In this document: piece by piece, positions 1-64,000 of the stretch | How the letters are laid out: each line of letters begins with the position of its first letter | Numbering within the stretch: position 1 is the stretch's first letter | The notes under the pieces: model-generated | The model's input: the letters and a program-made list of their open reading frames with translations, nothing else | Databases searched by the model: none | What the model was told of the DNA's origin: nothing | NCBI GenBank assembly: GCA_963716725.1 | Contig: CAVQUB010000002.1 | Coordinates: 1-64,000 of the forward strand | DNA from: an uncultured delta proteobacterium | Lineage (GTDB): Bacteria > Myxococcota_A > Polyangia > Polyangiales > Polyangiaceae | DNA length: 64,000 nucleotides | Direction: 5' to 3' | Position numbers and translations under genes: made by a program

Positions 1-1253
1 CAGACGCGACACGTCGACAGCGCCGAGTACGCCTACGACGAGCGCCAGCCGCTCGGCATCGAGCCGCGCTGGCTCTACCTCGAGTATCTCTCGCCCATCG
101 GCTTGTTCCGCGTCGGGCAGCAGCCCTCGCACTGGGGCATGGGCATCGTCGCCAACGACGGCGATCACCCCACGCTCTTCGGCGACTACCAGGGCGGCAT
201 CCATCGCCGAGCGCGTCATCTTCGCGCACCAAGCCCGCGGGCAAGGACTCGCCCTTCAACGTCGCCGTCGGCGGCGACCTCGTGTTCAAGGACGCGACGG
301 CCGATCTGGAGGACGGTGACCGGGCCTTCCAGGGCGTTTTGGCGGCGTTCTACGCCGACAAACACGACAACATGATCGGGTTCTACGGCGTCTACCGCGA
401 CCAACGGCGCACCCGCGAGTCGCTGCCCGGACGCGAGTTCGACGAGTCCCTGAAGGTGTGGGCGCTCGACTCGTCGGGCAAGTTCAACGCAAAAATCCCG
501 GGCCTCTCCGGCCACGTCTTCGGCGAGTACGAGGTCGCCTACCTGCTGGGCGACACCAGCTCCTTCCGCACCGTCAACCAGACGCGCAACAATGAGCGCG
601 AAGACGTGCGAGCCCTCGGCGCCTCGGCCTTCAGCTTGGCGCGGTCACGACCTCGGGCGAAGGCGACGACCGCTGGGGCGACTTCGTCGCGCAGCTCGAG
701 TGGGGCTGGGCCCAAGGCGACGCAAACCCGAACGACGGCGCTGTCCCGGCGCTTTCGTTTCGATCCGAACCACAACGTCGGTCTGATCCTGTTCGACGAG
801 GCCCTAGCCTGGAAGACGGCGCGCGCGTCGAACATCGCCAGCGATCCCGCGCTCACCAACCGCCCCGCTCCGGGCTCCCAGCTCTTGCCCTCGAACGGCG
901 GCGTCTTCGGCGCCACCTACCTGAACCCGACGGTGGTCTGGCGCCCGACCCGACCCCTCGATCTCAAGCTGGGCGCGGTCATCGCTCAGACCACCGCCGA
1001 CGTGGTCGATCCGGTGCAGGTGGCGACCACGGGGCGCTTCCGCAACTACGACGGCGGCGATCCGAAGAGCCACGACCTCGGCGTCGAGATCGACGTCGGG
1101 ACCGAGTACCGACTCGCGCTCGACTACGACATGACGCTGCAGCTCGGCGCCCAGGGAGGCGTGTTCTTCCCCGGAAACGCCTTCGCCGACGCGGCGGGCA
1201 ACAAGATGGACAAACAGTACCTGGGCGTCGCCAAGCTCGGGCTTCAGTACTGA
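1..1253 (+). CDS. Outer-membrane beta-barrel protein, TIGR04551-like (5'-partial; frameshifts near 200-230, 635 and 740)
   Basis: Frame 1 reads ..LFRVGQQPSHWGMGIVANDGD..; a later frame has FRFDPNHNVGLILF, amphipathic strands and the C-terminal aromatic barrel signal KLGLQY. The coding frame switches several times. Confidence 0.6.
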   Translation, partial: DATRRQRRVRLRRAPAARHRAALALPRVSLAHRLVPRRAAALALGHGHRRQRRRSPHALRRLPGRHPSPSASSSRTKPAGKDSPFNVAVGGDLVFKDATADLEDGDRAFQGVLAAFYADKHDNMIGFYGVYRDQRRTRESLPGREFDESLKVWALDSSGKFNAKIPGLSGHVFGEYEVAYLLGDTSSFRTVNQTRNNEREDVRALGASAFSLARSRPRAKATTAGATSSRSSSGAGPKATQTRTTALSRRFRFDPNHNVGLILFDEALAWKTARASNIASDPALTNRPAPGSQLLPSNGGVFGATYLNPTVVWRPTRPLDLKLGAVIAQTTADVVDPVQVATTGRFRNYDGGDPKSHDLGVEIDVGTEYRLALDYDMTLQLGAQGGVFFPGNAFADAAGNKMDKQYLGVAKLGLQY

Positions 1254-1264
1254 GGGAAGCGCAG

Positions 1265-4200
1265 ATGATGAAACAAATCTCAGTCCGCACTTCGCTCGCG
1301 CTAGCGATCTGCTGCGCCGCGCTCGGCTGCAGCATCGACGAGGTCCCCGAAGGCATCGGCAAGACGCCCGCGGGCGAGAGCGCCACCGTCAAGTGGGACC
1401 TCTATCACAAGCCTCTGCCCGACATCCCCTTCCCCAACGACCAGGCGATGTGGCCCGATCCGACCAGCCGCACCGGCATGCGCGTCAACGCCAGCATCGT
1501 CGCTCCGACCAGCATCGAGGAGACGGCACGCAGGAAGTTCGACGAGCTCGAGGGCTTCGGCACCTACGCGCCCATCACCGTCGGCTTCAGCAAGCGAAAG
1601 GCCAACCCCGCTCAGCCCGCCATCGATCTCTCGAATCTGTCAGCGCGCCATCAGGGCGACGACTACGAGCTCGCCGACGACGCCGTCTACATCGTGAACC
1701 TGGAGACCGGCGTGCCGGCCCTGGTGGATCTGGGCGAAGGCGCGTTTCAGTACGTGGTCAAGGAGAAGCACAAGTACTGGCGCAACGACACGCGTCGGCT
1801 CGAGCAGAACCTGATGTGGGACACTGCGGACGAGACCATCGATCCGGCGACGGGCAAGCGCGACCCCAACCGCGCTGGCCAACGGCATCCCGAGCTACAA
1901 ACCCGAGTGGGACACCGACTTCGACGGCGTGCTCGACCTGCCCAACTTCAAGAACATCGACGCCTGCCCGAACCAAGTCGACGTGGAGCTCGGCACCGTG
2001 ACCGAGCGTGACCGCGATCGCTGCGTGACGGACAACCTGCTCACCTACTACGAGCGCGAGACCGACACGCTGATCATGCGTCCGCTGGTCCCGCTCCTGG
2101 AGAAGACCCAGTACGCCGTGGTGATCACCGACCGCGTGTCGATTGCGGCACGGATCCGAGCAAGTGCCCGACGGCGAGCCGGTGCGCTCGCCCTTCGACT
2201 TCAGCTACCACCCGGCCCAAGAGGAGGCGATGGCGCGCCTGAAGGCCCACCTCTCGAGCGCCGAGTCTCGCCAGCTACTACGGCGACATCGGCGGCACCG
2301 GGTTCAAGCACGTCGCCTTCGCCTGGACCTTCACCACGCAGCCCGTGGACGAAGATCTGGTGCTGATCCGCGACGGCCTCTACGGCAAGGGCCCGCTCTC
2401 GCGCCTGGCCAAGGACTTCCCAGCCCACACCGAGCTCGCGCGCGCCGCGGGTCAGGTCGACCTCGAGATCCTGGCCGACAGCGACTGGGAGGAGCCAGCG
2501 GGCTGGGAGAGCGACCCGAAGTGCCAGAAGACGATCAAGAACTTTCACATCGTGAACTTCGAGACCGTCAAGAGCACCCTCCGCGAGCTGGCCAAGCAGG
2601 CCTTCGACTTCGACGGCCCGACGCTGGACACCCTGATCGCGTCCTTCGACTCCATCAGCCATATCGCCATCGGGGAGTTCGACAGCCCGTTCTTCATCAG
2701 CGGCGGCCCCAAGGGCAAGGATCCGAACGCCTCGTTCGACATGGACTTCCGCACCGGCGAAGGCAAGATCTACCGCGACCGGGTCCAGTTCCTGATCGTC
2801 GTGCCGAAGACGACGGCCACCAAGAAGCAGCCGTTCCCCGTCGCCTACTACGGCCACGGCTACACCTCGAGCTCCCTCGAGGTGCTCGGCTTCGCGGGGC
2901 ACTTGGCGGCTCAGGGCATCGCGTCGGTGGGCATGAACGCCACCTTCCACGGCCTCGAGCTCGGCGAGACCGAGCTGCAGCTCGCCAAGAACCTGTTCTC
3001 GTCGGCCTGTGAGGGCCCCTTCGCCAGCGCCCTGCTCACGGGCCGCGCCCGCGATCTCGACGGCAACGGCACCAAGGACTCGGGCGGCGACTACTGGACC
3101 AGCTACCTCTTCCACACCCGCGACGTGGTGCGCCAGAGCGCCGTCGATCTGGTGCAGATCTTCCGGGTGCTCAAGGGCTTCGACGGTACGCACCTCGCGC
3201 GCCACACCAAAGATCCCCACAGCGGACGGCTGCTCCAGGACTACAACGCCGACGGCGAGCCCAACGATCTGGCCGGCGACTTCGACGGAGACGGCACGCC
3301 GGACGTGGGCGGGCCGAAGTCCGAGTTCTACGCCTGGGGCCAGTCCCTGGGCGGCATCTTGGCGCCCTTCGTCGCCGCGCTCGATCCCAACGTGGTGGCG
3401 TCGGCTCCCACGTCGGGCGCCGCGGGCTTGCTCGACGTTGGGGCGCGCACCTTCCAAGGCGGCGCTTTCGAGGGCATCTACCTCCGCAATTTCGGCCCGC
3501 TCGTGACCGGTGTCCCGGCCAAAGAGTTCTACGACGCCGGCAAAGAGAAAGAGACCAAGTGCAGCGCGAGCCAGATCTCGCTCCGCTTCGTGCTGATCGA
3601 CGTGAATGACGACCGCGAGGTCGAGTTCGGCTGCGCCGAGAAGGCGCCGTACACGCCCGAGGGCGGCACCGTGATGGTGTCCAACGGCCGAAACGGAGAG
3701 GTGCGCTGCGGCCGCATCGATACCGAGGGTCGCTTCCGCATCGGCATCCCAACAAGCATCGGGGACAAGCTCGAGGTGCAGATGTACGACGTGCCGGACG
3801 CCGTCGACAGCTACCACCCCGAGACCGGCTGCAACATCACCGCCGACGCGACCCGGCGCATCGAGCTGGTCAACAGCTGGGGCGAGGGAGTGATCCCGCA
3901 GGGCGGCGTCGATCCGCTGTCGGGCAAAGAGGTCTGCTCCGCCGAGGGCGGCTGCTCCAAGTTCCAGAACAAGTACTACGCGGCCGGCTCGGCGCTGGTG
4001 GCGCCGGCCGAGGGTTTCGGTCACATCCGGCAGACGCCGTCCCTGCGGCGTTTCATGAACCTGGCGTCGAACATCGTCGACCCCGGTGATCCAGTGAACT
4101 TCGCCCCCTACTACGCGCTTCGACCCATGCTGGATCCCAACGGCGAGGTGATGCCGCCCAAAGGCATGCTCAACATCGTGACCGTCGGCGACATGAACGT

Positions 4201-4990
4201 GCCCCTCAACTCGGGCATCGCCATCGGGCGAGCCGCCGGCGCGGTCCCGTTCCTGCGCCCCGACGCCGCCGATCGTTACCCGGCCTACGTCGACTACGTG
4301 ACGCCGAGTGCGCTGTTTGCCGCCCTCGACGGCGTGACGCCCAACCGCGCGCTGATCGACGCCCACGTCATCGAAGGCGTGAGCCGACTGGCCCGAGAAG
4401 CACCAGCTGATCTGACGTCGTGCCGGCCCAATGAGCTACCGGTCACCGTCCAGGACGTGGTGTGCCACCCAAACTGCACCGAGACCGACACCAAGAGCTG
4501 CCTCGGCGGGCAGGCCTGCGTGAGCGGCCGCTGCGTCGGGAAGCCCATCAGCGAGGACGACTGCGCGCAGTCGCTCTACGACATCGACGTGCTCGACGAA
4601 GGCCTGAGCCTGTACGGAGAGCGCGAGGCGACGGTGCCGCTGCGCACGGGACGCATCGCGATGCCCGCCACGCCCGCGTCCATCAACGCGGTCTGGGAGC
4701 CGCGCTTGAAGGGCGTGCCTTACTCGGCAGACGCGAGCGCCTGGGGCGCGAACAAGCGCATCCTGGCGCAACTCCAAGCCTACATCGAGCCGCGAGGCGT
4801 GCACGGCTTCGAGCCCTCGAATCCCTGCCAGAACTGGGACTCCGGTCAGTACATGACCAACCTGATCGGGCGTTTCTTCAACTCCAGCGGCAGCGACGCC
4901 TACTACCTGTCGCACCCGTCCAGCCACCACTGCCTGGGCAAGCCCACCGGCAACGGCTCGTGCTCCTTCGTGCAAGTGCCGCCGAAGTGA
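1265..4990 (+). CDS. Large secreted alpha/beta-hydrolase (lipase-like) lipoprotein, split by frameshifts near 1880, 2140 and 2270
   Basis: Lipobox (AALGC); PFPND motif; YYGHG oxyanion region; nucleophile elbow WGQSLGG; C-terminal VHGF; several DxDxDG Ca-binding-like loops. ORFs 1265, 1929, 2143 and 2345 join into one coherent protein. Confidence 0.65.
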
Positions 4991-5003
4991 TCGGGGCGAC
5001 CGA

Positions 5004-5666
5004 GTGGCGCTCCTGGTCCTCGAAGGCGTCGCGATCTCGGTCGAACAACGTCGGCTGCTCGCCGACGTCAGCCTGAGCCTCGACGCCGGCGAGCTGGTAG
5101 GGCTCGTCGGCCCGAGCGGCAGCGGCAAGACCGAGCTGCTCCGCGCCATCGCGGGCCTTCGAGATGCGGACTCGGGGGCGTTCCTGCTCGATGGGCGCGA
5201 GCGCGGCGATCCGTCGTGGCCCGCTTGGCGTCGACAAGTGACCTACGTTGCCCAGCGCCCGGTGATGCTCGAAGGCAGCGTGCGCGACAACCTGCGGCGC
5301 CCGCTGGCGTTCGCGAGCGTGCGAGGCAGGACGATCGACGACGCCGAGCTGGGCGACTCCCTCGCTCGCCTGGGTCTCGGCAGAGAGCTGCTCGACCAAC
5401 GCGCCCGCACGCTGTCGGTCGGCGAGCAGCAACGCGTGGCCCTGTGCCGTGCGCTGTTGATCCGGCCCGCCATCGTGCTCTTGGACGAGCCCACCAGCGC
5501 CCTCGATGCCGAGTCCGTCGAGCGCGTCGAGGCGCTGATCCGCCATCGCGCCGAGGGCGAGGGCCTGGCGGCGTTGATCGTCAGCCACGACCGCGATCAG
5601 GTCACGCGCTGGACCAGCCGCCAGCTCGACATCCGCGATCTTCAGCCGGAGCGCGCTGATGCCTGA
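5004..5666 (+). CDS. ABC transporter ATP-binding protein, FetA/YbbL-like
   Basis: Walker A GPSGSGKT, signature LSVGEQQR, Walker B LLDEPT, H-loop; overlaps a UPF0014 permease gene. Confidence 0.85.
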   Translation: MALLVLEGVAISVEQRRLLADVSLSLDAGELVGLVGPSGSGKTELLRAIAGLRDADSGAFLLDGRERGDPSWPAWRRQVTYVAQRPVMLEGSVRDNLRRPLAFASVRGRTIDDAELGDSLARLGLGRELLDQRARTLSVGEQQRVALCRALLIRPAIVLLDEPTSALDAESVERVEALIRHRAEGEGLAALIVSHDRDQVTRWTSRQLDIRDLQPERADA

Positions 5667-6459
5667 TCGCGGAGTGATCCCCCTGGGCGTGCTCGAGCTC
5701 TCCATCGCCGGGCTGCTCGTGCTCGTGGCCGGCGTGGTGAGCCTGGCCCTCCGGCTGAAGCTGGAGTCGAAGCTCGCCATCGCCGCGGTCCGCACGGTCG
5801 TGCAGCTGATGCTGGTGGGTTACCTGCTCGAGTGGGTGTTTCGCATCGAGAGCCCGTGGCTGATCTTGGGCGTGCTCGTGGTGATGACCGCGACGGCGGG
5901 ACGTGCGGCCCTGGCGCGCTCCAGCCGCAGCTTCGCCGGTGCCAGGCTCGGGGCCTTCGTGACCTTGGTGCTGACGGGGCTCTCCACCACCTTCCTGGTC
6001 ACCGGCGCCATCATCGGCGTCGAGCCGTGGTACCGCCCTCAGTACGTGATCCCGCTCTTGGGCATGGTGCTGGGCAATTCGCTGACGGGCATCTCGCTCT
6101 CCCTCGACACGCTGCTCACGGATCTGGACGAACATCGCGATCGAGTCGAGATGGAGCTTTCGCTCGGAGCGACGGCTTGGGAGGCGGCACGCGATCCCCT
6201 CACCGAGGCCGCACGCCGGGGCATGATCCCGATCCTCAACTCCATGGCCGTCGTCGGCATCGTCTCGCTCCCGGGCATGATGACCGGGCAGATCTTGCAA
6301 GGCGCGAGCCCGCTGGATGCGGTCAAATACCAGATCGTGGTGATGTTCATGCTGGCCGCGTCCACTTCGCTCGGCTGCATGGGCGTGACCTTGTGGGTCT
6401 TCCGCCGGCTCTTCAACGAGCGGCATCAGCTGCGCGCCGAGCGCATCGTGCGCCGCTGA
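5659..6459 (+). CDS. fetB: ABC transporter permease, FetB/YbbM (UPF0014) family
   Basis: Motifs RTVVQLMLVGYLL, QYVIPLLGMVLGN, LGAT, GIVSLPGMMTGQIL.G..P..AVKYQI. Confidence 0.85.
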   Translation: MPDRGVIPLGVLELSIAGLLVLVAGVVSLALRLKLESKLAIAAVRTVVQLMLVGYLLEWVFRIESPWLILGVLVVMTATAGRAALARSSRSFAGARLGAFVTLVLTGLSTTFLVTGAIIGVEPWYRPQYVIPLLGMVLGNSLTGISLSLDTLLTDLDEHRDRVEMELSLGATAWEAARDPLTEAARRGMIPILNSMAVVGIVSLPGMMTGQILQGASPLDAVKYQIVVMFMLAASTSLGCMGVTLWVFRRLFNERHQLRAERIVRR

Positions 6460-6591
6460 CGACAAGCCGAGAGCGCGACTGACGCAAGGACGCCACACGC
6501 GGGCGCGTGAACGACCATTCATGCGGAGCCGGGTCGGTCGGCGTTTTTCAGGGACTTGTCCAGGGCACGGGGCTTGCTCAGCGTGGCCGAC

Positions 6592-7158
6592 ATGATGCCC
6601 TGGCGCGCGACCATCGCAGCCCTCTGCCTCGCGAGCATGGCGCAGGCGGAGCCTCGTGCCGTCGATCGACTGGTGGCTCGGGTCGACGGCGCTCCCATTC
6701 TGCTCTCGGACCTGATGCGGCGAACCCGGCCGCGCCTGCGACCCTTGGCAGCGCAGCCTGGATGGAAGAGATCGCTGGCCTTGCGCACGGCGCTGCGTGA
6801 AGAACGCGAGCTTGCCATCGAGCAAGCGCTGTTTTCCCAGACCGCGCGCCGACGGGGGCTCGCGGTCACGGACTCTGATGTCGCCGCTGCGCTCAGGCAC
6901 ATCGCGAGCGATCAGCGCGTCTCGGTCGACGAAGTCCTCGCGTTGGCCCACGCCGCCGGGCTGTCGGAGCAGGCCTATCGCGAGGAGCTGCGTCTTCAGC
7001 TCCGCGAGCAGCGCCTGCTCTTTGCGGAGCCCTGGGGACCAGCGGGCAGTCCGCCCATCGACGGTGAGGCCCGATTGCGCTGGCAAACAAAACGGCGGGA
7101 GCTCGTGCTCGCCGAGCTCTGGAGGCGTGCGTGCGTGGAACGTTTTGGGCGGCTCTAG
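6592..7158 (+). CDS. SurA N-terminal-domain periplasmic chaperone-like protein (no PPIase domain)
   Basis: Signal peptide, then VDRLVARVDGAPILLSDL..IEQALFSQ.A...GL.VTDSDV...GLS...YREELR. Confidence 0.7.
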   Translation: MMPWRATIAALCLASMAQAEPRAVDRLVARVDGAPILLSDLMRRTRPRLRPLAAQPGWKRSLALRTALREERELAIEQALFSQTARRRGLAVTDSDVAAALRHIASDQRVSVDEVLALAHAAGLSEQAYREELRLQLREQRLLFAEPWGPAGSPPIDGEARLRWQTKRRELVLAELWRRACVERFGRL

Positions 7159-8228
7159 TCGCAGTCGGGCTGGGCGGCTGCGCCGGCGCGGCGCGGACTG
7201 CCCGCGTGACCGAGCCCTCGGCCTGTGACGCGCCGGATCCGACGCCACTCCCGACCGAAGTTGCCTTGCCCGCCGAGCCCCCCTGGGGCGCCCGGATCCG
7301 CGCCATCGAGCTCCGAGGTCTGTCACGCGTGCCCGAGAGCCTGGTGCGGGGCGCCATCACCACGCGCGCCGGCGACACGCTCGACGAGGCCCAAGTGGCC
7401 AGGGACGTGCTCGCGCTGCTGGCCCTCGAGACCTTCGCTCAGGTGGTCGCTTCGACGGAGCAGGACGGCGCAGTACTGCTCTACTCCCTCACCGAACGCA
7501 GGTTGGTCGGCCGCGTCGAGCATCGCTCGGGTCAGCCGCTGCCGGTGGGGCGCCACGTGCCGCTCGCCAGCGGGGAGCTCCACGATCCGGCGCGGGTGCA
7601 CCGCGCCGCGCGCGATCTCGAGGACCACCTGATCGAGAGCGGACACGTCGATGCGCGCGTGCTCACCCGCGAGCGACGCTCGGGCGAACGCGTGGACGTG
7701 TGCTTCGTGATCGAGCCCGGACCGCGGCGATTGATCTCGGCCATCGTGCCCCAGGGCAACACCCAGGTCTTGGCCCGGGAGATCTTGGCGCTGATCGACG
7801 ACCACGACCGGATGGCGAACCGGATCGGAGCGCCCTTCCGCGCCGATCTCTTCGGCCCCGATCGCCTCCGCATCCAGGCGCTCTACTACGATCACGGCTA
7901 CCTGGAGAGCGCCGTCAGCGAGCCCGCGGCCTCGCCGGACCGCGGAGGGCTGCGGGTCGTGATCCCGATCCACGAAGGCGCCATCTATCGCCTGGACCGG
8001 GTGAGCTTCTCGGGAAAGCTCCGGGCCACCGAGCAGCGATACCACGAGCTGTTCGCGGTACCCGCCGGGCGCGTCTTCTCTCGCAGCGAGGTCAGCGCCG
8101 GGCTGGATCGCGTCGTCGCTCACCACCGGTCGCTGGGCTTCACCGCGCGCGTCACTCCGCAGACCGAGCTCGACAATCCATCGCACACCGTGAACTTGCG
8201 CCTGGTGATCGAGGAGGACGCTCCGTGA
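7131..8228 (+). CDS. POTRA-repeat lipoprotein (BamA-like POTRAs, no beta-barrel)
   Basis: GGAGG RBS and GTG start; lipobox LGGC; about 4 POTRA-like units (IRAIELRGLSRV, YYDHGY, IHEG..Y); ends VNLRLVIEEDAP. Confidence 0.75.
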   Translation: MRGTFWAALVAVGLGGCAGAARTARVTEPSACDAPDPTPLPTEVALPAEPPWGARIRAIELRGLSRVPESLVRGAITTRAGDTLDEAQVARDVLALLALETFAQVVASTEQDGAVLLYSLTERRLVGRVEHRSGQPLPVGRHVPLASGELHDPARVHRAARDLEDHLIESGHVDARVLTRERRSGERVDVCFVIEPGPRRLISAIVPQGNTQVLAREILALIDDHDRMANRIGAPFRADLFGPDRLRIQALYYDHGYLESAVSEPAASPDRGGLRVVIPIHEGAIYRLDRVSFSGKLRATEQRYHELFAVPAGRVFSRSEVSAGLDRVVAHHRSLGFTARVTPQTELDNPSHTVNLRLVIEEDAP

Positions 8229-9514
8229 CGCGCGTCGCGCTGGTGGCGACCCTACTGGCGGTGGCCTGCGCTCGCCCGGCGGGTTCGCCGCCCGCGGCGA
8301 CCAGCGCGACCGGCGCGACCAGCGCCGACCACGCTGCCGCCGAGCTGCTCTCAGATCTTCTGATGGGCAGCCACCGAGCCCTGAAAGCGCCGAAGCTGAG
8401 GCGCTACGCGACCGAAGTCGCGGCGCGGGTGGTCCGAGCCAGCGGCCACCATGTCCACTGGCAGCTCCAGCTCACCGACGACCCGGATCCGGCGGCGAAC
8501 GCCCTGCCCGGTGGCACCTTGCTCGTGTCCCGGGGCGCGCTCGCGCACCTGAACTCGGAGGCCGAGCTGGCCGCGGTGATCGCCCACGAGCTCGCGCACC
8601 TGGTGATGAGGCACACGGATCTGGAGAAGACCTCCCTGCCCGCGCACCTCGAGGACGGGCCGAGCCGGAGCGCGCAGATCGACGCCGACGAGGAGCGCCA
8701 AGCCGACTCCCTCGCCGTCCGCTACGTGGCGCAGGCCGGGTACGATCCGCGGGCCGTCGGCAGCGCGTTGGCGGCCCTGCACCGCGCGGCGGCCCTCCGA
8801 TGCCAGCAGGAGCTCGCCCGCGACGACTGTGACGACGCGCACGACGAGGACGACCCGCACCCTCAGCGGCGTGCGCGGCTGGCACGCGTCGCCCTCGCCG
8901 CCGGATCTGCGGGCGGCGAGCTCGGCCGCGATCGCTACCTCGACGCCATCGACGGGCTCGCGCTGGGCGGGGCTCGCGCCGCGATCGAGTCCGGCCGCTT
9001 CCGATCCACCGCAGGGCTCAGCTTCGCGCTCCCGCCGGGCTTCTCGGCGGCCGTTTCGGGCGATGCGCTCAGGGCGAAAGCCCTGGATTCCGAGATCTCC
9101 ATCGTGCAGTTTCGCGGCCGGCTCCTGCGCGAAGCCAGCCGTCGGAGCCTGCGCGCGGCGCCCTACCTGAGCCGCGAGATCGCCGGGCAGCGTGCGCTCA
9201 TCGGCACCTTCGGGGACGACCCCCGACACCTGGTCGCGGTCTTGGACGCCGCGCCCTTCGTGCACGTGGTTGCCGTCTCGGGCCCCAGTCGCGACCAGCA
9301 TCTCGAGGAGATCCTGGCGAGCGTGCGTCCGGTCGAACTCGAATCGAGGCCGGTGGTCCGGGTCGTTCGGAGTGCTCAACGCTCGCGCTTCAGCGACTTC
9401 GTCGCTGCGCACTGCCCAGCGGCGTCACGCGCGCTGATGACGGCGCTCAACGGAATCGGCTGGGGCGAGAAGGTCGAACGCGGTCGCCGCCTCAAGTGCG
9501 TGGCGACAAAATGA
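8225..9514 (+). CDS. M48-family (BepA/YfgC-like) zinc metalloprotease lipoprotein with C-terminal LysM-like tail
   Basis: GTG start overlaps the POTRA stop (GTGA); lipobox LAVAC; NALPGG; SEAELAAVIAHELAH; ERQAD; GYDPRA; HP motif. Confidence 0.8.
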   Translation: MTRVALVATLLAVACARPAGSPPAATSATGATSADHAAAELLSDLLMGSHRALKAPKLRRYATEVAARVVRASGHHVHWQLQLTDDPDPAANALPGGTLLVSRGALAHLNSEAELAAVIAHELAHLVMRHTDLEKTSLPAHLEDGPSRSAQIDADEERQADSLAVRYVAQAGYDPRAVGSALAALHRAAALRCQQELARDDCDDAHDEDDPHPQRRARLARVALAAGSAGGELGRDRYLDAIDGLALGGARAAIESGRFRSTAGLSFALPPGFSAAVSGDALRAKALDSEISIVQFRGRLLREASRRSLRAAPYLSREIAGQRALIGTFGDDPRHLVAVLDAAPFVHVVAVSGPSRDQHLEEILASVRPVELESRPVVRVVRSAQRSRFSDFVAAHCPAASRALMTALNGIGWGEKVERGRRLKCVATK

Positions 9515-9561
9515 AACACGGCGCAGAGCATAGAAGCCCTGCGCCGCGCTCAATCCGCCGA

Positions 9562-10140
9562 TCAGTTGCAGGGCGCCGCGCCCGCGGCGTGGGTGCAGTG
9601 AACGGACTTCATCGAGTCTGCCATCCCGAGGTGATCGTTGGCACACGCCTTTCGCTTGTCGGCGAAGGCGCCGTACTTCTGCTTGCACTCAGCGCTCGAC
9701 TTGTAGTGCTCGGCCGTACCGAAACCACACTTGGTCTCGTAGCTCGCGCAGAAGGCCTCCGGGGTCATGTTGCCACCAGAGCCGCCGGTGCCAGAGCCGC
9801 CGGTGCCAGAGCCGCCGGTGCCAGAGCCGCCGGTGCCAGAGCCGCCGGTGCCAGAGCCGCCGGTGCCAGAGCCGCCGGTGCCAGAGCCGCCCGCGCCGGC
9901 CATGCCGCCGGAGCCCGCGGTCCCGCCGCCGCTGCCGGCCATGCCGCCCATGCCGGCCGTGCCGCCCATGCCGGCCATGCCGCCCGTCGCGCTGCCGCCC
10001 GTGCCACCGCCGGAGCCGCCCGTGCCGCCCTTGCCGCCAGTCGAGCTGCCGCCGCTGCCGCCGCCGTCGTCATCTTCACCGCACGCGGTCAGCGAGAGCC
10101 CAGCCACCAAACCAAGGAACATGAATGAACGAAGTTTCAT
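9562..10140 (-). CDS. Gly/Ser/Thr-rich linker lipoprotein with small Cys/His C-terminal domain
   Basis: Lipobox LTAC, SGTGG repeats, C-terminal C..C..C..CxxxH..HCxH..C. Confidence 0.75.
   Translation of the reverse strand: MKLRSFMFLGLVAGLSLTACGEDDDGGGSGGSSTGGKGGTGGSGGGTGGSATGGMAGMGGTAGMGGMAGSGGGTAGSGGMAGAGGSGTGGSGTGGSGTGGSGTGGSGTGGSGTGGSGTGGSGGNMTPEAFCASYETKCGFGTAEHYKSSAECKQKYGAFADKRKACANDHLGMADSMKSVHCTHAAGAAPCN
9781..9885. repeat. 7 x 15-bp perfect tandem repeat (gccgccggtgccaga) encoding SGTGG
   Basis: Directly visible in the sequence. Confidence 0.95.
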
Positions 10141-10308
10141 GAGAATCACCGCCTCCAAGACCCCGAGCATTCGCTAGAACATGACCTTCGTCAATACTTC
10201 GAACCTAGCGGCAGCGCACGAGCAGACATCGAAGCTCGCGGCGGAGCGCCGCCCAGTCGGGCTCAGCCCAGTCCAGCCCGAGATGACACGGCCTCGGCGC
10301 GCTCATGA

Positions 10309-11497
10309 TCAGTACACCTCGATGTCACCGCGGAGCAGCCGCGGCAAGAGCCCCGGCAGATGCGCGAGCGCATCACCGAGCACTTCTCTTGCTTGCGGGC
10401 CCAGGCGGCCGAGATTCCGCCGGATCGTCCAGCCAGAGCCTCACTTGGGCGAGATCCGGCTGGTCGATGGGGCGACCGATGCAGCTCAGCAAATAGACCT
10501 CGGCGCCGCGCACCCCCGGCAACTCCGCGCAGAGCGCGCGCGCCGCTTCGTTCGCCAACAGGTTGTAGAGCTTGCCCACGTGGCTCACCGGGTTCTTGCC
10601 GGCGGCCGCTTCCAGGCTCATGGGGCGGCAGGGAGTGATCAGACCGTTCACGCGGTTGCCGCGACCGACTTGGCCGTCGTCGCCGGCTTCGGCCGAGAGC
10701 CCCGTGACCGTGAGGTAGACGCTGCCGGCCGCGGCGTCGTCGCTGGCGTTGACCACCACGCCCACGTCGCCGAGCGTTGGTTCGGCGAGCTCACGAACGC
10801 GGGCTTCGACGGCGCGCTTGGCCTGCAGATACGCGTCGAGATCAGGCAGGTGGCGATCGACGAAGGCCCGCGCGACGGTCAGCGCGGCCGCAGATCCGTC
10901 GCGCCGACCCATCACTTTTACGTCTTCACCGCCCGCCGGATTCGCGTCTCGAAAGCTGGGGGCGTTCAGCTCGCGTTCGACCGAGAGCACCAGGGACTCG
11001 AGCCGCGACAAGGGCGCGAAGCCGACGCCGATGGAGGTATCGTTGGCGAGCACCGCGGGCGAGGGGCCGCGACGCTGAAAGAGCGCTGACAGATCCACCG
11101 AACCAGCGCGGACGTGGGTGTGAATGCGAACGTGTCGCTCCCGGTCGAGCCCGCGTAGGTTTTTGCTCAGCCACTCGGTGGCGGCACGCTCAGCAATGTC
11201 GTCGATGGGGACGAGCTCGTCGCCCACTCGCGTGACCGCCCGGCCTGCCAAATGGATCTCGATGGGCTCGATCACCTCACCTCCGCCAAAGCGTGGCCGG
11301 GCCAGCCCGCCCACGAGCAGCGCCTTGTCGACGTTGTGGTGGAGGATCACCCCGAATCGCTCCAGGTAGAAGCGGCACAGCCCGCGCGACAGCTCTTCGG
11401 CCAGCGCGTCGCAGATGGTGTCAGGGTGACCGAGCCCCTTGCGCTCCACCAGCTCGACCTCCCCGGGGGCCCCTCCGACATCGACGCGGACCTTCAT
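10309..11497 (-). CDS. mat: Archaeal-type methionine adenosyltransferase (SAM synthetase); +1 frameshift near 10410
   Basis: [84 protein letters not shown]-terminus continues in another frame to ..GDIEVY*. Confidence 0.85.
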
Positions 11498-11610
11498 GGC
11501 ATGCCCGATGATGCACTCATGCCCCCGCCAGTGCGAGCCCGCGCGCCCACCCGCCGGGCGCAGCATTTTCTGTCGCGGCCCTTCGACCGGTGCGCTAGGT
11601 TCCGCCGCCG

Positions 11611-12137
<527 letters not shown>

Positions 12138-12138
<1 letters not shown>

Positions 12139-13118
12139 TGCGCGACAAGATCGCGCTCTGCCATCTGCCCACCCCGCTCTGGCGTTCCGACGCCCTTGAC
12201 GCCCTGGTCGGCACCAGCGTCTGGGTCAAGCGCGACGACATGACCGGCGGCGCGGAGGCCGGCAACAAGCTGCGCAAGCTCGAGTACCTGATGGCCGACG
12301 CGATGGCGGCCCGCGCCACCGTGATCGTGACCTGCGGCGGAGTGCAATCGAACCACGCCCGCGCCACGGCCATCGTCGCGGCCCGCCTCGGCCTGTCGTC
12401 GTGTTTGCTGCTGCGCTCCGCGACCCCCGACCTGATGCCCCCGCCGACGGGCAACCTGCTACTCGACCGCATGGTCGGCGCCGAGGTCCGCCTGATTTCG
12501 CCCGAGGACTACCGGCAGCGAACTCTGGTCATGGCCCGCGCAGCCGACGATCTCGCAGCCCGAGGGCAACGTGCCTACGTGATCCCCGAGGGAGGCTCGA
12601 ATGCGCTCGGCTCCCTCGGCTACGTCGACGCCATGCGGGAGGTCCGCGAGCAGCTCGATCTCGGCCTCGGGGGCGGCCCCCGCGCCTTCGACAGCGTGGT
12701 GTTTGCCTGCGGTTCCGGCGGCACCGCTGCCGGCGTCGTGCTCGGCGCCGCCGAGTGGGACGTCGCGCCCCAGGCCCACGCCATGGCTGTATGCGACGAC
12801 GCGCCCTATTTCGAGCGCGTCGTCGGGCGCATCGCCATCCAAGCGCAAGGTCTGGCGCCGGAGCTGGACCGCATGGCCAAGCTCTGCGTGGTCGATCGCT
12901 TCAAGGGGCCGGGCTACGGCGTGGCGAGCGATGAGCAGCGTCGCTTCATCGTCGAAGTTGCTCGGCGCACCGGGCTCTTGCTCGATCCTGTCTACACCGG
13001 CAAAGCGATGTTCGCGCTGGCGCGACTCGAGTCGAAACCGAAGCGCGTCTTGTTCGTGCATACCGGTGGACTGCCCGGGCTCTTGGCCCAAGCCGACGCC
13101 TTCGCCGGAGAGTTCTGA
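12138..13118 (+). CDS. D-cysteine desulfhydrase / ACC deaminase family PLP enzyme
   Basis: KRDD..GNKLRKLEYL, QSNH, GSGGT, LLDPVYTGKA, HTGG; TGATG overlap with the upstream gene. Confidence 0.88.
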
Positions 13119-13165
13119 TTTCCGACGACGACGCCGCCGCGCCTGCCGCCCCTCCGAGTCGGGGA

Positions 13166-14092
13166 TTGAAGACCTGGCTGTCGTGGCTGGCTCCCTACGC
13201 CATTGCGGCCTTGGTCATCGTCTTCATCAGCCGCCAGTACTCGATCACCGCCATCCGCGCCGAGATGGCCAAGGGCGAGTGGCTGCCCCTGATCCCGCTG
13301 GCCTTCGTGACCTACGTCGCGTCACTGGCCTGGGTGGCCGCGGCCGATCGCACGGTGCTCCGGGGCCTCTTGGCGGAGGATCTGACCCCGAGCTACCTCG
13401 CCGTCGCCAAGGGCAAGGCCGCCGCCGTGGTGCTGCACATCGTGCACTACGCGCTCGGCCAAGGCGTCTACGCGACGTGGATGGCGCGACGCACGCGACT
13501 GAACTTGGGCCAAGCCGGCGGACTGATCTTCTACATCATCCTCGCAGAACTCGGCTCGGTCTGCCTCTACGCGGCGCTCGTCATCGGCATCGGGCGCCCG
13601 GACGTTCCCAGCGCGGTGTTCCCCTTGGTGCTCGGCGTCGCGCTGGCCGTCATCGCCGCGGTGGTATTCCTGCCCGCCACGCGCTCGGAGCGCTTCGGCT
13701 TTCTCCAGATCTGGGTCAAGGTCGGGCGCGCTCGCGGCCTCGCTCAGCTGGGCATCCGAGTGGGTCAACACGCGACCACCACCACCGCGACGTGGCTCGC
13801 GGCGCGTTGGTTCGGCATGGACATGCCCCTCGCCGTGATGCTGTCGTACCTGCCCGTGATCCTGGTGGTCGGATCGCTGCCGATCAACGTCGCCGGCTTC
13901 GGCGCGGTTCAGGGCGCGTGGCTCTTGCTCAGCCCCTGGGCCCCCGCCGAACGCATCTTGGCCTTCAGCGTGGTGTGGCAGGCGGCGAGCGCGCTGGCGC
14001 TGGTCGCCCGCGGGCTGCCCTTCCTCCGGGGTGTGCTCGCCGACATCCGGGAGGGCAAGCAGAGCGCAGCCCCGCCGAGGCCCTCAGATTGA
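13166..14092 (+). CDS. Polytopic membrane protein, lysylphosphatidylglycerol-synthase TM/flippase-like
   Basis: About 8 TM segments; LPINVAGFGAVQ resembles the P.t.gG.G.e motif of the family. Confidence 0.55.
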   Translation: MKTWLSWLAPYAIAALVIVFISRQYSITAIRAEMAKGEWLPLIPLAFVTYVASLAWVAAADRTVLRGLLAEDLTPSYLAVAKGKAAAVVLHIVHYALGQGVYATWMARRTRLNLGQAGGLIFYIILAELGSVCLYAALVIGIGRPDVPSAVFPLVLGVALAVIAAVVFLPATRSERFGFLQIWVKVGRARGLAQLGIRVGQHATTTTATWLAARWFGMDMPLAVMLSYLPVILVVGSLPINVAGFGAVQGAWLLLSPWAPAERILAFSVVWQAASALALVARGLPFLRGVLADIREGKQSAAPPRPSD

Positions 14093-14128
14093 CAAGTTTG
14101 CGCTACATGTCGTAAGGCATTCTTGTCA
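14089..14128 (+). promoter_or_regulatory. Putative modABC promoter/operator: TTGACA with TGACAAG-N25-CTTGTCA inverted repeat
   Basis: AT-richer patch with a perfect -35 hexamer and a 7-bp inverted repeat upstream of modA. Confidence 0.4.
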
Positions 14129-14241
14129 TGCTGATGCCCCCGGACTGGATCGGTGCGCACCGGCAGGCCTGGCCGGACCGGCGCAGCGAGCGCCGTGGCC
14201 GCGGGGGTCGCGACCGCGTCGTGGGGGGACTGTCTGACGCC

Positions 14242-15015
14242 TTGCGGCTCCTGCATTCGCTCGTGGTCTTGCTCTGCATCTGCCTGAACGCGTGCGCGCG
14301 CCCCGAGGCGGCCCGCGACGAGCAGGTCGTGGTCTTCGCCGCGGCCTCGCTCCGCGACGCCTTCGGCGCGCTGGCCCGCGATTTCGAGCGGGTCCGGCCC
14401 GGCACGAAGGTGACGTTCAACTTCGGGGGCACGCAGCAGCTCCGCACCCAGATCGAGCACGGAGCAGCCGCCGATGTGTTCGCCTCCGCGGATACCCGCC
14501 ACATGGACGAGCTCGTGCGTGCGTCGCGCGCTTCGGCGCCGGTGGTCTTCGCCAAGAACGAGCCGGTGTTGGTCGTTGCCAAGGAGAGCGCCGCCACCAT
14601 CCGGGGCCTGTCGGATCTGCCCCACGCCAAGCGCATCGTGATCGGCGCGACCGAGGTGCCGATCGGCCGCTACACACTGCAGATCCTGGACAGCGCGAGC
14701 GCGCGCTTCGGCGCTGACTTCCGCGCCCGGGTCGAGGCCAGGATCGTCTCCCGTGAGCTCAACGTGCGACAGGTGCTGGCCAAGGTGAGCCTCGGCGAAG
14801 CGCAGGCCGGCATCGTCTACCGCACCGATGCGATGTCCGCAGTGGACAGTCTGAGCATCGTGACCATCCCTGCCGACCTCAACGTGGTGGCCGAATACCC
14901 CATCGCCGTGACGACCCAAGCCAAGAGCCCGGTCGCGGCCCGCGCCTTCGTCGACTTCGTGCTCTCGCCCGACGGACAGCGCGCGCTTCGGCGGGCCGGC
15001 TTCGTAGCGCCATGA
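14242..15015 (+). CDS. modA: Molybdate ABC transporter substrate-binding lipoprotein (start uncertain; ORF open from 14128)
   Basis: [43 protein letters not shown]; lipobox LNAC. Confidence 0.9.
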
Positions 15016-15811
15016 CCCCGGGGCGATTGCAGGCCGAGCGGCTCGTCTTGGCCGTCTTCGGCGGCGTGCTCGTGGCGTTCTTGGTGGTGCCCCTGGCGGC
15101 CCTCGTGCTCGGCAGCACGACCTCCGAGCTCCGCGGCGGCCTCGCGAATCCCTTGGTCTGGCCGGCGCTTCGCTTGAGCCTGCTGACCACCTCGCTGAGC
15201 CTGTTCGTCGTGGTGGCATTCGGCACACCCCTGGCGTGGTCCCTGGCCCGAACGCAGAGCGGTTGGGCTCGCGCCATCGAGACGGCGATCGAGTTGCCGA
15301 TCGTGGTACCGCCGGCGGTGGCGGGCGTGGCGCTGCTCTTGGCCTTCGGTCGCCGCGGCCTCCTCGCGGGGTGGCTGTACCCGGAGGGCTGGTCGGTGAC
15401 CTTCACCACGGCAGCGGTGGTCATGGCGGAGGTATTCGTCTCCGCGCCCTTCTTCGTGCAAGCGGCCGTGAGCGCGTTTCGGCGCATCGATCCCAAGCTC
15501 CTGCTCGTGGCGCAGACCTTCGGCGCCACGCCGCTCCGGATCTCCTTCGAGTTGCCCTGCCACTAGCCGCTCCCGGGCTCTTTGCCGGAGCCGCCATGAG
15601 CTGGGCTCGCTCGCTGGGCGAATTCGGCGCCACCCTGATGTTCGCGGGCAACCTCCAGGGACGCACTCAGACGCTGCCGCTCGCCATCTACACCGCGCTG
15701 GAGTCGGACCTCGCCACAGCTCGTGCGCTGTCGGTGGTGCTGGTGGTCGTGGCCTTCGCGCTCCTGCTCTTCGTTCGGGCTGTCTTGCGCCGTCAGGAGG
15801 CCGCGGCGTGA
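15012..15811 (+). CDS. modB: Molybdate ABC transporter permease; frameshift near 15545
   Basis: [19 protein letters not shown]; second frame gives [27 protein letters not shown]. Confidence 0.88.
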
Positions 15812-16536
15812 GTCTTTCGGCAAAGCTCGTCGCCACGGTCGGATCGTTGCGGCTCGAGCTGGAGATCGACACGGGCCCGGGCACGTTGGTCGTGATCGGC
15901 CCAAATGGCGCCGGCAAGACCAGCTTGCTCTCGCTGCTACTCGGCGCGCTGCCGGCAGAGCGCGGGCGCGTGTCGGTGGGAGAGTCGTTGCTCCTGGACA
16001 CGGAAGCGGGCGTGCACGTGCCTCTGGAGGCCCGGCGACTCGGCTACCTGCCCCAAGACTACGCGCTCTTCCCGCACCTGACCGTGCTTCAGAATGTCGA
16101 ATTCGCGCTGGGCAGCGCCGAGCCCAGACTCGCCCGAAGCACGCGTGCCCAGCGCGCCCGAGGGGTCCTCGAGGAGCTCGAGCTCGAGACGCTCGGCGAC
16201 CGCAGGACTGACGCGCTGTCCGGCGGTGAGCGTCAGCGGGTGGCCCTGGCGCGCGCACTGTCGGCCGGCCCCCGCGCGCTGTTGCTCGACGAGCCCCTGG
16301 CCGCCCTCGACGTTCACTCGCGCCGCGAGGTGCGACGCTTCCTCCGAGAGTACCTGAAACGCCTCGCCCTGCCGACCTTGCTGGTGACCCACGACGCCGC
16401 CGACGCCAGAGAGCTGGGCCTGCGCATCGCGGTGTTGGAGAGCGGGAAGCTCACCCAGACCGGGACCTGGGACGAACTCGCCGCGAGCCCCGCGTCCCGC
16501 TTCGTGGAAGAGTTCGTCGGGGCCGAGGGATCGTAG
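15808..16536 (+). CDS. modC: Molybdate ABC transporter ATP-binding protein
   Basis: [40 protein letters not shown]. Confidence 0.85.
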
Positions 16537-16602
16537 CGGCGGCTCGGGAAACACCGAGCCTTTGCTTGCAGCTAGCGGCGCCTCCGCGGACGTGATCCGC
16601 GC

Positions 16603-17043
16603 TCAGCTCGGCTCGACCGACACCCGCACGTCCAGCCCCTGCCGAACGCTCTGGGTCACCACGCAGAAGTCCTCGAAGCTCTCCAGGCACTTTGCGAGCT
16701 TCTCCTGGCTCGCCCCGAGCTGGGGCATTAGCTTCACGGCAACGTGGCCGATCCGCAGTCGGCGTTCGGCGTTGCGCACGAGCTCGACGTGGACGGCCGC
16801 TCGAATCGACTCGAGGGGCGTGCCGGCCCGCGACATGCAGAACACCAAGCTGGCGGCGAGGCAGCCGCCAATGGACGCCGCCAAGATGCGCGCTGCGTTC
16901 GGCGCGGCGTCCCCCGACAAGGGCGCCGGCTCGTCGAGCATCAGCTCGGCGTACTGCTCTTTGTCGAAGCGCGTGCGCAGCTCGTAGCCCGCGACTTGCT
17001 CGATCGTCAGGTCGAACTCCGCCACCTTGGTTTCGCTCTGCAT
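16603..17043 (-). CDS. OsmC/Ohr family protein
   Basis: DEP..L.G...PN...L.A..GGC and FCVVTQSV; GGAGGA RBS. Confidence 0.8.
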   Translation of the reverse strand: MQSETKVAEFDLTIEQVAGYELRTRFDKEQYAELMLDEPAPLSGDAAPNAARILAASIGGCLAASLVFCMSRAGTPLESIRAAVHVELVRNAERRLRIGHVAVKLMPQLGASQEKLAKCLESFEDFCVVTQSVRQGLDVRVSVEPS

Positions 17044-17085
17044 GGTTTCCTCCACGGGGTGAGAGCCCGGAAGGGCTCGATGGAT

Positions 17086-19299
17086 TCAGCGCGGCTTCAC
17101 CCTGACTTCGCGCAGCTCTTTGAAGAACGCCCGGTAGCGGCCCATGACCTTCTCTTTCAGGGCGGCGTCGTCGAGCAGATCCTTCTTCTCGGCGGGATCC
17201 TGCTCCAGATCGAAGAGCCCCATGGGCCGACCGTCGCTGGTGATGAGCTTGAGGTTGCCGTCGATGAAGGCCTGACGGTCGGCGTTGTTCGGACCCGCCG
17301 TCATATGCGAAAAAACGATGCGTTCTCGGGGCTGGTGACCCTCCGGCTGGACCAGGTCGAGCAGCAACGACGTGCCGCTCACGAAATCGGTTCCGTCGCC
17401 CTGGGGCATCGGTAGGCGAAACAGGTCCAACACAGTTGGAACCAGATCGATGGCTCCGCGGCGGACAGCCACCTTGCGCGGTGAAACTCCCGGGACGTGC
17501 ACGATCAGTGGCACCCGGATCAGCTCTTCCCACAGCTCGAAGCCGTGGCGCACCATGCCGTGCTCTCCAAACGCCTCGCCATGGTCGCTAGTGACCATGA
17601 CGATCGTGCGATCCTTCAGCGGGCTCTTGTCGATGGCTTCGAGCACGCGGCCAACATGGTGATCGACGTAGGCGACCTCGCTGTCGTAGAGGTCGCGGCC
17701 GGTACCGCCGAAGTCGAAGCCCTCGTGCTTCACGTACTCGGCGTGCGGGTCGACGTAGTGCGCCCACATGAAGAAGGGTTTGTCGGTGGTCTCGGGCTTG
17801 GCCAGGAGCGCGATGGCAGCGTCGGAGATCTTCTCGGAGTTGAAGCTGCGATCGCCTTCGACCTGAATGCTCTTCGGCGCGGCGGAGCGGTCGATCACGT
17901 CGAAACCGCGCTCGAACCCCGCCCCTTCTTGGAAGAAGTACCAGTAGCCCTGGACGCTCAGGGTGTGCACGCCCGCCCGCTGGAGGCGCTCGGCGACGAA
18001 GGTGTCGGCCTTGCCGAAGAGATTGAAGTGCGCCCAGCCGCGGTGGGTCTCGTTCGGGTACTTGCCGATCAGCGCCGGGGCGAGGCTCTTGCTGGTGTAA
18101 GAAGCGAGCGCGTAGGCCTTCTCGAACACCACGCTCCGGGCCGCCAGCGCGTCGATCTTGGGCGAGACCGCGCGCGCATTGCCCATGTAGCCGAGGTCCC
18201 AGCGCAGCGTGTCGATGCTGATCAGCACCACGTTGGGCTTTTCAGGGATCTTGGCCAGCGCCGCCTCGCGCACGCTCTTGGGCGCCACCGGCGCGGCTTT
18301 CTCGATCTGGGCCAGCTCGGCGTCGCGTCCAGAGCAGTCTTCGTCGATGCCATTGCCGGGGGCGTCGTCGGCGCCCGGGTTGATCGCGGGATTCGCGTCG
18401 TCACAATCGCCGCCGCCGAAGCGCGCGGAAAATCCGTCCCGATCTGCGTCGCTCGCCTTGCGCAGCCGGCCGACCACCAGCTTTCCGAGGGGCATCGAGC
18501 GCTCCGCGGCCAGGGCGACGCGGCGCTCGGCCAGACCCGGGCCCGCAGCCCGCACGAAGAGCAGCACCGGCAAGATCGCAAACGCCGACAGCGCCCAGCT
18601 CGGCGCACGTCGGAGCGCCGCAGGCAGCAGGTACGCGCCGAGGGCCATCGCCGCGAGCAGCCCCGGCGCGCGAAGATCGAGCTCCTCGCGCTTGAGCACC
18701 CCGAAGATCGCCAGCGTGCCGCCGGCGCCGCTGGTGGTTCCGGTTGCGACCGCGGCGGCGAATGCGCCCACGCCGAGCGCGACACCGACAGCGAGGGCAA
18801 GCGCAGGCCGCGGCCCGCGGGCGATGCTGGATGAAAGCAAGCGCGCCGCCCCCAGCACCAACGCGAAGATCCCGAGCGCTGCCAGCGCGCTGCCCAGGAC
18901 CCCCGCCGCCGCCGACGGTTTCGGCCCCAGCGGTGAGGCCAGAAATCCCAGGCCGAGTCGCGCAGCGACGATCAGCCACGCCACCACTGCCAGGGGCGCG
19001 AGCAGGCAGACGAAGGCCCGCTCACTCGACTCCGACTCGAGGGCGCGCACCATCCGGCGTGCCGAGGGCGCCGCCTCGGGATGCAAGAACAACGATCCGC
19101 ACGCGACGCCAATTCCAACCAACAGCGCGACGGGCCAGGCGAGGCCCGAAGCCGCCAGGGTCAGCGCGCCGAAGGCCGGCGGCTCGGTCTGCGAGCCCTG
19201 GACCCAGCGCGCCTCGAGGAGCGCAGCGCCGAAGCTCGCGAGCACGGCGCCAGCAGCGCTCGCCGCCACGCGGTGCACGACTTCCCGGAGCTCAGCCAC
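17086..19299 (-). CDS. Membrane-anchored alkaline-phosphatase/sulfatase-superfamily enzyme with Ca-binding-like repeat
   Basis: N-terminal TM helices; DADRDG..GGDCDD..PGADD..NGIDEDC motif; SIDTLR, YVDPH, SDHGE, HG. Confidence 0.8.
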   Translation of the reverse strand: MAELREVVHRVAASAAGAVLASFGAALLEARWVQGSQTEPPAFGALTLAASGLAWPVALLVGIGVACGSLFLHPEAAPSARRMVRALESESSERAFVCLLAPLAVVAWLIVAARLGLGFLASPLGPKPSAAAGVLGSALAALGIFALVLGAARLLSSSIARGPRPALALAVGVALGVGAFAAAVATGTTSGAGGTLAIFGVLKREELDLRAPGLLAAMALGAYLLPAALRRAPSWALSAFAILPVLLFVRAAGPGLAERRVALAAERSMPLGKLVVGRLRKASDADRDGFSARFGGGDCDDANPAINPGADDAPGNGIDEDCSGRDAELAQIEKAAPVAPKSVREAALAKIPEKPNVVLISIDTLRWDLGYMGNARAVSPKIDALAARSVVFEKAYALASYTSKSLAPALIGKYPNETHRGWAHFNLFGKADTFVAERLQRAGVHTLSVQGYWYFFQEGAGFERGFDVIDRSAAPKSIQVEGDRSFNSEKISDAAIALLAKPETTDKPFFMWAHYVDPHAEYVKHEGFDFGGTGRDLYDSEVAYVDHHVGRVLEAIDKSPLKDRTIVMVTSDHGEAFGEHGMVRHGFELWEELIRVPLIVHVPGVSPRKVAVRRGAIDLVPTVLDLFRLPMPQGDGTDFVSGTSLLLDLVQPEGHQPRERIVFSHMTAGPNNADRQAFIDGNLKLITSDGRPMGLFDLEQDPAEKKDLLDDAALKEKVMGRYRAFFKELREVRVKPR

Positions 19300-20236
19300 C
19301 GCGCCGGGCCTTCTTGGCCAGGGGGTGGGCCCGGTCGTAGACGCCCAGGAGCTGCTCGAGCGACACGTGGGTGTAACGTTGGGTGGTCGAGAGGCTGCTG
19401 TGGCCCAGCATCTCCTGAATCGCGCGCAAGTCGGCGCCTCCTTCGAGCATGTGCGTCGCGCATGTGTGCCGGAGCGCGTGCGGATGCAAGTCCGGTCGTC
19501 CCGCGCCCAGCGCCCCGTAGCGTTGAACCAGGATCTGGACGCGCCTCACCCCGAGTCGGGTCCCGCGGCGGGTCAGGAGGAGTGCGCGGGGATCTTGCTG
19601 GGCGGACTTCGGGTGCTTCAGCGCGGCACGCAAGGGCAGGTAGTTATCAAAGGCGGCGCGGGCCCGACTGCCAATGGGCACGATGCGCTCTTTGTCGCCC
19701 TTGCCGAGCACCCGGAGCTCGTTCTGCTCGAGCGAAAAGCTCTGCAGATCCAGCCCCGCGAGCTCGCTCACGCGCACGCCGGATCCGTACAAGAGCTCGA
19801 GCATCAGGCGATCGCGTGCCTCTTCGCTCGGGTTCGTCCGCGAGTTGGGCTGCGGCGCGTCCATGACCTGTGCCGCGGCGTCCACCGAGAGGAACGCCGG
19901 CAGCTTACGACGCACTTTCGGGGTCGCCAACAGCTCCGCCGGGTTCTCGCTGACCTCGCCCTCGCGGGCGAGGTGGCGGAAGAACGCGCGCACGCTCGCC
20001 AGCTTCCTGGCGATGGTCCCGGCCGACCGCGATCGGCTGAGCTCGCCGAGCCAGGCGCGCAACGTCAACTTGTCGATGTCCTTCGGGCTCAGCGCCCCCT
20101 CGCTGCGGCTTCGAACGAAGGTCGCGAGTTGATCGAGATCGCTGCGGTAGGCCGAGACGGTGTGGCGCGACGAGCGGCGTTGCCCGACCAGGTGCTCGGT
20201 GAAGCGATCGATGGCGCGCTGGAGTCGATCGTCCAT
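19292..20236 (-). CDS. xerC: Tyrosine recombinase XerC
   Basis: HTVSAY..DL, LYGSGVRVSEL, GKGDKER, HPHALRHTCATH, LGH, TQRYTH. Confidence 0.88.
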   Translation of the reverse strand: MDDRLQRAIDRFTEHLVGQRRSSRHTVSAYRSDLDQLATFVRSRSEGALSPKDIDKLTLRAWLGELSRSRSAGTIARKLASVRAFFRHLAREGEVSENPAELLATPKVRRKLPAFLSVDAAAQVMDAPQPNSRTNPSEEARDRLMLELLYGSGVRVSELAGLDLQSFSLEQNELRVLGKGDKERIVPIGSRARAAFDNYLPLRAALKHPKSAQQDPRALLLTRRGTRLGVRRVQILVQRYGALGAGRPDLHPHALRHTCATHMLEGGADLRAIQEMLGHSSLSTTQRYTHVSLEQLLGVYDRAHPLAKKARRGG

Positions 20237-20883
20237 CACGCCCTGTACACCGCGTAGGTCCACATCACCGCCCCGAAGAGCGAGAGCGCCACGCCGAGCT
20301 TGGCGCGGCCGAGGGAAAGCCGGCCCTGGGGCGTGACTCCCGAGAAGCCCACCAGCCCGAGGCCGCCGAGGGCCAGCGCGAAGCCGAGCACCAACACACC
20401 CAAGAACAGGGTGCCCGGCGCGTCATCGCGCGCGAGCTCGGCCTTGGCACGTGCCACCGCCAGCTGCGGGTCGCCCACTTCGGACCCCTCCGCAGCCCGG
20501 GCGAGGCGCGCGAGGTTTTCGTCCGCCCGCGCGAGCTCTGCGCGGTGGGGTACCCAGACGTGTCGGGTCTCGAGGGCCGCGCCCCGCACCGACCGCCACG
20601 CCGACTCCGCCGTGCGCTTCTGTCCCGCGGCCTCTGCCCCGACCGCGATGGCCAGCAGGCGCTCGTAGCCCCGTCGCACGTGCGGCGCACCCGGCGCGTA
20701 CATCACAGCGGCGGCGCGGGCGTGCAGCACGGCGCTGGTCAAATCTGCGCGGTTGAAAGCGGCGTCGCTCTCGCGCATCTGCCGCTCGCCTTCGCGCACG
20801 GCGCGGGCCGTGAGCGCCGCGACCCCGAGCACCACCAACAGGAGCCCAACTGCGACGCTCCGGAGGATCTTGGCGGTGGTCAT
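20236..20883 (-). CDS. Hypothetical membrane protein
   Basis: N-terminal TM and two C-terminal TMs; overlaps both neighbouring genes. Confidence 0.7.
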   Translation of the reverse strand: MTTAKILRSVAVGLLLVVLGVAALTARAVREGERQMRESDAAFNRADLTSAVLHARAAAVMYAPGAPHVRRGYERLLAIAVGAEAAGQKRTAESAWRSVRGAALETRHVWVPHRAELARADENLARLARAAEGSEVGDPQLAVARAKAELARDDAPGTLFLGVLVLGFALALGGLGLVGFSGVTPQGRLSLGRAKLGVALSLFGAVMWTYAVYRA

Positions 20884-21812
20884 AGGAAATCGCGCCGACG
20901 AAACACCAAGCTCGCGAAGGCCAAGAGGCCCGCGGCCCACGCCAGGGAAGACAGCGCGGCCCACGCTACGTACTCACTCAGCGCTACTCCCGCTGCTTCA
21001 CCGGTGAGCAACGAGCGCGGGGGCACATACACCATCAAGTTGGGCACCACCCGGCTCATCAGCTCGCCGGCGGTCTGGATGCCCTTCCCGAACACGCGAT
21101 GCGGCAAGCGCGCCAGCGTGTCGGCCGAGCGCCCGACGATGAACACGCCGAAAGTGAAGATGGCGGTGAGGAAGGGCGACGAGAATGACGAAAACAGCGT
21201 GGCGATGGCCGCCACGATGGCGACCTCGCAGACGGTGAGGCTCGCGGCGCCCACGATCACCCGCCGGTCGTCGATGGCCCCGCTCGCCAGGAGCCAGCCG
21301 GCAATGACCATGGCCGCTGCCCACGCCATGGGCACGTAGATCCCGAGCCTCGGCCGTTTGATGGCGACCACGGCTGCCAGGGCCGCGCTGCCGAGACCCG
21401 AGCCGAGCACCACCCACAGATTGGCTCCGGAGAGCGCGCCGAGCGCCAGCAGCAGCGCGCCGGCGTTTGCCGCTACGAAGACCGCCAGCGTGAGCAGGGT
21501 CCCCAGGTACTTGCCGACCAGATACTCCCAGCGCCGGATCGGCCGCGCCAAGATCGGGAACACTGTCTTGTGCTCCAACTCGCGGTGCAGGCTGGTCGCC
21601 CCGAGCACGATGGCGACCACGATGGCGTAGAGCGAAATCGACGCCGCCCCAAGGTCGCTGACTACTCGCAGCGTGTCACGCAGCGCGAACTGCCCCACGA
21701 CCAGCGCGTAGGCGCCGGTGCCGATGGCGAGACCGAACAGCCCGTGCAAGACCCTGGCGCGAACGGCCTCGCGGTAGGTGTTGAGGGAAATGACTGCGAC
21801 GCGCGCCAGCAT
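20880..21812 (-). CDS. ABC-2 type permease (PilI-like)
   Basis: NTYREAVR.RVL, ELEHKTVFPILARPI.RWEYLVGKYLG, C-terminal FRRRDF. Confidence 0.75.
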   Translation of the reverse strand: MLARVAVISLNTYREAVRARVLHGLFGLAIGTGAYALVVGQFALRDTLRVVSDLGAASISLYAIVVAIVLGATSLHRELEHKTVFPILARPIRRWEYLVGKYLGTLLTLAVFVAANAGALLLALGALSGANLWVVLGSGLGSAALAAVVAIKRPRLGIYVPMAWAAAMVIAGWLLASGAIDDRRVIVGAASLTVCEVAIVAAIATLFSSFSSPFLTAIFTFGVFIVGRSADTLARLPHRVFGKGIQTAGELMSRVVPNLMVYVPPRSLLTGEAAGVALSEYVAWAALSSLAWAAGLLAFASLVFRRRDFL

Positions 21813-21865
21813 GCCAGCGCTCTTCTATAACCGCAGCCGGACCGAGATGACAAAGATCCGGTTGC

Positions 21866-22564
21866 TCACATCCGGGGAGCTGCTGTCGGGGAGTCGCTTC
21901 GGGCCAGCGCCTTGGGCTCGAGGTAGTCGCGGATCCGCCGCGGTGTGTCGAGAATCACCCGCTGGATCTTGTCCTCGAAGAGCGCGCGAACCAGGCCGGG
22001 GCCGACATCGAGGGCCACCGCCATGGTGACCAGGGTCTGGCCCTTGCCCAGGGGCTTTACCCGGACGTAGCCCCAGAGATCGCGGATGCCGTGGGGTCGG
22101 CTCGGATCGAGCCGGAAGCGGACCTCGGTCGCCGTCGCGCGCTTGAGCACCACGGTGTACGTGGTCTCCACCAGCGAAGTGCCCGAGGTCAGCTCGACAC
22201 GCGCGCCTCGGCGCGTGACGTCGACGAGCCGCGCGGCTTTGGTGCGCGGCAGCATGAGCGGCAACTCCGCGGCGTTGCCCAGCGCGGCCAACACCTCCGC
22301 CGGCGACGCCCGGACGACCTGGTAGGCGAGACCGCCCACGTAACGCCCTTGGCCCGTCGTGAGCACCATTGGCCGCGCGACGGTGTCGCCAGCCACGAGG
22401 CGGGTCTGCTCCGCAAAGCTCAAACTCTCCGAGCGCACGCTGCGCGGCGCAATGCTGGTCGCGCGCGCGGGCGCGGGGCGCAAGGGCCGGGCGGTGGCAA
22501 CCCCGGCTGACGAGACGACCAGCCCCGTCAGCGCCAATGAGATGCAGAAGCCCCGCCTGACCAT
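21866..22564 (-). CDS. Secreted SRPBCC/START-fold protein
   Basis: Signal peptide; VRASPAEV..L..MLP pattern and strand-rich core. Confidence 0.55.
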   Translation of the reverse strand: MVRRGFCISLALTGLVVSSAGVATARPLRPAPARATSIAPRSVRSESLSFAEQTRLVAGDTVARPMVLTTGQGRYVGGLAYQVVRASPAEVLAALGNAAELPLMLPRTKAARLVDVTRRGARVELTSGTSLVETTYTVVLKRATATEVRFRLDPSRPHGIRDLWGYVRVKPLGKGQTLVTMAVALDVGPGLVRALFEDKIQRVILDTPRRIRDYLEPKALARSDSPTAAPRM

Positions 22565-22592
22565 GCGCCGAGCAGCATAAGTCAGAACGCGA

Positions 22593-24728
22593 TCAGGGAT
22601 CGACTATGAAGGCATCCAAGAACCACTGGCCAAAATAGCCAGCGTAGCCGTCGACTTGCACCCAGTAGCTGCCCGCTTCGAGGGTGAGGTCGAGGAAGCT
22701 TCGATCCGTGAAGTAGCCCGCGGCGCAGGCCTTGGCGACCTCGGGACCGGGGCACCCGGTGGCGCGGCGCACGACCAGAAGAGTGCTGTAGGCGCTGCCC
22801 TTCATGTCCAGGATCACGCGCTTCTTGGTCAGCAGCTCCAGCTTCAACATCTGTTCGGGCGCACCGCCGGGCCCCTGGCTGCCGAGATCGCAGCCGCCGT
22901 CGTAGTTGGCGTTGGCGTTGGCGGTGTTGCCCTGAAAGAAGGCGCCCGCGGAGGGGATCTTCACCGCGGTAGCGCAGGTGTCGGCGAAGGGCACCAAGAT
23001 CGGTGGCGTCGCCGGGCGTGTGAACGCGCTCAGGTTCGTCGGCGCCGCGTTGGTGGTCTCCATCACCACGCGATAGCTGCCGGGCTGGACCTTGTGCGCG
23101 CGCGCGCGGACCGGAGTCTGCGTGGACACGCCGCAGGCGATCAAATCGGAGGGCGCGGCGCAAGCTGCCTGCACCAAGGAGACGCCGCCTTGATCGTTGT
23201 CCGAGATGCGACCGACCAGCAGCACGTCGCTCGGCGCGCCCAAGTTCAGGGTGTAGGCCGCGTCCACTGCTCCGGCGACGCAACCCGAGTTCACGTCGTC
23301 GGTGTGCCCCGTGAGCGGCACGTCGATGCTCGTGTTGGCGGTCAGCACCGCGCCGGAAGCGCAGGTCTCGTCGGCAGGCTCCGCCGTCGGCGGGTGGAGT
23401 TCCACCAGCAGATCGATGTCAGTGGGCGCGGTCGCCGAGAGCGCCACCACGTATTTGCCGGCTGCCAGCCCGCGCTCGAAGAGGTGGCCCGCGGTCGCGA
23501 CATTGCAGCCGAGCTCCTGCTTGGCGTCCGTGCAGTCGGGCTTCCAGAGCGAGAGCGCGGGTTTGCCGGCGCCGTCGGTGGACGTCGCCCAGACGTGGAC
23601 GTCCTTGGGCTCGCTCAGAGTGACTTCGTAGGTGAGCTCGCCCAAGGGCGCGGCGCAGTCGCTCGTGAGGTCTTCCTGGGCGTCGATCACGCCGACTTGC
23701 AGCGCGACGCCCGGCACGATCGGGGCCGCAGTGCCGCAGGTCTCGTTGGCCGGCGCGGCGCTGGCCGGCAGATACGCCACCAGGAGCGAGACGTCGGTGG
23801 CGCCGGCGCCCATCACGTAGACCGGGTACGCGCCCGGGGCCAGGCTTCGCAGCCGGATGCGCGCGCGCAGGCCGCCCTTGGGCATTTCGTAGCCCTTGGC
23901 GCACGCGGTCTCGCTGCCCGCCACGCCGCACTGAGTGAGGCCCGCGAGGGCGATCTCGCCACCGTTCACGCTCGCCGAAATGTCGACGTCCTGTGGGGGT
24001 CCCGGTGGAACTACGATGGCGACGACGACGTCTTTGGAGGTACCGCCGGCGGGCGCGCAACTCGCGCCGTAGTCGCTCGCGGCTGCGGCAAGCGACACCA
24101 CGTACTTCCCGGACTTGTCGATCTCGAGGGCGTCGGCGCACTTGTCGTACTTCGGGGCGCTGCACTCGGGCTCATCGCTGAGTTTGTCGCAGTCGTCGTC
24201 CACGCCGTTGCCGCAGATCTCGACCTGCTTGCTGGAGATGGCGGGGTTCACGTCGTTGCAGTCGCCGCCACCGCAACTCCAGTCCGGATCGCCATCGCCG
24301 TCGGCGTCGCGCTTCTCGTTGGTGCACGACTTGGTGGACTCGATGCAAGTGTCGATGGTGCAGGTGGAGCCGTCGTCACATGCGACGGCCGTGCCTTCGC
24401 GACAGCCCAGCTTGGGCTCGCATACCTCGAGCCCGTCACAGAAGACTCCGTCTTGGCACTTCGAGTCGTCAGCGGTGTATCTACAGCGGCCAATGCTCTG
24501 ATCACAGGCGTCGAAGGTGCAGTCGATGCCGTCGTTGCATTGAGGGTCGTCCTTGCAAGGCGGCCCCAGTGAGGGATCGCCAGAGTCGGCGTCGGCGCCC
24601 GCGTCGGCGTCGGCGCCCGCGTCCGCCCCCGCGTCGGACACGAAGGGGCTCGGCACGTCGGAGCCGCACGCTCCGGCGGCGAGCGCCGCGACCACCGCGG
24701 CCCAGACCAAGGGCTGCCTCGCTACCAT
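22593..24728 (-). CDS. Cys-rich lipoprotein with Ca-binding-like repeat and about 4 beta-sandwich (PPC-like) domains
   Basis: Lipobox AGAC; CNDG.DCT.D.C repeats; DADGDG..GDCND..EICGNGVDDDCD; repeated ETC..A units. Confidence 0.75.
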   Translation of the reverse strand: MVARQPLVWAAVVAALAAGACGSDVPSPFVSDAGADAGADADAGADADSGDPSLGPPCKDDPQCNDGIDCTFDACDQSIGRCRYTADDSKCQDGVFCDGLEVCEPKLGCREGTAVACDDGSTCTIDTCIESTKSCTNEKRDADGDGDPDWSCGGGDCNDVNPAISSKQVEICGNGVDDDCDKLSDEPECSAPKYDKCADALEIDKSGKYVVSLAAAASDYGASCAPAGGTSKDVVVAIVVPPGPPQDVDISASVNGGEIALAGLTQCGVAGSETACAKGYEMPKGGLRARIRLRSLAPGAYPVYVMGAGATDVSLLVAYLPASAAPANETCGTAAPIVPGVALQVGVIDAQEDLTSDCAAPLGELTYEVTLSEPKDVHVWATSTDGAGKPALSLWKPDCTDAKQELGCNVATAGHLFERGLAAGKYVVALSATAPTDIDLLVELHPPTAEPADETCASGAVLTANTSIDVPLTGHTDDVNSGCVAGAVDAAYTLNLGAPSDVLLVGRISDNDQGGVSLVQAACAAPSDLIACGVSTQTPVRARAHKVQPGSYRVVMETTNAAPTNLSAFTRPATPPILVPFADTCATAVKIPSAGAFFQGNTANANANYDGGCDLGSQGPGGAPEQMLKLELLTKKRVILDMKGSAYSTLLVVRRATGCPGPEVAKACAAGYFTDRSFLDLTLEAGSYWVQVDGYAGYFGQWFLDAFIVDP

Positions 24729-24832
24729 GGCGGCGCATGTTAGCGCGTCTCTGCCCTCGCGACGCGCCCCGGCCGAACGGCCGATCCGGCCGTGGTCAGG
24801 CGCGCCGGAGCGTGCCATGATGCGGGTTCGCC

Positions 24833-26214
24833 GTGTCTCAAGAACGCCTCACTCGTCAGGAGCTCGGTTGGTTGCTGGCACAAGAAGCGCGGGGCGCCGC
24901 CCGGGCGCTGCGCGAGGGTGTGCAGCAGCTGACCCAACCTCCGCCGCCCGCCGCGAGCGTGCAAATCCACGAAGCACCGGCCGTCGAGACCAACCTCGAC
25001 GCGCTCGACGACGCCATCGCGCGCCTCGGCGAGTTGCAGATGGGGGCGCGCGTTGCGGCTCGCCGCGGGCGTATCGACCTCGGGGCGCTGGTCTGCGAGG
25101 TGATGCCCAATGCGCGCGTCGCCATGGACACCGGCTCGGGCACGGAGGTGTTCGGCGAGGAGCAAGAGCTCCGGCGCATGCTCCTCCTGCTGGTCAGCCA
25201 GACCAATTCGAGCCCAATCGACAACGAGTCCGCGCGCTCCGACGTCGAGATCAAACGCGACGGAGACTGGGTGAAGATCAGCGTCGAGCTGGGGCCCGAC
25301 AGCTCTGCGACGGCCGAGCTCGAGCGCAGGTGGCTGAGTCGGATGGCCACGCGGCACGGTGGCCGGCTCGAGCTCGAAGGCGGTACCCAGACGCTGTTGC
25401 TGCCGGCGGACCGCGCGAGCGACGAAATGGCGGAGCTGCGCAAGGAGCTCGAGCAAGCTCAGCAGCTCGGCGAGGCCTACGCTCGCGAGCTCGCGGTCGC
25501 CTTCGCCGAGACCTCGCAGCTTCCCAGTGAGCCGCGAGCCGCGTCCGTCCCGCCCCCCCGGGCAGCGACCGCCTGGAGCTGCTCGTCAGCACGTCCAGCG
25601 CACTCACTCGCATGATGCGATCGTGGCTCGACCAGACCCGATCCGACATCGCCGAGGCCGCCCGCACTCTCGGGCACGACTCCGAGCTGGGCGAGCGGCT
25701 GACCCGTCGGATCTCGTCGGTGCAGGAGATGTTCGCCGAGCTCGAGCGCATCGCGACCTGCGCCACGGAAGACGCGCCCGCCGCCATCGACTTGGCAGCG
25801 GAGCTCCGCGGTCTGCTGGCCCAGGCAGAAGCGCGCGGGGCACGCCACGACGTGCGGCTCGACGCCGAGATCCCGGCGACGCTGGAGACCACCGCACACC
25901 AGCCCACCTTCGCGCTGGTCGCTCGCGGCCTGATCGACCACGCCATCGCTGCGACGCCGCGCGGCGGACAGGTGAAGCTGCGACTCACCGCACGGGGCCC
26001 GGGCTTCTCGCTCACGGTCGAGGACGGTGGGCCCGCGATCCCGATCGCGGCGCGCCAGGACATCCTGCGCCGGCGCACCGATCCGACCGCGTTCGGACGC
26101 CCGGAGGGGCTCGCGCTCCTGGTCGCCGAGGTCGCCGCCGAGGTGCTGGGCGCCAGTCTCTCCCTGGGAGAAACGCCGTCCGGCCGCTTCGAGGTCGAGC
26201 TCGCGAGCCGCTGA
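24833..26214 (+). CDS. Degenerate histidine-kinase-like protein with tandem HATPase-like domains; frameshift in C-run near 25555
   Basis: ORFs 24833 and 25612 join across cccccccg; LLAQEARG pseudo H-box; LIDHAI, VEDGGPAI and EGLAL degenerate N/G1/G2 boxes. Confidence 0.6.
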
Positions 26215-26277
26215 CCCGCAAAAACACGGCGATACGCTTTCCAAAGGGCGGGGCCGTTGGGCTATGCTCCGCGGAGC

Positions 26278-26652
26278 ATGCGCATATTGGTCGTCGAAGA
26301 TCAGGACTCGATTCGCCGGATGATCGAGGCCTTGATCCAGGCCCGGGGCTACGAGGTGGTTGCGGTCGCAAACGGGGCCAAGGCCATCGACGTCGTCATG
26401 ACGCAGAGCTTCGACCTGGTGCTCCTGGATCTGATGCTGCCGGGCCAGTACGACGGCTTCGAGGTCTGTCAGCGACTGAAGAGCGATCCGGCCACGCGGG
26501 AGATCCCGGTGGTCATCATCAGCGCGCTCGACGATCCTGATTCCCGCAAGAAAGCCGCCGAGGCCGGCGCCGCCGCGTACTACACCAAACCCTTCAGCCC
26601 GATCGCGCTGCTCAAAGAAATCGAGCGGCTCAAGTCTCAGGCCGGCGCCTGA
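26278..26652 (+). CDS. Single-domain response regulator (CheY-like)
   Basis: ILVVED, LLDLMLP, IISA, KPF. Confidence 0.92.
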   Translation: MRILVVEDQDSIRRMIEALIQARGYEVVAVANGAKAIDVVMTQSFDLVLLDLMLPGQYDGFEVCQRLKSDPATREIPVVIISALDDPDSRKKAAEAGAAAYYTKPFSPIALLKEIERLKSQAGA

Positions 26653-26654
26653 GG

Positions 26655-27038
26655 TCAGATCAGGTTGAGGAAACCCTTCGCGCGCTGCGAAGCGGCATCG
26701 ATGATGCCCCGGGCCTCTTGGGTGGGGATCCGGAGCTTCTCGCACAGCTGCTCGAGCAACTCCTTCTCTTTCTCGTGCTGTTCGCCGTCGATGAAGGTGA
26801 GCAGCACCGCGTGCTGCAGGAGCACCCGGCGATCGTCGTGACTCAGATCCGTGAGCGGGATGTCGTCGACGCTGCGCTGCGTCTTGGCGTAGTTCCGCAA
26901 TTCGAGCGCCTCGCTGGGGCTTGCTTCGAACGCGTCGAGCAACGCCTCGATGACCTCGATCTCTTCGTCGGCGACTCGGCCATCGGCCCACGCCACGCTC
27001 ACCAGGCCCTTGAGAATGGCCATGTTCTGATCGTGCAT
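26655..27038 (-). CDS. TerB-family protein
   Basis: VAWADG.V..EE and IDGE.H..E duplicated metal-binding motifs. Confidence 0.8.
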   Translation of the reverse strand: MHDQNMAILKGLVSVAWADGRVADEEIEVIEALLDAFEASPSEALELRNYAKTQRSVDDIPLTDLSHDDRRVLLQHAVLLTFIDGEQHEKEKELLEQLCEKLRIPTQEARGIIDAASQRAKGFLNLI

Positions 27039-27096
27039 GCGGCGGAGGATGGCACGGTGGCCCGGCCGCCCGCAACGCCCAACTCGCCGAGCTCTT

Positions 27097-29367
27097 TCAG
27101 CGCAACGCGACCGTGTATCGGACCAGTCCCGGCGCCTCGGCGCTGGGGGAGAGTGCTTCTGCCGCCACCGGGATCCGCACCCAGCGGGAGCGACCGGGCA
27201 GCTCGACGGTCACTTCGGCGCTCTGCCCGCACTCCAGCCCCTCGAACACCGCGTCACTACCTACGACTCGGCTCGGCACCAGCACGCTGCCGTCGGCGCC
27301 CGCGCGCACCCGGGTTCGGCTCTTGGCCGGCACCTGCCTCACGGTGAGCTCCGCGCTGCAGGGCCCACGGACCGGCTCTGCGCTCGACTCGTCAGCGGGT
27401 TGGCTGGCAGCGAAGCTGGGATCGCTCGGCTGCCGAGTGGGAATGCTGCCAAGGCCGATGCCCGCGATGATCAAGGCCAGCGACGCCGCTCCGGCCACCA
27501 CCCGCGCGCCGGATCCTCCGCCGTCGCGAGCTGGCTGAGCATCCGCCCTCCCCCGCTCCGAGACAGCCACCGGCGGCGGAGTCTCGCTCATTTCCACCAG
27601 GGGTGGCGGCGCCGTCTCGTCGATCCCCGCCAACGCCTTCAGATCCGAGCACAACTCGCGCTCGCTCTTGACGGTGGCGACGCCGAAGCCCGAGAGCAAC
27701 GCGGACACGTCGCTGCGACGGGGCGCGTAGCGCGGCGGCGCGTAGTCGATTCGCGCAGGACGCTCCGGACGCATTGCGAGCCGTTCGAGCGCTTCCCGCG
27801 GCGTGATCGGTTCCGGCTCCGGCTCCGGTTCCGGCTCCGGCTCCGGCTCCGGCTCCGGTTCCGGTTCCGGCTCCGGCTCCGGCTCCGGCTCCTGCGTCGC
27901 GGCCAGCTCCTGCGTCGCGGCCAGTGGCGCGGCCAGCTCCTGCGTCGCGGCCAGTGGCGCGGCCAGCTCCTGCGTCGCGGCCAGTGGCGCGGCCAGCTCC
28001 TGCGTCGCGACCTGCGTCGCGGCCAGCTCCTGCGTCGCGGCCAGCTCCTGCGTCGCGACCAGCTCCTGCGTCGCGACCGGTGGCGCGGCGGCGGCCGGTG
28101 GCGGCTCGTTGGTCTCGAGCCCCTCCGAGGTGGCGCACAACTCGGCAAACGCGGCCGACACCTCGGCCAGCGCGCCTTCGAGGTCGTCCTCGATCACGCT
28201 GGGCATGCGCTCGGTGGCGTCGTCGCCAGCGAACGCGAGCACAGCGGGGGTGAGTTCGGAGATCTCGACCGGCGCCGACAGCTCGACCGGCGCCGACAGC
28301 TCGACCGGCGCCGACAGCTCGACCGGCGCCGACAGCTCGACCGGCGCCGACAGCTCGACCGGCGCCGACAGCTCGACCGGCGCCGACAGCTCGACCGGCG
28401 CCGACAGCTCGAGCACCATCAGGCTGGATCCCAACACCGGCGTCCGCGGCGGAGCGCTGGGCTCCCAGTCGTCGGCCACGCGCGGCACAGGCGGGGCAAC
28501 CAAGGGCGCAGGCACCGTGACCGGCTCGGGCACCGCCCACCGAAGCTCGGGCACCCCCGCACCGGGGGGGACCTCGAAATCCGGAACCACGGGAACCACT
28601 TGAAGCGCGGGGAGCGGCGTCTCGGCGCGCAGCTCTTCGACGAAGACCGGGATCGCCGTGAGAAGCTCGTCGTCATCGACGACCGCGTGCTCGCCCGGCC
28701 ATTCGACGTCGGCGAGGGCGACACAATCCGGGGTGTGCCAGCTGTCGTCTCGCTCCGGCGCCGCAGGCGGCGCGCACTGTCGCGAGAGCATCGCCGACAC
28801 CTCGACCTCCGCGAACGGGCGCTGCGGCTCCGGTGCCGACGCGGGCACGGGGCTGGGTTCCAGCGCCTCGATCGTCTGCTGTGCGGGCGCGCTTTGCACC
28901 GCCGAGCTCGGCGCGGCGGCGGGCAACGGTGGCTGCCAGTCGGCCATGCGTCCAGCTTGTCGCGCGCGATCGACGTCTCGGTATACACGTGCGAGGGCCC
29001 TCCGCGCGGCGGCGCGATTGACCGGAACCAACGCGACCTCGATCTCTCGAATCAGCGCGTCGAGTCCGCCGCCGCTCGCCTTGTGCGCCGCTCGCAACAG
29101 CCCCGGGGTCACGCTGCTCGACTCGAGCAGCATAGCCCCCAGCATCTCCCGGAGCGCGCGCTCTGCCTGCACCTGGTCGACCGGCTGCCCACCGCCGATG
29201 CGAACCTGACCCTCTTCGCTCAGCGCCACGTCCGCAAAACCCAGGCCGCGCGGCGCACCTGCGATTTGGTCGGCGGTGGCCAACACCAGGTAGCCGGCCA
29301 CTTCGGCGGCCAGTGACGCGCTGCGCGCGCGCGCAGCGCTCATGATTTCGTGCAGCTTGACGCTCAT
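27097..29367 (-). CDS. Membrane protein with pseudokinase-like N-terminus, tandem-repeat acidic linker, TM and periplasmic domain
   Basis: ATG at 29367 overlaps the hisF stop; ELSAPV, ATQELA and EP repeats; single TM near the C-terminus. Confidence 0.65.
27809..28078. repeat. 14 x 6-bp (EP) repeat followed by 18/30-bp ATQELA(APLA) repeats
   Basis: Directly visible in the sequence. Confidence 0.9.
28264..28412. repeat. 8 x 18-bp tandem repeat (ctcgaccggcgccgacag) encoding ELSAPV
   Basis: Directly visible in the sequence. Confidence 0.95.
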
Positions 29368-30131
29368 GCAACACCTCCGCGCACCAGCACGCCGTGGGCA
29401 CGAAGAAACGTCTTCGCCTCCTCGATCGTGTGGATGCCATCGTGAAAGATCGAAGCAGCCAGGGCCGCGTCGGCCCCGCCCTCTGAAAGCCCCTCGCGCA
29501 TGTGCTCGAGAGTCCCGACTCCGCCGGACGCGATCACGGGAACACTCACCGCGTCGACCACGGATCGGAGCAACTCGACGTCGTATCCGACCCGGGTGCC
29601 ATCGCGATCCATGCTGGTCAGCAGGATCTCGCCAGCGCCCAAGGCGACACAGCGGCGTGCCCACTCGACTGCGTCGAGGCCGGTCGAACGTCGCCCACCG
29701 TGAGTGAAGACCTCGAACCCGCCGGCCGCCCCGCGCTTGGCGTCGATGGCGACGACCAGGGCTTGGGCGCCCCAGGCCTGGGCGATCTCGGCGATCAGCT
29801 CCGGCCGCTCCACCGCGCGAGTGTTCACGCTGATCTTGTCGGCGCCCGCATGCAGAAGATCGCGCACGTCGTCCCGGGAGCTCACCCCCCCGCCCACGGT
29901 GAGCGGCGTGAAGACGACCTCCGCGGTGCGCTCGACCGCCGACAGCAACGCGCCTCGCCCCTCGTGGGACGCGGTGATGTCCAAGAACGTGATCTCGTCG
30001 GCGCCGGCGGCGTCGTAGCGACGGGCGCACTCGACGGGATCGCCCGCGTCCCGGATCCCGACGAAATTGACCCCCTTGACCACCCGGCCGTCGCGGACGT
30101 CCAGGCAGGGGATGATGCGCTTGGCGAGCAT
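29364..30131 (-). CDS. hisF: Imidazole glycerol phosphate synthase cyclase subunit
   Basis: [55 protein letters not shown]. Confidence 0.96.
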
Positions 30132-30241
30132 GGGATCTGATGCCCCATAGCGGACTGGCCGAATTCTGGACAAAGACCTTGCGATCCCGGCCGGGGCCCG
30201 GACCCGGGGCCCGGCCTCGATTCGGCTATAGTGGCCGGGCG

Positions 30242-31747
30242 ATGGCCGCTTGTGCGCGCTGCGGAGCGCTGCCCGACCCGGGCGCGACGAGTTGCCCGTC
30301 CTGCGGAGCAGCCCACCTCACGCTGCCTCTGGGCAGCGAGGGCGAATCCCCCGTTCGAAGCGGCACGCTGGTGCTCGGCAGCGGCGTGTCCATCACCGAT
30401 CCGCTGCCGAAGTCGCAGCGGATCCGCCCCGCCGCCCCGCGTCCTCGGGAGCCCGAAGCTCACCCCCACCAGGCTCGGGTCCCCCGCGACCATCCGCTGG
30501 CCGAGCGCCGGGCCGTCCCCCGGGTCGAGGTCCTCGACGCGCCACCGGCGCCGAAGCCACGCCGGATCTCCACCCGGACAGCCGCCCTCGGGGCCCTGGC
30601 CCTCGCCTGCCTGCTCGCGGCGGGCGCGGCCCTGATGCTCATCTCTCGCGCGCCCTCGCTCCGGGCGGAGACCCGCTTCGACGCGACCGGTGCTCCGATG
30701 CTCCACGTGACGTGCCCGGACTGCGTCGATGGCACCATCCTCGCCCTCGGTGAGCAGACGCTCACACTCACGCGGGGGCCGGGGGCGTTCCGGATGGAGC
30801 CGCCCCTCGTGCTAGGCGTCCGTCCCACGCAAATCGAAATCCGCGCGCCGGGAAAGCGACCCAAGCTCGAAACCGTGAACGTCGTCGTGGACTTCATCGT
30901 GAGCGCCGATCGGCGTGGGCTCACCCATCCCGATCCGAAGCTCGCGGTCGTGTTCGACGCGAAGAGCGACGTCTCCATCATCGTGGACGGACGGGTGCTC
31001 GATCCGGGCGCGAGCGGCGTCCGCCGTTACGACCTGCCGCTACGAAACGATGTCGTTGGGCCGGCGAAGAGCGCAGTCACTCTGTCGAAGCAGATCCCCT
31101 ATCTGGTGAAGCGCGCCGGCGGTGACAGCCTACGGGGCGAGATCCAACTCACCGTCGACGTGGTCCCGCTCTGGGTGGAGGTTCCTGGCGAGAGCATCGT
31201 GATCGAAACCTCGAGCTTCATGCTCGCGGGCAGCACGGAGCGAAACGGGATGGTGACGGTGGAGGGTCGCCCGATCACCGTGGATCCTTCCGGCCGATTC
31301 GCCCAGCTGATGAGTGTGTCCGCGATCGGCGACACATCCATCAAGGTTCGTGCGTCAGCGCCCGGTCGCGCCCCGCGCTCCCAGCCGATCCGCGTCCGGC
31401 GCGTCGCCAGCCTGGCCACGGAAGCCGCCGCCTTCGAGCGATCCGCCCAGCGTTCCTTCGACGCCATCGCCGACGACGTCGATCGCAAGCTCGGCTGGGC
31501 GGTGGTGCTCGAAGGCAAGGTGGCGGGTCTGGAGTCCGACGGCTACCTGACGTTGCTGACTCTGGACGTCACCCAGGGCTGTGCCAAGCCGCCCTGCCTC
31601 GCGCAACTCCGACTCGGCGAGCGCCGCGGTCTGTCCCCCGGTCAATCGCTGATTGCCTACGGATTTCTCGTCGGAAAGCGCCACGACGCGGCCAGCGGGC
31701 GCGACCTGCCGCAAGTCCGAGTAGAGTTCCTGCGAGGCCGAGAGTGA
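30242..31747 (+). CDS. Zinc-ribbon / TM / extracytoplasmic Ig-like and OB-fold-like protein
   Basis: CARCG..CPSCG, Pro-rich linker, TM helix, beta-rich C-terminus; stop overlaps the kinase start. Confidence 0.65.
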
Positions 31748-33900
31748 GCGAGATCCAGGCGAAGAACGAGGACCCGGGCGCCATCTCCGGGCCGGAGCTC
31801 TGTCGCGCCTGCGGGCACGAAAACGTCCTCGCTTCCCGCTACTGCTCCGGGTGTGGCGTGCGACTCGGCTTGGGCGCCATCGACGAGTTCGATGGGCCGT
31901 CGTCCAAGCGCGCGACCGGCTTGGGCGCCTCGACTGAGGTGCGCGCGGCGTCCGACCACGAGGCTCCCATTGCTGACCCGCTGATCGGCACCACCGTAGC
32001 CGGGCGGTATCGCATCAGCGAGCCCCTCGGGCGCGGCGGCATGGGCGTCGTCTACCGCGTGGAGCACGCGCGCATCGGCAAGCTGATGGCGCTCAAGCTG
32101 CTCACAGGTGAGCTCGGTCGCGACCCCGAAATCGTCGCACGGTTCAAGCGCGAAGCGCTGATGGTGAGCAAGCTCAGCCATCCGAACACGGTTCAGGTCT
32201 TCGACTTCGGCGTCGCCGATGGGCTCACGTACCTGGCCATGGAGTACCTGCGCGGCAACGACCTCGGTCACATCGTCCGGCGCGACGGACCCGTCGACCC
32301 CGAACGCTGCGCCAAGATCATGATTCAGGTCTGCAGCTCGTTGGCCGAAGCTCACGGCCTCGGGATCGTGCACCGGGATCTGAAGCCCGAGAACATCTTC
32401 ATTCTGAGCGGCCACTCCGAGAGCGACGTGGTCAAGGTGCTCGATTTCGGGTTGGCCAAGCTCCGCGAGTCTCCCGAGCTCGGCGAGGTGACGTCGCGAG
32501 GCGCCATCGTCGGCACGCCCTATTACATGTCTCCGGAGCAAATCCGGGGTGAGGCAGCCGATCCGCGCAGCGACATCTACTCGCTCGGCTCGCTGATGTA
32601 CGCCGTGCTCACCGGCGTGCCGGTGTTCGACGCGCCCCGACCGATGGGTGTGTTGACGAAACACCTGACCGACCTGCCGGTTTCGCCAAAGTCGCGCTTC
32701 CCCGAGCTCGGCATCCCGATCGGGATCAGCGGGGTCGTCATGCGCGCCCTCGAGAAGGATCCGTCCAAGCGTTTTCAGAGCGTGCACGAGCTGCAGTTCG
32801 CGCTGATCTCCGAGCTGCGGACCGGCGGCGCCACGAGCAGCGTGGAGATCTTGCTCGACTCGGGCCAGATGCACGCGCTCACTCGCAGCGCCGACGACGC
32901 GGTCACCCGCGGCGAGGTCGAGCGATACGAACGAAAGCTGCGACGACGCGGCCTGTACACCTGGGTGTCGCTGCTCGGCATCTTGGGCGCCACCGCCGCC
33001 GCTGGATGGCTGGTGATGGCGCGCACGGGAGCCAGCGACGGCTTCGATGGCAGCGAACGCGAACCCAACAACGCGGCGAGCGAAGCCAACGATCTGCCCT
33101 TCGGCGAGGCAGTGCGCGGCCAGATCGGGCGGCGCATGGATCCCGAGCGCAGCGATCGGGATTTTTACCGCGTAACCATCCCAACGGGCACCACCCACGT
33201 CAGAATCGAGACCACGAGCCTGCCGAACTTGCCGCTCTGCACCTACGTGTACCGAGTTGGCTTCGAGTCGCCCATCGGCCGCTACTGCTCCGGCGCCGCC
33301 GGCCGACCCCTGAAGGTCTCGGCCCTCGAGATCGAAGCCGGGGAACACCTGCTGGCCGTAATGCAAGATCGCGACTCGTACCAAATCGCCGGCGCCCAGC
33401 TGCCCGTACTCGAAAACGTGTCGGACAACTACCAGCTCTCGGTCGGAAACTCGGAGCTCGCGCCGGGGATGGAAACCGAGCCGAACGACACCGCGAAAGA
33501 CGGCGCACGCCTCGCGCTCGGCGCCGAGTTGCGGGGCCGGCTCGATTGGGTACGCGACGTGGACTACGTGTGCGCCGAGCCGGGCGACGGGAAAGTCCGG
33601 TTCGCCGTCGAGGACTCCCCCACTCTCCCGCGCCTCCGCCAGGCTGTGCTGCAAGTCACTCCCGTCGGCGGCCCCGCGAACGGGATCCCGATGCGCCTGC
33701 ATAGCCGCAACGCCAAGCTGCCCGCCGACGCCAAGAACGACGTCGCGGGTGCCTGGACGAGCGAGCCGGCACCGCGCGGGCTCGCCGAGGTGTGCATCAA
33801 GATCGAGCTCGTGCCAAACCCCTACGCCCCACTGCCCCAACCGGTGATCGCCCCGTCGGGCGACGAGGAGTACACGGTCCGTGTCGAACTCAGCCCGTAG
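31744..33900 (+). CDS. Transmembrane Ser/Thr protein kinase with N-terminal zinc ribbon and extracellular PPC-like domains
   Basis: LGRGGMGVVY, ALK, HRDLKPEN, DFGLAK, GTPYYMSPEQ; TM; E.EPN motifs. Confidence 0.92.
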   Translation: MSEIQAKNEDPGAISGPELCRACGHENVLASRYCSGCGVRLGLGAIDEFDGPSSKRATGLGASTEVRAASDHEAPIADPLIGTTVAGRYRISEPLGRGGMGVVYRVEHARIGKLMALKLLTGELGRDPEIVARFKREALMVSKLSHPNTVQVFDFGVADGLTYLAMEYLRGNDLGHIVRRDGPVDPERCAKIMIQVCSSLAEAHGLGIVHRDLKPENIFILSGHSESDVVKVLDFGLAKLRESPELGEVTSRGAIVGTPYYMSPEQIRGEAADPRSDIYSLGSLMYAVLTGVPVFDAPRPMGVLTKHLTDLPVSPKSRFPELGIPIGISGVVMRALEKDPSKRFQSVHELQFALISELRTGGATSSVEILLDSGQMHALTRSADDAVTRGEVERYERKLRRRGLYTWVSLLGILGATAAAGWLVMARTGASDGFDGSEREPNNAASEANDLPFGEAVRGQIGRRMDPERSDRDFYRVTIPTGTTHVRIETTSLPNLPLCTYVYRVGFESPIGRYCSGAAGRPLKVSALEIEAGEHLLAVMQDRDSYQIAGAQLPVLENVSDNYQLSVGNSELAPGMETEPNDTAKDGARLALGAELRGRLDWVRDVDYVCAEPGDGKVRFAVEDSPTLPRLRQAVLQVTPVGGPANGIPMRLHSRNAKLPADAKNDVAGAWTSEPAPRGLAEVCIKIELVPNPYAPLPQPVIAPSGDEEYTVRVELSP

Positions 33901-33901
33901 C

Positions 33902-35077
33902 GTGCGTCTCGCGCTGATCGCCGGGGCGGTGCTCTCGATGGGGCCCGGCGCGCGGGCGGAGCGCATCGACCCCACTTTCCCCCTGAGGCGGGCCGTCGGC
34001 GCACCTGGCGGCGCGCAGCCCATGTTTCGGGTCGACGCCGCCAGGACGGGTCGGGCCCGAGCACCCCTGCCGACGGCCCCCCGAGTGATCTGGCGCGCTC
34101 GCGTCACCGGCGGCCTGGATCTTCCGGTCGTGGTCGATGCGCGCGGGCACGTCGTCGCCGCCAGTCCGATGTCACAGCTCGTGGAGCTCGATCTGAACGG
34201 AAAGCTCTCCTGGTCGCTGAAGACGGGCAGCTCCGCTCCCGTGCAGGGCCCGGTGATCACGACCAACGGCACGCGTTTGATCGTCACCGGCGGCGCCGAG
34301 CTGTGGGGCGTCGCAGCGAACGGGACGCTGCGCGTCCGGCGGTCGCTGCCCGTTCCCAGCGTTCGTGGCGCTGTTCCGCCGCTGGCCACCCGTGATGGCG
34401 GCGTGGTGCTCTCGGTGGTCGGCTCGCTGCTCGCGCTCGACGCAAGCGGGGACGTCCAGGCTCGCGCCACGCAAACCGATCCCGTCGTGACCTTGCTCGA
34501 GCAGGGCGGGCGCACGCTGATCGTCACCGAGCGCGGTGACGTGTTGGAATGGAAGCCCCCTCGCGAGCCGACGAAGCTCGGAAGCTTCGGCGGACGCGTC
34601 GACGAAGGAGCCGCGCTTTCGAGCGCCAACCACCTCACCGCCGTGGTGGACAACGAGCGACTGGTGGACTTCAAGCTCTCGACCAAGACTCGTCACGTTC
34701 GCGCAGTCTCTACCGATCGCTTGCAGGGACCGCCGGCGATCTTGGCCAACGGCGAAAGCCGCATCGCGTCGTTTTCGGGGTTGATGCTGGGTCACGATCG
34801 CACCGGCCTCGAGACCGCCCGGGCGGAGCTCGAACCGAGCAGCGGCACCACTGCGAGCGTTCCGGGCATGTTCCAACCGCCGCCCCTGGTCGTCGATGAA
34901 AAGGGCCGTGTGGCCTTCGTGCGACCAGGCCTCGACGCGGGCGTCGTGCTCGAGTCTGGGGAGCAAAAGACAGCCGCCGGCGCGGCCTGCGGTGACCCGC
35001 TCTCGCTGGCTCCGGCAGGACCAGGGCGTTTCGTGGTCGCTTGCCGCTCGGGACTGATCTTGATGATCGGTCAGTGA
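33902..35077 (+). CDS. Secreted PQQ-like beta-propeller protein
   Basis: Signal peptide; MFRVDAARTG; repeated LD..G...W units. Confidence 0.65.
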   Translation: MRLALIAGAVLSMGPGARAERIDPTFPLRRAVGAPGGAQPMFRVDAARTGRARAPLPTAPRVIWRARVTGGLDLPVVVDARGHVVAASPMSQLVELDLNGKLSWSLKTGSSAPVQGPVITTNGTRLIVTGGAELWGVAANGTLRVRRSLPVPSVRGAVPPLATRDGGVVLSVVGSLLALDASGDVQARATQTDPVVTLLEQGGRTLIVTERGDVLEWKPPREPTKLGSFGGRVDEGAALSSANHLTAVVDNERLVDFKLSTKTRHVRAVSTDRLQGPPAILANGESRIASFSGLMLGHDRTGLETARAELEPSSGTTASVPGMFQPPPLVVDEKGRVAFVRPGLDAGVVLESGEQKTAAGAACGDPLSLAPAGPGRFVVACRSGLILMIGQ

Positions 35078-35926
35078 TACAGCGCGCTAAACAGGATCGA
35101 CAAGCCGTAGGCGCGAGCGCTCTGTCGGACTGTCTGGTTGTCGACGTCGAGATCGCGATTGCCCCGCGCGGCGACCAGGCGCAGGTAGCCTCCGAGGGAC
35201 CAGTTCGGCGAGACCCAGGCGTCGTACCCGGCGAAGAGCGCCAGCCCGGCCCCCTCGTAGGGTTTCTCGTCGAAGCCGGTCCCGTCGTCGTCCGGCTTCA
35301 CGGCGAGGGATGACAGACCGATGACTCCACCGACGTGCAGCCCGCCGGCGGCGTCGAAGTAGCCGTCCACGAAGGGCCCGACCACGACCGCAGAGGCTTG
35401 TCCCGACAGATCGGAGGACTTGCCGCCGGACTCGACGCGAGGATCGCTAGCGCTGAGTCGAGAAGATCCCTCCACCGATCACCAAACCGTCGATGGGCGT
35501 CCCGCCCAGGAGCAGATCGAGGCTCCCGCCGCCACCTTTGACATCGGCCTCCGGCGCGGAGTCCGTGCGCATGCCAAGCCAGCCGCCGCCGAGCGCGACG
35601 CGCAGGTAGAAGCCGTCGTGCAAGTGCGCGCCCGGCTCGTCCGCTTCCTGCGGCGGCGCGGGCGCGACCACGTAGACTCCGCCCGTCGGCGGAGGTGGAT
35701 ACGCATACGCCGGTGCGACGTAGCCGCCCGGCGGCGCGACGTAGCCGCCCGGTGGAGCCGACGGATACGCGGGTGGCAGCGCGGTCCCGGACGGCGCGGC
35801 GGTGGCAGGCTGCGGCGCTGGCGCTGGCGCGACCGGCGCGGGCACGTCCGGTGGGGGCGGCTGCGCTCCGGCCTTTGTCGAAGACATGAGCCACGCGAGC
35901 GCCAGCCAGCCACGAGCGTTCCGCAT
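35071..35926 (-). CDS. Small outer-membrane beta-barrel protein with Pro/Tyr-rich N-terminus; frameshift near 35455
   Basis: Signal peptide, APPGGYV repeats, HDGFYLR motif, alternating strands, C-terminal LFSALYH. Confidence 0.65.
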
Positions 35927-36021
35927 CGACCAACGAGAGCCCGCATCGAGCCGCGCCGTCAAGACCGACCGGCGCTTCGCCCCGCCGGCACCTGACAGAG
36001 CTCGGTGGTATGGTCCCGGGC

Positions 36022-37134
36022 ATGTCTTCGGCTGCCGCCGCTCGCCCCAAACTCTACAGCGTCGCCATCGAGACGACGGCGTACTGCAATCAGAAGTGCG
36101 ACTATTGCTACAACGAGTGGCGCGCAGACGGCGGTTCGTCCCTCGACAAGGGCGATCGGGACAAGCTCTTCTTGCGCGTGCAGAAGCTGCTCGATGCCTT
36201 CGAACTCGACCACGTCACGGTGAGCGGCGGTGAGCCGTTTTCGCACCCGCGCATCTTCGAGCTCTTCGATCTGCTGCGAGAACACGGCGTTTCGGTCCAG
36301 ATCATCTCGAACGGCGGCATGATCACTCCGGCGCTGGCCGAACGACTCGCCCCCTACCGCATCCGATACGTGCAGATCACGCTGAACGGTCCCGACGAAG
36401 CGCTGCACGCCGCGCACGTGGGAGCCGGGCATTTCGAGCGCACCCTGGCTGGGATCCGCGCCCTGGGCGCCGCGGGAGTTCCCGTGGTCGGGTGCACCGT
36501 GGTCACCAAGAAGAACGCCTCCCGCGTGGGGGAGATCCTCGAACTCTTCTCGTCGCTCGGCGTGCGACAGGTCTCCCTCAGCCGATTCAGTCCGGCGGGC
36601 TACGCCGCCCGCTACGCCGGTCAGCTGCTGCCGTCGCGCAGCGACTTCTTGCTCGCCTTCGGGCAGGCGCTTCCCTGGGCCAAAGACCGCGGCATGTCCC
36701 TCTACTGCACCATGCCCATCCCGCCCTGTTCAGTCGACGTGGCCGAGTTCGCTCCCATCCACTTCGGAAGCTGCTCCATCGGCACGTCGATGCAAGAGAT
36801 CGCCCTCGGCCCCGATGGCCGACTCAAGAACTGCACACTGCACAAGACCGCCCTCGGGGGCGTCACCGATATTTTGGACGAGGGCGTCGACGTCGCGAGT
36901 CTGATCGCGTCCCCCGAGCTCACCGAGTACAAACGCGAGACACCGGAGTTCTGCCACGGCTGCCTGCACGAGCACACCTGCGCCGGCGGTTGTGGTGCTG
37001 CCGCCGAGTGGGTCATGGGTCACGCCCGGAAGTTTGCCGATCCCTTCGTGATGCAGCACGTCGACGACGATCTGGCCTCGCGCCTCGAAGCCCAGCGGCG
37101 TGACGGCAAGACCCACCTCGAAGTCATCCTCTGA
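36022..37134 (+). CDS. Radical SAM protein with SPASM domain
   Basis: CNQKCDYC; SGGEP; C-terminal CSIG..IALGPDG.LKNC and CHGC.....CAGGC. Confidence 0.92.
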   Translation: MSSAAAARPKLYSVAIETTAYCNQKCDYCYNEWRADGGSSLDKGDRDKLFLRVQKLLDAFELDHVTVSGGEPFSHPRIFELFDLLREHGVSVQIISNGGMITPALAERLAPYRIRYVQITLNGPDEALHAAHVGAGHFERTLAGIRALGAAGVPVVGCTVVTKKNASRVGEILELFSSLGVRQVSLSRFSPAGYAARYAGQLLPSRSDFLLAFGQALPWAKDRGMSLYCTMPIPPCSVDVAEFAPIHFGSCSIGTSMQEIALGPDGRLKNCTLHKTALGGVTDILDEGVDVASLIASPELTEYKRETPEFCHGCLHEHTCAGGCGAAAEWVMGHARKFADPFVMQHVDDDLASRLEAQRRDGKTHLEVIL

Positions 37135-37138
37135 GCCC

Positions 37139-39307
37139 ATGGCACGGCCCGATCGCCCGCGCGTGCTCTTGCTCTGGCCCGGGGGTTTGTTCGCCGGGGG
37201 TGCCAATTTCGGCGTGCCTCAGCTGCTGATGCTCGCCGCCGCCATTCGGCAGAAGACCGACGCCGAGATCGACGTGGTCGATCTCGACATGGAACGCGCT
37301 TTCGGGCCGGTCGATCTGTCCCGAATCGTGGCCGGCGGATACGACCTCGTCGGCGTCTCCTGCTACTCCTCGTACGACTACCTCAAGGTGATGGCCATCG
37401 CCGCTCGCCTGCGCGAGCTGTTGCCCAAGGCGTGGCTGGTCACGGGCGGCTATCATCCCTCGGCGCGCCCCGACGAGCTCTCCTTCGACGGTTCGCCCTT
37501 CGACTTCGTCGTGGTGGGGGACGGCGAGCGTCCCCTCGCTCGCCTGGTCGAGGCCCTCGCCGCGGGCAAGCGTCCGCTGAACCGGGTGCTGGGCCCGGAG
37601 CCCGTCCCCGAACCCAAGGAGCTCGCGCCCTACGACTGGTCGTTGCTCGAGCGCTACCGCCCCATCGCCCGGCGCATGGCATCGCAGGCCGAAATCTACC
37701 TCTCGCGCGGCTGCCCCTACGACTGCTCGTTCTGCATGGAGAGGGCCAAGCGCGACGTGAGCTGGCGCGCTCTGGAGCCGCTGCAGGCGGTCGAAGAGCT
37801 GCACCGTCTCGATCGCTTCCTCGACCTGTCCCGCTGGACGCTGTTCGTGGCCGACGCGCTGTTCGGAATGAAGCGCGGCTGGCGGCGCGAGTTCTTGAGC
37901 GAGCTCGTGAGGCGCCCGATCCGCGCGCGCAAGACCTGGCTCTTGATCCGCCTGGACTTGATCGAGCAGGAGGACGTCGAGCTGATGGCGCGGGCCAACG
38001 TCGGGCCAGGCTTCGGCCTCGAGTCCGGCGATCTCGGGCAGCTGCGTCGCATCCGCAAGGCGGGCAAGCTCGAGGGCTACCTCGACAAAGTGCTCACGGT
38101 GGCGGAGTGGGCGCGACGCTACGAGGTCGCCTTCGGCGCCAACATCATCGTCGGGCACCCAGGTGAGACCGAAGCCAGCCTGCGAAACAGCGCCCGCTTC
38201 ATGAAGAAGCTCTTCGTCGACCACCCGCGGGGCACTCATGGCTTCCTGTCAGTGGACCCCTTTCGCCTCTATCCCGGCTCCCCCATCGACGAAGAACGCC
38301 CGCGATGGGAACGCGAGACCGGGATGAAGGTGCACCGCTACCCCTGGTGGAACGACGGCGATCAGGACTTCTTGGCCGAGTGGATCGACCCGAGCGCAGA
38401 ACTCGATTTTCGCACCACGGAGCGGCTGCGCATCGAGCTCTTCTCCCCGATCCTCGAGGCGATCCCCCAGCGCTTCGCCTACACCGGCCCGGCGCGGGAC
38501 TACTACATGCGGGCCGTCCGCGAGCAGGTCGATCTGCTCGCGCCTCGACGCCAACTGCGCACGCTGGGTCTGTATCACCTCTGGCGCGGTCTCTCGGGCG
38601 AAGTCGCACCCGGCGCGCGAGCTGGCGAGCTCGCGGCTGACACTGAGCTTGCCGACTTCGCACTGCGCGCCCGGACCTCGACCGTAGAAAAGAAGGGCAT
38701 CGCCGGCGACGACGCCGTGACCCGCGCCTTGCACAGCGTTCCACGCGAGCGCTTCGTGCCCATGGAGAGCATCGGCGAGTCGGCCGATGACCGCGCGCTG
38801 TCGCTGACTGAAGACGGAGGTTCGACGATCTCGGCGCTGCACGCCTACGCCATCGCCTTTCGGGCGCTCGGCCTGGGCCCGGGTGACGACTTCGTCGATC
38901 TCGGCGGCGGTACGGGCTACGGCGCGGCGCTCGCTTCTGAGATCGTCGGCGAGAGCGGCAGCGTGCTCAGCATCGAGTTCGACCCCGATCTCGCGGCGGC
39001 GGCAGTCGCCAACCTGGCGCGCTACCCGCAGGCCCGGGTCCTTGCCGCCAATGCCCACGACGTGGCCGCTTGGGGCGATGCTCAGCGGGTCTACGCGGGG
39101 TTTGCCGTCGAGCAGATGCCCCAGGCTTGGCTCGACGCGCTGCCCGACGGCGCGGTGCTCGTGGCGCCAGTCGGCGCGCCATCGGACCAGACGCTGATGC
39201 GCTACGAACGCACGGCTCAGGGCGTGATCCAGCAAGCGCTCGGAGCCGTCCGCTACGTGCCCGACCGCTCGCGCCTCGACGATCAGGCGGCAGCCATCAG
39301 CGAATAG
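37139..39307 (+). CDS. B12-binding radical SAM enzyme fused to a C-terminal protein-L-isoaspartate O-methyltransferase (PIMT)-like domain
   Basis: Cobalamin-binding domain (DLVGVSC..VTGGYHPS, VVGDGE); SRGCPYDCSFC; GLESG; IVGHPGET; then VPRERFVP..STIS..DLGGGTGYGAALAS..LVAPVG..VRYVP. Confidence 0.88.
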   Translation: MARPDRPRVLLLWPGGLFAGGANFGVPQLLMLAAAIRQKTDAEIDVVDLDMERAFGPVDLSRIVAGGYDLVGVSCYSSYDYLKVMAIAARLRELLPKAWLVTGGYHPSARPDELSFDGSPFDFVVVGDGERPLARLVEALAAGKRPLNRVLGPEPVPEPKELAPYDWSLLERYRPIARRMASQAEIYLSRGCPYDCSFCMERAKRDVSWRALEPLQAVEELHRLDRFLDLSRWTLFVADALFGMKRGWRREFLSELVRRPIRARKTWLLIRLDLIEQEDVELMARANVGPGFGLESGDLGQLRRIRKAGKLEGYLDKVLTVAEWARRYEVAFGANIIVGHPGETEASLRNSARFMKKLFVDHPRGTHGFLSVDPFRLYPGSPIDEERPRWERETGMKVHRYPWWNDGDQDFLAEWIDPSAELDFRTTERLRIELFSPILEAIPQRFAYTGPARDYYMRAVREQVDLLAPRRQLRTLGLYHLWRGLSGEVAPGARAGELAADTELADFALRARTSTVEKKGIAGDDAVTRALHSVPRERFVPMESIGESADDRALSLTEDGGSTISALHAYAIAFRALGLGPGDDFVDLGGGTGYGAALASEIVGESGSVLSIEFDPDLAAAAVANLARYPQARVLAANAHDVAAWGDAQRVYAGFAVEQMPQAWLDALPDGAVLVAPVGAPSDQTLMRYERTAQGVIQQALGAVRYVPDRSRLDDQAAAISE

Positions 39308-40113
39308 ACCAGGCTCCGCTCGTCGTTGCTCAGCGCACTGACGCTCGCGTCCGGAGCGTTGGGTCCGAAGTGCGCCAACCAGCGCAGGTGCTCCAGCCGA
39401 GCGCCGCCGCGCTCCGCTCGGGTCGCGAGCAAGACCACCGCCATCTGCTCCACGCGACGCTCGGCCGCTCGAGCGGCCAGCCCAACTTCACGAACCGTGG
39501 CCTCGTGGGCGGCCTGCCAGGCGACGTGCTGCACACCGGGTCCTCGCTCCAGGTCGGGAGCGCCGATCCAGATCGAAGATCCCCGTACTCGCCCCCGCAG
39601 CCGCAGCGGTCGCAACACCGCCACGGTGCACCGGCCGAGCTCGGGCGCGACGGCGACCAGCTGCGTGAGCGCCGCTTCCAGCGGCGCCCAGTCGAGCGCC
39701 GCGGCGGGCAGGCGGTCGAAGAAGGGCGCCTCGAGCTCGGCAGCGACCCGCAGCAACTCGGCCGCTCGCTCCGAATGCGTCAAGGGCTCGAGCAACTCGG
39801 GTGCATCGACGTCCTCCGCGCGGAGCTCCGAAAGGTCGCGGGTCGCGCAGGCGCGGGCCCGGGCGTGGTCCCGAAACAGCCACGCGACGAGCTGTGCCCG
39901 CGCGAGGTCCTCGTGGCCCGGCGCGAGAACGCCGAGTGCTTCAGCGTCCTCCGCCAGCGTCCGCTCGGAGGCGTCGCCGAGGGTGCGCCTCGAGTGCTCG
40001 ATCCAGTCTGGGTCGTAGACCGAGGCTGGCGCGGCGGCGGAGCGCCGTACGTGGGCGAGCACGTGGAACACCAATTCTGCGTACCTGGGCGGCGTGCGCA
40101 GCAGCAGCGGCAT
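39283..40113 (-). CDS. Hypothetical protein with degenerate zincin-like HEATV motif
   Basis: GC3-rich ORF; FHVLAH near the N-terminus, QAAHEATV..RRVEQ near the C-terminus; 3' ends overlap the rSAM-PIMT gene by 25 bp. Confidence 0.65.
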   Translation of the reverse strand: MPLLLRTPPRYAELVFHVLAHVRRSAAAPASVYDPDWIEHSRRTLGDASERTLAEDAEALGVLAPGHEDLARAQLVAWLFRDHARARACATRDLSELRAEDVDAPELLEPLTHSERAAELLRVAAELEAPFFDRLPAAALDWAPLEAALTQLVAVAPELGRCTVAVLRPLRLRGRVRGSSIWIGAPDLERGPGVQHVAWQAAHEATVREVGLAARAAERRVEQMAVVLLATRAERGGARLEHLRWLAHFGPNAPDASVSALSNDERSLVYSLMAAA

Positions 40114-40205
40114 GAAAAGGCCCCGTAGCACGAACGGCCCGGCTAGCGACTGGCCCCCACGTCGCCTATACTGTCCCGGAACGGACCAGAGGTCTGGGAG
40201 CAACC

Positions 40206-40529
40206 ATGATTTCGATCACCAACCTAGCAGCGGAAAAAGTGAAGGAAATTGCAGGCACCGAGGGCCTCGACGGACAGGGGCTCCGGCTCCGGGTCATCGG
40301 CGGCGGGTGCGCTGGGTTCCAGTACGACCTCTATTTCGAGGACAAGCCCACCGATATGGACGAGCGATTCGAGTCCAACGGAGTGCTGCTGTTCATCGAT
40401 CCGCTGAGCTACCAGTACCTCGACGGTACCGAAATCGACTACGTCGACGGCGTCCACGGCGCGGGCTTCAAGTTCGGAAACCCGAACGTGACGGGCTCTT
40501 GCGGCTGCGGCTCGTCGTTCAACGTCTGA
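40206..40529 (+). CDS. erpA: A-type Fe-S cluster carrier (ErpA/IscA/HesB family)
   Basis: GGGCAGFQY and NPN...SCGCGSSF. Confidence 0.9.
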   Translation: MISITNLAAEKVKEIAGTEGLDGQGLRLRVIGGGCAGFQYDLYFEDKPTDMDERFESNGVLLFIDPLSYQYLDGTEIDYVDGVHGAGFKFGNPNVTGSCGCGSSFNV

Positions 40530-40681
40530 GCTGACCCGCGCTCGTCCACCCACCTCGGCAGGGCCCCCCGGGCCTTTGACCGAGCGTCTGGTATTTCTGC
40601 CCGGCCATCCAGCCGCGCAACCGGAACGAATACGCGCCGTAATTCCCACAGATCGCCGGGAATGCCCCGGTGGGTTGTCGG

Positions 40682-40714
40682 TTGACAGAAAGTTACGTTA
40701 CGTGATGTTATCTA
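40682..40714 (+). promoter_or_regulatory. Putative sigma-70-type promoter of the sigma factor gene
   Basis: TTGACA followed by an AT-rich spacer with GTTAC repeats and TGTTATCT. Confidence 0.45.
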
Positions 40715-40788
40715 TCGATGGGCGGTGCCGTTTGACCCGGACTCCACCTCGACGAGACCTAGACAAGACCTGAGCAAAACGAGGACCC

Positions 40789-41670
40789 ATGGCTCGCGAA
40801 ATTGACTCCTCCCTTTCCCGCTACATCACCCTGGTGCACCGGTACCCCAAGCTCGACCGAGAGCGAGAGCAGGAGCTGGCGAAACGCTGGGCAAAGACCG
40901 GCGATCCGGCTGCCGCCGACGCGCTGATCCGCGCGCACCTGCGCTACGTCGTCGCCATCGCGCTGAAGTACCGGCGCTACGGCGTCCCGCTCACGGAGCT
41001 GATCGCGGAGGGCAACTTCGGGTTGGTCCACGCGCTGAAGAAGTTCGAGGCCAAGCGCGGCAATCGCTTCGTGACCTACGCCGCCTACTGGATCCGGGCC
41101 TACGTCCTGGGCTACGTGATCAAGTCTTGGAGCCTCGTGGGGGTCGGCTCAGGCGCGCTGCGCTCGAAGCTCTTCTTCAAGCTGCGAAGGGAGCGCACTC
41201 GCATCCTGAATCTGGTCGGGGACCAGGAGCGCACCAACGAGATCTTGGCCGAGAAGTTCGGAGCGTCACCCGCGCAGATTGCCTCGATGGTGCGTCGGCT
41301 CGAGACCCGCGACGTTTCCCTCGACGGGAAGGTGTTCGACGACTCGTCCACCACCTTGATGGACACGCTGGTGTCCGGGGAGCTCGATCAGGAGGCGAGC
41401 CTGTCTTCCGACGAGAACCGCGACGAGGTCAAGAGCGCGGTCAAGCGCGCGGTGCAGGATCTCGACGTGCGCGAGCGCTACATCGTGGAAAAACGCATGA
41501 TGGCCGATGCTGAGGACGAGCTGTCGCTCGCCGAAATCGGCCGACGACTCGGGGTCTCGCGCGAACGCGCCCGGCAGCTCGAGGAACGCGCCAAGAAGAA
41601 GCTGCGCCTGCGCATCGCCGAGATTTCCCGCGAAGAGGGCTCGCGCCTGAATCTGGAACACGCGGCTTGA
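40789..41670 (+). CDS. RpoH/sigma-32 family RNA polymerase sigma factor
   Basis: LIAEGNFGL..A.KKF...RG.RFVTYA.YWIRA, RpoH-box-like KLFFKLR, LGVSRERARQLE. Confidence 0.88.
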   Translation: MAREIDSSLSRYITLVHRYPKLDREREQELAKRWAKTGDPAAADALIRAHLRYVVAIALKYRRYGVPLTELIAEGNFGLVHALKKFEAKRGNRFVTYAAYWIRAYVLGYVIKSWSLVGVGSGALRSKLFFKLRRERTRILNLVGDQERTNEILAEKFGASPAQIASMVRRLETRDVSLDGKVFDDSSTTLMDTLVSGELDQEASLSSDENRDEVKSAVKRAVQDLDVRERYIVEKRMMADAEDELSLAEIGRRLGVSRERARQLEERAKKKLRLRIAEISREEGSRLNLEHAA

Positions 41671-41677
41671 AGAAGCG

Positions 41678-41703
41678 CACGTCGGCGGTTTCCCGCCGAC
41701 GTG
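41678..41703 (-). terminator. Hairpin terminator for rnpB (possibly bidirectional with the sigma gene)
   Basis: 11-bp stem CACGTCGGCGG/CCGCCGACGTG with a GAAA loop on the minus strand, followed by CTTCTT. Confidence 0.6.
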
Positions 41704-42076
41704 GTCGGAGTGGCTCGTAAGCCGGGTTCTGTCTGCCGTCGAGGTCTCCCTCGGGCGGCGCGACGATCATTCCTCTGGGACCCGCGTTGCCGCGAGCCTC
41801 GTGCGGCCTACCCCGGGGCTCGGGCGGGCAGCCCTCGAACGCCCCTGTACATGGCCTTGCTCCGGATGGGGTTTGCCGTGCCGCGACCGTTACCGGCCGC
41901 GCGGTGGGCTCTTACCCCACCGTTTCACCCTTGCCCGGACGATGCCGGGCGGTCTGCTTTTCTGTGGCACTTTCCTCGAGGTCACCCTCACCGGGCGTTA
42001 CCCGGCATCCTGCCCTATGGAGCCCGGACTTTCCTCCCGGGCCAGAGGCCCGAGCGATCGTCAGTTCCACTCCGAC
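41704..42076 (-). ncRNA. rnpB: RNase P RNA (bacterial type A)
   Basis: Minus strand has GAGGAAAGTCCGGGCTCC, AGTGCCACAGAAA, GGTGAAACGGTGGGGTAAGAGCCCACC, GGCAAACCCC..GAGCAAG and ACAGAACCCGGCTTAC; P1 helix GTCGGAGTGG/CCACTCCGAC. Confidence 0.96.
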
Positions 42077-42133
42077 GGGGCAGACATACCACAGACGCGG
42101 GGCGGAGCGCGGCGATGATCCGCGCCGCGCTGG

Positions 42134-43813
42134 TCACTGCGCAGCGAACACGAAGGGGACGTTCACGGTCGTCGTGCCGCTCGAGCTGGGGAACTGCCAG
42201 GCCTTGACGCGAGCTGCGATGCAGCCGGCGAGGCCGGGGTAGCCCTTCGGATCCCCACTGGTCGACACGCTCTGTACGCTCCCGCTCGGCGCCACCACGA
42301 TGGCGACGTTCACCCGTGCGGACGTGGGAGCGTCTTTGGATCGGCCATCGAGCGCTGGCTGCCAACAGCTCCGCTTCACGCTGCCGGTGTACTTGCCCAC
42401 TGTCTTCTGGATCTCAGCGGAGTCGAGCGCCTTCCCGCTGCTTCCGCCGCTCGTCGGGGTGGAGCCGGGGCCAGTGCTGGGACCGCCACCTTGCAGCCCC
42501 GAGAGGCCGGACAGACCCGTCAGGGGTTTGTCTTCCGGTTTTTCCCCGGGCTTGCCTGCGACGGCGACCGCAGGGCCTCCGCGCACGACCTTGCCAACAC
42601 CTGCGTCGCCCTCGACGACGACCTCGCCGGACGGCTGCTGCCCGCCGGCCGTGCCGGCCACCGGCGCTTCGCCCGGCTTGGCCGGAACCTCGACGTACTT
42701 CACGACCGGCTCCGGCGGCTTTCTGCTGAACATCACGAAGCCGATCGTGAGGCCGAGCATCAGCGCGACCGCGACCGCGACCCACGCAAACACGCCGGTG
42801 CCAGCACGCCGCCGGGAGAGCACCACCTCTTCCATCTCGACTTGCGGTGGTGCGCTGCTCGGCGCGGCACCCACTCGAGCCGGCACCGGCAGGGTGTTGG
42901 CCGAAAAGACATCAGGAACTGGCTGCGACGGACGCAGCATCTCCTGGAATGGATCGTTCGCGACGACCGGAGTGCCCCCAGGCAAAGCGAAGGGATCGTA
43001 GACCTCCGGGCGCGGTTGCGGCGGCGGTGCAGCTTGGAGGCTCGCCGCCGCGCTCAGTGGGTTGAGCGACGCGCGGGCGCTCGAGAAGCCTTCCTCGACG
43101 ATGGCGACGAGTTCGGGGAAGTTGGCGAGCGGCAGCCACTGCTCGAAACCCTCGCGCCACACTAGGGACTCGCCGGAAATCGAGCCTGAGGTCGCCTTCG
43201 AGCGCAGCTCGCTCAAGCGGATGGGACCCACCGGCACACCGTTGATGCCGACGTACCACTCGTCGGTGACCTCGAGGGATGCGGCGAAGGTGTTCGACTC
43301 GGGACCGGCCACGCTCTCGGTGAAGGCCGACGACAGCGCACCCGCACCCGCGATCACGGTGCGTTCGTCCTCGTCGCGCTGAACGCGCGGAGGTTCGGCT
43401 CGGAACGCTTGGTGCTGCCCCGACGAGCCGTTGCCATTCTTTGGTGACTGCGGCGCTGGCACCGGTCGCACCACCGCCGCGCTCGGAGTTGTTGCGAATG
43501 CCGCCAGCCGACCGGGCGGGGCGACAGGAGCACCGCCGCCGCGCACCGCGCGCGATGGGGGCCGGGGCGGCGGCGCGGTTCGAGGAGCGCTTGCACCGAC
43601 TCGGTGAGGTGCTGGCGGCGCCTGTTCGTGACTCTCCGAATCGTGAGGTGGCGACACGCCCGCCAGCTGCTGCGAGACGGATCCGTCCGTCACCGCTTTG
43701 CCGATACTGATGAGGTATCCGCACTTGCGGCACTTCATCCGCACCGATCGGCCAGCGACTTTCTCGTCGCCGATCTGGTACTTCGCCTTGCAGGACGGGC
43801 AGAGGAACTTCAT
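42134..43813 (-). CDS. AgmX/GltJ-like protein: zinc ribbon, GYF_2, TM and TonB-C-like domain
   Basis: MKFLCPSCKAKYQI..CRKCG; WYVGING.PVGP..LVWREGFEQW; TM; C-terminal C..CI...VK.WQFP..VPFVF. Confidence 0.8.
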   Translation of the reverse strand: MKFLCPSCKAKYQIGDEKVAGRSVRMKCRKCGYLISIGKAVTDGSVSQQLAGVSPPHDSESHEQAPPAPHRVGASAPRTAPPPRPPSRAVRGGGAPVAPPGRLAAFATTPSAAVVRPVPAPQSPKNGNGSSGQHQAFRAEPPRVQRDEDERTVIAGAGALSSAFTESVAGPESNTFAASLEVTDEWYVGINGVPVGPIRLSELRSKATSGSISGESLVWREGFEQWLPLANFPELVAIVEEGFSSARASLNPLSAAASLQAAPPPQPRPEVYDPFALPGGTPVVANDPFQEMLRPSQPVPDVFSANTLPVPARVGAAPSSAPPQVEMEEVVLSRRRAGTGVFAWVAVAVALMLGLTIGFVMFSRKPPEPVVKYVEVPAKPGEAPVAGTAGGQQPSGEVVVEGDAGVGKVVRGGPAVAVAGKPGEKPEDKPLTGLSGLSGLQGGGPSTGPGSTPTSGGSSGKALDSAEIQKTVGKYTGSVKRSCWQPALDGRSKDAPTSARVNVAIVVAPSGSVQSVSTSGDPKGYPGLAGCIAARVKAWQFPSSSGTTTVNVPFVFAAQ

Positions 43814-43882
43814 GGGGGGCCGCCGACCGGCCTCAGGTGGTGGACAGGATAGCTCGGGGCTCCTTGGGGCGCGAAAACACTT

Positions 43883-45376
43883 TTACAGGAGATTGAGCAG
43901 GTGCTCCTTGATTGTCATCCGAGTCGCTTCGTCGGGCGCCAACTTCAGGCCCAGTTCCCACATTTCCGTGGCTTTATTCCGGAACCCGGCCTTCTGGTAC
44001 AGGATAGCCAGGTTCTTTACCGCCGGAAAATGGTTGGCGTTGATGTCCACCGCGGTCTCGAGCTCGGCGATGGCCTCATACACCTGCCCCTGCTTGCCAT
44101 ACAGCAGACCCAGGTGGAAATGCAGCCGATAGGCCAGCGGGTCGATGGCGATCCCCTGCCGCAGATGGTCGATGGCCACCTCGACCTGGCCCGCCTGGTA
44201 GGCCCGGACGCCGGCCTCCAGGTGCCGCTCGGCCTCCGCCGAGGCCTCCTGCCGCACCTCCGGTCGGGCCGGCGCGCTCTGCGCGAGGGCCAGCTCCACC
44301 CCGCGCAGCACGTCGGCGATTCGAAATGGCTTCTCGAGGTAGAAGTCCACCCCGCAGCTCTGCTTGAGGTCCTCGGCGTAGCGCCAGCCGCGGTACACGG
44401 CGCTGATCATGATGATGGGGATGTGGCCGTAGCGAGCGCTCCCCTTGATGCGCCGCGCGATGTCGAAGCCGTGCACCTCCGGCAGCATCGCGTCCAAGAT
44501 GAGTAGATCGGGCGTCTCCTCTTTGACCATGCGGAGCGCGAGCAGGCCTCGATCAGCCTCGAGCACGCGGTAGCCGTGGCTGGTGAGCAGGCGCCTGAGC
44601 ATCTTGCGGATGTCGGCCTCGTCGTCGATGATCAAGACCGTCTTGGCACCCGCCGGCGAGGACGGCGGCACCGAGTCGGCGGCCTCCCGGGGCAGCTTGG
44701 CCATCACGCTGAGATCCGGGCTGGTCTCGCCGAACTCGGTGTCTTCGATCTGGTCGCCCCGCGAGATGCGGCCCACCTGATCGTCGACCACGACTCCGGG
44801 CGCGGTCAGCGGCGAGAATGTCTCGTCGGGCGGCGGGATGCTCGCCGCTTGCGGTGGGATGCTGCCGGCGTGCGCGAGATCCTCGATGCCGAACTTCTTG
44901 AGCACCTCGGGCGGACAGCGCGGCCCAATGTAGAAGGCCTCGCCCGCCGCCTTCTTGGTGTAGGCCTCCTGAATCGCCCTGGAGAGGGCGTTCTCGAGGG
45001 CGACGTAGGGGTACGCCTTCTTGCCCGTCACGAACTCCAGCTCGTCGAGCACCGTGCGCTCGCGAGGGTTCGCCATCGCGATGAAGAGGCGGTCCTCCCG
45101 GACCAGCACCGGCAAGATCAGGTGCTTTTCGGCGATCTCCCGGGGCAAAAGCTCGAGATCCTCGAGGCGCAGGCAGATTTGGGCGATGTCGATGCCCGGA
45201 ATGCCCTGTTGCTCGCTCAGGGCCTTCAACGCAGCGATGTCGCTGATCGTGCCGGCCTCGGCGAGGCGGGATGCGAGTCGGCCCCCGCCCTCGTGCAGAG
45301 CCGTCTCCAGCTGATCTGCGGTGAGCGCTCGCTGTTGGAGCAAGATTCGACCGATTTGCTTCTTGCCCTGGCTCAT
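43883..45376 (-). CDS. MshEN/GspE-N, receiver and TPR response regulator
   Basis: IGRILL..L...L..GRLASRL...G.I; VLIIDD, LILDAMLP, KPF; C-terminal TPRs. Confidence 0.8.
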   Translation of the reverse strand: MSQGKKQIGRILLQQRALTADQLETALHEGGGRLASRLAEAGTISDIAALKALSEQQGIPGIDIAQICLRLEDLELLPREIAEKHLILPVLVREDRLFIAMANPRERTVLDELEFVTGKKAYPYVALENALSRAIQEAYTKKAAGEAFYIGPRCPPEVLKKFGIEDLAHAGSIPPQAASIPPPDETFSPLTAPGVVVDDQVGRISRGDQIEDTEFGETSPDLSVMAKLPREAADSVPPSSPAGAKTVLIIDDEADIRKMLRRLLTSHGYRVLEADRGLLALRMVKEETPDLLILDAMLPEVHGFDIARRIKGSARYGHIPIIMISAVYRGWRYAEDLKQSCGVDFYLEKPFRIADVLRGVELALAQSAPARPEVRQEASAEAERHLEAGVRAYQAGQVEVAIDHLRQGIAIDPLAYRLHFHLGLLYGKQGQVYEAIAELETAVDINANHFPAVKNLAILYQKAGFRNKATEMWELGLKLAPDEATRMTIKEHLLNLL

Positions 45377-45529
45377 CCGCGACCTGTCAGCATATATGCC
45401 ACCAAAACCCACGGGAGCGACAACTTTGGGCAGAGGCCGGAACCCAACCCGTCCAGGCGATCTCGCGAAACCCTGGCAGCAGCCCGGCGGGGCGGCTAGC
45501 CTCCCGGGGGCGCGGGGCGGATAGCGAAA

Positions 45530-46960
<1,431 letters not shown>

Positions 46961-47004
46961 TCGTCGGGCCGTTGCTCGTCGCCCCCGACCGCTGACGGAA
47001 GTCC

Positions 47005-48059
47005 GTGCGCACCGCCCTCTTGGACTACGCTCTGCCGACAGAGCTCATCGCGACCGTCCCGCTCGCCGAGCGTGACCACGGGCGGCTGCTCGTGCTCGCG
47101 CCGAGCGAGCTCGGGCACTCCAGCATTTGCAATCTTCCCGAGCTGTTGCCAAAAGGCGCGCTGGTGGTGCTGAACGATACTCGGGTATTCCGGGCGCGCC
47201 TGGTCGGAACGCGCCCGGGCGGCGGGCGCGCCGAGCTGCTCTTGCTCCGCCGGCTGGGGCCCGCCGGCGCGGTCGAACGCTGGACGGCCCTCGGCAAACC
47301 CGCCAAGCGGCTCCGGCCGGGCATGCAACTTGGCTTCGGAGCGCTCGGGGTCGAGGTCCGGGCACGGGATGCCGCCGGCGGGCTCGAGCTGGAGCTGCGC
47401 GCGGACGACTCGGTGGACGCCACCCTGGAGCGCGTGGGTCGCGTGCCCATCCCTCCTTACCTCGGGCGTGACGACGAGCCCCTCGACGCGGCTCGCTATC
47501 AGACGGTGTTCGCTCGGCGGACGGGCTCGGTTGCCGCCCCGACGGCAGGGCTGCACCTATCCCACGCGCTGCTCGAGCGATTTCGTGAGCGGGGGGTCGA
47601 GACCGCGCAGGTGACGCTGCACGTCGGCCCCGGGACCTTCAAGCCCGTGTCCGCCGACGACTTGGACCACCACGACATGCACAGCGAACAGGTCGAAGTG
47701 GGCCCCGACGTGGTCCGGGCCATCGGGCGGGCGCGGGAGCGGGGCGTTCCCGTCGTCGCCATCGGCACGACGGTGGTCCGCGCCCTCGAAAGCGCTCGCG
47801 ATCCCCGGCGGCCGGGTCACGTCCGCGAGCTCTTCGACGACACTCGGCTGCTGATCCAGCCTGGATATCGCTTCGGCGTCGTCGACGCGCTGCTCACGAA
47901 TTTCCACATGCCAAGGAGCACGTTGCTCGCCCTCGTCGCCGCGTTCGCGGGCCTCGAGCGCACCCAGGAGGCGTACCGGGCAGCGATCGTTCACCGGTAC
48001 CGTTTCTTGTCGTACGGTGACGCGATGTGGATCCCTTCTCGGCTGGAGCCCATCGAGCC

Positions 48060-48063
<4 letters not shown>
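47005..48063 (+). CDS. queA: S-adenosylmethionine:tRNA ribosyltransferase-isomerase
   Basis: DYALP.ELIA, NDTRV, PIPPY, AAPTAGLH, TLHVGPGTF, TNFH.P.STL, YRFLSYGDAM. Confidence 0.95.
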
Positions 48064-49184
<1,121 letters not shown>

Positions 49185-49202
49185 GCCGCGGATCACCGCT
49201 GC

Positions 49203-50198
49203 TCAGAAGCGGCCGGCGCTCACCAGAAAGCCGCCGCCTCGAACCGGCACTACACCCACCCGCGGGAGCTCGCGGGCGCGAGCCTTCTCCCGCTCCCGGG
49301 ACTTCCCAGGGTCGTCAGCGGGCACCTTGCGGCCAAGGTCCTTGATCAGCAGATAGGTCCCCACACCCGCCGACACGCCGGCGACTCCGATGGCGATGTT
49401 GGTGAACAGCTTGTTCTGGTTGAAGCGGTCGTACTGCTCGCGAGTGGGCTGCTCCGCGTACTTCTTCTCCGCATCGTTCACGGCGAGCCCGAAATACACG
49501 GCGCCGCCCGCTGCCACCGCGGTCAGACCGAACATGACCAAGGTCGGTGCTCGGACTCCGCCCGACTCTTGGGGACCCGCGTCCGACGTGGGAGCGGCCT
49601 CCTCCGGCTCCACCGTCGCCGGCGCGCTTTCGGTCCGCTCCGGGCCCTCGATCTCCGGCATCAGTGTCGCCAGCTCCACCGTGCGGGACACACCCGCAGT
49701 CAGATCGAGCTTGCGTTGCTTCGCTCCGTCGACGTCGATCAGAGTGACGACGTGCTCGCCGGGCTCGACGTAGACGCGGTCGCCGCCGACGAACTCGTCC
49801 TGATCCACGCGCGCGCGTAGGGTCGCCTCGCCCTTCAGCTCGACGATGGCGAGCTTGGGCGTGAGCCGCGCGAGCCGCTCGGTCGCGTCCGCTCGGTCTT
49901 GTTCGCCCGACTGCTCGAGGCCGATCACGCGCTGGAACGTACGGGCTGCCAGCGCCGCGTCGCCGGACTTCTCCCAGGCGTCTCCAGCGTTGATCAACGG
50001 AAAGGGGTGGGGCTTGAGCCGAAACGCCTCTTCGAAGGCCTTGGCGGCCTCGACGTAGCGCTTCTGCTTGAAGGCCTTCTGCCCGGCGTTGAAGAAACGG
50101 CGCGCCTCGTCCTTGCCGGCCTGCTGAGCCTGAGCGGAGGATGCCGTCGCCAGAGCGACGAAGACCGCGACGGCGATTCGAAGACGGAGGCCCATCAC
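49203..50198 (-). CDS. Secreted TPR (and PEGA-like) protein
   Basis: Signal peptide, TPR helices, C-terminal hydrophobic segments ending GRF; overlaps the kinase stop. Confidence 0.7.
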   Translation of the reverse strand: MMGLRLRIAVAVFVALATASSAQAQQAGKDEARRFFNAGQKAFKQKRYVEAAKAFEEAFRLKPHPFPLINAGDAWEKSGDAALAARTFQRVIGLEQSGEQDRADATERLARLTPKLAIVELKGEATLRARVDQDEFVGGDRVYVEPGEHVVTLIDVDGAKQRKLDLTAGVSRTVELATLMPEIEGPERTESAPATVEPEEAAPTSDAGPQESGGVRAPTLVMFGLTAVAAGGAVYFGLAVNDAEKKYAEQPTREQYDRFNQNKLFTNIAIGVAGVSAGVGTYLLIKDLGRKVPADDPGKSREREKARARELPRVGVVPVRGGGFLVSAGRF

Positions 50199-51832
50199 TC
50201 GTAGGGGTTGTTCCGCGGCGGCGCCGCAGTGGTCTCTGGGGGCGGCGGCTTCGGCTTGACGTGCCCCGGGCGCCCTCCCCCGAAGTGCGGCTTGGGCGGC
50301 GACGGCGCAGCGCTGTTCAGCGAGTCGACCTGCACCGGCGCCATCGAATCGTCGGGTTTGGCGGCGACGGTCGGCTCCGGGGGTGTCGCCGCGGGCTCGG
50401 GCGGTTTCTGCTCCGCAGGCTTCGCCTGCAAGTTCACGACCGTCGTCCTTCGATGGGGTCCATAGAGCAAGAACAAGACGGCGACGAGCGCGACCGCCAG
50501 CCCGAGCACGCCGACGACCAGGCCCAGCATGCCGCCGCGCTTGACCACCACCGTCGTGCCCGAGTGACCGAAGTCCGACGGGTACATCACCTGGGATACC
50601 GCGCTGGGATTCGACGCATCTTGGGGCAGCGGGGGCTCGACGCTGGGACGCGGGTGGCTGGGATGACTGGGTACAGAAGGGCGCTCGACCAAGCCGATGG
50701 CGTTGATGCCGCTGCCTGTGCCGCCGGTGACCGCGCTGACGCCGGTGACGCTCGCGTGTTCCGGACTGGAGGCAAAGGGCACTTCGGAGAGCGGGGGCTC
50801 GACGCCCGAGCTGGCGTCGAGTTGGCGGAGCACCGTCCGGATCGCCTTGCGGCGTTGCTCGATGCGTCCCCCGATCACCTTCTTGAGCAAGTTGGCGATA
50901 CCGGCCCGTGGCACCACCACTCGCTCGGACTTCAGGAATCCGTCGAGCGTGCGCTGGAACTCTTCGGCGGTCTGGAAGCGCTTGGTCGGATCGCGCTGGA
51001 GGGCCTTGAGCGCGATTTCTTCCAGGGCCGGGGGATAACCCGCGACGATGCTGGTCGGACGCGGGATCTTGCCGGACACCACCATGTGCAGCGTTTCGGC
51101 GTCGTGCTGCCCGCGGAACAGCCGGCGCCCGGTGGTCAATTCGAAGAGCACGATGCCGAGCGCAAACACGTCGCTGCGGCGATCGATCTTCTTGGCCATC
51201 GCCTGCTCGGGAGACATGTAGCCGAACTTGCCCTTGAGCTGTCCGGCGCTCGTGACCTCCGACAAGCGGCCCATGGCCTTGGCGACGCCGAAGTCCACCA
51301 GCTTCACGGCGCCATCAACGCCGATCAAGATGTTGTGCGGCGAGACGTCGCGATGCACCACGTTGAGCAAGTTGCCCTGATCGTCTCGGAGTTCGTGGGC
51401 GGCGTGCAGCCCCGCCGCCGCGTCGGCGATGATTCGGACCGCCATCTCCGGTGGGATCGGTCGCCGCTTGCCGGCCTCGGCGATGATGGCGTGCAGCGAA
51501 TCACCCTCCACCCACTCCATGGCGATGAAGCCGACCCCGTCGTGTTCCGACGACTCGAAGACGTCGACGACGTTCGGATGGCGGATCATGCGGATGATTC
51601 GCCCCTCGTCCACGAACATCTTGGAGAACTCTTGATCGGTAGCCAGGTCCGCCAGGATCGCCTTTACCGCGACCAGGCGCTGCTCCGACGCGAGCTCTGC
51701 CCGCTCGCGCGCGACCCACACGGTGGCCATGCCGCCGCGACCGATACGCAGCAAGAGCTGGTACTTGCCCAAGCACGCTCCGCGCTGGAGGTCTTCGGGC
51801 ATCGGCCTTTCGGGTTCGACGGACGGCAACAT
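50195..51832 (-). CDS. Transmembrane Ser/Thr protein kinase (start at 51832 or 51802)
   Basis: IGRGGMATVW, VAVK, HRDVSPHN, DFGVAK, GKFGYMSPEQ; TM; Pro-rich tail ending NPYE. Confidence 0.92.
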   Translation of the reverse strand: MLPSVEPERPMPEDLQRGACLGKYQLLLRIGRGGMATVWVARERAELASEQRLVAVKAILADLATDQEFSKMFVDEGRIIRMIRHPNVVDVFESSEHDGVGFIAMEWVEGDSLHAIIAEAGKRRPIPPEMAVRIIADAAAGLHAAHELRDDQGNLLNVVHRDVSPHNILIGVDGAVKLVDFGVAKAMGRLSEVTSAGQLKGKFGYMSPEQAMAKKIDRRSDVFALGIVLFELTTGRRLFRGQHDAETLHMVVSGKIPRPTSIVAGYPPALEEIALKALQRDPTKRFQTAEEFQRTLDGFLKSERVVVPRAGIANLLKKVIGGRIEQRRKAIRTVLRQLDASSGVEPPLSEVPFASSPEHASVTGVSAVTGGTGSGINAIGLVERPSVPSHPSHPRPSVEPPLPQDASNPSAVSQVMYPSDFGHSGTTVVVKRGGMLGLVVGVLGLAVALVAVLFLLYGPHRRTTVVNLQAKPAEQKPPEPAATPPEPTVAAKPDDSMAPVQVDSLNSAAPSPPKPHFGGGRPGHVKPKPPPPETTAAPPRNNPYE

Positions 51833-51988
51833 TCGCTGCGCAGGTGCTCCCTCGGATACGCCAGAGCATTGGGCTCCGGGCCAGACCCCAAGTCTAGCTG
51901 ATTTCCCCGGGTTCAGCTCTCTTTCGCCGGGGGCCCGGCCTTCCCGCGTTGCCCCCCACCGGGGGACGGTGGTAAGGGCGCGGCCGGC

Positions 51989-52435
51989 ATGCCTCACCTC
52001 AAAGAGCTCGCCCAAAACGGCGACAAACGCTCGCAGGTCGTCCAGGACGCCTGCCAAGTGCTCGACCTGGAGGTCAAGGACAAGTCCGGCCTCTCCGGCC
52101 TGGCCATCAAGGCTGGGTACAAGTTGGTCCAGGGAGTGAAGCCGGGCTTCGTCCGACAGGCCGTCGACGACCTGCTGGACGACTTCCTCGACGCCTTGGA
52201 CCCAATCTTTCAAGAGGCGGTTTCGTCGGGGAAAAAGCCTGGGGATTTCCTCAAGAGCCACGCCCCGCGGGTCGCGGACTCGCTCTTGTCAATCACGGAC
52301 CGGCGCGCGGAAAATGCGCAGCGCGCTGCCATCAAGAGCATGTACGACAAACTCCGACCCACCGCGAAGAAGCACGTCGAGTCGGCCACGCCTCGGCTCG
52401 CCGACCTGCTGGACAAACACGCCGGCGGCGGCTGA
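51989..52435 (+). CDS. Conserved hypothetical protein (DUF6918-like)
   Basis: EV.DKSGLSGLAIK..Y..V..VKPG and A.ALL.ITD.RA..Y.KLRP.AKKHV patterns. Confidence 0.7.
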   Translation: MPHLKELAQNGDKRSQVVQDACQVLDLEVKDKSGLSGLAIKAGYKLVQGVKPGFVRQAVDDLLDDFLDALDPIFQEAVSSGKKPGDFLKSHAPRVADSLLSITDRRAENAQRAAIKSMYDKLRPTAKKHVESATPRLADLLDKHAGGG

Positions 52436-52452
52436 ACGCTGCCCGACTCATC

Positions 52453-52492
52453 GCGTCACTTGACAAGTCCGCCGCGGGAGCGCAAGTGACGC
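52453..52492. promoter_or_regulatory. 10-bp inverted repeat enclosing TTGACA upstream of korAB
   Basis: GCGTCACTTG-N20-CAAGTGACGC; internal ACTTG-A-CAAGT palindrome. Confidence 0.45.
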
Positions 52493-52593
52493 CGGTGTCA
52501 GTCGCCGGTTCGCGCGAAGAATGGCGCGGCTCATGCGATCAGACCTGAGCGCGCACGCCAGGACGCGCGCACGAGAAAGCGAGTACGACGAGG

Positions 52594-54465
52594 ATGGCAC
52601 AAGTGGGACAACCGGTGCCCGACGGTTCCGCCGCTGGGAAGGTCAAGACGCTGCCCGGCGCGGTGGTCCGCTTCGCGGGAGACTCCGGCGACGGCATGCA
52701 GGTGACCGGCGCCCAGTTCACGGTGGCGGCGGCCCTCGCCGGCAACGACCTCGCTACCTTTCCCGATTACCCGGCTGAGATCCGCGCTCCCGCAGGCACG
52801 ACCTACGGAGTGTCCGGATTCCAGATCAACTTCGCCGCGCGAGACGTGTTCACCCCGGGTGATGCCCCCGACGTGCTCGTCGCGATGAACCCGGCGGCGT
52901 TCAAGACCAATATCAAGGACCTCAAGCGCGGCGGGCTCCTGATCGTCAACACCGGCGCCTTCACGCAGCAGAACCTGAAGAAGGCGGGCTACGAGGCGAA
53001 CCCCCTCGAGGGCGACCTCGTCGACGGCTACTCGCTCTTGGCCATCGACATCACGAAGGCCACGCTGGCGGCGGTCAAAGAGACGGGCATCAGCACCAAA
53101 GAGGCGAATCGCTGCAAGAACTTCTGGACCCTGGGTCTGATGTTCTGGGTCTACGGACGCGAGCTGGAATCGACGATCAAGTGGATCGATTCCAAGTTCA
53201 GGAGCGAGCCCATGGTCGCCCAGGCCAACATCCTCGCGCTCAAGAGCGGCTGGGCCTACGGTGAAACCACCGAGGCCTCGCACTTTCGCTACGACGTCCC
53301 CGCGGCCCCGGTCGCCAAGGGCACCTACCGCAACATCGGCGGCAACCAGGCGACGGCCTTGGGCATCGTCGCCGCGGCGCAGCTCTCCGGAGTCGAGGTC
53401 GTCTTTGGCGCCTATCCCATCACGCCGGCGAGCGACATCCTGCACGACTTGGCGCGGCACAAGGCCTACGGCGTCACCACGGTGCAGATGGAGGACGAGA
53501 TCGCCGCGATCTGCGTCGCGGTCGGCGCCTCGTACGCTGGCAAGTTGGGCGTGACCGCGTCGAGCGGCCCCGGCATCGCGCTCAAGACCGAAGCCATGGG
53601 GCTCGCCATCGCCACGGAGCTGCCGCTGGTGATCGTCAACGTGCAGCGCGGAGGACCCAGCACCGGACTTCCCACCAAGACCGAGCAGGCCGACCTCTTG
53701 CAAGCGCTGTACGGGCGCAACGGCGAGGCGCCCATCGCGGTGCTCGCCGCGGCGTCGCCGGGAGACTGCTTCCACATGACGCTCGAGGCCGCGCGCCTGG
53801 CGGCCAAGTACATGACGCCGGTGATGCTCCTGACCGACGGCTACCTCGCCAACGGGGCCGAGCCCTGGCGCGTGCCGAGCGTGGCCGACCTGCCGAAGAT
53901 CGACATCACCTTCCGCAAGGACCCGGAGGGCTTCCAGCCCTTCCTCCGGGATCCGGAGACTCTCGCGCGGCCCTGGGCCATCCCGGGCACGCCGGGCCTC
54001 GAGCATCGCATCGGCGGCATCGAGCGCGACTACGACTCCGGACACATCTCCTACGATCCGGACAACCACGAGAAGATGAGCCTCACCCGCGCCGCCAAAA
54101 TCGCCGGCATCGCCCGGGACATCCCCGAGCAGAAGATCGAGGTCGGCACCGCCAGCGGCAAGTTGCTGGTGATCGGCTGGGGCTCGACCTACGGCGCGAT
54201 CCGCGAGGCCGTCCAGCGAAGTCGTGACCGTGGCCTCGACGTCTCGCACGCTCACATCAAGTACATCAACCCCTTCCCGCGAAACCTGGGCGACCTCCTG
54301 AAGCGCTTCGAACGCGTCTTGGTGCCCGAGATCAACCTGGGGCAACTCGTGAAGGTGCTGCGCAGCGAGTTCCTGGTGCCTGCCGAGAGCTTCCCCAAGA
54401 TCAAGGGCTTGCCCTTCAAGATCGACGAGATCGAAGACAAGATCCGCCAGCTGATGGAGAGCTGA
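52594..54465 (+). CDS. korA: 2-oxoacid:ferredoxin oxidoreductase alpha subunit
   Basis: RFAGDSGDGMQ, YPAEIRAPAGT, YPITPAS, QRGGPSTGLPTKTEQADL. Confidence 0.93.
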   Translation: MAQVGQPVPDGSAAGKVKTLPGAVVRFAGDSGDGMQVTGAQFTVAAALAGNDLATFPDYPAEIRAPAGTTYGVSGFQINFAARDVFTPGDAPDVLVAMNPAAFKTNIKDLKRGGLLIVNTGAFTQQNLKKAGYEANPLEGDLVDGYSLLAIDITKATLAAVKETGISTKEANRCKNFWTLGLMFWVYGRELESTIKWIDSKFRSEPMVAQANILALKSGWAYGETTEASHFRYDVPAAPVAKGTYRNIGGNQATALGIVAAAQLSGVEVVFGAYPITPASDILHDLARHKAYGVTTVQMEDEIAAICVAVGASYAGKLGVTASSGPGIALKTEAMGLAIATELPLVIVNVQRGGPSTGLPTKTEQADLLQALYGRNGEAPIAVLAAASPGDCFHMTLEAARLAAKYMTPVMLLTDGYLANGAEPWRVPSVADLPKIDITFRKDPEGFQPFLRDPETLARPWAIPGTPGLEHRIGGIERDYDSGHISYDPDNHEKMSLTRAAKIAGIARDIPEQKIEVGTASGKLLVIGWGSTYGAIREAVQRSRDRGLDVSHAHIKYINPFPRNLGDLLKRFERVLVPEINLGQLVKVLRSEFLVPAESFPKIKGLPFKIDEIEDKIRQLMES

Positions 54466-54467
54466 CC

Positions 54468-55487
54468 ATGTCCAACATCGTAGAGACCCACAAGCTCACC
54501 AAGAAGGACTTCGAGTCGGACCAGGACGTGCGCTGGTGCCCCGGCTGCGGCGACTACTCGATCTTGGCCAACGTGCAGCGCGTGATGCCCGAGTTGGGCG
54601 TCGCGCCAGAGAACGTGGTCTGGATCAGCGGCATCGGCTGCTCGAGCCGCTTCCCCTACTACATGAACACCTACGGGTTTCACACCATCCACGGCCGGGC
54701 TCCCGCCATCGCCATGGGCGTCAAGGTCGCGAACCCGGACCTGAGCGTGTGGTTGGTCACGGGCGACGGAGACGGGCTCTCCATCGGCGGCAACCACCTG
54801 CTGCACGCCTTGCGCCGAAACGTCGACATCAAGATCCTGCTCTTCAACAACCGCATCTACGGCTTGACCAAGGGCCAGTACTCGCCGACCAGCGAGCTCG
54901 GCAAGCAGACCAAGAGCACTCCCACCGGTGTGCCGGACTACCCGGTCGATCCGGCCTCCTTCGCCATCGGCTGCTCGGCCACCTTCGTGGCGCGCTCCGT
55001 CGACACCGACGCCAAGCACTTGAACGAAGTGCTGCTCCGAGCCGCAAAGCACTCGGGCACCGCCTTCGTGGAGATCTACCAGAACTGCGTGGTCTTCAAC
55101 GACGCCGCCTTCGACGCCTTCACGGACAAAGCCAACAAGGACGAACACCAGATCCGGGCGGCGCACGGCCAGCCGCTGATCTTCGGCGCCCAGAAGAACA
55201 AGGGGCTGCGCATCGACCCCCGGACGCTCGGACTCGCGGTGGCAACCATCGGCGAAGACGGCGTCACCGAGGCGGACATCCTGGTCCACGACGAGAACAA
55301 CGCGACGCTGGCGTACATGCTCGCGCGCATGCCCTTCCCCCAGTTCCCGGTGGCGGTCGGCGTGCTCTACGCCACCGAGCGCCCCACCTATGGGTCCATG
55401 GTCCGCGATCAAATCACGCAGGCCAAGGCCAAGACCAAGGTGGATCTGCAGCAGCTCCTGGCGTCGGGAAATACCTGGACGGTCTGA
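54468..55487 (+). CDS. korB: 2-oxoacid:ferredoxin oxidoreductase beta subunit
   Basis: WCPGCGD, SGIGCSSR, HGRA, GDGD..SIGGNH, YGLTKGQYSPT. Confidence 0.94.
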   Translation: MSNIVETHKLTKKDFESDQDVRWCPGCGDYSILANVQRVMPELGVAPENVVWISGIGCSSRFPYYMNTYGFHTIHGRAPAIAMGVKVANPDLSVWLVTGDGDGLSIGGNHLLHALRRNVDIKILLFNNRIYGLTKGQYSPTSELGKQTKSTPTGVPDYPVDPASFAIGCSATFVARSVDTDAKHLNEVLLRAAKHSGTAFVEIYQNCVVFNDAAFDAFTDKANKDEHQIRAAHGQPLIFGAQKNKGLRIDPRTLGLAVATIGEDGVTEADILVHDENNATLAYMLARMPFPQFPVAVGVLYATERPTYGSMVRDQITQAKAKTKVDLQQLLASGNTWTV

Positions 55488-55567
55488 AGCGAAGCTCGCC
55501 GCGGCCTGAAGGCGCTGAAGCGCGCTGAGGCCCGGGGACTCGGCGCGGTCAGGGCTTTCGCAGCGCG

Positions 55568-55885
55568 CTACTCCGCGCAGGCTTTGGCGATCGACACGCA
55601 ATTGCCCGCGCCAGCGCCCACCGCCAGGTAGCAGGCTTCACAGTCCTGTGGGCTGCCAATGCCCGAGCACGCCGGGGTCGTGGTCACCGGAAGGCCCATG
55701 GACTCGGCGGACTTCGCCGCACACTGGGTCTCCGATGCGGTAGCGGTCGGTTGCAGCGCGCAGAGGGACTTGCAGTCCGAGACGCTGTCTGCGCGGGAGT
55801 TGGCGTCGTCGTCCGAGGAGCAACCGCAGGCAGCGATCGCAGTCGAAGCAAGCAGCGCGGCGATGAGAGCGTGTTTGAGTTTCAT
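55568..55885 (-). CDS. Small Cys-rich lipoprotein
   Basis: AAGGAAGG RBS; MKLKHALIAALLASTAIAAC lipobox; about 9 further Cys. Confidence 0.7.
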   Translation of the reverse strand: MKLKHALIAALLASTAIAACGCSSDDDANSRADSVSDCKSLCALQPTATASETQCAAKSAESMGLPVTTTPACSGIGSPQDCEACYLAVGAGAGNCVSIAKACAE

Positions 55886-55922
55886 GGTGGACCCTTCCTT
55901 TCGAGCCATTGCTGCGTGCTCC

Positions 55923-55938
55923 AGCAAGGCTCGCGCCA
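55923..55938 (-). promoter_or_regulatory. Putative sigma-54 (-24/-12) promoter
   Basis: TGGCGCGAGCCTTGCT (GG-N10-GC) about 40 bp upstream of the lipoprotein ATG. Confidence 0.6.
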
Positions 55939-56183
55939 CCGGGGAAAATCCGCGTTTGAGGGGGAAAAGCCCGGCGTGAGGCCGCCCGATGGACGGGCGC
56001 CGCCCACCGCCGCTGGCCGCTGGCAGGGCGCCGCCCGCCAACGATGAGTTGGGCCCGAGGCGCCGTCCGGAGTGCCTGGGGGAGGCTCCCGTGCGCCCTG
56101 GAGTGATCCGCTGCTCCGCTTGGGGGAGGATGAAGCGCGGCGTCGCTCACGCGGGAAGTGCGCGTGGTGCTCGACTCGAGCGC

Positions 56184-56350
56184 TCAGGCTCCGCACTTGA
56201 CGCGCATCGGCCCCGTATTGGTGCAAAAGGCAGCGCCGCCGGCGCAGGGCGGCGTGAAGGGGCAGGCGCACGCATCGGCGCTCGCGCAGATCGTCTGCAA
56301 GCAGTGCGCGCTGCCGTCCGCGGCGGTGGCGCGACCGAGGCGTATGCCAT
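56184..56350 (-). pseudogene. Cys-rich peptide ORF lacking an in-frame start (frameshifted or 5'-deleted gene)
   Basis: GC3-rich frame ..DGSAHCLQTICASADACACPFTPPCAGGAAFCTNTGPMRVKCGA*; ATG at 56350 is out of frame. Confidence 0.4.
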
Positions 56351-56362
56351 GCGTGCTGACCC

Positions 56363-56378
56363 AGCAACGCTCGTGCCA
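56363..56378 (-). promoter_or_regulatory. Putative sigma-54 (-24/-12) promoter, consensus match
   Basis: TGGCACGAGCGTTGCT matches TGGCACG-N4-TTGCW. Confidence 0.65.
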
Positions 56379-56513
56379 ATTAGCACCCCAACGAGAGCTG
56401 AGCCGAATTCCCGTGGTTCTGCCGGCGCCCGGTGGTCAAGAGCGGACCGACGCGGCGTCCACCGCGACGAGATCGTCCTAGGCGTGGCCTGCTCTGTGCC
56501 GACACGGCCAGCG

Positions 56514-58697
56514 TCACTGGAACTTCTGACCTGGATTCGGCTGGCCGGGCGTGGCGGTCGCGCCAGCGTCCCAGCTGAACGCCGAAGCTTCGCGTCCCGT
56601 TCCCTTCAGCGAAAGCGAGGTGCCCACCGCCAAGGTCGAGAGCTGCGAGACGCCGATGTCCGTCGAGGCGAGACCGATCGCCGGGCCATTGGTGGGCTTG
56701 AACGCGCCTTCGTAGGAGAGGAACTGCAAGACCTTGCCCTGGGCATCGACCAGCGCCACGCCGTCGGGCTCACCGGCGCCGTCGACGCCGCCATTTTGCA
56801 GACCCGCGACGGGCCACCAAACGACGCCGAACCCTGCCTGCTGATTCGGCAGCTTGCCTTCGAGCGAGACGCTCTTGTAGGTCCGGAGCTGTCCGGGCTT
56901 GCCGTTGTAAAAAACCAGGCTGAAACCGGTCAGATCCGCGCCCGCCGTGCCCGCGAGCTCGACGCCTTCCCCGACGTCGGTGCCGGCGTTCTCGTAGTTG
57001 ATCTCGTTGACCCAGACCACCGGCCCCGCGGGCGGCGCCGCACCGCAAGAGAGCGTCGTCGGAGCGCAGGCTTTGGTCGTGATCGTGTCACTGAAGCGAA
57101 TGTCGAAGCAGTTGTAGCCCGTGGGGCAGTCGTTGTTGGTTTCGCACTTCGTCGCGCAGTGCTTGCTGCCTCCACCGTAGTCCACACACTGCGAGTCGAA
57201 CCCACCGCACTCGCTCGCCGCCGCGCAGGGCTCACAGAGCTTGGAGAAGTCCGCGAAGGGGTTCACCCGTGAGTTGTCGTCGATGCCGTGAACCCCGTAG
57301 AGCGGGGTCATCCAATACTCGGCGTTCAAGTTGCGCAGGATTTCTCCGAACATCTTCGGCTTCAGCTGACCCGCCGCATCCTGGTTGATGACGGCGTCGA
57401 GCAGCACCTTGCTGGTTCGCCCTTTGCCAGCCGCGTTCGAGAAGCTCGTGGTCGTGATCACGTCGAGGTCGACGCGCCCTTGCTTGACCGGGTTCTCGTA
57501 GAGCGAGTCGGCGACCATGTAAGTGTCGCAGCCGCTGGCGAGCACGACCTGGTAGAAGTTCTCCGGAATGCTCAGGCCAGGCAGCTCCGTGTCGTCGAGC
57601 TCACCGGTGACGGTCTGGTTCCAATCCGACATCGAAAAGCCGTAAAGCGGGCCAGCGTGGCCTTCGTAGATCATGATCTGCCGCTCGCCGAAGGCCTTGA
57701 TCATCGAGGCCTTCATCTGCCCCGCAAAGGCTTCTTTGGCTGGATCGCCCTGTCCCGGGTGAACCAAGAGCACTGCCACGGCCACGTCCTTGCCGTTCAC
57801 CTTGATGGTCTTGGTGAACTCGCCGGAGTCGACCTTCAGCTCTTCGTAGCTGCCGACGGGGCTCTTGAAGCCTTTGTCTTGGGTCAGCCAACGGTAGAGT
57901 TCCTTGGCGGTCTGCAGGTCGAAGCGCCCGTCGTTGTAGTCCCAGCCGACGAAGATCCCGATCCGGAGCGCGCCACCCGCCTTGGCCAACTGATCGGGTG
58001 AAAACAGCTTCGCGTACTCGAGGTAGGCGTCGTTCGAGCGCGGGTAGGGCTTGATGGTGAGAGCGAGGGGCTCTTTGTCGCCCGTGTAGGTGCCCGGGTC
58101 ATAGGCGTTGAACGGTGCCTTGCGATACCACTCGCTACCAGTCGTGAGCTGACTCAGCGTCGAGTTCGGAAGCACCGGCACGTCGAGGCTGAAGCATTTG
58201 TCTTCGCCGCAAGCTTGGGTTGGGATTTGCTTCAACAGATCGAGGGGGCCCGAGAGCTCGCTGGTGAAGCGATAGCTGAACTTGCCGTCCTGGTCCGGCT
58301 CGGAGATCTCGAGCGCCTCGTAGCTCTCGGGCCGCGTCATGGCAGTGAAGCCGCCCCAGTCCTGGTTCGCGGCATCGTGCTTCGCGATCACGTACTGGTT
58401 CAAGAACCACGCGATGGAGAAGTTCTTCAAGGTGATCGACTCGAGCGAGCACAGCTTCTGCGCGTCGGGCTCGCCGGCGTGGCGAGTGAGACAAGCCGGG
58501 TCAATGCTCGCGAGGCTCGTGCCGGTGACCGTGTACTCCTGGGCGTTGGTGCTGAAGTAGTTGTCGGCCTTGCCCGGCGGCACGATGGTGCCGGTCTTGT
58601 CGGCGGCGCCGCCTTCGGGGGTGTCGCCGCCAGAAGAGCAGCCGACCAGGGCAGCGAGCAGGGTGAGCGTAGCGGCACGACCGATCGACAGCTTCAT
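56514..58697 (-). CDS. Lipoprotein with putative His-Cys protease-like domain, Cys-rich linker and C-terminal lamin-tail-like domain
   Basis: Lipobox LVGC; GKAD motif; YEGHAG..LASGCDTY; VWVNEINYEN.G.D.GEGVELAG..QFLSYEG. Confidence 0.7.
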   Translation of the reverse strand: MKLSIGRAATLTLLAALVGCSSGGDTPEGGAADKTGTIVPPGKADNYFSTNAQEYTVTGTSLASIDPACLTRHAGEPDAQKLCSLESITLKNFSIAWFLNQYVIAKHDAANQDWGGFTAMTRPESYEALEISEPDQDGKFSYRFTSELSGPLDLLKQIPTQACGEDKCFSLDVPVLPNSTLSQLTTGSEWYRKAPFNAYDPGTYTGDKEPLALTIKPYPRSNDAYLEYAKLFSPDQLAKAGGALRIGIFVGWDYNDGRFDLQTAKELYRWLTQDKGFKSPVGSYEELKVDSGEFTKTIKVNGKDVAVAVLLVHPGQGDPAKEAFAGQMKASMIKAFGERQIMIYEGHAGPLYGFSMSDWNQTVTGELDDTELPGLSIPENFYQVVLASGCDTYMVADSLYENPVKQGRVDLDVITTTSFSNAAGKGRTSKVLLDAVINQDAAGQLKPKMFGEILRNLNAEYWMTPLYGVHGIDDNSRVNPFADFSKLCEPCAAASECGGFDSQCVDYGGGSKHCATKCETNNDCPTGYNCFDIRFSDTITTKACAPTTLSCGAAPPAGPVVWVNEINYENAGTDVGEGVELAGTAGADLTGFSLVFYNGKPGQLRTYKSVSLEGKLPNQQAGFGVVWWPVAGLQNGGVDGAGEPDGVALVDAQGKVLQFLSYEGAFKPTNGPAIGLASTDIGVSQLSTLAVGTSLSLKGTGREASAFSWDAGATATPGQPNPGQKFQ

Positions 58698-58949
58698 GGA
58701 AATCCTCCGAGGGGCACGAGCACGCCGTGATACGGCCCAGCAACTTCGACTCTTCCATGCCAACGGCAGCGTGACCACCCCAAGTCACGGATCCAAGTGC
58801 GCCCGCCAAGACTTCCAGTGGCTCGGGTCGAGAGCGCTCCTTCACTCGAAATGGTCCCCGCCTTCCGCCCAAAAGTTCGCGGAGGGGAAGACGACGCGGC
58901 CGCGCTCGAGGCCGACCAGGGCCCCGACGCTTTGGGGTATGGTTCGACC

Positions 58950-59693
58950 ATGAGCCACCTGCGTCGTTGGGCCACCATTGGCGCCATGTTCACGACGGTG
59001 GGTTGCTCCGAGCCCTTCGAGTCAGCATCCATGCCGGACGCCGCGGCCGCAGGCGCCGGTGGCGGTGGAACCGGTGGCGGTGGAACCGGTGGCGGTGGAA
59101 CCGGTGGCGGTGGAACCGGTGGCGGCGGAACCGGTGGCGGTGCGCCGTTGGCCTGCGGCACATTCAACGACGAATTTGGGGCGAATGGACCGCTCGACGC
59201 GAACAACTGGCTCGTGAAGAACCCGAACGCGAAGGTCTACCAGGAAGCCGGGGAGCTACACATCGAACCGCCGTCTTCGGGGCAGCCATCGCACAGCTAC
59301 GCGCTCTCGAACCCGGAGCTCGACCTCCGAGCGTGCAGCATCGAGGTCGAAGTTCTCTCGGTGGTCGCCGGTTCCCCAAACGACAGCACCTACCTTGGCA
59401 TCGGCATGGGCGCGACGGTTTGGCGGGCGTTGCGGGTCGAAGACGGGATGTTGGTCACGAACGCAGGATCGAGCCAAATCTTCAATTCCGTAAGCCAGAA
59501 GCGTTGGCGTGTGCGCAGCTCCGGCGGCACGACCCACCTAGAAACCTCCGACGGCGGCTCGTGGTTGGAAGTCGAAACGCTACCGACGCCGTCCGGATTT
59601 GCAAAGGCGCGCATCGGCCTGGGCGTCGAAGTCACGGCGGGAGCGGGCGCCGGCTTCAAGCGCGCCGCGTTCGAGTACCTGCGGACGAACTGA
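58950..59693 (+). CDS. Gly-rich linker lipoprotein with beta-sandwich (lectin-like) domain
   Basis: Lipobox TVGC; GGGGT repeats; FNDEF..W beta-rich domain. Confidence 0.65.
   Translation: MSHLRRWATIGAMFTTVGCSEPFESASMPDAAAAGAGGGGTGGGGTGGGGTGGGGTGGGGTGGGAPLACGTFNDEFGANGPLDANNWLVKNPNAKVYQEAGELHIEPPSSGQPSHSYALSNPELDLRACSIEVEVLSVVAGSPNDSTYLGIGMGATVWRALRVEDGMLVTNAGSSQIFNSVSQKRWRVRSSGGTTHLETSDGGSWLEVETLPTPSGFAKARIGLGVEVTAGAGAGFKRAAFEYLRTN
59056..59141. repeat. About 5.7 x 15-bp tandem repeat (ccggtggcggtggaa)
   Basis: Directly visible in the sequence. Confidence 0.9.
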
Positions 59694-59787
59694 CGGGCAG
59701 CGTCCCGGGTCGCTGAGCGCGACCGTCGACGGTGGGCGCCAGGCAATCTGGCGGTTCCACGCCACGCGAGGTAGCCTCCGTTCTTCC

Positions 59788-60255
59788 ATGCGCAGCCTGC
59801 TCGCCGCAGTACTGGGCGCCGCTCTGGCGGCAGCCTGTTCGACGGCCCAGCCGCCCGCGTCGGCCCCGGTGCGCGGCACGCCCAATGCCCCACCCGCCGC
59901 GAACGGCAACGCGAACGGCAACGGCAACGCCCCCGCTCCGCTGCCAAACGCCCAGCCATCAGCACCCTCCGGGCCTGCCGCTGCCGACGCCCCGCCGGCC
60001 GAGCTGGTCCTCTCCGCAGACGGGGGCCGGGGCCGCTACGCTGATCTCGAGATCAGCGTGGTGAACGTCACCGAGAAGTGGACCATGGAGGGCTCGAGCA
60101 TGATGCGGGTGACGTTGCGGCTGGTTCTGCCCGGCGGGGACGAGACGTTGCAGATCACTTCGGACGAACCGATCCGAGAGTGGAAGGGTTACGTGCTGGA
60201 GTACCGAGGCGGCTGGCGCAAGGAGGTACAGCTCTTGGTGCGCCGACGTCCGTGA
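59788..60255 (+). CDS. Hypothetical lipoprotein
   Basis: MRSLLAAVLGAALAAAC lipobox; Pro/Asn-Gly-rich linker; small beta domain. Confidence 0.65.
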   Translation: MRSLLAAVLGAALAAACSTAQPPASAPVRGTPNAPPAANGNANGNGNAPAPLPNAQPSAPSGPAAADAPPAELVLSADGGRGRYADLEISVVNVTEKWTMEGSSMMRVTLRLVLPGGDETLQITSDEPIREWKGYVLEYRGGWRKEVQLLVRRRP

Positions 60256-60479
60256 TCCGCCGCGTGCCGGCGGCGGGCGCAGACCGCCTCACGCGAGCTG
60301 CAGCCGCTTCAACGAGCTGCCAGAGTCCCTCGGCTCGGAGGAGAGCAAGGCGCGCCGCGGACGGCTTCGGCGGCAGCCTCCGTGGCCACGGCTCCCGCTT
60401 CGACCAGCGGCGCGCACGTGTCGGCAGCGCGATTCCACACCCGGACCGGGTGCTCCCTTGGGACGGCGCCAGCGCGAGA

Positions 60480-61111
60480 CACATGGGCACGGGCACCAGT
60501 GACTTCTGAGCGCGTGGAGGATTTGACCTTCGTCTACAACATCGTGCGGCACACGGCCTCGGGCATCAACTTGGCAGGCGAAGACAACAACCACCCGAGC
60601 CAACAACAGCAGCGCATCGTGATTCAGAACAACCTGTTCGACGACGTGAACCGAGACGTCTGGGGCGGTGACGGTCGCGTCTTTCAGCTCATCGCGCCGG
60701 CCAAGCCCAGCCTAAAGGTGAAGATCGATCACAACACCGCCGGGCAACGCCTTCCTGGTCATGGGAGACAGCGTCGTCGTCTCCCTGGGCGCGCGCTTCA
60801 CCAACAACATCGTCATCAAGGGCGACTACGGGGCGTTCGGCTCCGGGAAGGGAGAGGGAACCGGCGCGTTGAGCTTCTTCATGCCGGACGCCGTCTTCGC
60901 CAACAACGCCATCGTCGGAGCGCTCGCTGGGAGCTACCCAACTGGCAATCACTTTCCGGCAACCGTGGCCGAGGTGGGGTTCAAGGACGCGGCAGCTGGC
61001 GAGTATTCTTTGCTCGCGTCGAGCAGCTACAAAGGCAAAGGCAGTGACGGCAAGGACCTGGGAGCCGACCTGGCGGGGATCACCGCGGCGGTAGCCGGTG
61101 TCGTCAAATGA
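60480..61111 (+). pseudogene. 5'-truncated right-handed beta-helix (pectin-lyase-like) protein fragment; frameshift near 60742
   Basis: VEDLTFVYNIVRH..IQNNLF..IDHNT / FTNNI..FANNAIVG..YSL..SS.YKG.GSDGKDLGAD; no credible start or signal peptide. Confidence 0.55.
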
Positions 61112-61172
61112 CAGAACCGGATCTGAACGCCGGTGGCGTGCGGGACGAGGACCGTGGCTGCGCGGAGCCGCG

Positions 61173-61913
61173 CTAGCGGCCGCCGCCGCAGGCGCCGGCG
61201 CCGGGTATGCACGCGCCCTTCACGCACAAGGTGTGAGCAGTCTGGTCGCACTCGTCGCTGGCGCTGCAATCGTCTTCCTCGGATTGGCAGCCAAACGCCA
61301 TCGCCAGGGAGTTTTGAGGGTCCCCACCGCAGCTGCTGACGAGGCGCGCGGTGCACAGCGCCGCGCCGGGGCAGTCGTCGTCGATCTTGCAGCTTGCCGG
61401 CACGCACACACCCGCGGGCGCGGATTCATGACAAGCGCAGAGTTGGTCGGCGCCGCAATCCGCGTCCGTCTCACAACCATACTGGCAGGCGACGATCGCG
61501 AAGTGGTCGCCAACGGGGCGGCCGCACCAGCCGTAAGGCTTTGCCAGACAGTCGAGATCCGTTTCGCACTCCGTGGTCTTGTCCCCCGCCACGACCCCTG
61601 GGCGGGGTACTCGGCTTGGACATTCTCCGGCAGCTTTGCGATGGAGAAACTTTCCGTCACACCCCACCAGACCCGTGTCCGAACCACCCACCACGACCGG
61701 CGTGGGATTGTCGCACTCTCCGGGCGGTCGCTTGCCAGGCGTGCCGCCGGAACTCGGCGCCCCCCCCGTGTTCGCCGTACCCCCAGAACCTCCGCCGCTG
61801 GCGTCATTCCGGCTCTCCCCGCCACAGGCGCCAGCCAGGGTCGTTGCAATCACCAGGGCCGCCTCAGGACGCAGGAGGCAGCGCGCGATGCGGGCGATGG
61901 AGAGGTGTGCCAT
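61173..61913 (-). CDS. Cys-rich lipoprotein
   Basis: Lipobox LAGAC; Gly linker; repeated C..D.DC units; ends GACGGGR. Confidence 0.7.
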   Translation of the reverse strand: MAHLSIARIARCLLRPEAALVIATTLAGACGGESRNDASGGGSGGTANTGGAPSSGGTPGKRPPGECDNPTPVVVGGSDTGLVGCDGKFLHRKAAGECPSRVPRPGVVAGDKTTECETDLDCLAKPYGWCGRPVGDHFAIVACQYGCETDADCGADQLCACHESAPAGVCVPASCKIDDDCPGAALCTARLVSSCGGDPQNSLAMAFGCQSEEDDCSASDECDQTAHTLCVKGACIPGAGACGGGR

Positions 61914-62136
61914 GCCAATCAATCCAGCAACGCGCATGCCATTCGCGGTCGCGACCTGCACCGACCTGGATTCTGCCAGGTCTCCCGGTGCATTCGGCGC
62001 GCGCAGCGGCCCGTCGCCCCGTCCACCGCGACACGAGCGTCCTAGGGACGGCCGGCTTTGTGCCGACAAGGCCGGCAATCTGGGGGCCTGGCCCGACCGG
62101 TTGCTTCGCGCGCGCCCGCCCACACGCTGTTCCCCC

Positions 62137-62355
62137 TCACCAGCCCAGACGCACCGAGGCCACCAGTGCGAGCACGAGCAGGGCGGCGATGACCAGCATC
62201 AGGAGCGGGCCACCGATGAAGTAGGGGTAGACCAGCATCACGATGCCGACGCCCATATGAGGCAGGCGCGACTGCCGCTTGCCGTAGACGAAGAGCACCA
62301 TGCCGATGGAGCTCACGAGCAACGAAGCGAGCAGAAAGTTTGCGTCGAGGCTCAC
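62137..62355 (-). CDS. Small membrane protein
   Basis: SLLVSSIG..LFVYGKRQ.R.P..G..MLVYPYF conserved-looking pattern; 3 TMs. Confidence 0.7.
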   Translation of the reverse strand: MSLDANFLLASLLVSSIGMVLFVYGKRQSRLPHMGVGIVMLVYPYFIGGPLLMLVIAALLVLALVASVRLGW

Positions 62356-62495
62356 CCCGCCAGTCTAGCTTTCCCGCTCTGCTGACGCTGCTTCCTTGGG
62401 TCAGGGGCCTCGCTGCAACTCTGGCACCGCCGCCTGCTAGGACACCGCTGCCAGATCGTTCCCGGCGACTCTGGTGTCAATCTGTTGGCGCGCGC

Positions 62496-62876
62496 TCAGT
62501 CTTGGCTGGCGTCGCTCGCCGCGTCGGAGACGGCGTCATCCGAGGCATCGCTCGCGCCGCCGCTGCCGCCGGGGCCCGCGCCGTCCGAGCCGCCGCTGCC
62601 GCCGGGGCCCGCGCCGTCCGAGCCGCCGCTGCCGCCGCTGCCGCCGGGGCCCGCGCCGTCCGAGCCGGAGGTGCCGCCGCTGCCGCCGGGGAACGCGCCG
62701 TCCGCGCCGCCGCTACCGCCGCTACCGCCGGGGCCGGCGGCGTCTGCGCCCGAGTAGCCGCCGCCCCCAACCGCAGCGCTCTTCTCGTCGCTTTCGTCGT
62801 CCCCGCAAGCCACCGGCAGTCCGACAACGAACAGTCCGACCAAGGTGGCGACTCTGAGCGTGCTCTCTGCCGACAT
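62496..62876 (-). CDS. Gly/Ser/Asp-rich low-complexity lipoprotein
   Basis: Lipobox PVAC; DGAGPGGSGGS repeats; DASD tail. Confidence 0.6.
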   Translation of the reverse strand: MSAESTLRVATLVGLFVVGLPVACGDDESDEKSAAVGGGGYSGADAAGPGGSGGSGGADGAFPGGSGGTSGSDGAGPGGSGGSGGSDGAGPGGSGGSDGAGPGGSGGASDASDDAVSDAASDASQD

Positions 62877-62912
62877 GAATTTCCAATATCGTCGCAGGCT
62901 CGCTCGGGCCTG

Positions 62913-64000
62913 TCAACGTGGGTCGCGGCCTCCCAAGCAAGGCGTGCGCCGAGCGAACATGCCGACCAGCACCACGCTAAAGATGACGTAAGCCGCGGCC
63001 ATGGCGTAGTAGCGCTCGTCCGGGGGCCGGAAGCGCAACGCCACGATCTGGCTCGTCGCGGCCAGCCCCAACGCTGCCATTTCGAGCGAACGTCGAGCTC
63101 GGGAGGCGACGGCCGCCAGCAGCCAGAGCGAGTAGTAGTAACAACTCGGATCAGTGACCGAGAGAATTGGCAGCATGCCCAGGCAGACGGCCAACCAAGC
63201 TGTTCGCAGCCTCCAGACGGTGTAGGCAAATCCACCCAGAAGGGCCGCGGCGGTCAACCAGTACGCGACGCGGTACTCGTCCAGGCGTGCCCGTCGGGCG
63301 CGAATCCAGGGCTCGATGCGATCGAGTTGGCGCGCGTCCTGAAGCTCCACCAAGCGGATATTCGGTGAGGCCGAGAACAGGGTGCGCAGGCTCATGTGGT
63401 TGGTGATCGGCGTCTGGGCGTGCATCCCGATGTGATCGACGAACTCGTCATAGGCGCGGAAGCCCCGCACGCTGGCCCCCCAGGGGATCAACAACGCTGC
63501 GCAGGTGACGGCGCCGGCGATCAGTCGTCGGTATCGAATCGAGAGCCGCCGGGTGATCACCAACTCTCGCAGCATCAGGACCAGCAGCCCCGAAAAGAGC
63601 AGAACTGGGAAGGCTCGGACCAGCGCGGCGTAGGCGAGCGCGGCGCCGGCGCCGAAGAAGTAGCGCTTGCGGAGCAGTGCCACCCCGAGGACGCAGGCAA
63701 ACAGCCAGTCTTGCCGGAGAAACGCGCCACCGGTCCAGTACAGCTCTGCCGGCGCCTGGCTGCCCCAGAACACCGTCGCCAGGGCGGCGATGCGCCACCC
63801 GAAAGCCCACCACAGGAGCAGCAGACAGCCGCCCATGAGGGCGACGTCAATGGCTGCGAGCCAACGGAAGTGAGCAATGCTCGGCGTCACCCGGTTGGAG
63901 ATGGCATGACCCGTCGCCGCCCAGACCGGCGAGGCGTTGAAGCCATGGTCGAGTTGCATCAGCTCCCACCACTCGCCGCCGCCAGAGACTCGGCGAAACC
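62913..64000 (-). CDS. Polytopic membrane protein, GT-C/GT87-like glycosyltransferase (5'-partial)
   Basis: DHGFNASPVW, WTGGAFLRQDW, RAFP, multiple TMs; frame is open to the window edge. Confidence 0.5.
   Translation of the reverse strand, partial: FRRVSGGGEWWELMQLDHGFNASPVWAATGHAISNRVTPSIAHFRWLAAIDVALMGGCLLLLWWAFGWRIAALATVFWGSQAPAELYWTGGAFLRQDWLFACVLGVALLRKRYFFGAGAALAYAALVRAFPVLLFSGLLVLMLRELVITRRLSIRYRRLIAGAVTCAALLIPWGASVRGFRAYDEFVDHIGMHAQTPITNHMSLRTLFSASPNIRLVELQDARQLDRIEPWIRARRARLDEYRVAYWLTAAALLGGFAYTVWRLRTAWLAVCLGMLPILSVTDPSCYYYSLWLLAAVASRARRSLEMAALGLAATSQIVALRFRPPDERYYAMAAAYVIFSVVLVGMFARRTPCLGGRDPR

Follow-up and report, generated by a model that had tools for sequence, protein, structure and literature searches.

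A candidate three-gene machine of Myxococcota for small, putatively exported proteins with Pro-Cys-Leu-Ser repeats that appears to be undescribed

Background

SPASM thioether maturases of the sactipeptide and ranthipeptide pathways (e.g., SkfB, PapB and CrpC) combine a CX3CX2C radical SAM motif with a Cys-rich C-terminus, the auxiliary-cluster motif of which is CX9-15GX4C ... CX2CX5CX3C. In the PapB/freyrasin system, the ranthipeptide precursor reportedly contains Cys motifs with nearby Asp/Glu residues. CrpC introduces ranthionine crosslinks into CrpA, a protein-sized Cys-rich substrate (PMC13692751). Class B radical SAM methyltransferases of peptides or proteins (the RiPP C-methyltransferases of the PoyC type, the MCR Gln C-methyltransferase, TokK) consist of an N-terminal B12-binding domain and a radical SAM core; as reported for ThnL, B12-radical SAM enzymes can also form C-S bonds. 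PIMT-like O-methyltransferases, which produce aspartimide or isoAsp, belong to several RiPP systems (FxLD/lanthipeptide, lasso, graspetide). Finally, the alpha-KG-dependent HExxH family, which includes ChlB, hydroxylates Asp, His, Gln or Asn and is also capable of backbone cleavage (PMC12636437).

Here we analyse a locus that combines relatives of all these enzymes, in a window of 64,000 nucleotides from an uncultured member of the Polyangiaceae (Myxococcota). A preliminary description had recognised two genes 4 bp apart, a SPASM radical SAM gene and an uninterrupted open reading frame joining B12-binding, radical SAM and PIMT-like domains, and had proposed a peptide/protein-modification system. 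The analysis bears out this anatomy and supports the proposal.

Results and discussion

The two radical SAM genes

The locus comprises the following features.

36022..37134, plus strand: SPASM-type radical SAM enzyme, 370 aa (ATG 36022 is the likely start; the frame is open from 36010)
37139..39307, plus strand: fusion protein, 722 aa, with cobalamin-binding domain, radical SAM core and PIMT-like methyltransferase in a single open frame
37223..37546, plus strand: B12-binding domain of the fusion, PF02310 (aa 42-149, E 4.1e-12, 46.4 bits, cutoff 32.1)
37697..38200, plus strand: radical SAM core of the fusion, PF04055 (aa 200-367, 45.4 bits, cutoff 29.5)
38684..39268, plus strand: PIMT-like PCMT domain of the fusion, PF01135 (aa 529-723, 112.3 bits, cutoff 20.3; amino acid positions of all three domains are counted from GTG 37100)
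39283..40113, minus strand: third conserved component, 276 aa, convergent with the fusion gene, the last 25 nt of which it overlaps (minus strand in agreement with the GC3 frame)

The first protein contains CNQKCDYC (CX3CX2C) at 36085-36108 (aa 26-33) and matches the Pfam Radical_SAM profile (PF04055) with an E-value of 2.5e-24 (86.7 bits against a cutoff of 29.5). Its C-terminal cysteines, C255-X14-G-X4-C275 and C315-X2-C-X5-C-X3-C328 (CHGCLHEHTCAGGC at 36952-36993), fit the SPASM auxiliary-cluster motif; Pfam's own SPASM model is absent from the Pfam matches at E<=0.01. The nearest solved chains are cytosylglucuronate decarboxylase, PqqE, SkfB and the radical SAM domain of ChlB. None of the 25 NCBIfam families listed reaches its cutoff (top score 83.9 bits against 400), and those that come first, ScmE, ScmF, the mycofactocin maturase, WgkB and PqqE, all remain far below; on these grounds, the named SPASM maturase equivalogs (ScmE/F, MftC, PqqE, WgkB, StsB, DynA, AmcB) were rejected as identities of this protein. 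Because the radical SAM domain begins at residue 20, the enzyme has no N-terminal RRE or PqqD-like domain. It differs from the described thioether maturases in this lack of an RRE, in its obligate B12-radical SAM::PIMT and possibly zincin-like partners, and in a substrate that looks like a lipoprotein.

The gene of the fusion protein starts 4 nt downstream (GCCC separates TGA 37132-37134 from ATG 37139), and Pfam finds all three domains on one chain. All the motifs quoted in the preliminary description were recovered: the cluster motif CPYDCSFC lies at 37712-37735, and the PIMT-like domain contains VPRERFVP (38738), STIS (38822), DLGGGTGYGAA (38897), VAPVG (39161) and VRYVP (39248). In a comparison of 9 diverse homologues, the cluster cysteines and many further residues of the radical SAM core are invariant; in the PIMT-like domain, the motifs VPRExF, STISA.H, DLGxGxGYG and PVG are intact and in register with the solved PIMTs 2yxe, 4o29 and 1dl5. 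The fusion is real and not an assembly artefact, given that PF02310, PF04055 and PF01135 occur on one chain in 120 of the 120 best database relatives listed (61-100% identity), that none of the 39 fusion matches among 301 genomes has an internal stop, and that the junction is spanned by contigs of two other studies. These (X5 record 21, 37781-38937, and X6 record 28, 38374-38846) cover 38500-38750, the interval singled out earlier for a check of reads, without gaps, and no indels are listed in 4 runs. The stretch occurred in no RNA run, an outcome that is uninformative as to its expression.

Similarly to the SPASM enzyme, the B12-radical SAM part reaches no named NCBIfam equivalog (top score 73.7 bits against 360), and the ladderane-lipid type, HpnR, BchE, MCR Gln C-methyltransferase, PhpK and ApyD equivalogs were accordingly rejected. 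Weak matches far under the cutoffs include TIGR04014 (MCR Gln C-methyltransferase), TIGR03975 (RiPP C-methyltransferase) and ApyD, and weak matches in the PDB include TokK and a 9ccb chain. The fusion is set apart from the class B methyltransferases by a conserved linker of about 150 aa and the C-terminal PIMT-like domain. This domain resembles the RiPP O-methyltransferases (112 bits to PCMT), with matches to the FxLD-system methyltransferase (1.7e-21) and the ATP-grasp maturase-system methyltransferase (8.6e-15), but stays under every NCBIfam cutoff (TIGR00080, 99.7 against 159.05; PRK13942, 107.4 against 282; FxLD, 76.8 against 320). A stand-alone PIMT of about 210 aa was rejected as its identity in view of these scores and its position at the C-terminus of a 722-aa fusion. 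Unlike the RiPP enzymes and the housekeeping PIMT, it shares its chain with a radical SAM enzyme, and no lanthipeptide, lasso or ATP-grasp enzymes are found near the cassette. Two separate stand-alone PCMT-like genes are present elsewhere in the genome, so the fused copy is not the repair enzyme.

The PIMT-like domain is part of a fusion in each of the 86 proteins whose tail is complete. Of 73 proteins of the window's clade, 71 retain GxGxG and 70 retain [SA]T[IVL]S; in a sister clade, the SAM and TIS motifs of the domain are found in 0 of 13. The preliminary description knew of no characterised enzyme with this architecture, and this still holds for the sources covered here: there is no full-length match among the NCBIfam families listed or among solved chains, and no paper on the architecture was found in the literature searched.

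The SPASM gene lies immediately 5' of the fusion gene in all 20 fetched loci and in 72 of 80 species-level loci (72 of the 74 with enough upstream DNA), so that the two genes are co-conserved, a point that the preliminary description had proposed to check.

A possibly zincin-like third protein

A further conserved gene, 39283-40113 on the minus strand, had escaped the preliminary description, as had the precursor family described below. The AF2 model of its product (pLDDT 96.5) is mainly helical and possibly zincin-like. The HExxH motif itself is missing: the corresponding place is occupied by H203-E204-A-T-V207 (HEATV), without the second histidine, and at least 90% of the 29 homologues aligned have valine there. 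The protein is homologous to an HExxH domain of the sister clade (hhalign probability 88%, E 2.8e-6), which is fused to the fusion gene or encoded 3' of it. Its best Foldseek match, the HExxH domain of ChlB (8s5f), is weak (E 0.12, TM 0.30), and the VIA-align Z scores of 4.0-5.3 with YbeY, selecase, thermolysin and 8s5f (4.4 for the latter) are in the chance range for helical models. Thus, the similarity to alpha-KG-dependent HExxH enzymes is weak, and the window's protein has HEATV in place of the HExxH that is retained in its sister-clade homologues. No Pfam domain is detected in any of the 120 relatives listed, those with names being called 'hypothetical', and 4 homologues yielded no NCBIfam match. 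In 46 of 80 loci, no more than 3 kb separate the third gene from the fusion gene.

The Cys-Leu-repeat precursors

The statement that no precursor open reading frame is visible next to the cassette proved correct for the entire window, where no ORF with PCL- or GPCL-type repeats exists in any of the six frames. As the preliminary description had allowed, the candidate substrates are encoded elsewhere: the source genome contains 11 members of a precursor family, all unlinked to the cassette, and genomes of the genus have 9-11 paralogues each. These proteins of 80-190 aa share a conserved N-terminus (..ILARRARFVAAALA..), an invariant lipobox-like cysteine and 2-6 repeats. The N-terminal segment follows the pattern M-x-D-D-x-[KR]-x-I-L-A-R-R-A-R-F-V-A-A-A-L-A, in which the spacing of RR-A-R-F is one residue longer than in the classical Tat motif, and the hydrophobic segment ends with [A/G/S]-C. 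Across 40 aligned precursors, I9, L10, R12, R13 and C31 are invariant, the cysteine at the end of the hydrophobic segment in 40 of 40. Judged by this pattern, the precursors may be lipoprotein-like.

The repeats contain P-Q-P-C-L-S within a D-A-G-P-Q-P-C-L-S-P-P-P unit and are separated by Pro/Asp-rich spacers. In the repeat logo, the cysteine is preceded by P at -3 (64%) and by P/A/V at -1 (87%) and followed by L at +1 (74%), the remainder being mostly the Cys-Gly of the lipobox. Aspartates are frequent in the spacers at variable distances from the cysteine (14-20% D at +6 to +10), and D-[A/S/G]-G, in which succinimides form readily, is common there; some precursors contain few Asp and much Glu and Pro. 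The repeated Cys motifs, often with Asp/Glu a few residues away, are reminiscent of ranthipeptide precursors. Such low-complexity, Pro/Asp-rich chains give no support to a folded-protein substrate, which the preliminary description had offered as the other option. In one paralogue of the source genome (contig C9, 19351-20241), the N-terminus and the repeats are fused to a domain of about 170 aa from an envelope-type protein. Neither Pfam nor NCBIfam has a model that describes the fusion, the third protein or the precursors, and no paper on them was found.

Linkage between enzymes and precursors

The suggested neighbourhood search for a short precursor succeeded in the relatives of the window. 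Of 80 species-level loci, 55 encode a member of the precursor family no more than 3 kb from the fusion gene, and as many as 5 members stand in tandem. The SPASM and B12 genes flank such a small ORF in L029 and L030; in L031, it follows the third gene. The sister clade has a related protein with GPCL repeats, the gene of which immediately precedes the SPASM gene at all 14 loci, and in an hhalign comparison the window-type and sister-type precursors agree in their repeats (96%, E 3.9e-9). Hence the gene-encoded precursor with a conserved recognition segment and core(s), linked to tailoring enzymes, that characterises RiPP systems is found in the relatives; for the window, the precursors are unlinked.

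The cassette is present in 39 of the 301 genomes sampled across the phylum. Window-type precursors occur in 14 genomes, all 14 with the cassette, and sister-type precursors in 24, 22 with the cassette. A precursor of either type is found in 36 of 39 cassette genomes against 2 of 262 cassette-free genomes, these counts being taken among related and hence not independent genomes. The two genomes with a precursor and no cassette are 86% and 88% complete; in 3 of the 39 cassette genomes, the precursor was not found. The ORFs inspected in the flanks fetched include no peptidase or transporter family that recurs beside the cassette from locus to locus. At one locus, an aminopeptidase-like ORF lies upstream of it.

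Predicted recognition of the precursor N-terminus

When the third protein is co-folded with a precursor of 90 aa from the source genome, the score is 0.80, the best of 3 controls being 0.01. Of 157 solved complexes, 116 reach this mark, as do 2 of 215 mismatched pairs; these counts are rough because own alignments were used. The runs have at least 42% of contacts in common, with a precursor pLDDT of at least 47. The predicted interface is formed by precursor residues 1-27 and residues 52-63, 87-91 and 116-127 of the third protein, with the invariant R12/R13 contacting the nearly invariant D56 and E119; beyond the leader, the precursor is modelled with low confidence (pLDDT 47-49). The leader would bind to a helical surface away from the HEATV motif. 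The third protein is thus predicted to bind the precursor N-terminus, in the manner of the leader recognition that marks RiPP systems.

A proposed maturation pathway and its alternatives

The anatomy and conservation of the locus, the way in which enzymes and precursors co-occur and lie side by side, and the controlled co-fold together tip the balance somewhat towards the interpretation that 36022-40113 encodes a three-protein maturation machinery that acts on Cys-Leu-repeat precursors encoded at 11 other places in the genome. The connection with these dispersed genes is drawn from the relatives, from co-occurrence among kin and from structure prediction. We infer the chemical steps, their order and the export, as well as the convergence of three chemistries on one substrate that the preliminary description had envisaged, and consider each single chemical step less certain than the general statement; the reaction types are assigned by family analogy given that neither radical SAM enzyme reaches an NCBIfam equivalog cutoff. 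In the cytoplasm, the 276-aa protein would bind the N-terminal segment as a leader-recognition subunit that replaces the PqqD-like RRE. The SPASM enzyme would then act on the invariant cysteine of every repeat, a thioether of the ranthionine or sactionine type to a neighbouring residue being the likeliest product. The B12-radical SAM domain might alkylate an unactivated carbon at or beside the Cys-Leu pair, but methylation is not certain considering the C-S bond formation described for ThnL. The PIMT-like domain could O-methylate Asp or isoAsp carboxyls in the D-[A/S/G]-G spacers, yielding a methyl ester or aspartimide; this modification is less likely to be essential because the same spacers persist in the sister clade, where the motifs of the PIMT-like domain are lost. 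Subsequently, the N-terminal segment would direct export in the role of a (Tat-like) lipoprotein signal peptide, and the modified chain would remain whole on the envelope.

The precursors could also be those of a classical multi-core RiPP, with the N-terminus serving only as a leader and the repeats excised after modification and released as short peptides that function as natural products or signals. Multi-copy cores, tandem precursors and numerous paralogues are typical of RiPP families, and the intact HExxH domain of the sister clade could cut the chain, backbone cleavage being possible for alpha-KG HExxH enzymes (PMC12636437). Such a scheme nevertheless seems rather unlikely to us, considering that HEATV replaces HExxH in the window's clade, that the flanks examined contain no recurring peptidase or transporter family, that the invariant cysteine after the hydrophobic segment is lipoprotein-like and that the C9 paralogue with its envelope-type domain fits an uncut protein. 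A different role can be envisaged for the PIMT-like domain, namely that in the window's clade, too, it is a substrate-holding module that grips the Asp/isoAsp spacers for the B12-radical SAM domain, as in the recognition module suggested in the preliminary description. Its invariable fusion, in the complete-tail proteins as well as the relatives listed, is compatible with this role, and in the sister clade, where the domain persists without GxGxG and TIS, a catalysis-free function is indeed indicated. The window's clade fits less well: both motifs are almost universally kept there, and VPRExF, PVG and other motifs align with solved active PIMTs, a purifying selection unexpected for pure binding, so that we deem this role improbable.

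To our knowledge, every characterised PIMT-like domain targets protein carboxyl groups, which counts against a cassette that makes or modifies a non-peptide compound (a lipid, tetrapyrrole or cofactor), with the Cys-Leu-repeat proteins being co-inherited envelope proteins or carriers. The best NCBIfam matches might hint at such a product, as they include the ladderane-lipid type, HpnR and BchE for the B12 part and NirJ and AhbD for the SPASM part, and shared descent can yield co-occurrence in related genomes. These scores, however, are 4-10 fold under the cutoffs, most loci have precursor genes between both enzyme genes, and the third protein is predicted, with clean controls, to bind the precursor N-terminus; we accordingly give a non-peptide product very little credence.

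Conclusions

The proposed three-protein machinery for proteins with Pro-Cys-Leu-Ser repeats appears to be undescribed. More tentatively, and with a probability that we put short of even, it may represent an unrecognised, Myxococcota-wide pathway that operates at the protein level, in which a lipoprotein signal peptide doubles as the leader, a new zincin-derived reader takes the place of the RRE, and the SPASM enzyme together with the fusion creates a new residue, cross-linked or alkylated, from each Pro-Cys-Leu-Ser repeat and its Asp spacer. The lineages would have swapped the third chemistry, an active PIMT with a dead HExxH domain in one case and a dead PIMT with an active HExxH domain in the other. 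Envelope lipoproteins that stay intact would carry the product, which might form a metal-binding or structural surface layer.

Domain architecture and conservation of the fusion protein

The cassette comprises three genes in the window:
36022..37134, +, SPASM radical SAM protein (frame open from 36010; likely start ATG 36022)
37139..39307, +, fusion protein with B12-binding, radical SAM and PIMT-like (PCMT) domains
39283..40113, -, third protein, 276 aa (start identical to that of the protein on record)

The TGA of the SPASM gene (37132-37134) is followed, after 4 nt, by the ATG at 37139, from which a single open frame extends to 39307. Three Pfam domains are recognized on this chain, each over its gathering score: B12-binding (46.4 bits), Radical_SAM (45.4 bits) and PCMT (112.3 bits). 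The preliminary description of two genes 4 bp apart, the second one an uninterrupted three-domain ORF, agrees with these positions and matches, and every motif quoted in it is found in its place. Each of the 120 database relatives listed, which are 646-866 aa long and 61-100% identical, has the same three domains, and none of the 39 fusion-gene matches in 301 genomes of the phylum contains an internal stop. The region 38500-38750, singled out in the preliminary description for a check of the reads, is spanned without gaps by contigs of two unrelated studies, with no indel listed in the four runs compared, some of which leave parts of the stretch without contig cover. Neither these gaps in cover nor the lack of any RNA run listed for the stretch counts as evidence. 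Because the relatives share the domains, internal stops are absent and the junction is bridged in unrelated contigs, the fusion is real and not an artefact.

The B12-radical SAM part reaches no NCBIfam cutoff; the nearest NCBIfam models are those of assorted class B enzymes, and the nearest PDB entries are 9ccb and TokK. The PIMT-like domain aligns to solved PIMTs with the VPRExF, TISA.H, GxGxGY and PVG motifs all in register. In addition, the genome encodes two stand-alone PCMT-like proteins, on contigs C15 (518729-519373) and C18 (90919-91470), both similar to the C-terminal domain of the fusion protein (E about 1e-13); either could be the housekeeping repair enzyme.

Relatives of the fusion protein are found at 353 places in a species-representative genome collection; the best 80 come only from MAGs, labelled Polyangiaceae, Polyangia, Labilithrix, Nannocystaceae or Enhygromyxa. 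A FastTree phylogeny of 86 fusion proteins splits the clade of the window (73 rows) from a sister clade (13 rows; 35-41% identity to the fusion protein of the window), both with 100% local support. In the alignment, the PIMT-like motifs [SA]T[IVL]S and GxGxG are retained in 70 and 71, respectively, of the 73 proteins of the window's clade, and in none of the 13 proteins of the sister clade. An apparent pattern of repeated motif losses across the tree came from undercounting by strict regular expressions (60 matches for GxGxG, 35 for TIS) and is superseded by the alignment-based count. A long-branched subclade inside the window's clade (loci L083, L085 and L094) has the third protein joined to the C-terminus of the fusion protein, resulting in four-domain chains of about 1000 aa, and has lost the TIS motif.

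The SPASM protein contains CNQKCDYC (36085-36108) and a Cys-rich C-terminus, C255-X14-G-X4-C275 plus CHGCLHEHTCAGGC at 36952-36993, that matches the SPASM pattern, so that both Cys motifs originally ascribed to the first gene have been located. This protein is below every NCBIfam cutoff; the nearest families are the peptide maturases ScmE/F, MftC, WgkB and PqqE, and the nearest PDB chains are cytosylglucuronate decarboxylase, PqqE, SkfB and the radical SAM domain of ChlB. A Pfam domain search detects no N-terminal RRE domain. In each of 20 homologous loci across the phylum (about 9 kb examined on each side), the SPASM gene lies immediately 5' of the fusion gene, and it is found in 72 of the 80 best loci (3-kb flanks), which bears out the suspected co-conservation of the two genes; six of the remaining eight loci have less than 1.3 kb of upstream DNA, and only L098 and L103 truly lack the gene.

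The third protein

The DNA 3' of the fusion gene is read as coding on the minus strand because of its codon-position G+C. The protein encoded there is retained in close relatives and in one locus from another family; with 3-kb flanks it is found in 46 of the 80 loci, in three of which it is joined to the fusion protein. No Pfam or NCBIfam family matches it above noise, and an ESM Atlas search returns only clusters of 'hypothetical protein'. In the sister clade, a domain of about 250 aa with the motifs 'AHVLAHLDLG.DAAS..DP' and 'LHEExHPxTD' is either fused onto the fusion ORF or encoded as a separate ORF after it; this separate ORF had been mistaken for a detached PCMT gene in some sister-clade loci but is the HExxH domain. 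Profile comparison relates the 276-aa protein to this domain (probability 88%, E 2.8e-6). The HExxH motif is present in the sister-clade homologues; the protein of the window reads H-E-A-T-V at this place, as do at least 90% of the 29 aligned homologues. Thus, the PIMT motifs and HExxH show opposite retention in the two clades. The AF2 model of the third protein is very confident (pLDDT 96.5), and its structural neighbours are weak and enriched in zincin-like proteins (VIA-align Z of 4.0-5.3, a weak similarity, for YbeY, selecase, thermolysin and 8s5f). Enzymes of the alpha-KG HExxH type are described as hydroxylating Asp, His, Gln or Asn, or as cleaving RiPP backbones (PMC12636437).

Candidate precursors

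In all 14 sister-clade loci inspected, an ORF of 120-270 aa immediately precedes the SPASM gene and encodes a signal-peptide-like N-terminus followed by 3-12 [VI]GPCL[SD] repeats with acidic or Pro-rich spacers. No such precursor occupies this site in seven loci of the window's clade, and no GPCL-repeat protein is encoded in the window or in the whole genome it comes from; the respective profile finds matches in 5 of 5 sister-clade genomes and in 0 of 5 genomes related to that of the window. Within the window's clade, the SPASM gene of two loci is separated from the fusion gene by 400-500 bp, and this gap contains a small ORF that starts with M-x-D-D-D-..-I-L-A-R-R-A-R-F-V-A-A-A-L.., followed by a Cys and 4-5 'PCLS' repeats; in a third locus, the precursor ORF follows the third gene on the same strand. 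In 55 of the 80 species-level loci, the 3-kb flanks of the fusion gene contain a precursor gene. As many as five copies occur in tandem; the usual place is between the genes for the two radical SAM enzymes, and in eight loci a precursor gene adjoins the third gene.

A search with the N-terminus and then with a profile identifies 11 precursors of this type on 9 contigs of the window's own genome, none of them close to the cassette, in accord with the earlier remark that no precursor is adjacent and that the substrate might be encoded elsewhere. These dispersed genes share no recurring neighbour; the genes 5' of them are unrelated (FG-GAP/CARDB, pyrophosphatase, HEAT, response regulator). In one paralogue, on contig C9, the precursor N-terminus and repeats are fused to a larger domain of envelope type. 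Regular-expression searches of the genome for the 'LPPDVAARL' C-terminal motif and for Cys-containing repeated 4-mers yielded off-frame repeats and one weak lipoprotein, and were rejected.

The repeat logo derived from 266 Cys contexts is D-A-G-P-Q-P-C-L-S-P-P-P-P-D, with P at -3 in 64%, P/A/V at -1 in 87% and L at +1 in 74%; the remainder at +1 is mostly the Cys-Gly of a lipobox-like site. An alignment of 40 precursors shows no variation at I9, L10, R12, R13 or the first Cys (C31). The profiles of the window-type and sister-type precursors agree across the repeats (96%, E 3.9e-9), and neither type has a Pfam or NCBIfam match above noise. Of 1.84 billion protein cluster representatives, 1280 match the window-type profile at E<=0.001, with 253 of these reaching E<=1e-10; of the 13 cluster members listed, four carry a name, each time 'hypothetical protein'. 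The sister-type precursors (loci L034-L047) end in a conserved segment '..ILxRL.....LPxDVAARL' resembling, by eye, the N-terminal 'ILARR' of the window type, and hence the recognition segment may have moved between the precursor ends from clade to clade.

In the sample of 301 genomes of the phylum, the cassette is present in 39. The window-type precursor is found in 14 genomes, all with the cassette, and the sister-type precursor in 24, of which 22 have the cassette; the assemblies of the other two are 86% and 88% complete. Altogether, a precursor is present in 36 of the 39 cassette genomes versus 2 of the 262 others, a pattern and not a statistical test because the sampled genomes are related.

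Predicted binding of the precursor N-terminus

For the co-fold, the third protein was given an alignment of 29 sequences and the 90-aa precursor, encoded on contig C13 of the same genome, one of 40; the score is 0.80, compared to 0.01 for the best of three controls. Of 157 solved complexes, 116 attain this mark, as do 2 of 215 mismatched pairs; these counts apply here only approximately because our own alignments were supplied. The runs show contact agreement of at least 42% and a partner pLDDT of at least 47. In the confident contacts, the conserved N-terminus of the precursor (residues 1-27) meets helices 52-63, 87-91 and 116-127 of the third protein; the invariant R12 and R13 lie next to D56 and E119, two residues that are almost unchanged throughout the third-protein family. 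To our knowledge, there is no solved complex of this kind, so the model is unlikely to recall a known structure. The prediction supports binding of the precursor N-terminus by the third protein.

Proposed mechanism

Read most economically, these observations point to a modification system guided by a leader. In this scheme, the N-terminal segment of the precursor would be held by the third protein, the invariant Cys-Leu pair in every repeat would be the target of the SPASM enzyme and the B12-radical SAM domain, and Asp or isoAsp in the D-[A/S/G]-G spacers that of the PIMT-like domain. Export and lipidation would afterwards be directed by the same N-terminal segment, which combines a hydrophobic run with an invariant Cys. 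The chemistry of every step is inferred from family analogies. PIMT homologues have a role in aspartimide formation in RiPPs. SPASM-made ranthionine links on a protein-sized substrate are described for CrpC (PMC13692751), and ThnL is presented as a B12-radical SAM enzyme also capable of C-S bond formation.

The product could be either an intact modified lipoprotein or a set of repeats excised and released as peptides. Excision is the less favoured possibility given that an intact HExxH motif is missing from the window's clade, that no peptidase or transporter family recurs beside the cassette among the ORFs examined across loci, and that in the C9 paralogue the precursor N-terminus and repeats are part of a larger envelope-type protein. 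For these reasons, intact modified lipoproteins are favoured.

Neighbouring genes

The window has a G+C content of about 68%. Across 20 loci, the further genes around the cassette (for a kinase, a sigma factor and response regulators) recur in three close relatives only. A divergent gene 5' of the cassette (35071-35962, -) encodes a protein with a signal peptide, a Pro-rich region and a C-terminal domain 'HDGFYLR...GYDAW'. In locus L029, this gene is a single ORF of 263 aa; in the window, its reading frame changes near 35465-35469, so that either a frameshift or a misassembly is present. On C9 (19351-20241), this C-terminal domain stands behind a precursor-like N-terminus and CLS repeats (blastp E 5e-11). 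On the other side, 92 bp from the third gene and divergent from it, lies a gene for a 107-aa A-type Fe-S carrier (40206-40529, +; ErpA, 117.4 bits against a cutoff of 117; also IscA/SufA family), a position kept in the three closest loci only; this carrier might supply clusters to both radical SAM enzymes. Further upstream, a 535-aa protein with an N-terminal zinc ribbon (30140-31747, +) has a faint match, far below the cutoff, to TIGR04338 (HEXXH metallohydrolase; E 0.0029), and its gene is overlapped by 4 nt by the start of a Ser/Thr protein kinase gene (31744-33900, +); this pair is shared with locus L029 only. In L028, from the same genus, an insertion of about 6.6 kb relative to the window separates a 398-aa gene from the SPASM gene and contains a 661-aa minus-strand ORF with a signal peptide that is missing in the window.

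Novelty and implications

A ribosomal precursor tailored by leader-guided radical SAM enzymes is an already known kind of system; the new elements here are the architecture of the enzyme, the recognition protein and the family of substrates. No listed NCBIfam or Pfam model spans the full length of the fusion, the precursors and the third protein are without a model in NCBIfam (June 2026) and in Pfam, and a full-text literature search, with subscription journals and bioRxiv supplements outside its scope, found no paper on the B12-radical SAM::PCMT fusion or on these precursors. The original impression that the fusion has no characterised precedent is upheld accordingly, as far as curated models and that literature extend.

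If the proposed scheme is true, this is a large unannotated enzyme-substrate system (353 fusion places and 1280 precursor cluster representatives) in which the third protein is likely to be a new leader-recognition fold. It would provide a concrete short substrate, of about 90 aa, for probing the joint action of a class B radical SAM enzyme and a PIMT domain on one chain. The opposite decay of the PIMT and HExxH motifs in the two clades would represent a natural experiment in interchangeable tailoring steps. For the biology of myxobacteria, the system would be a pointer to chemically modified envelope lipoproteins.
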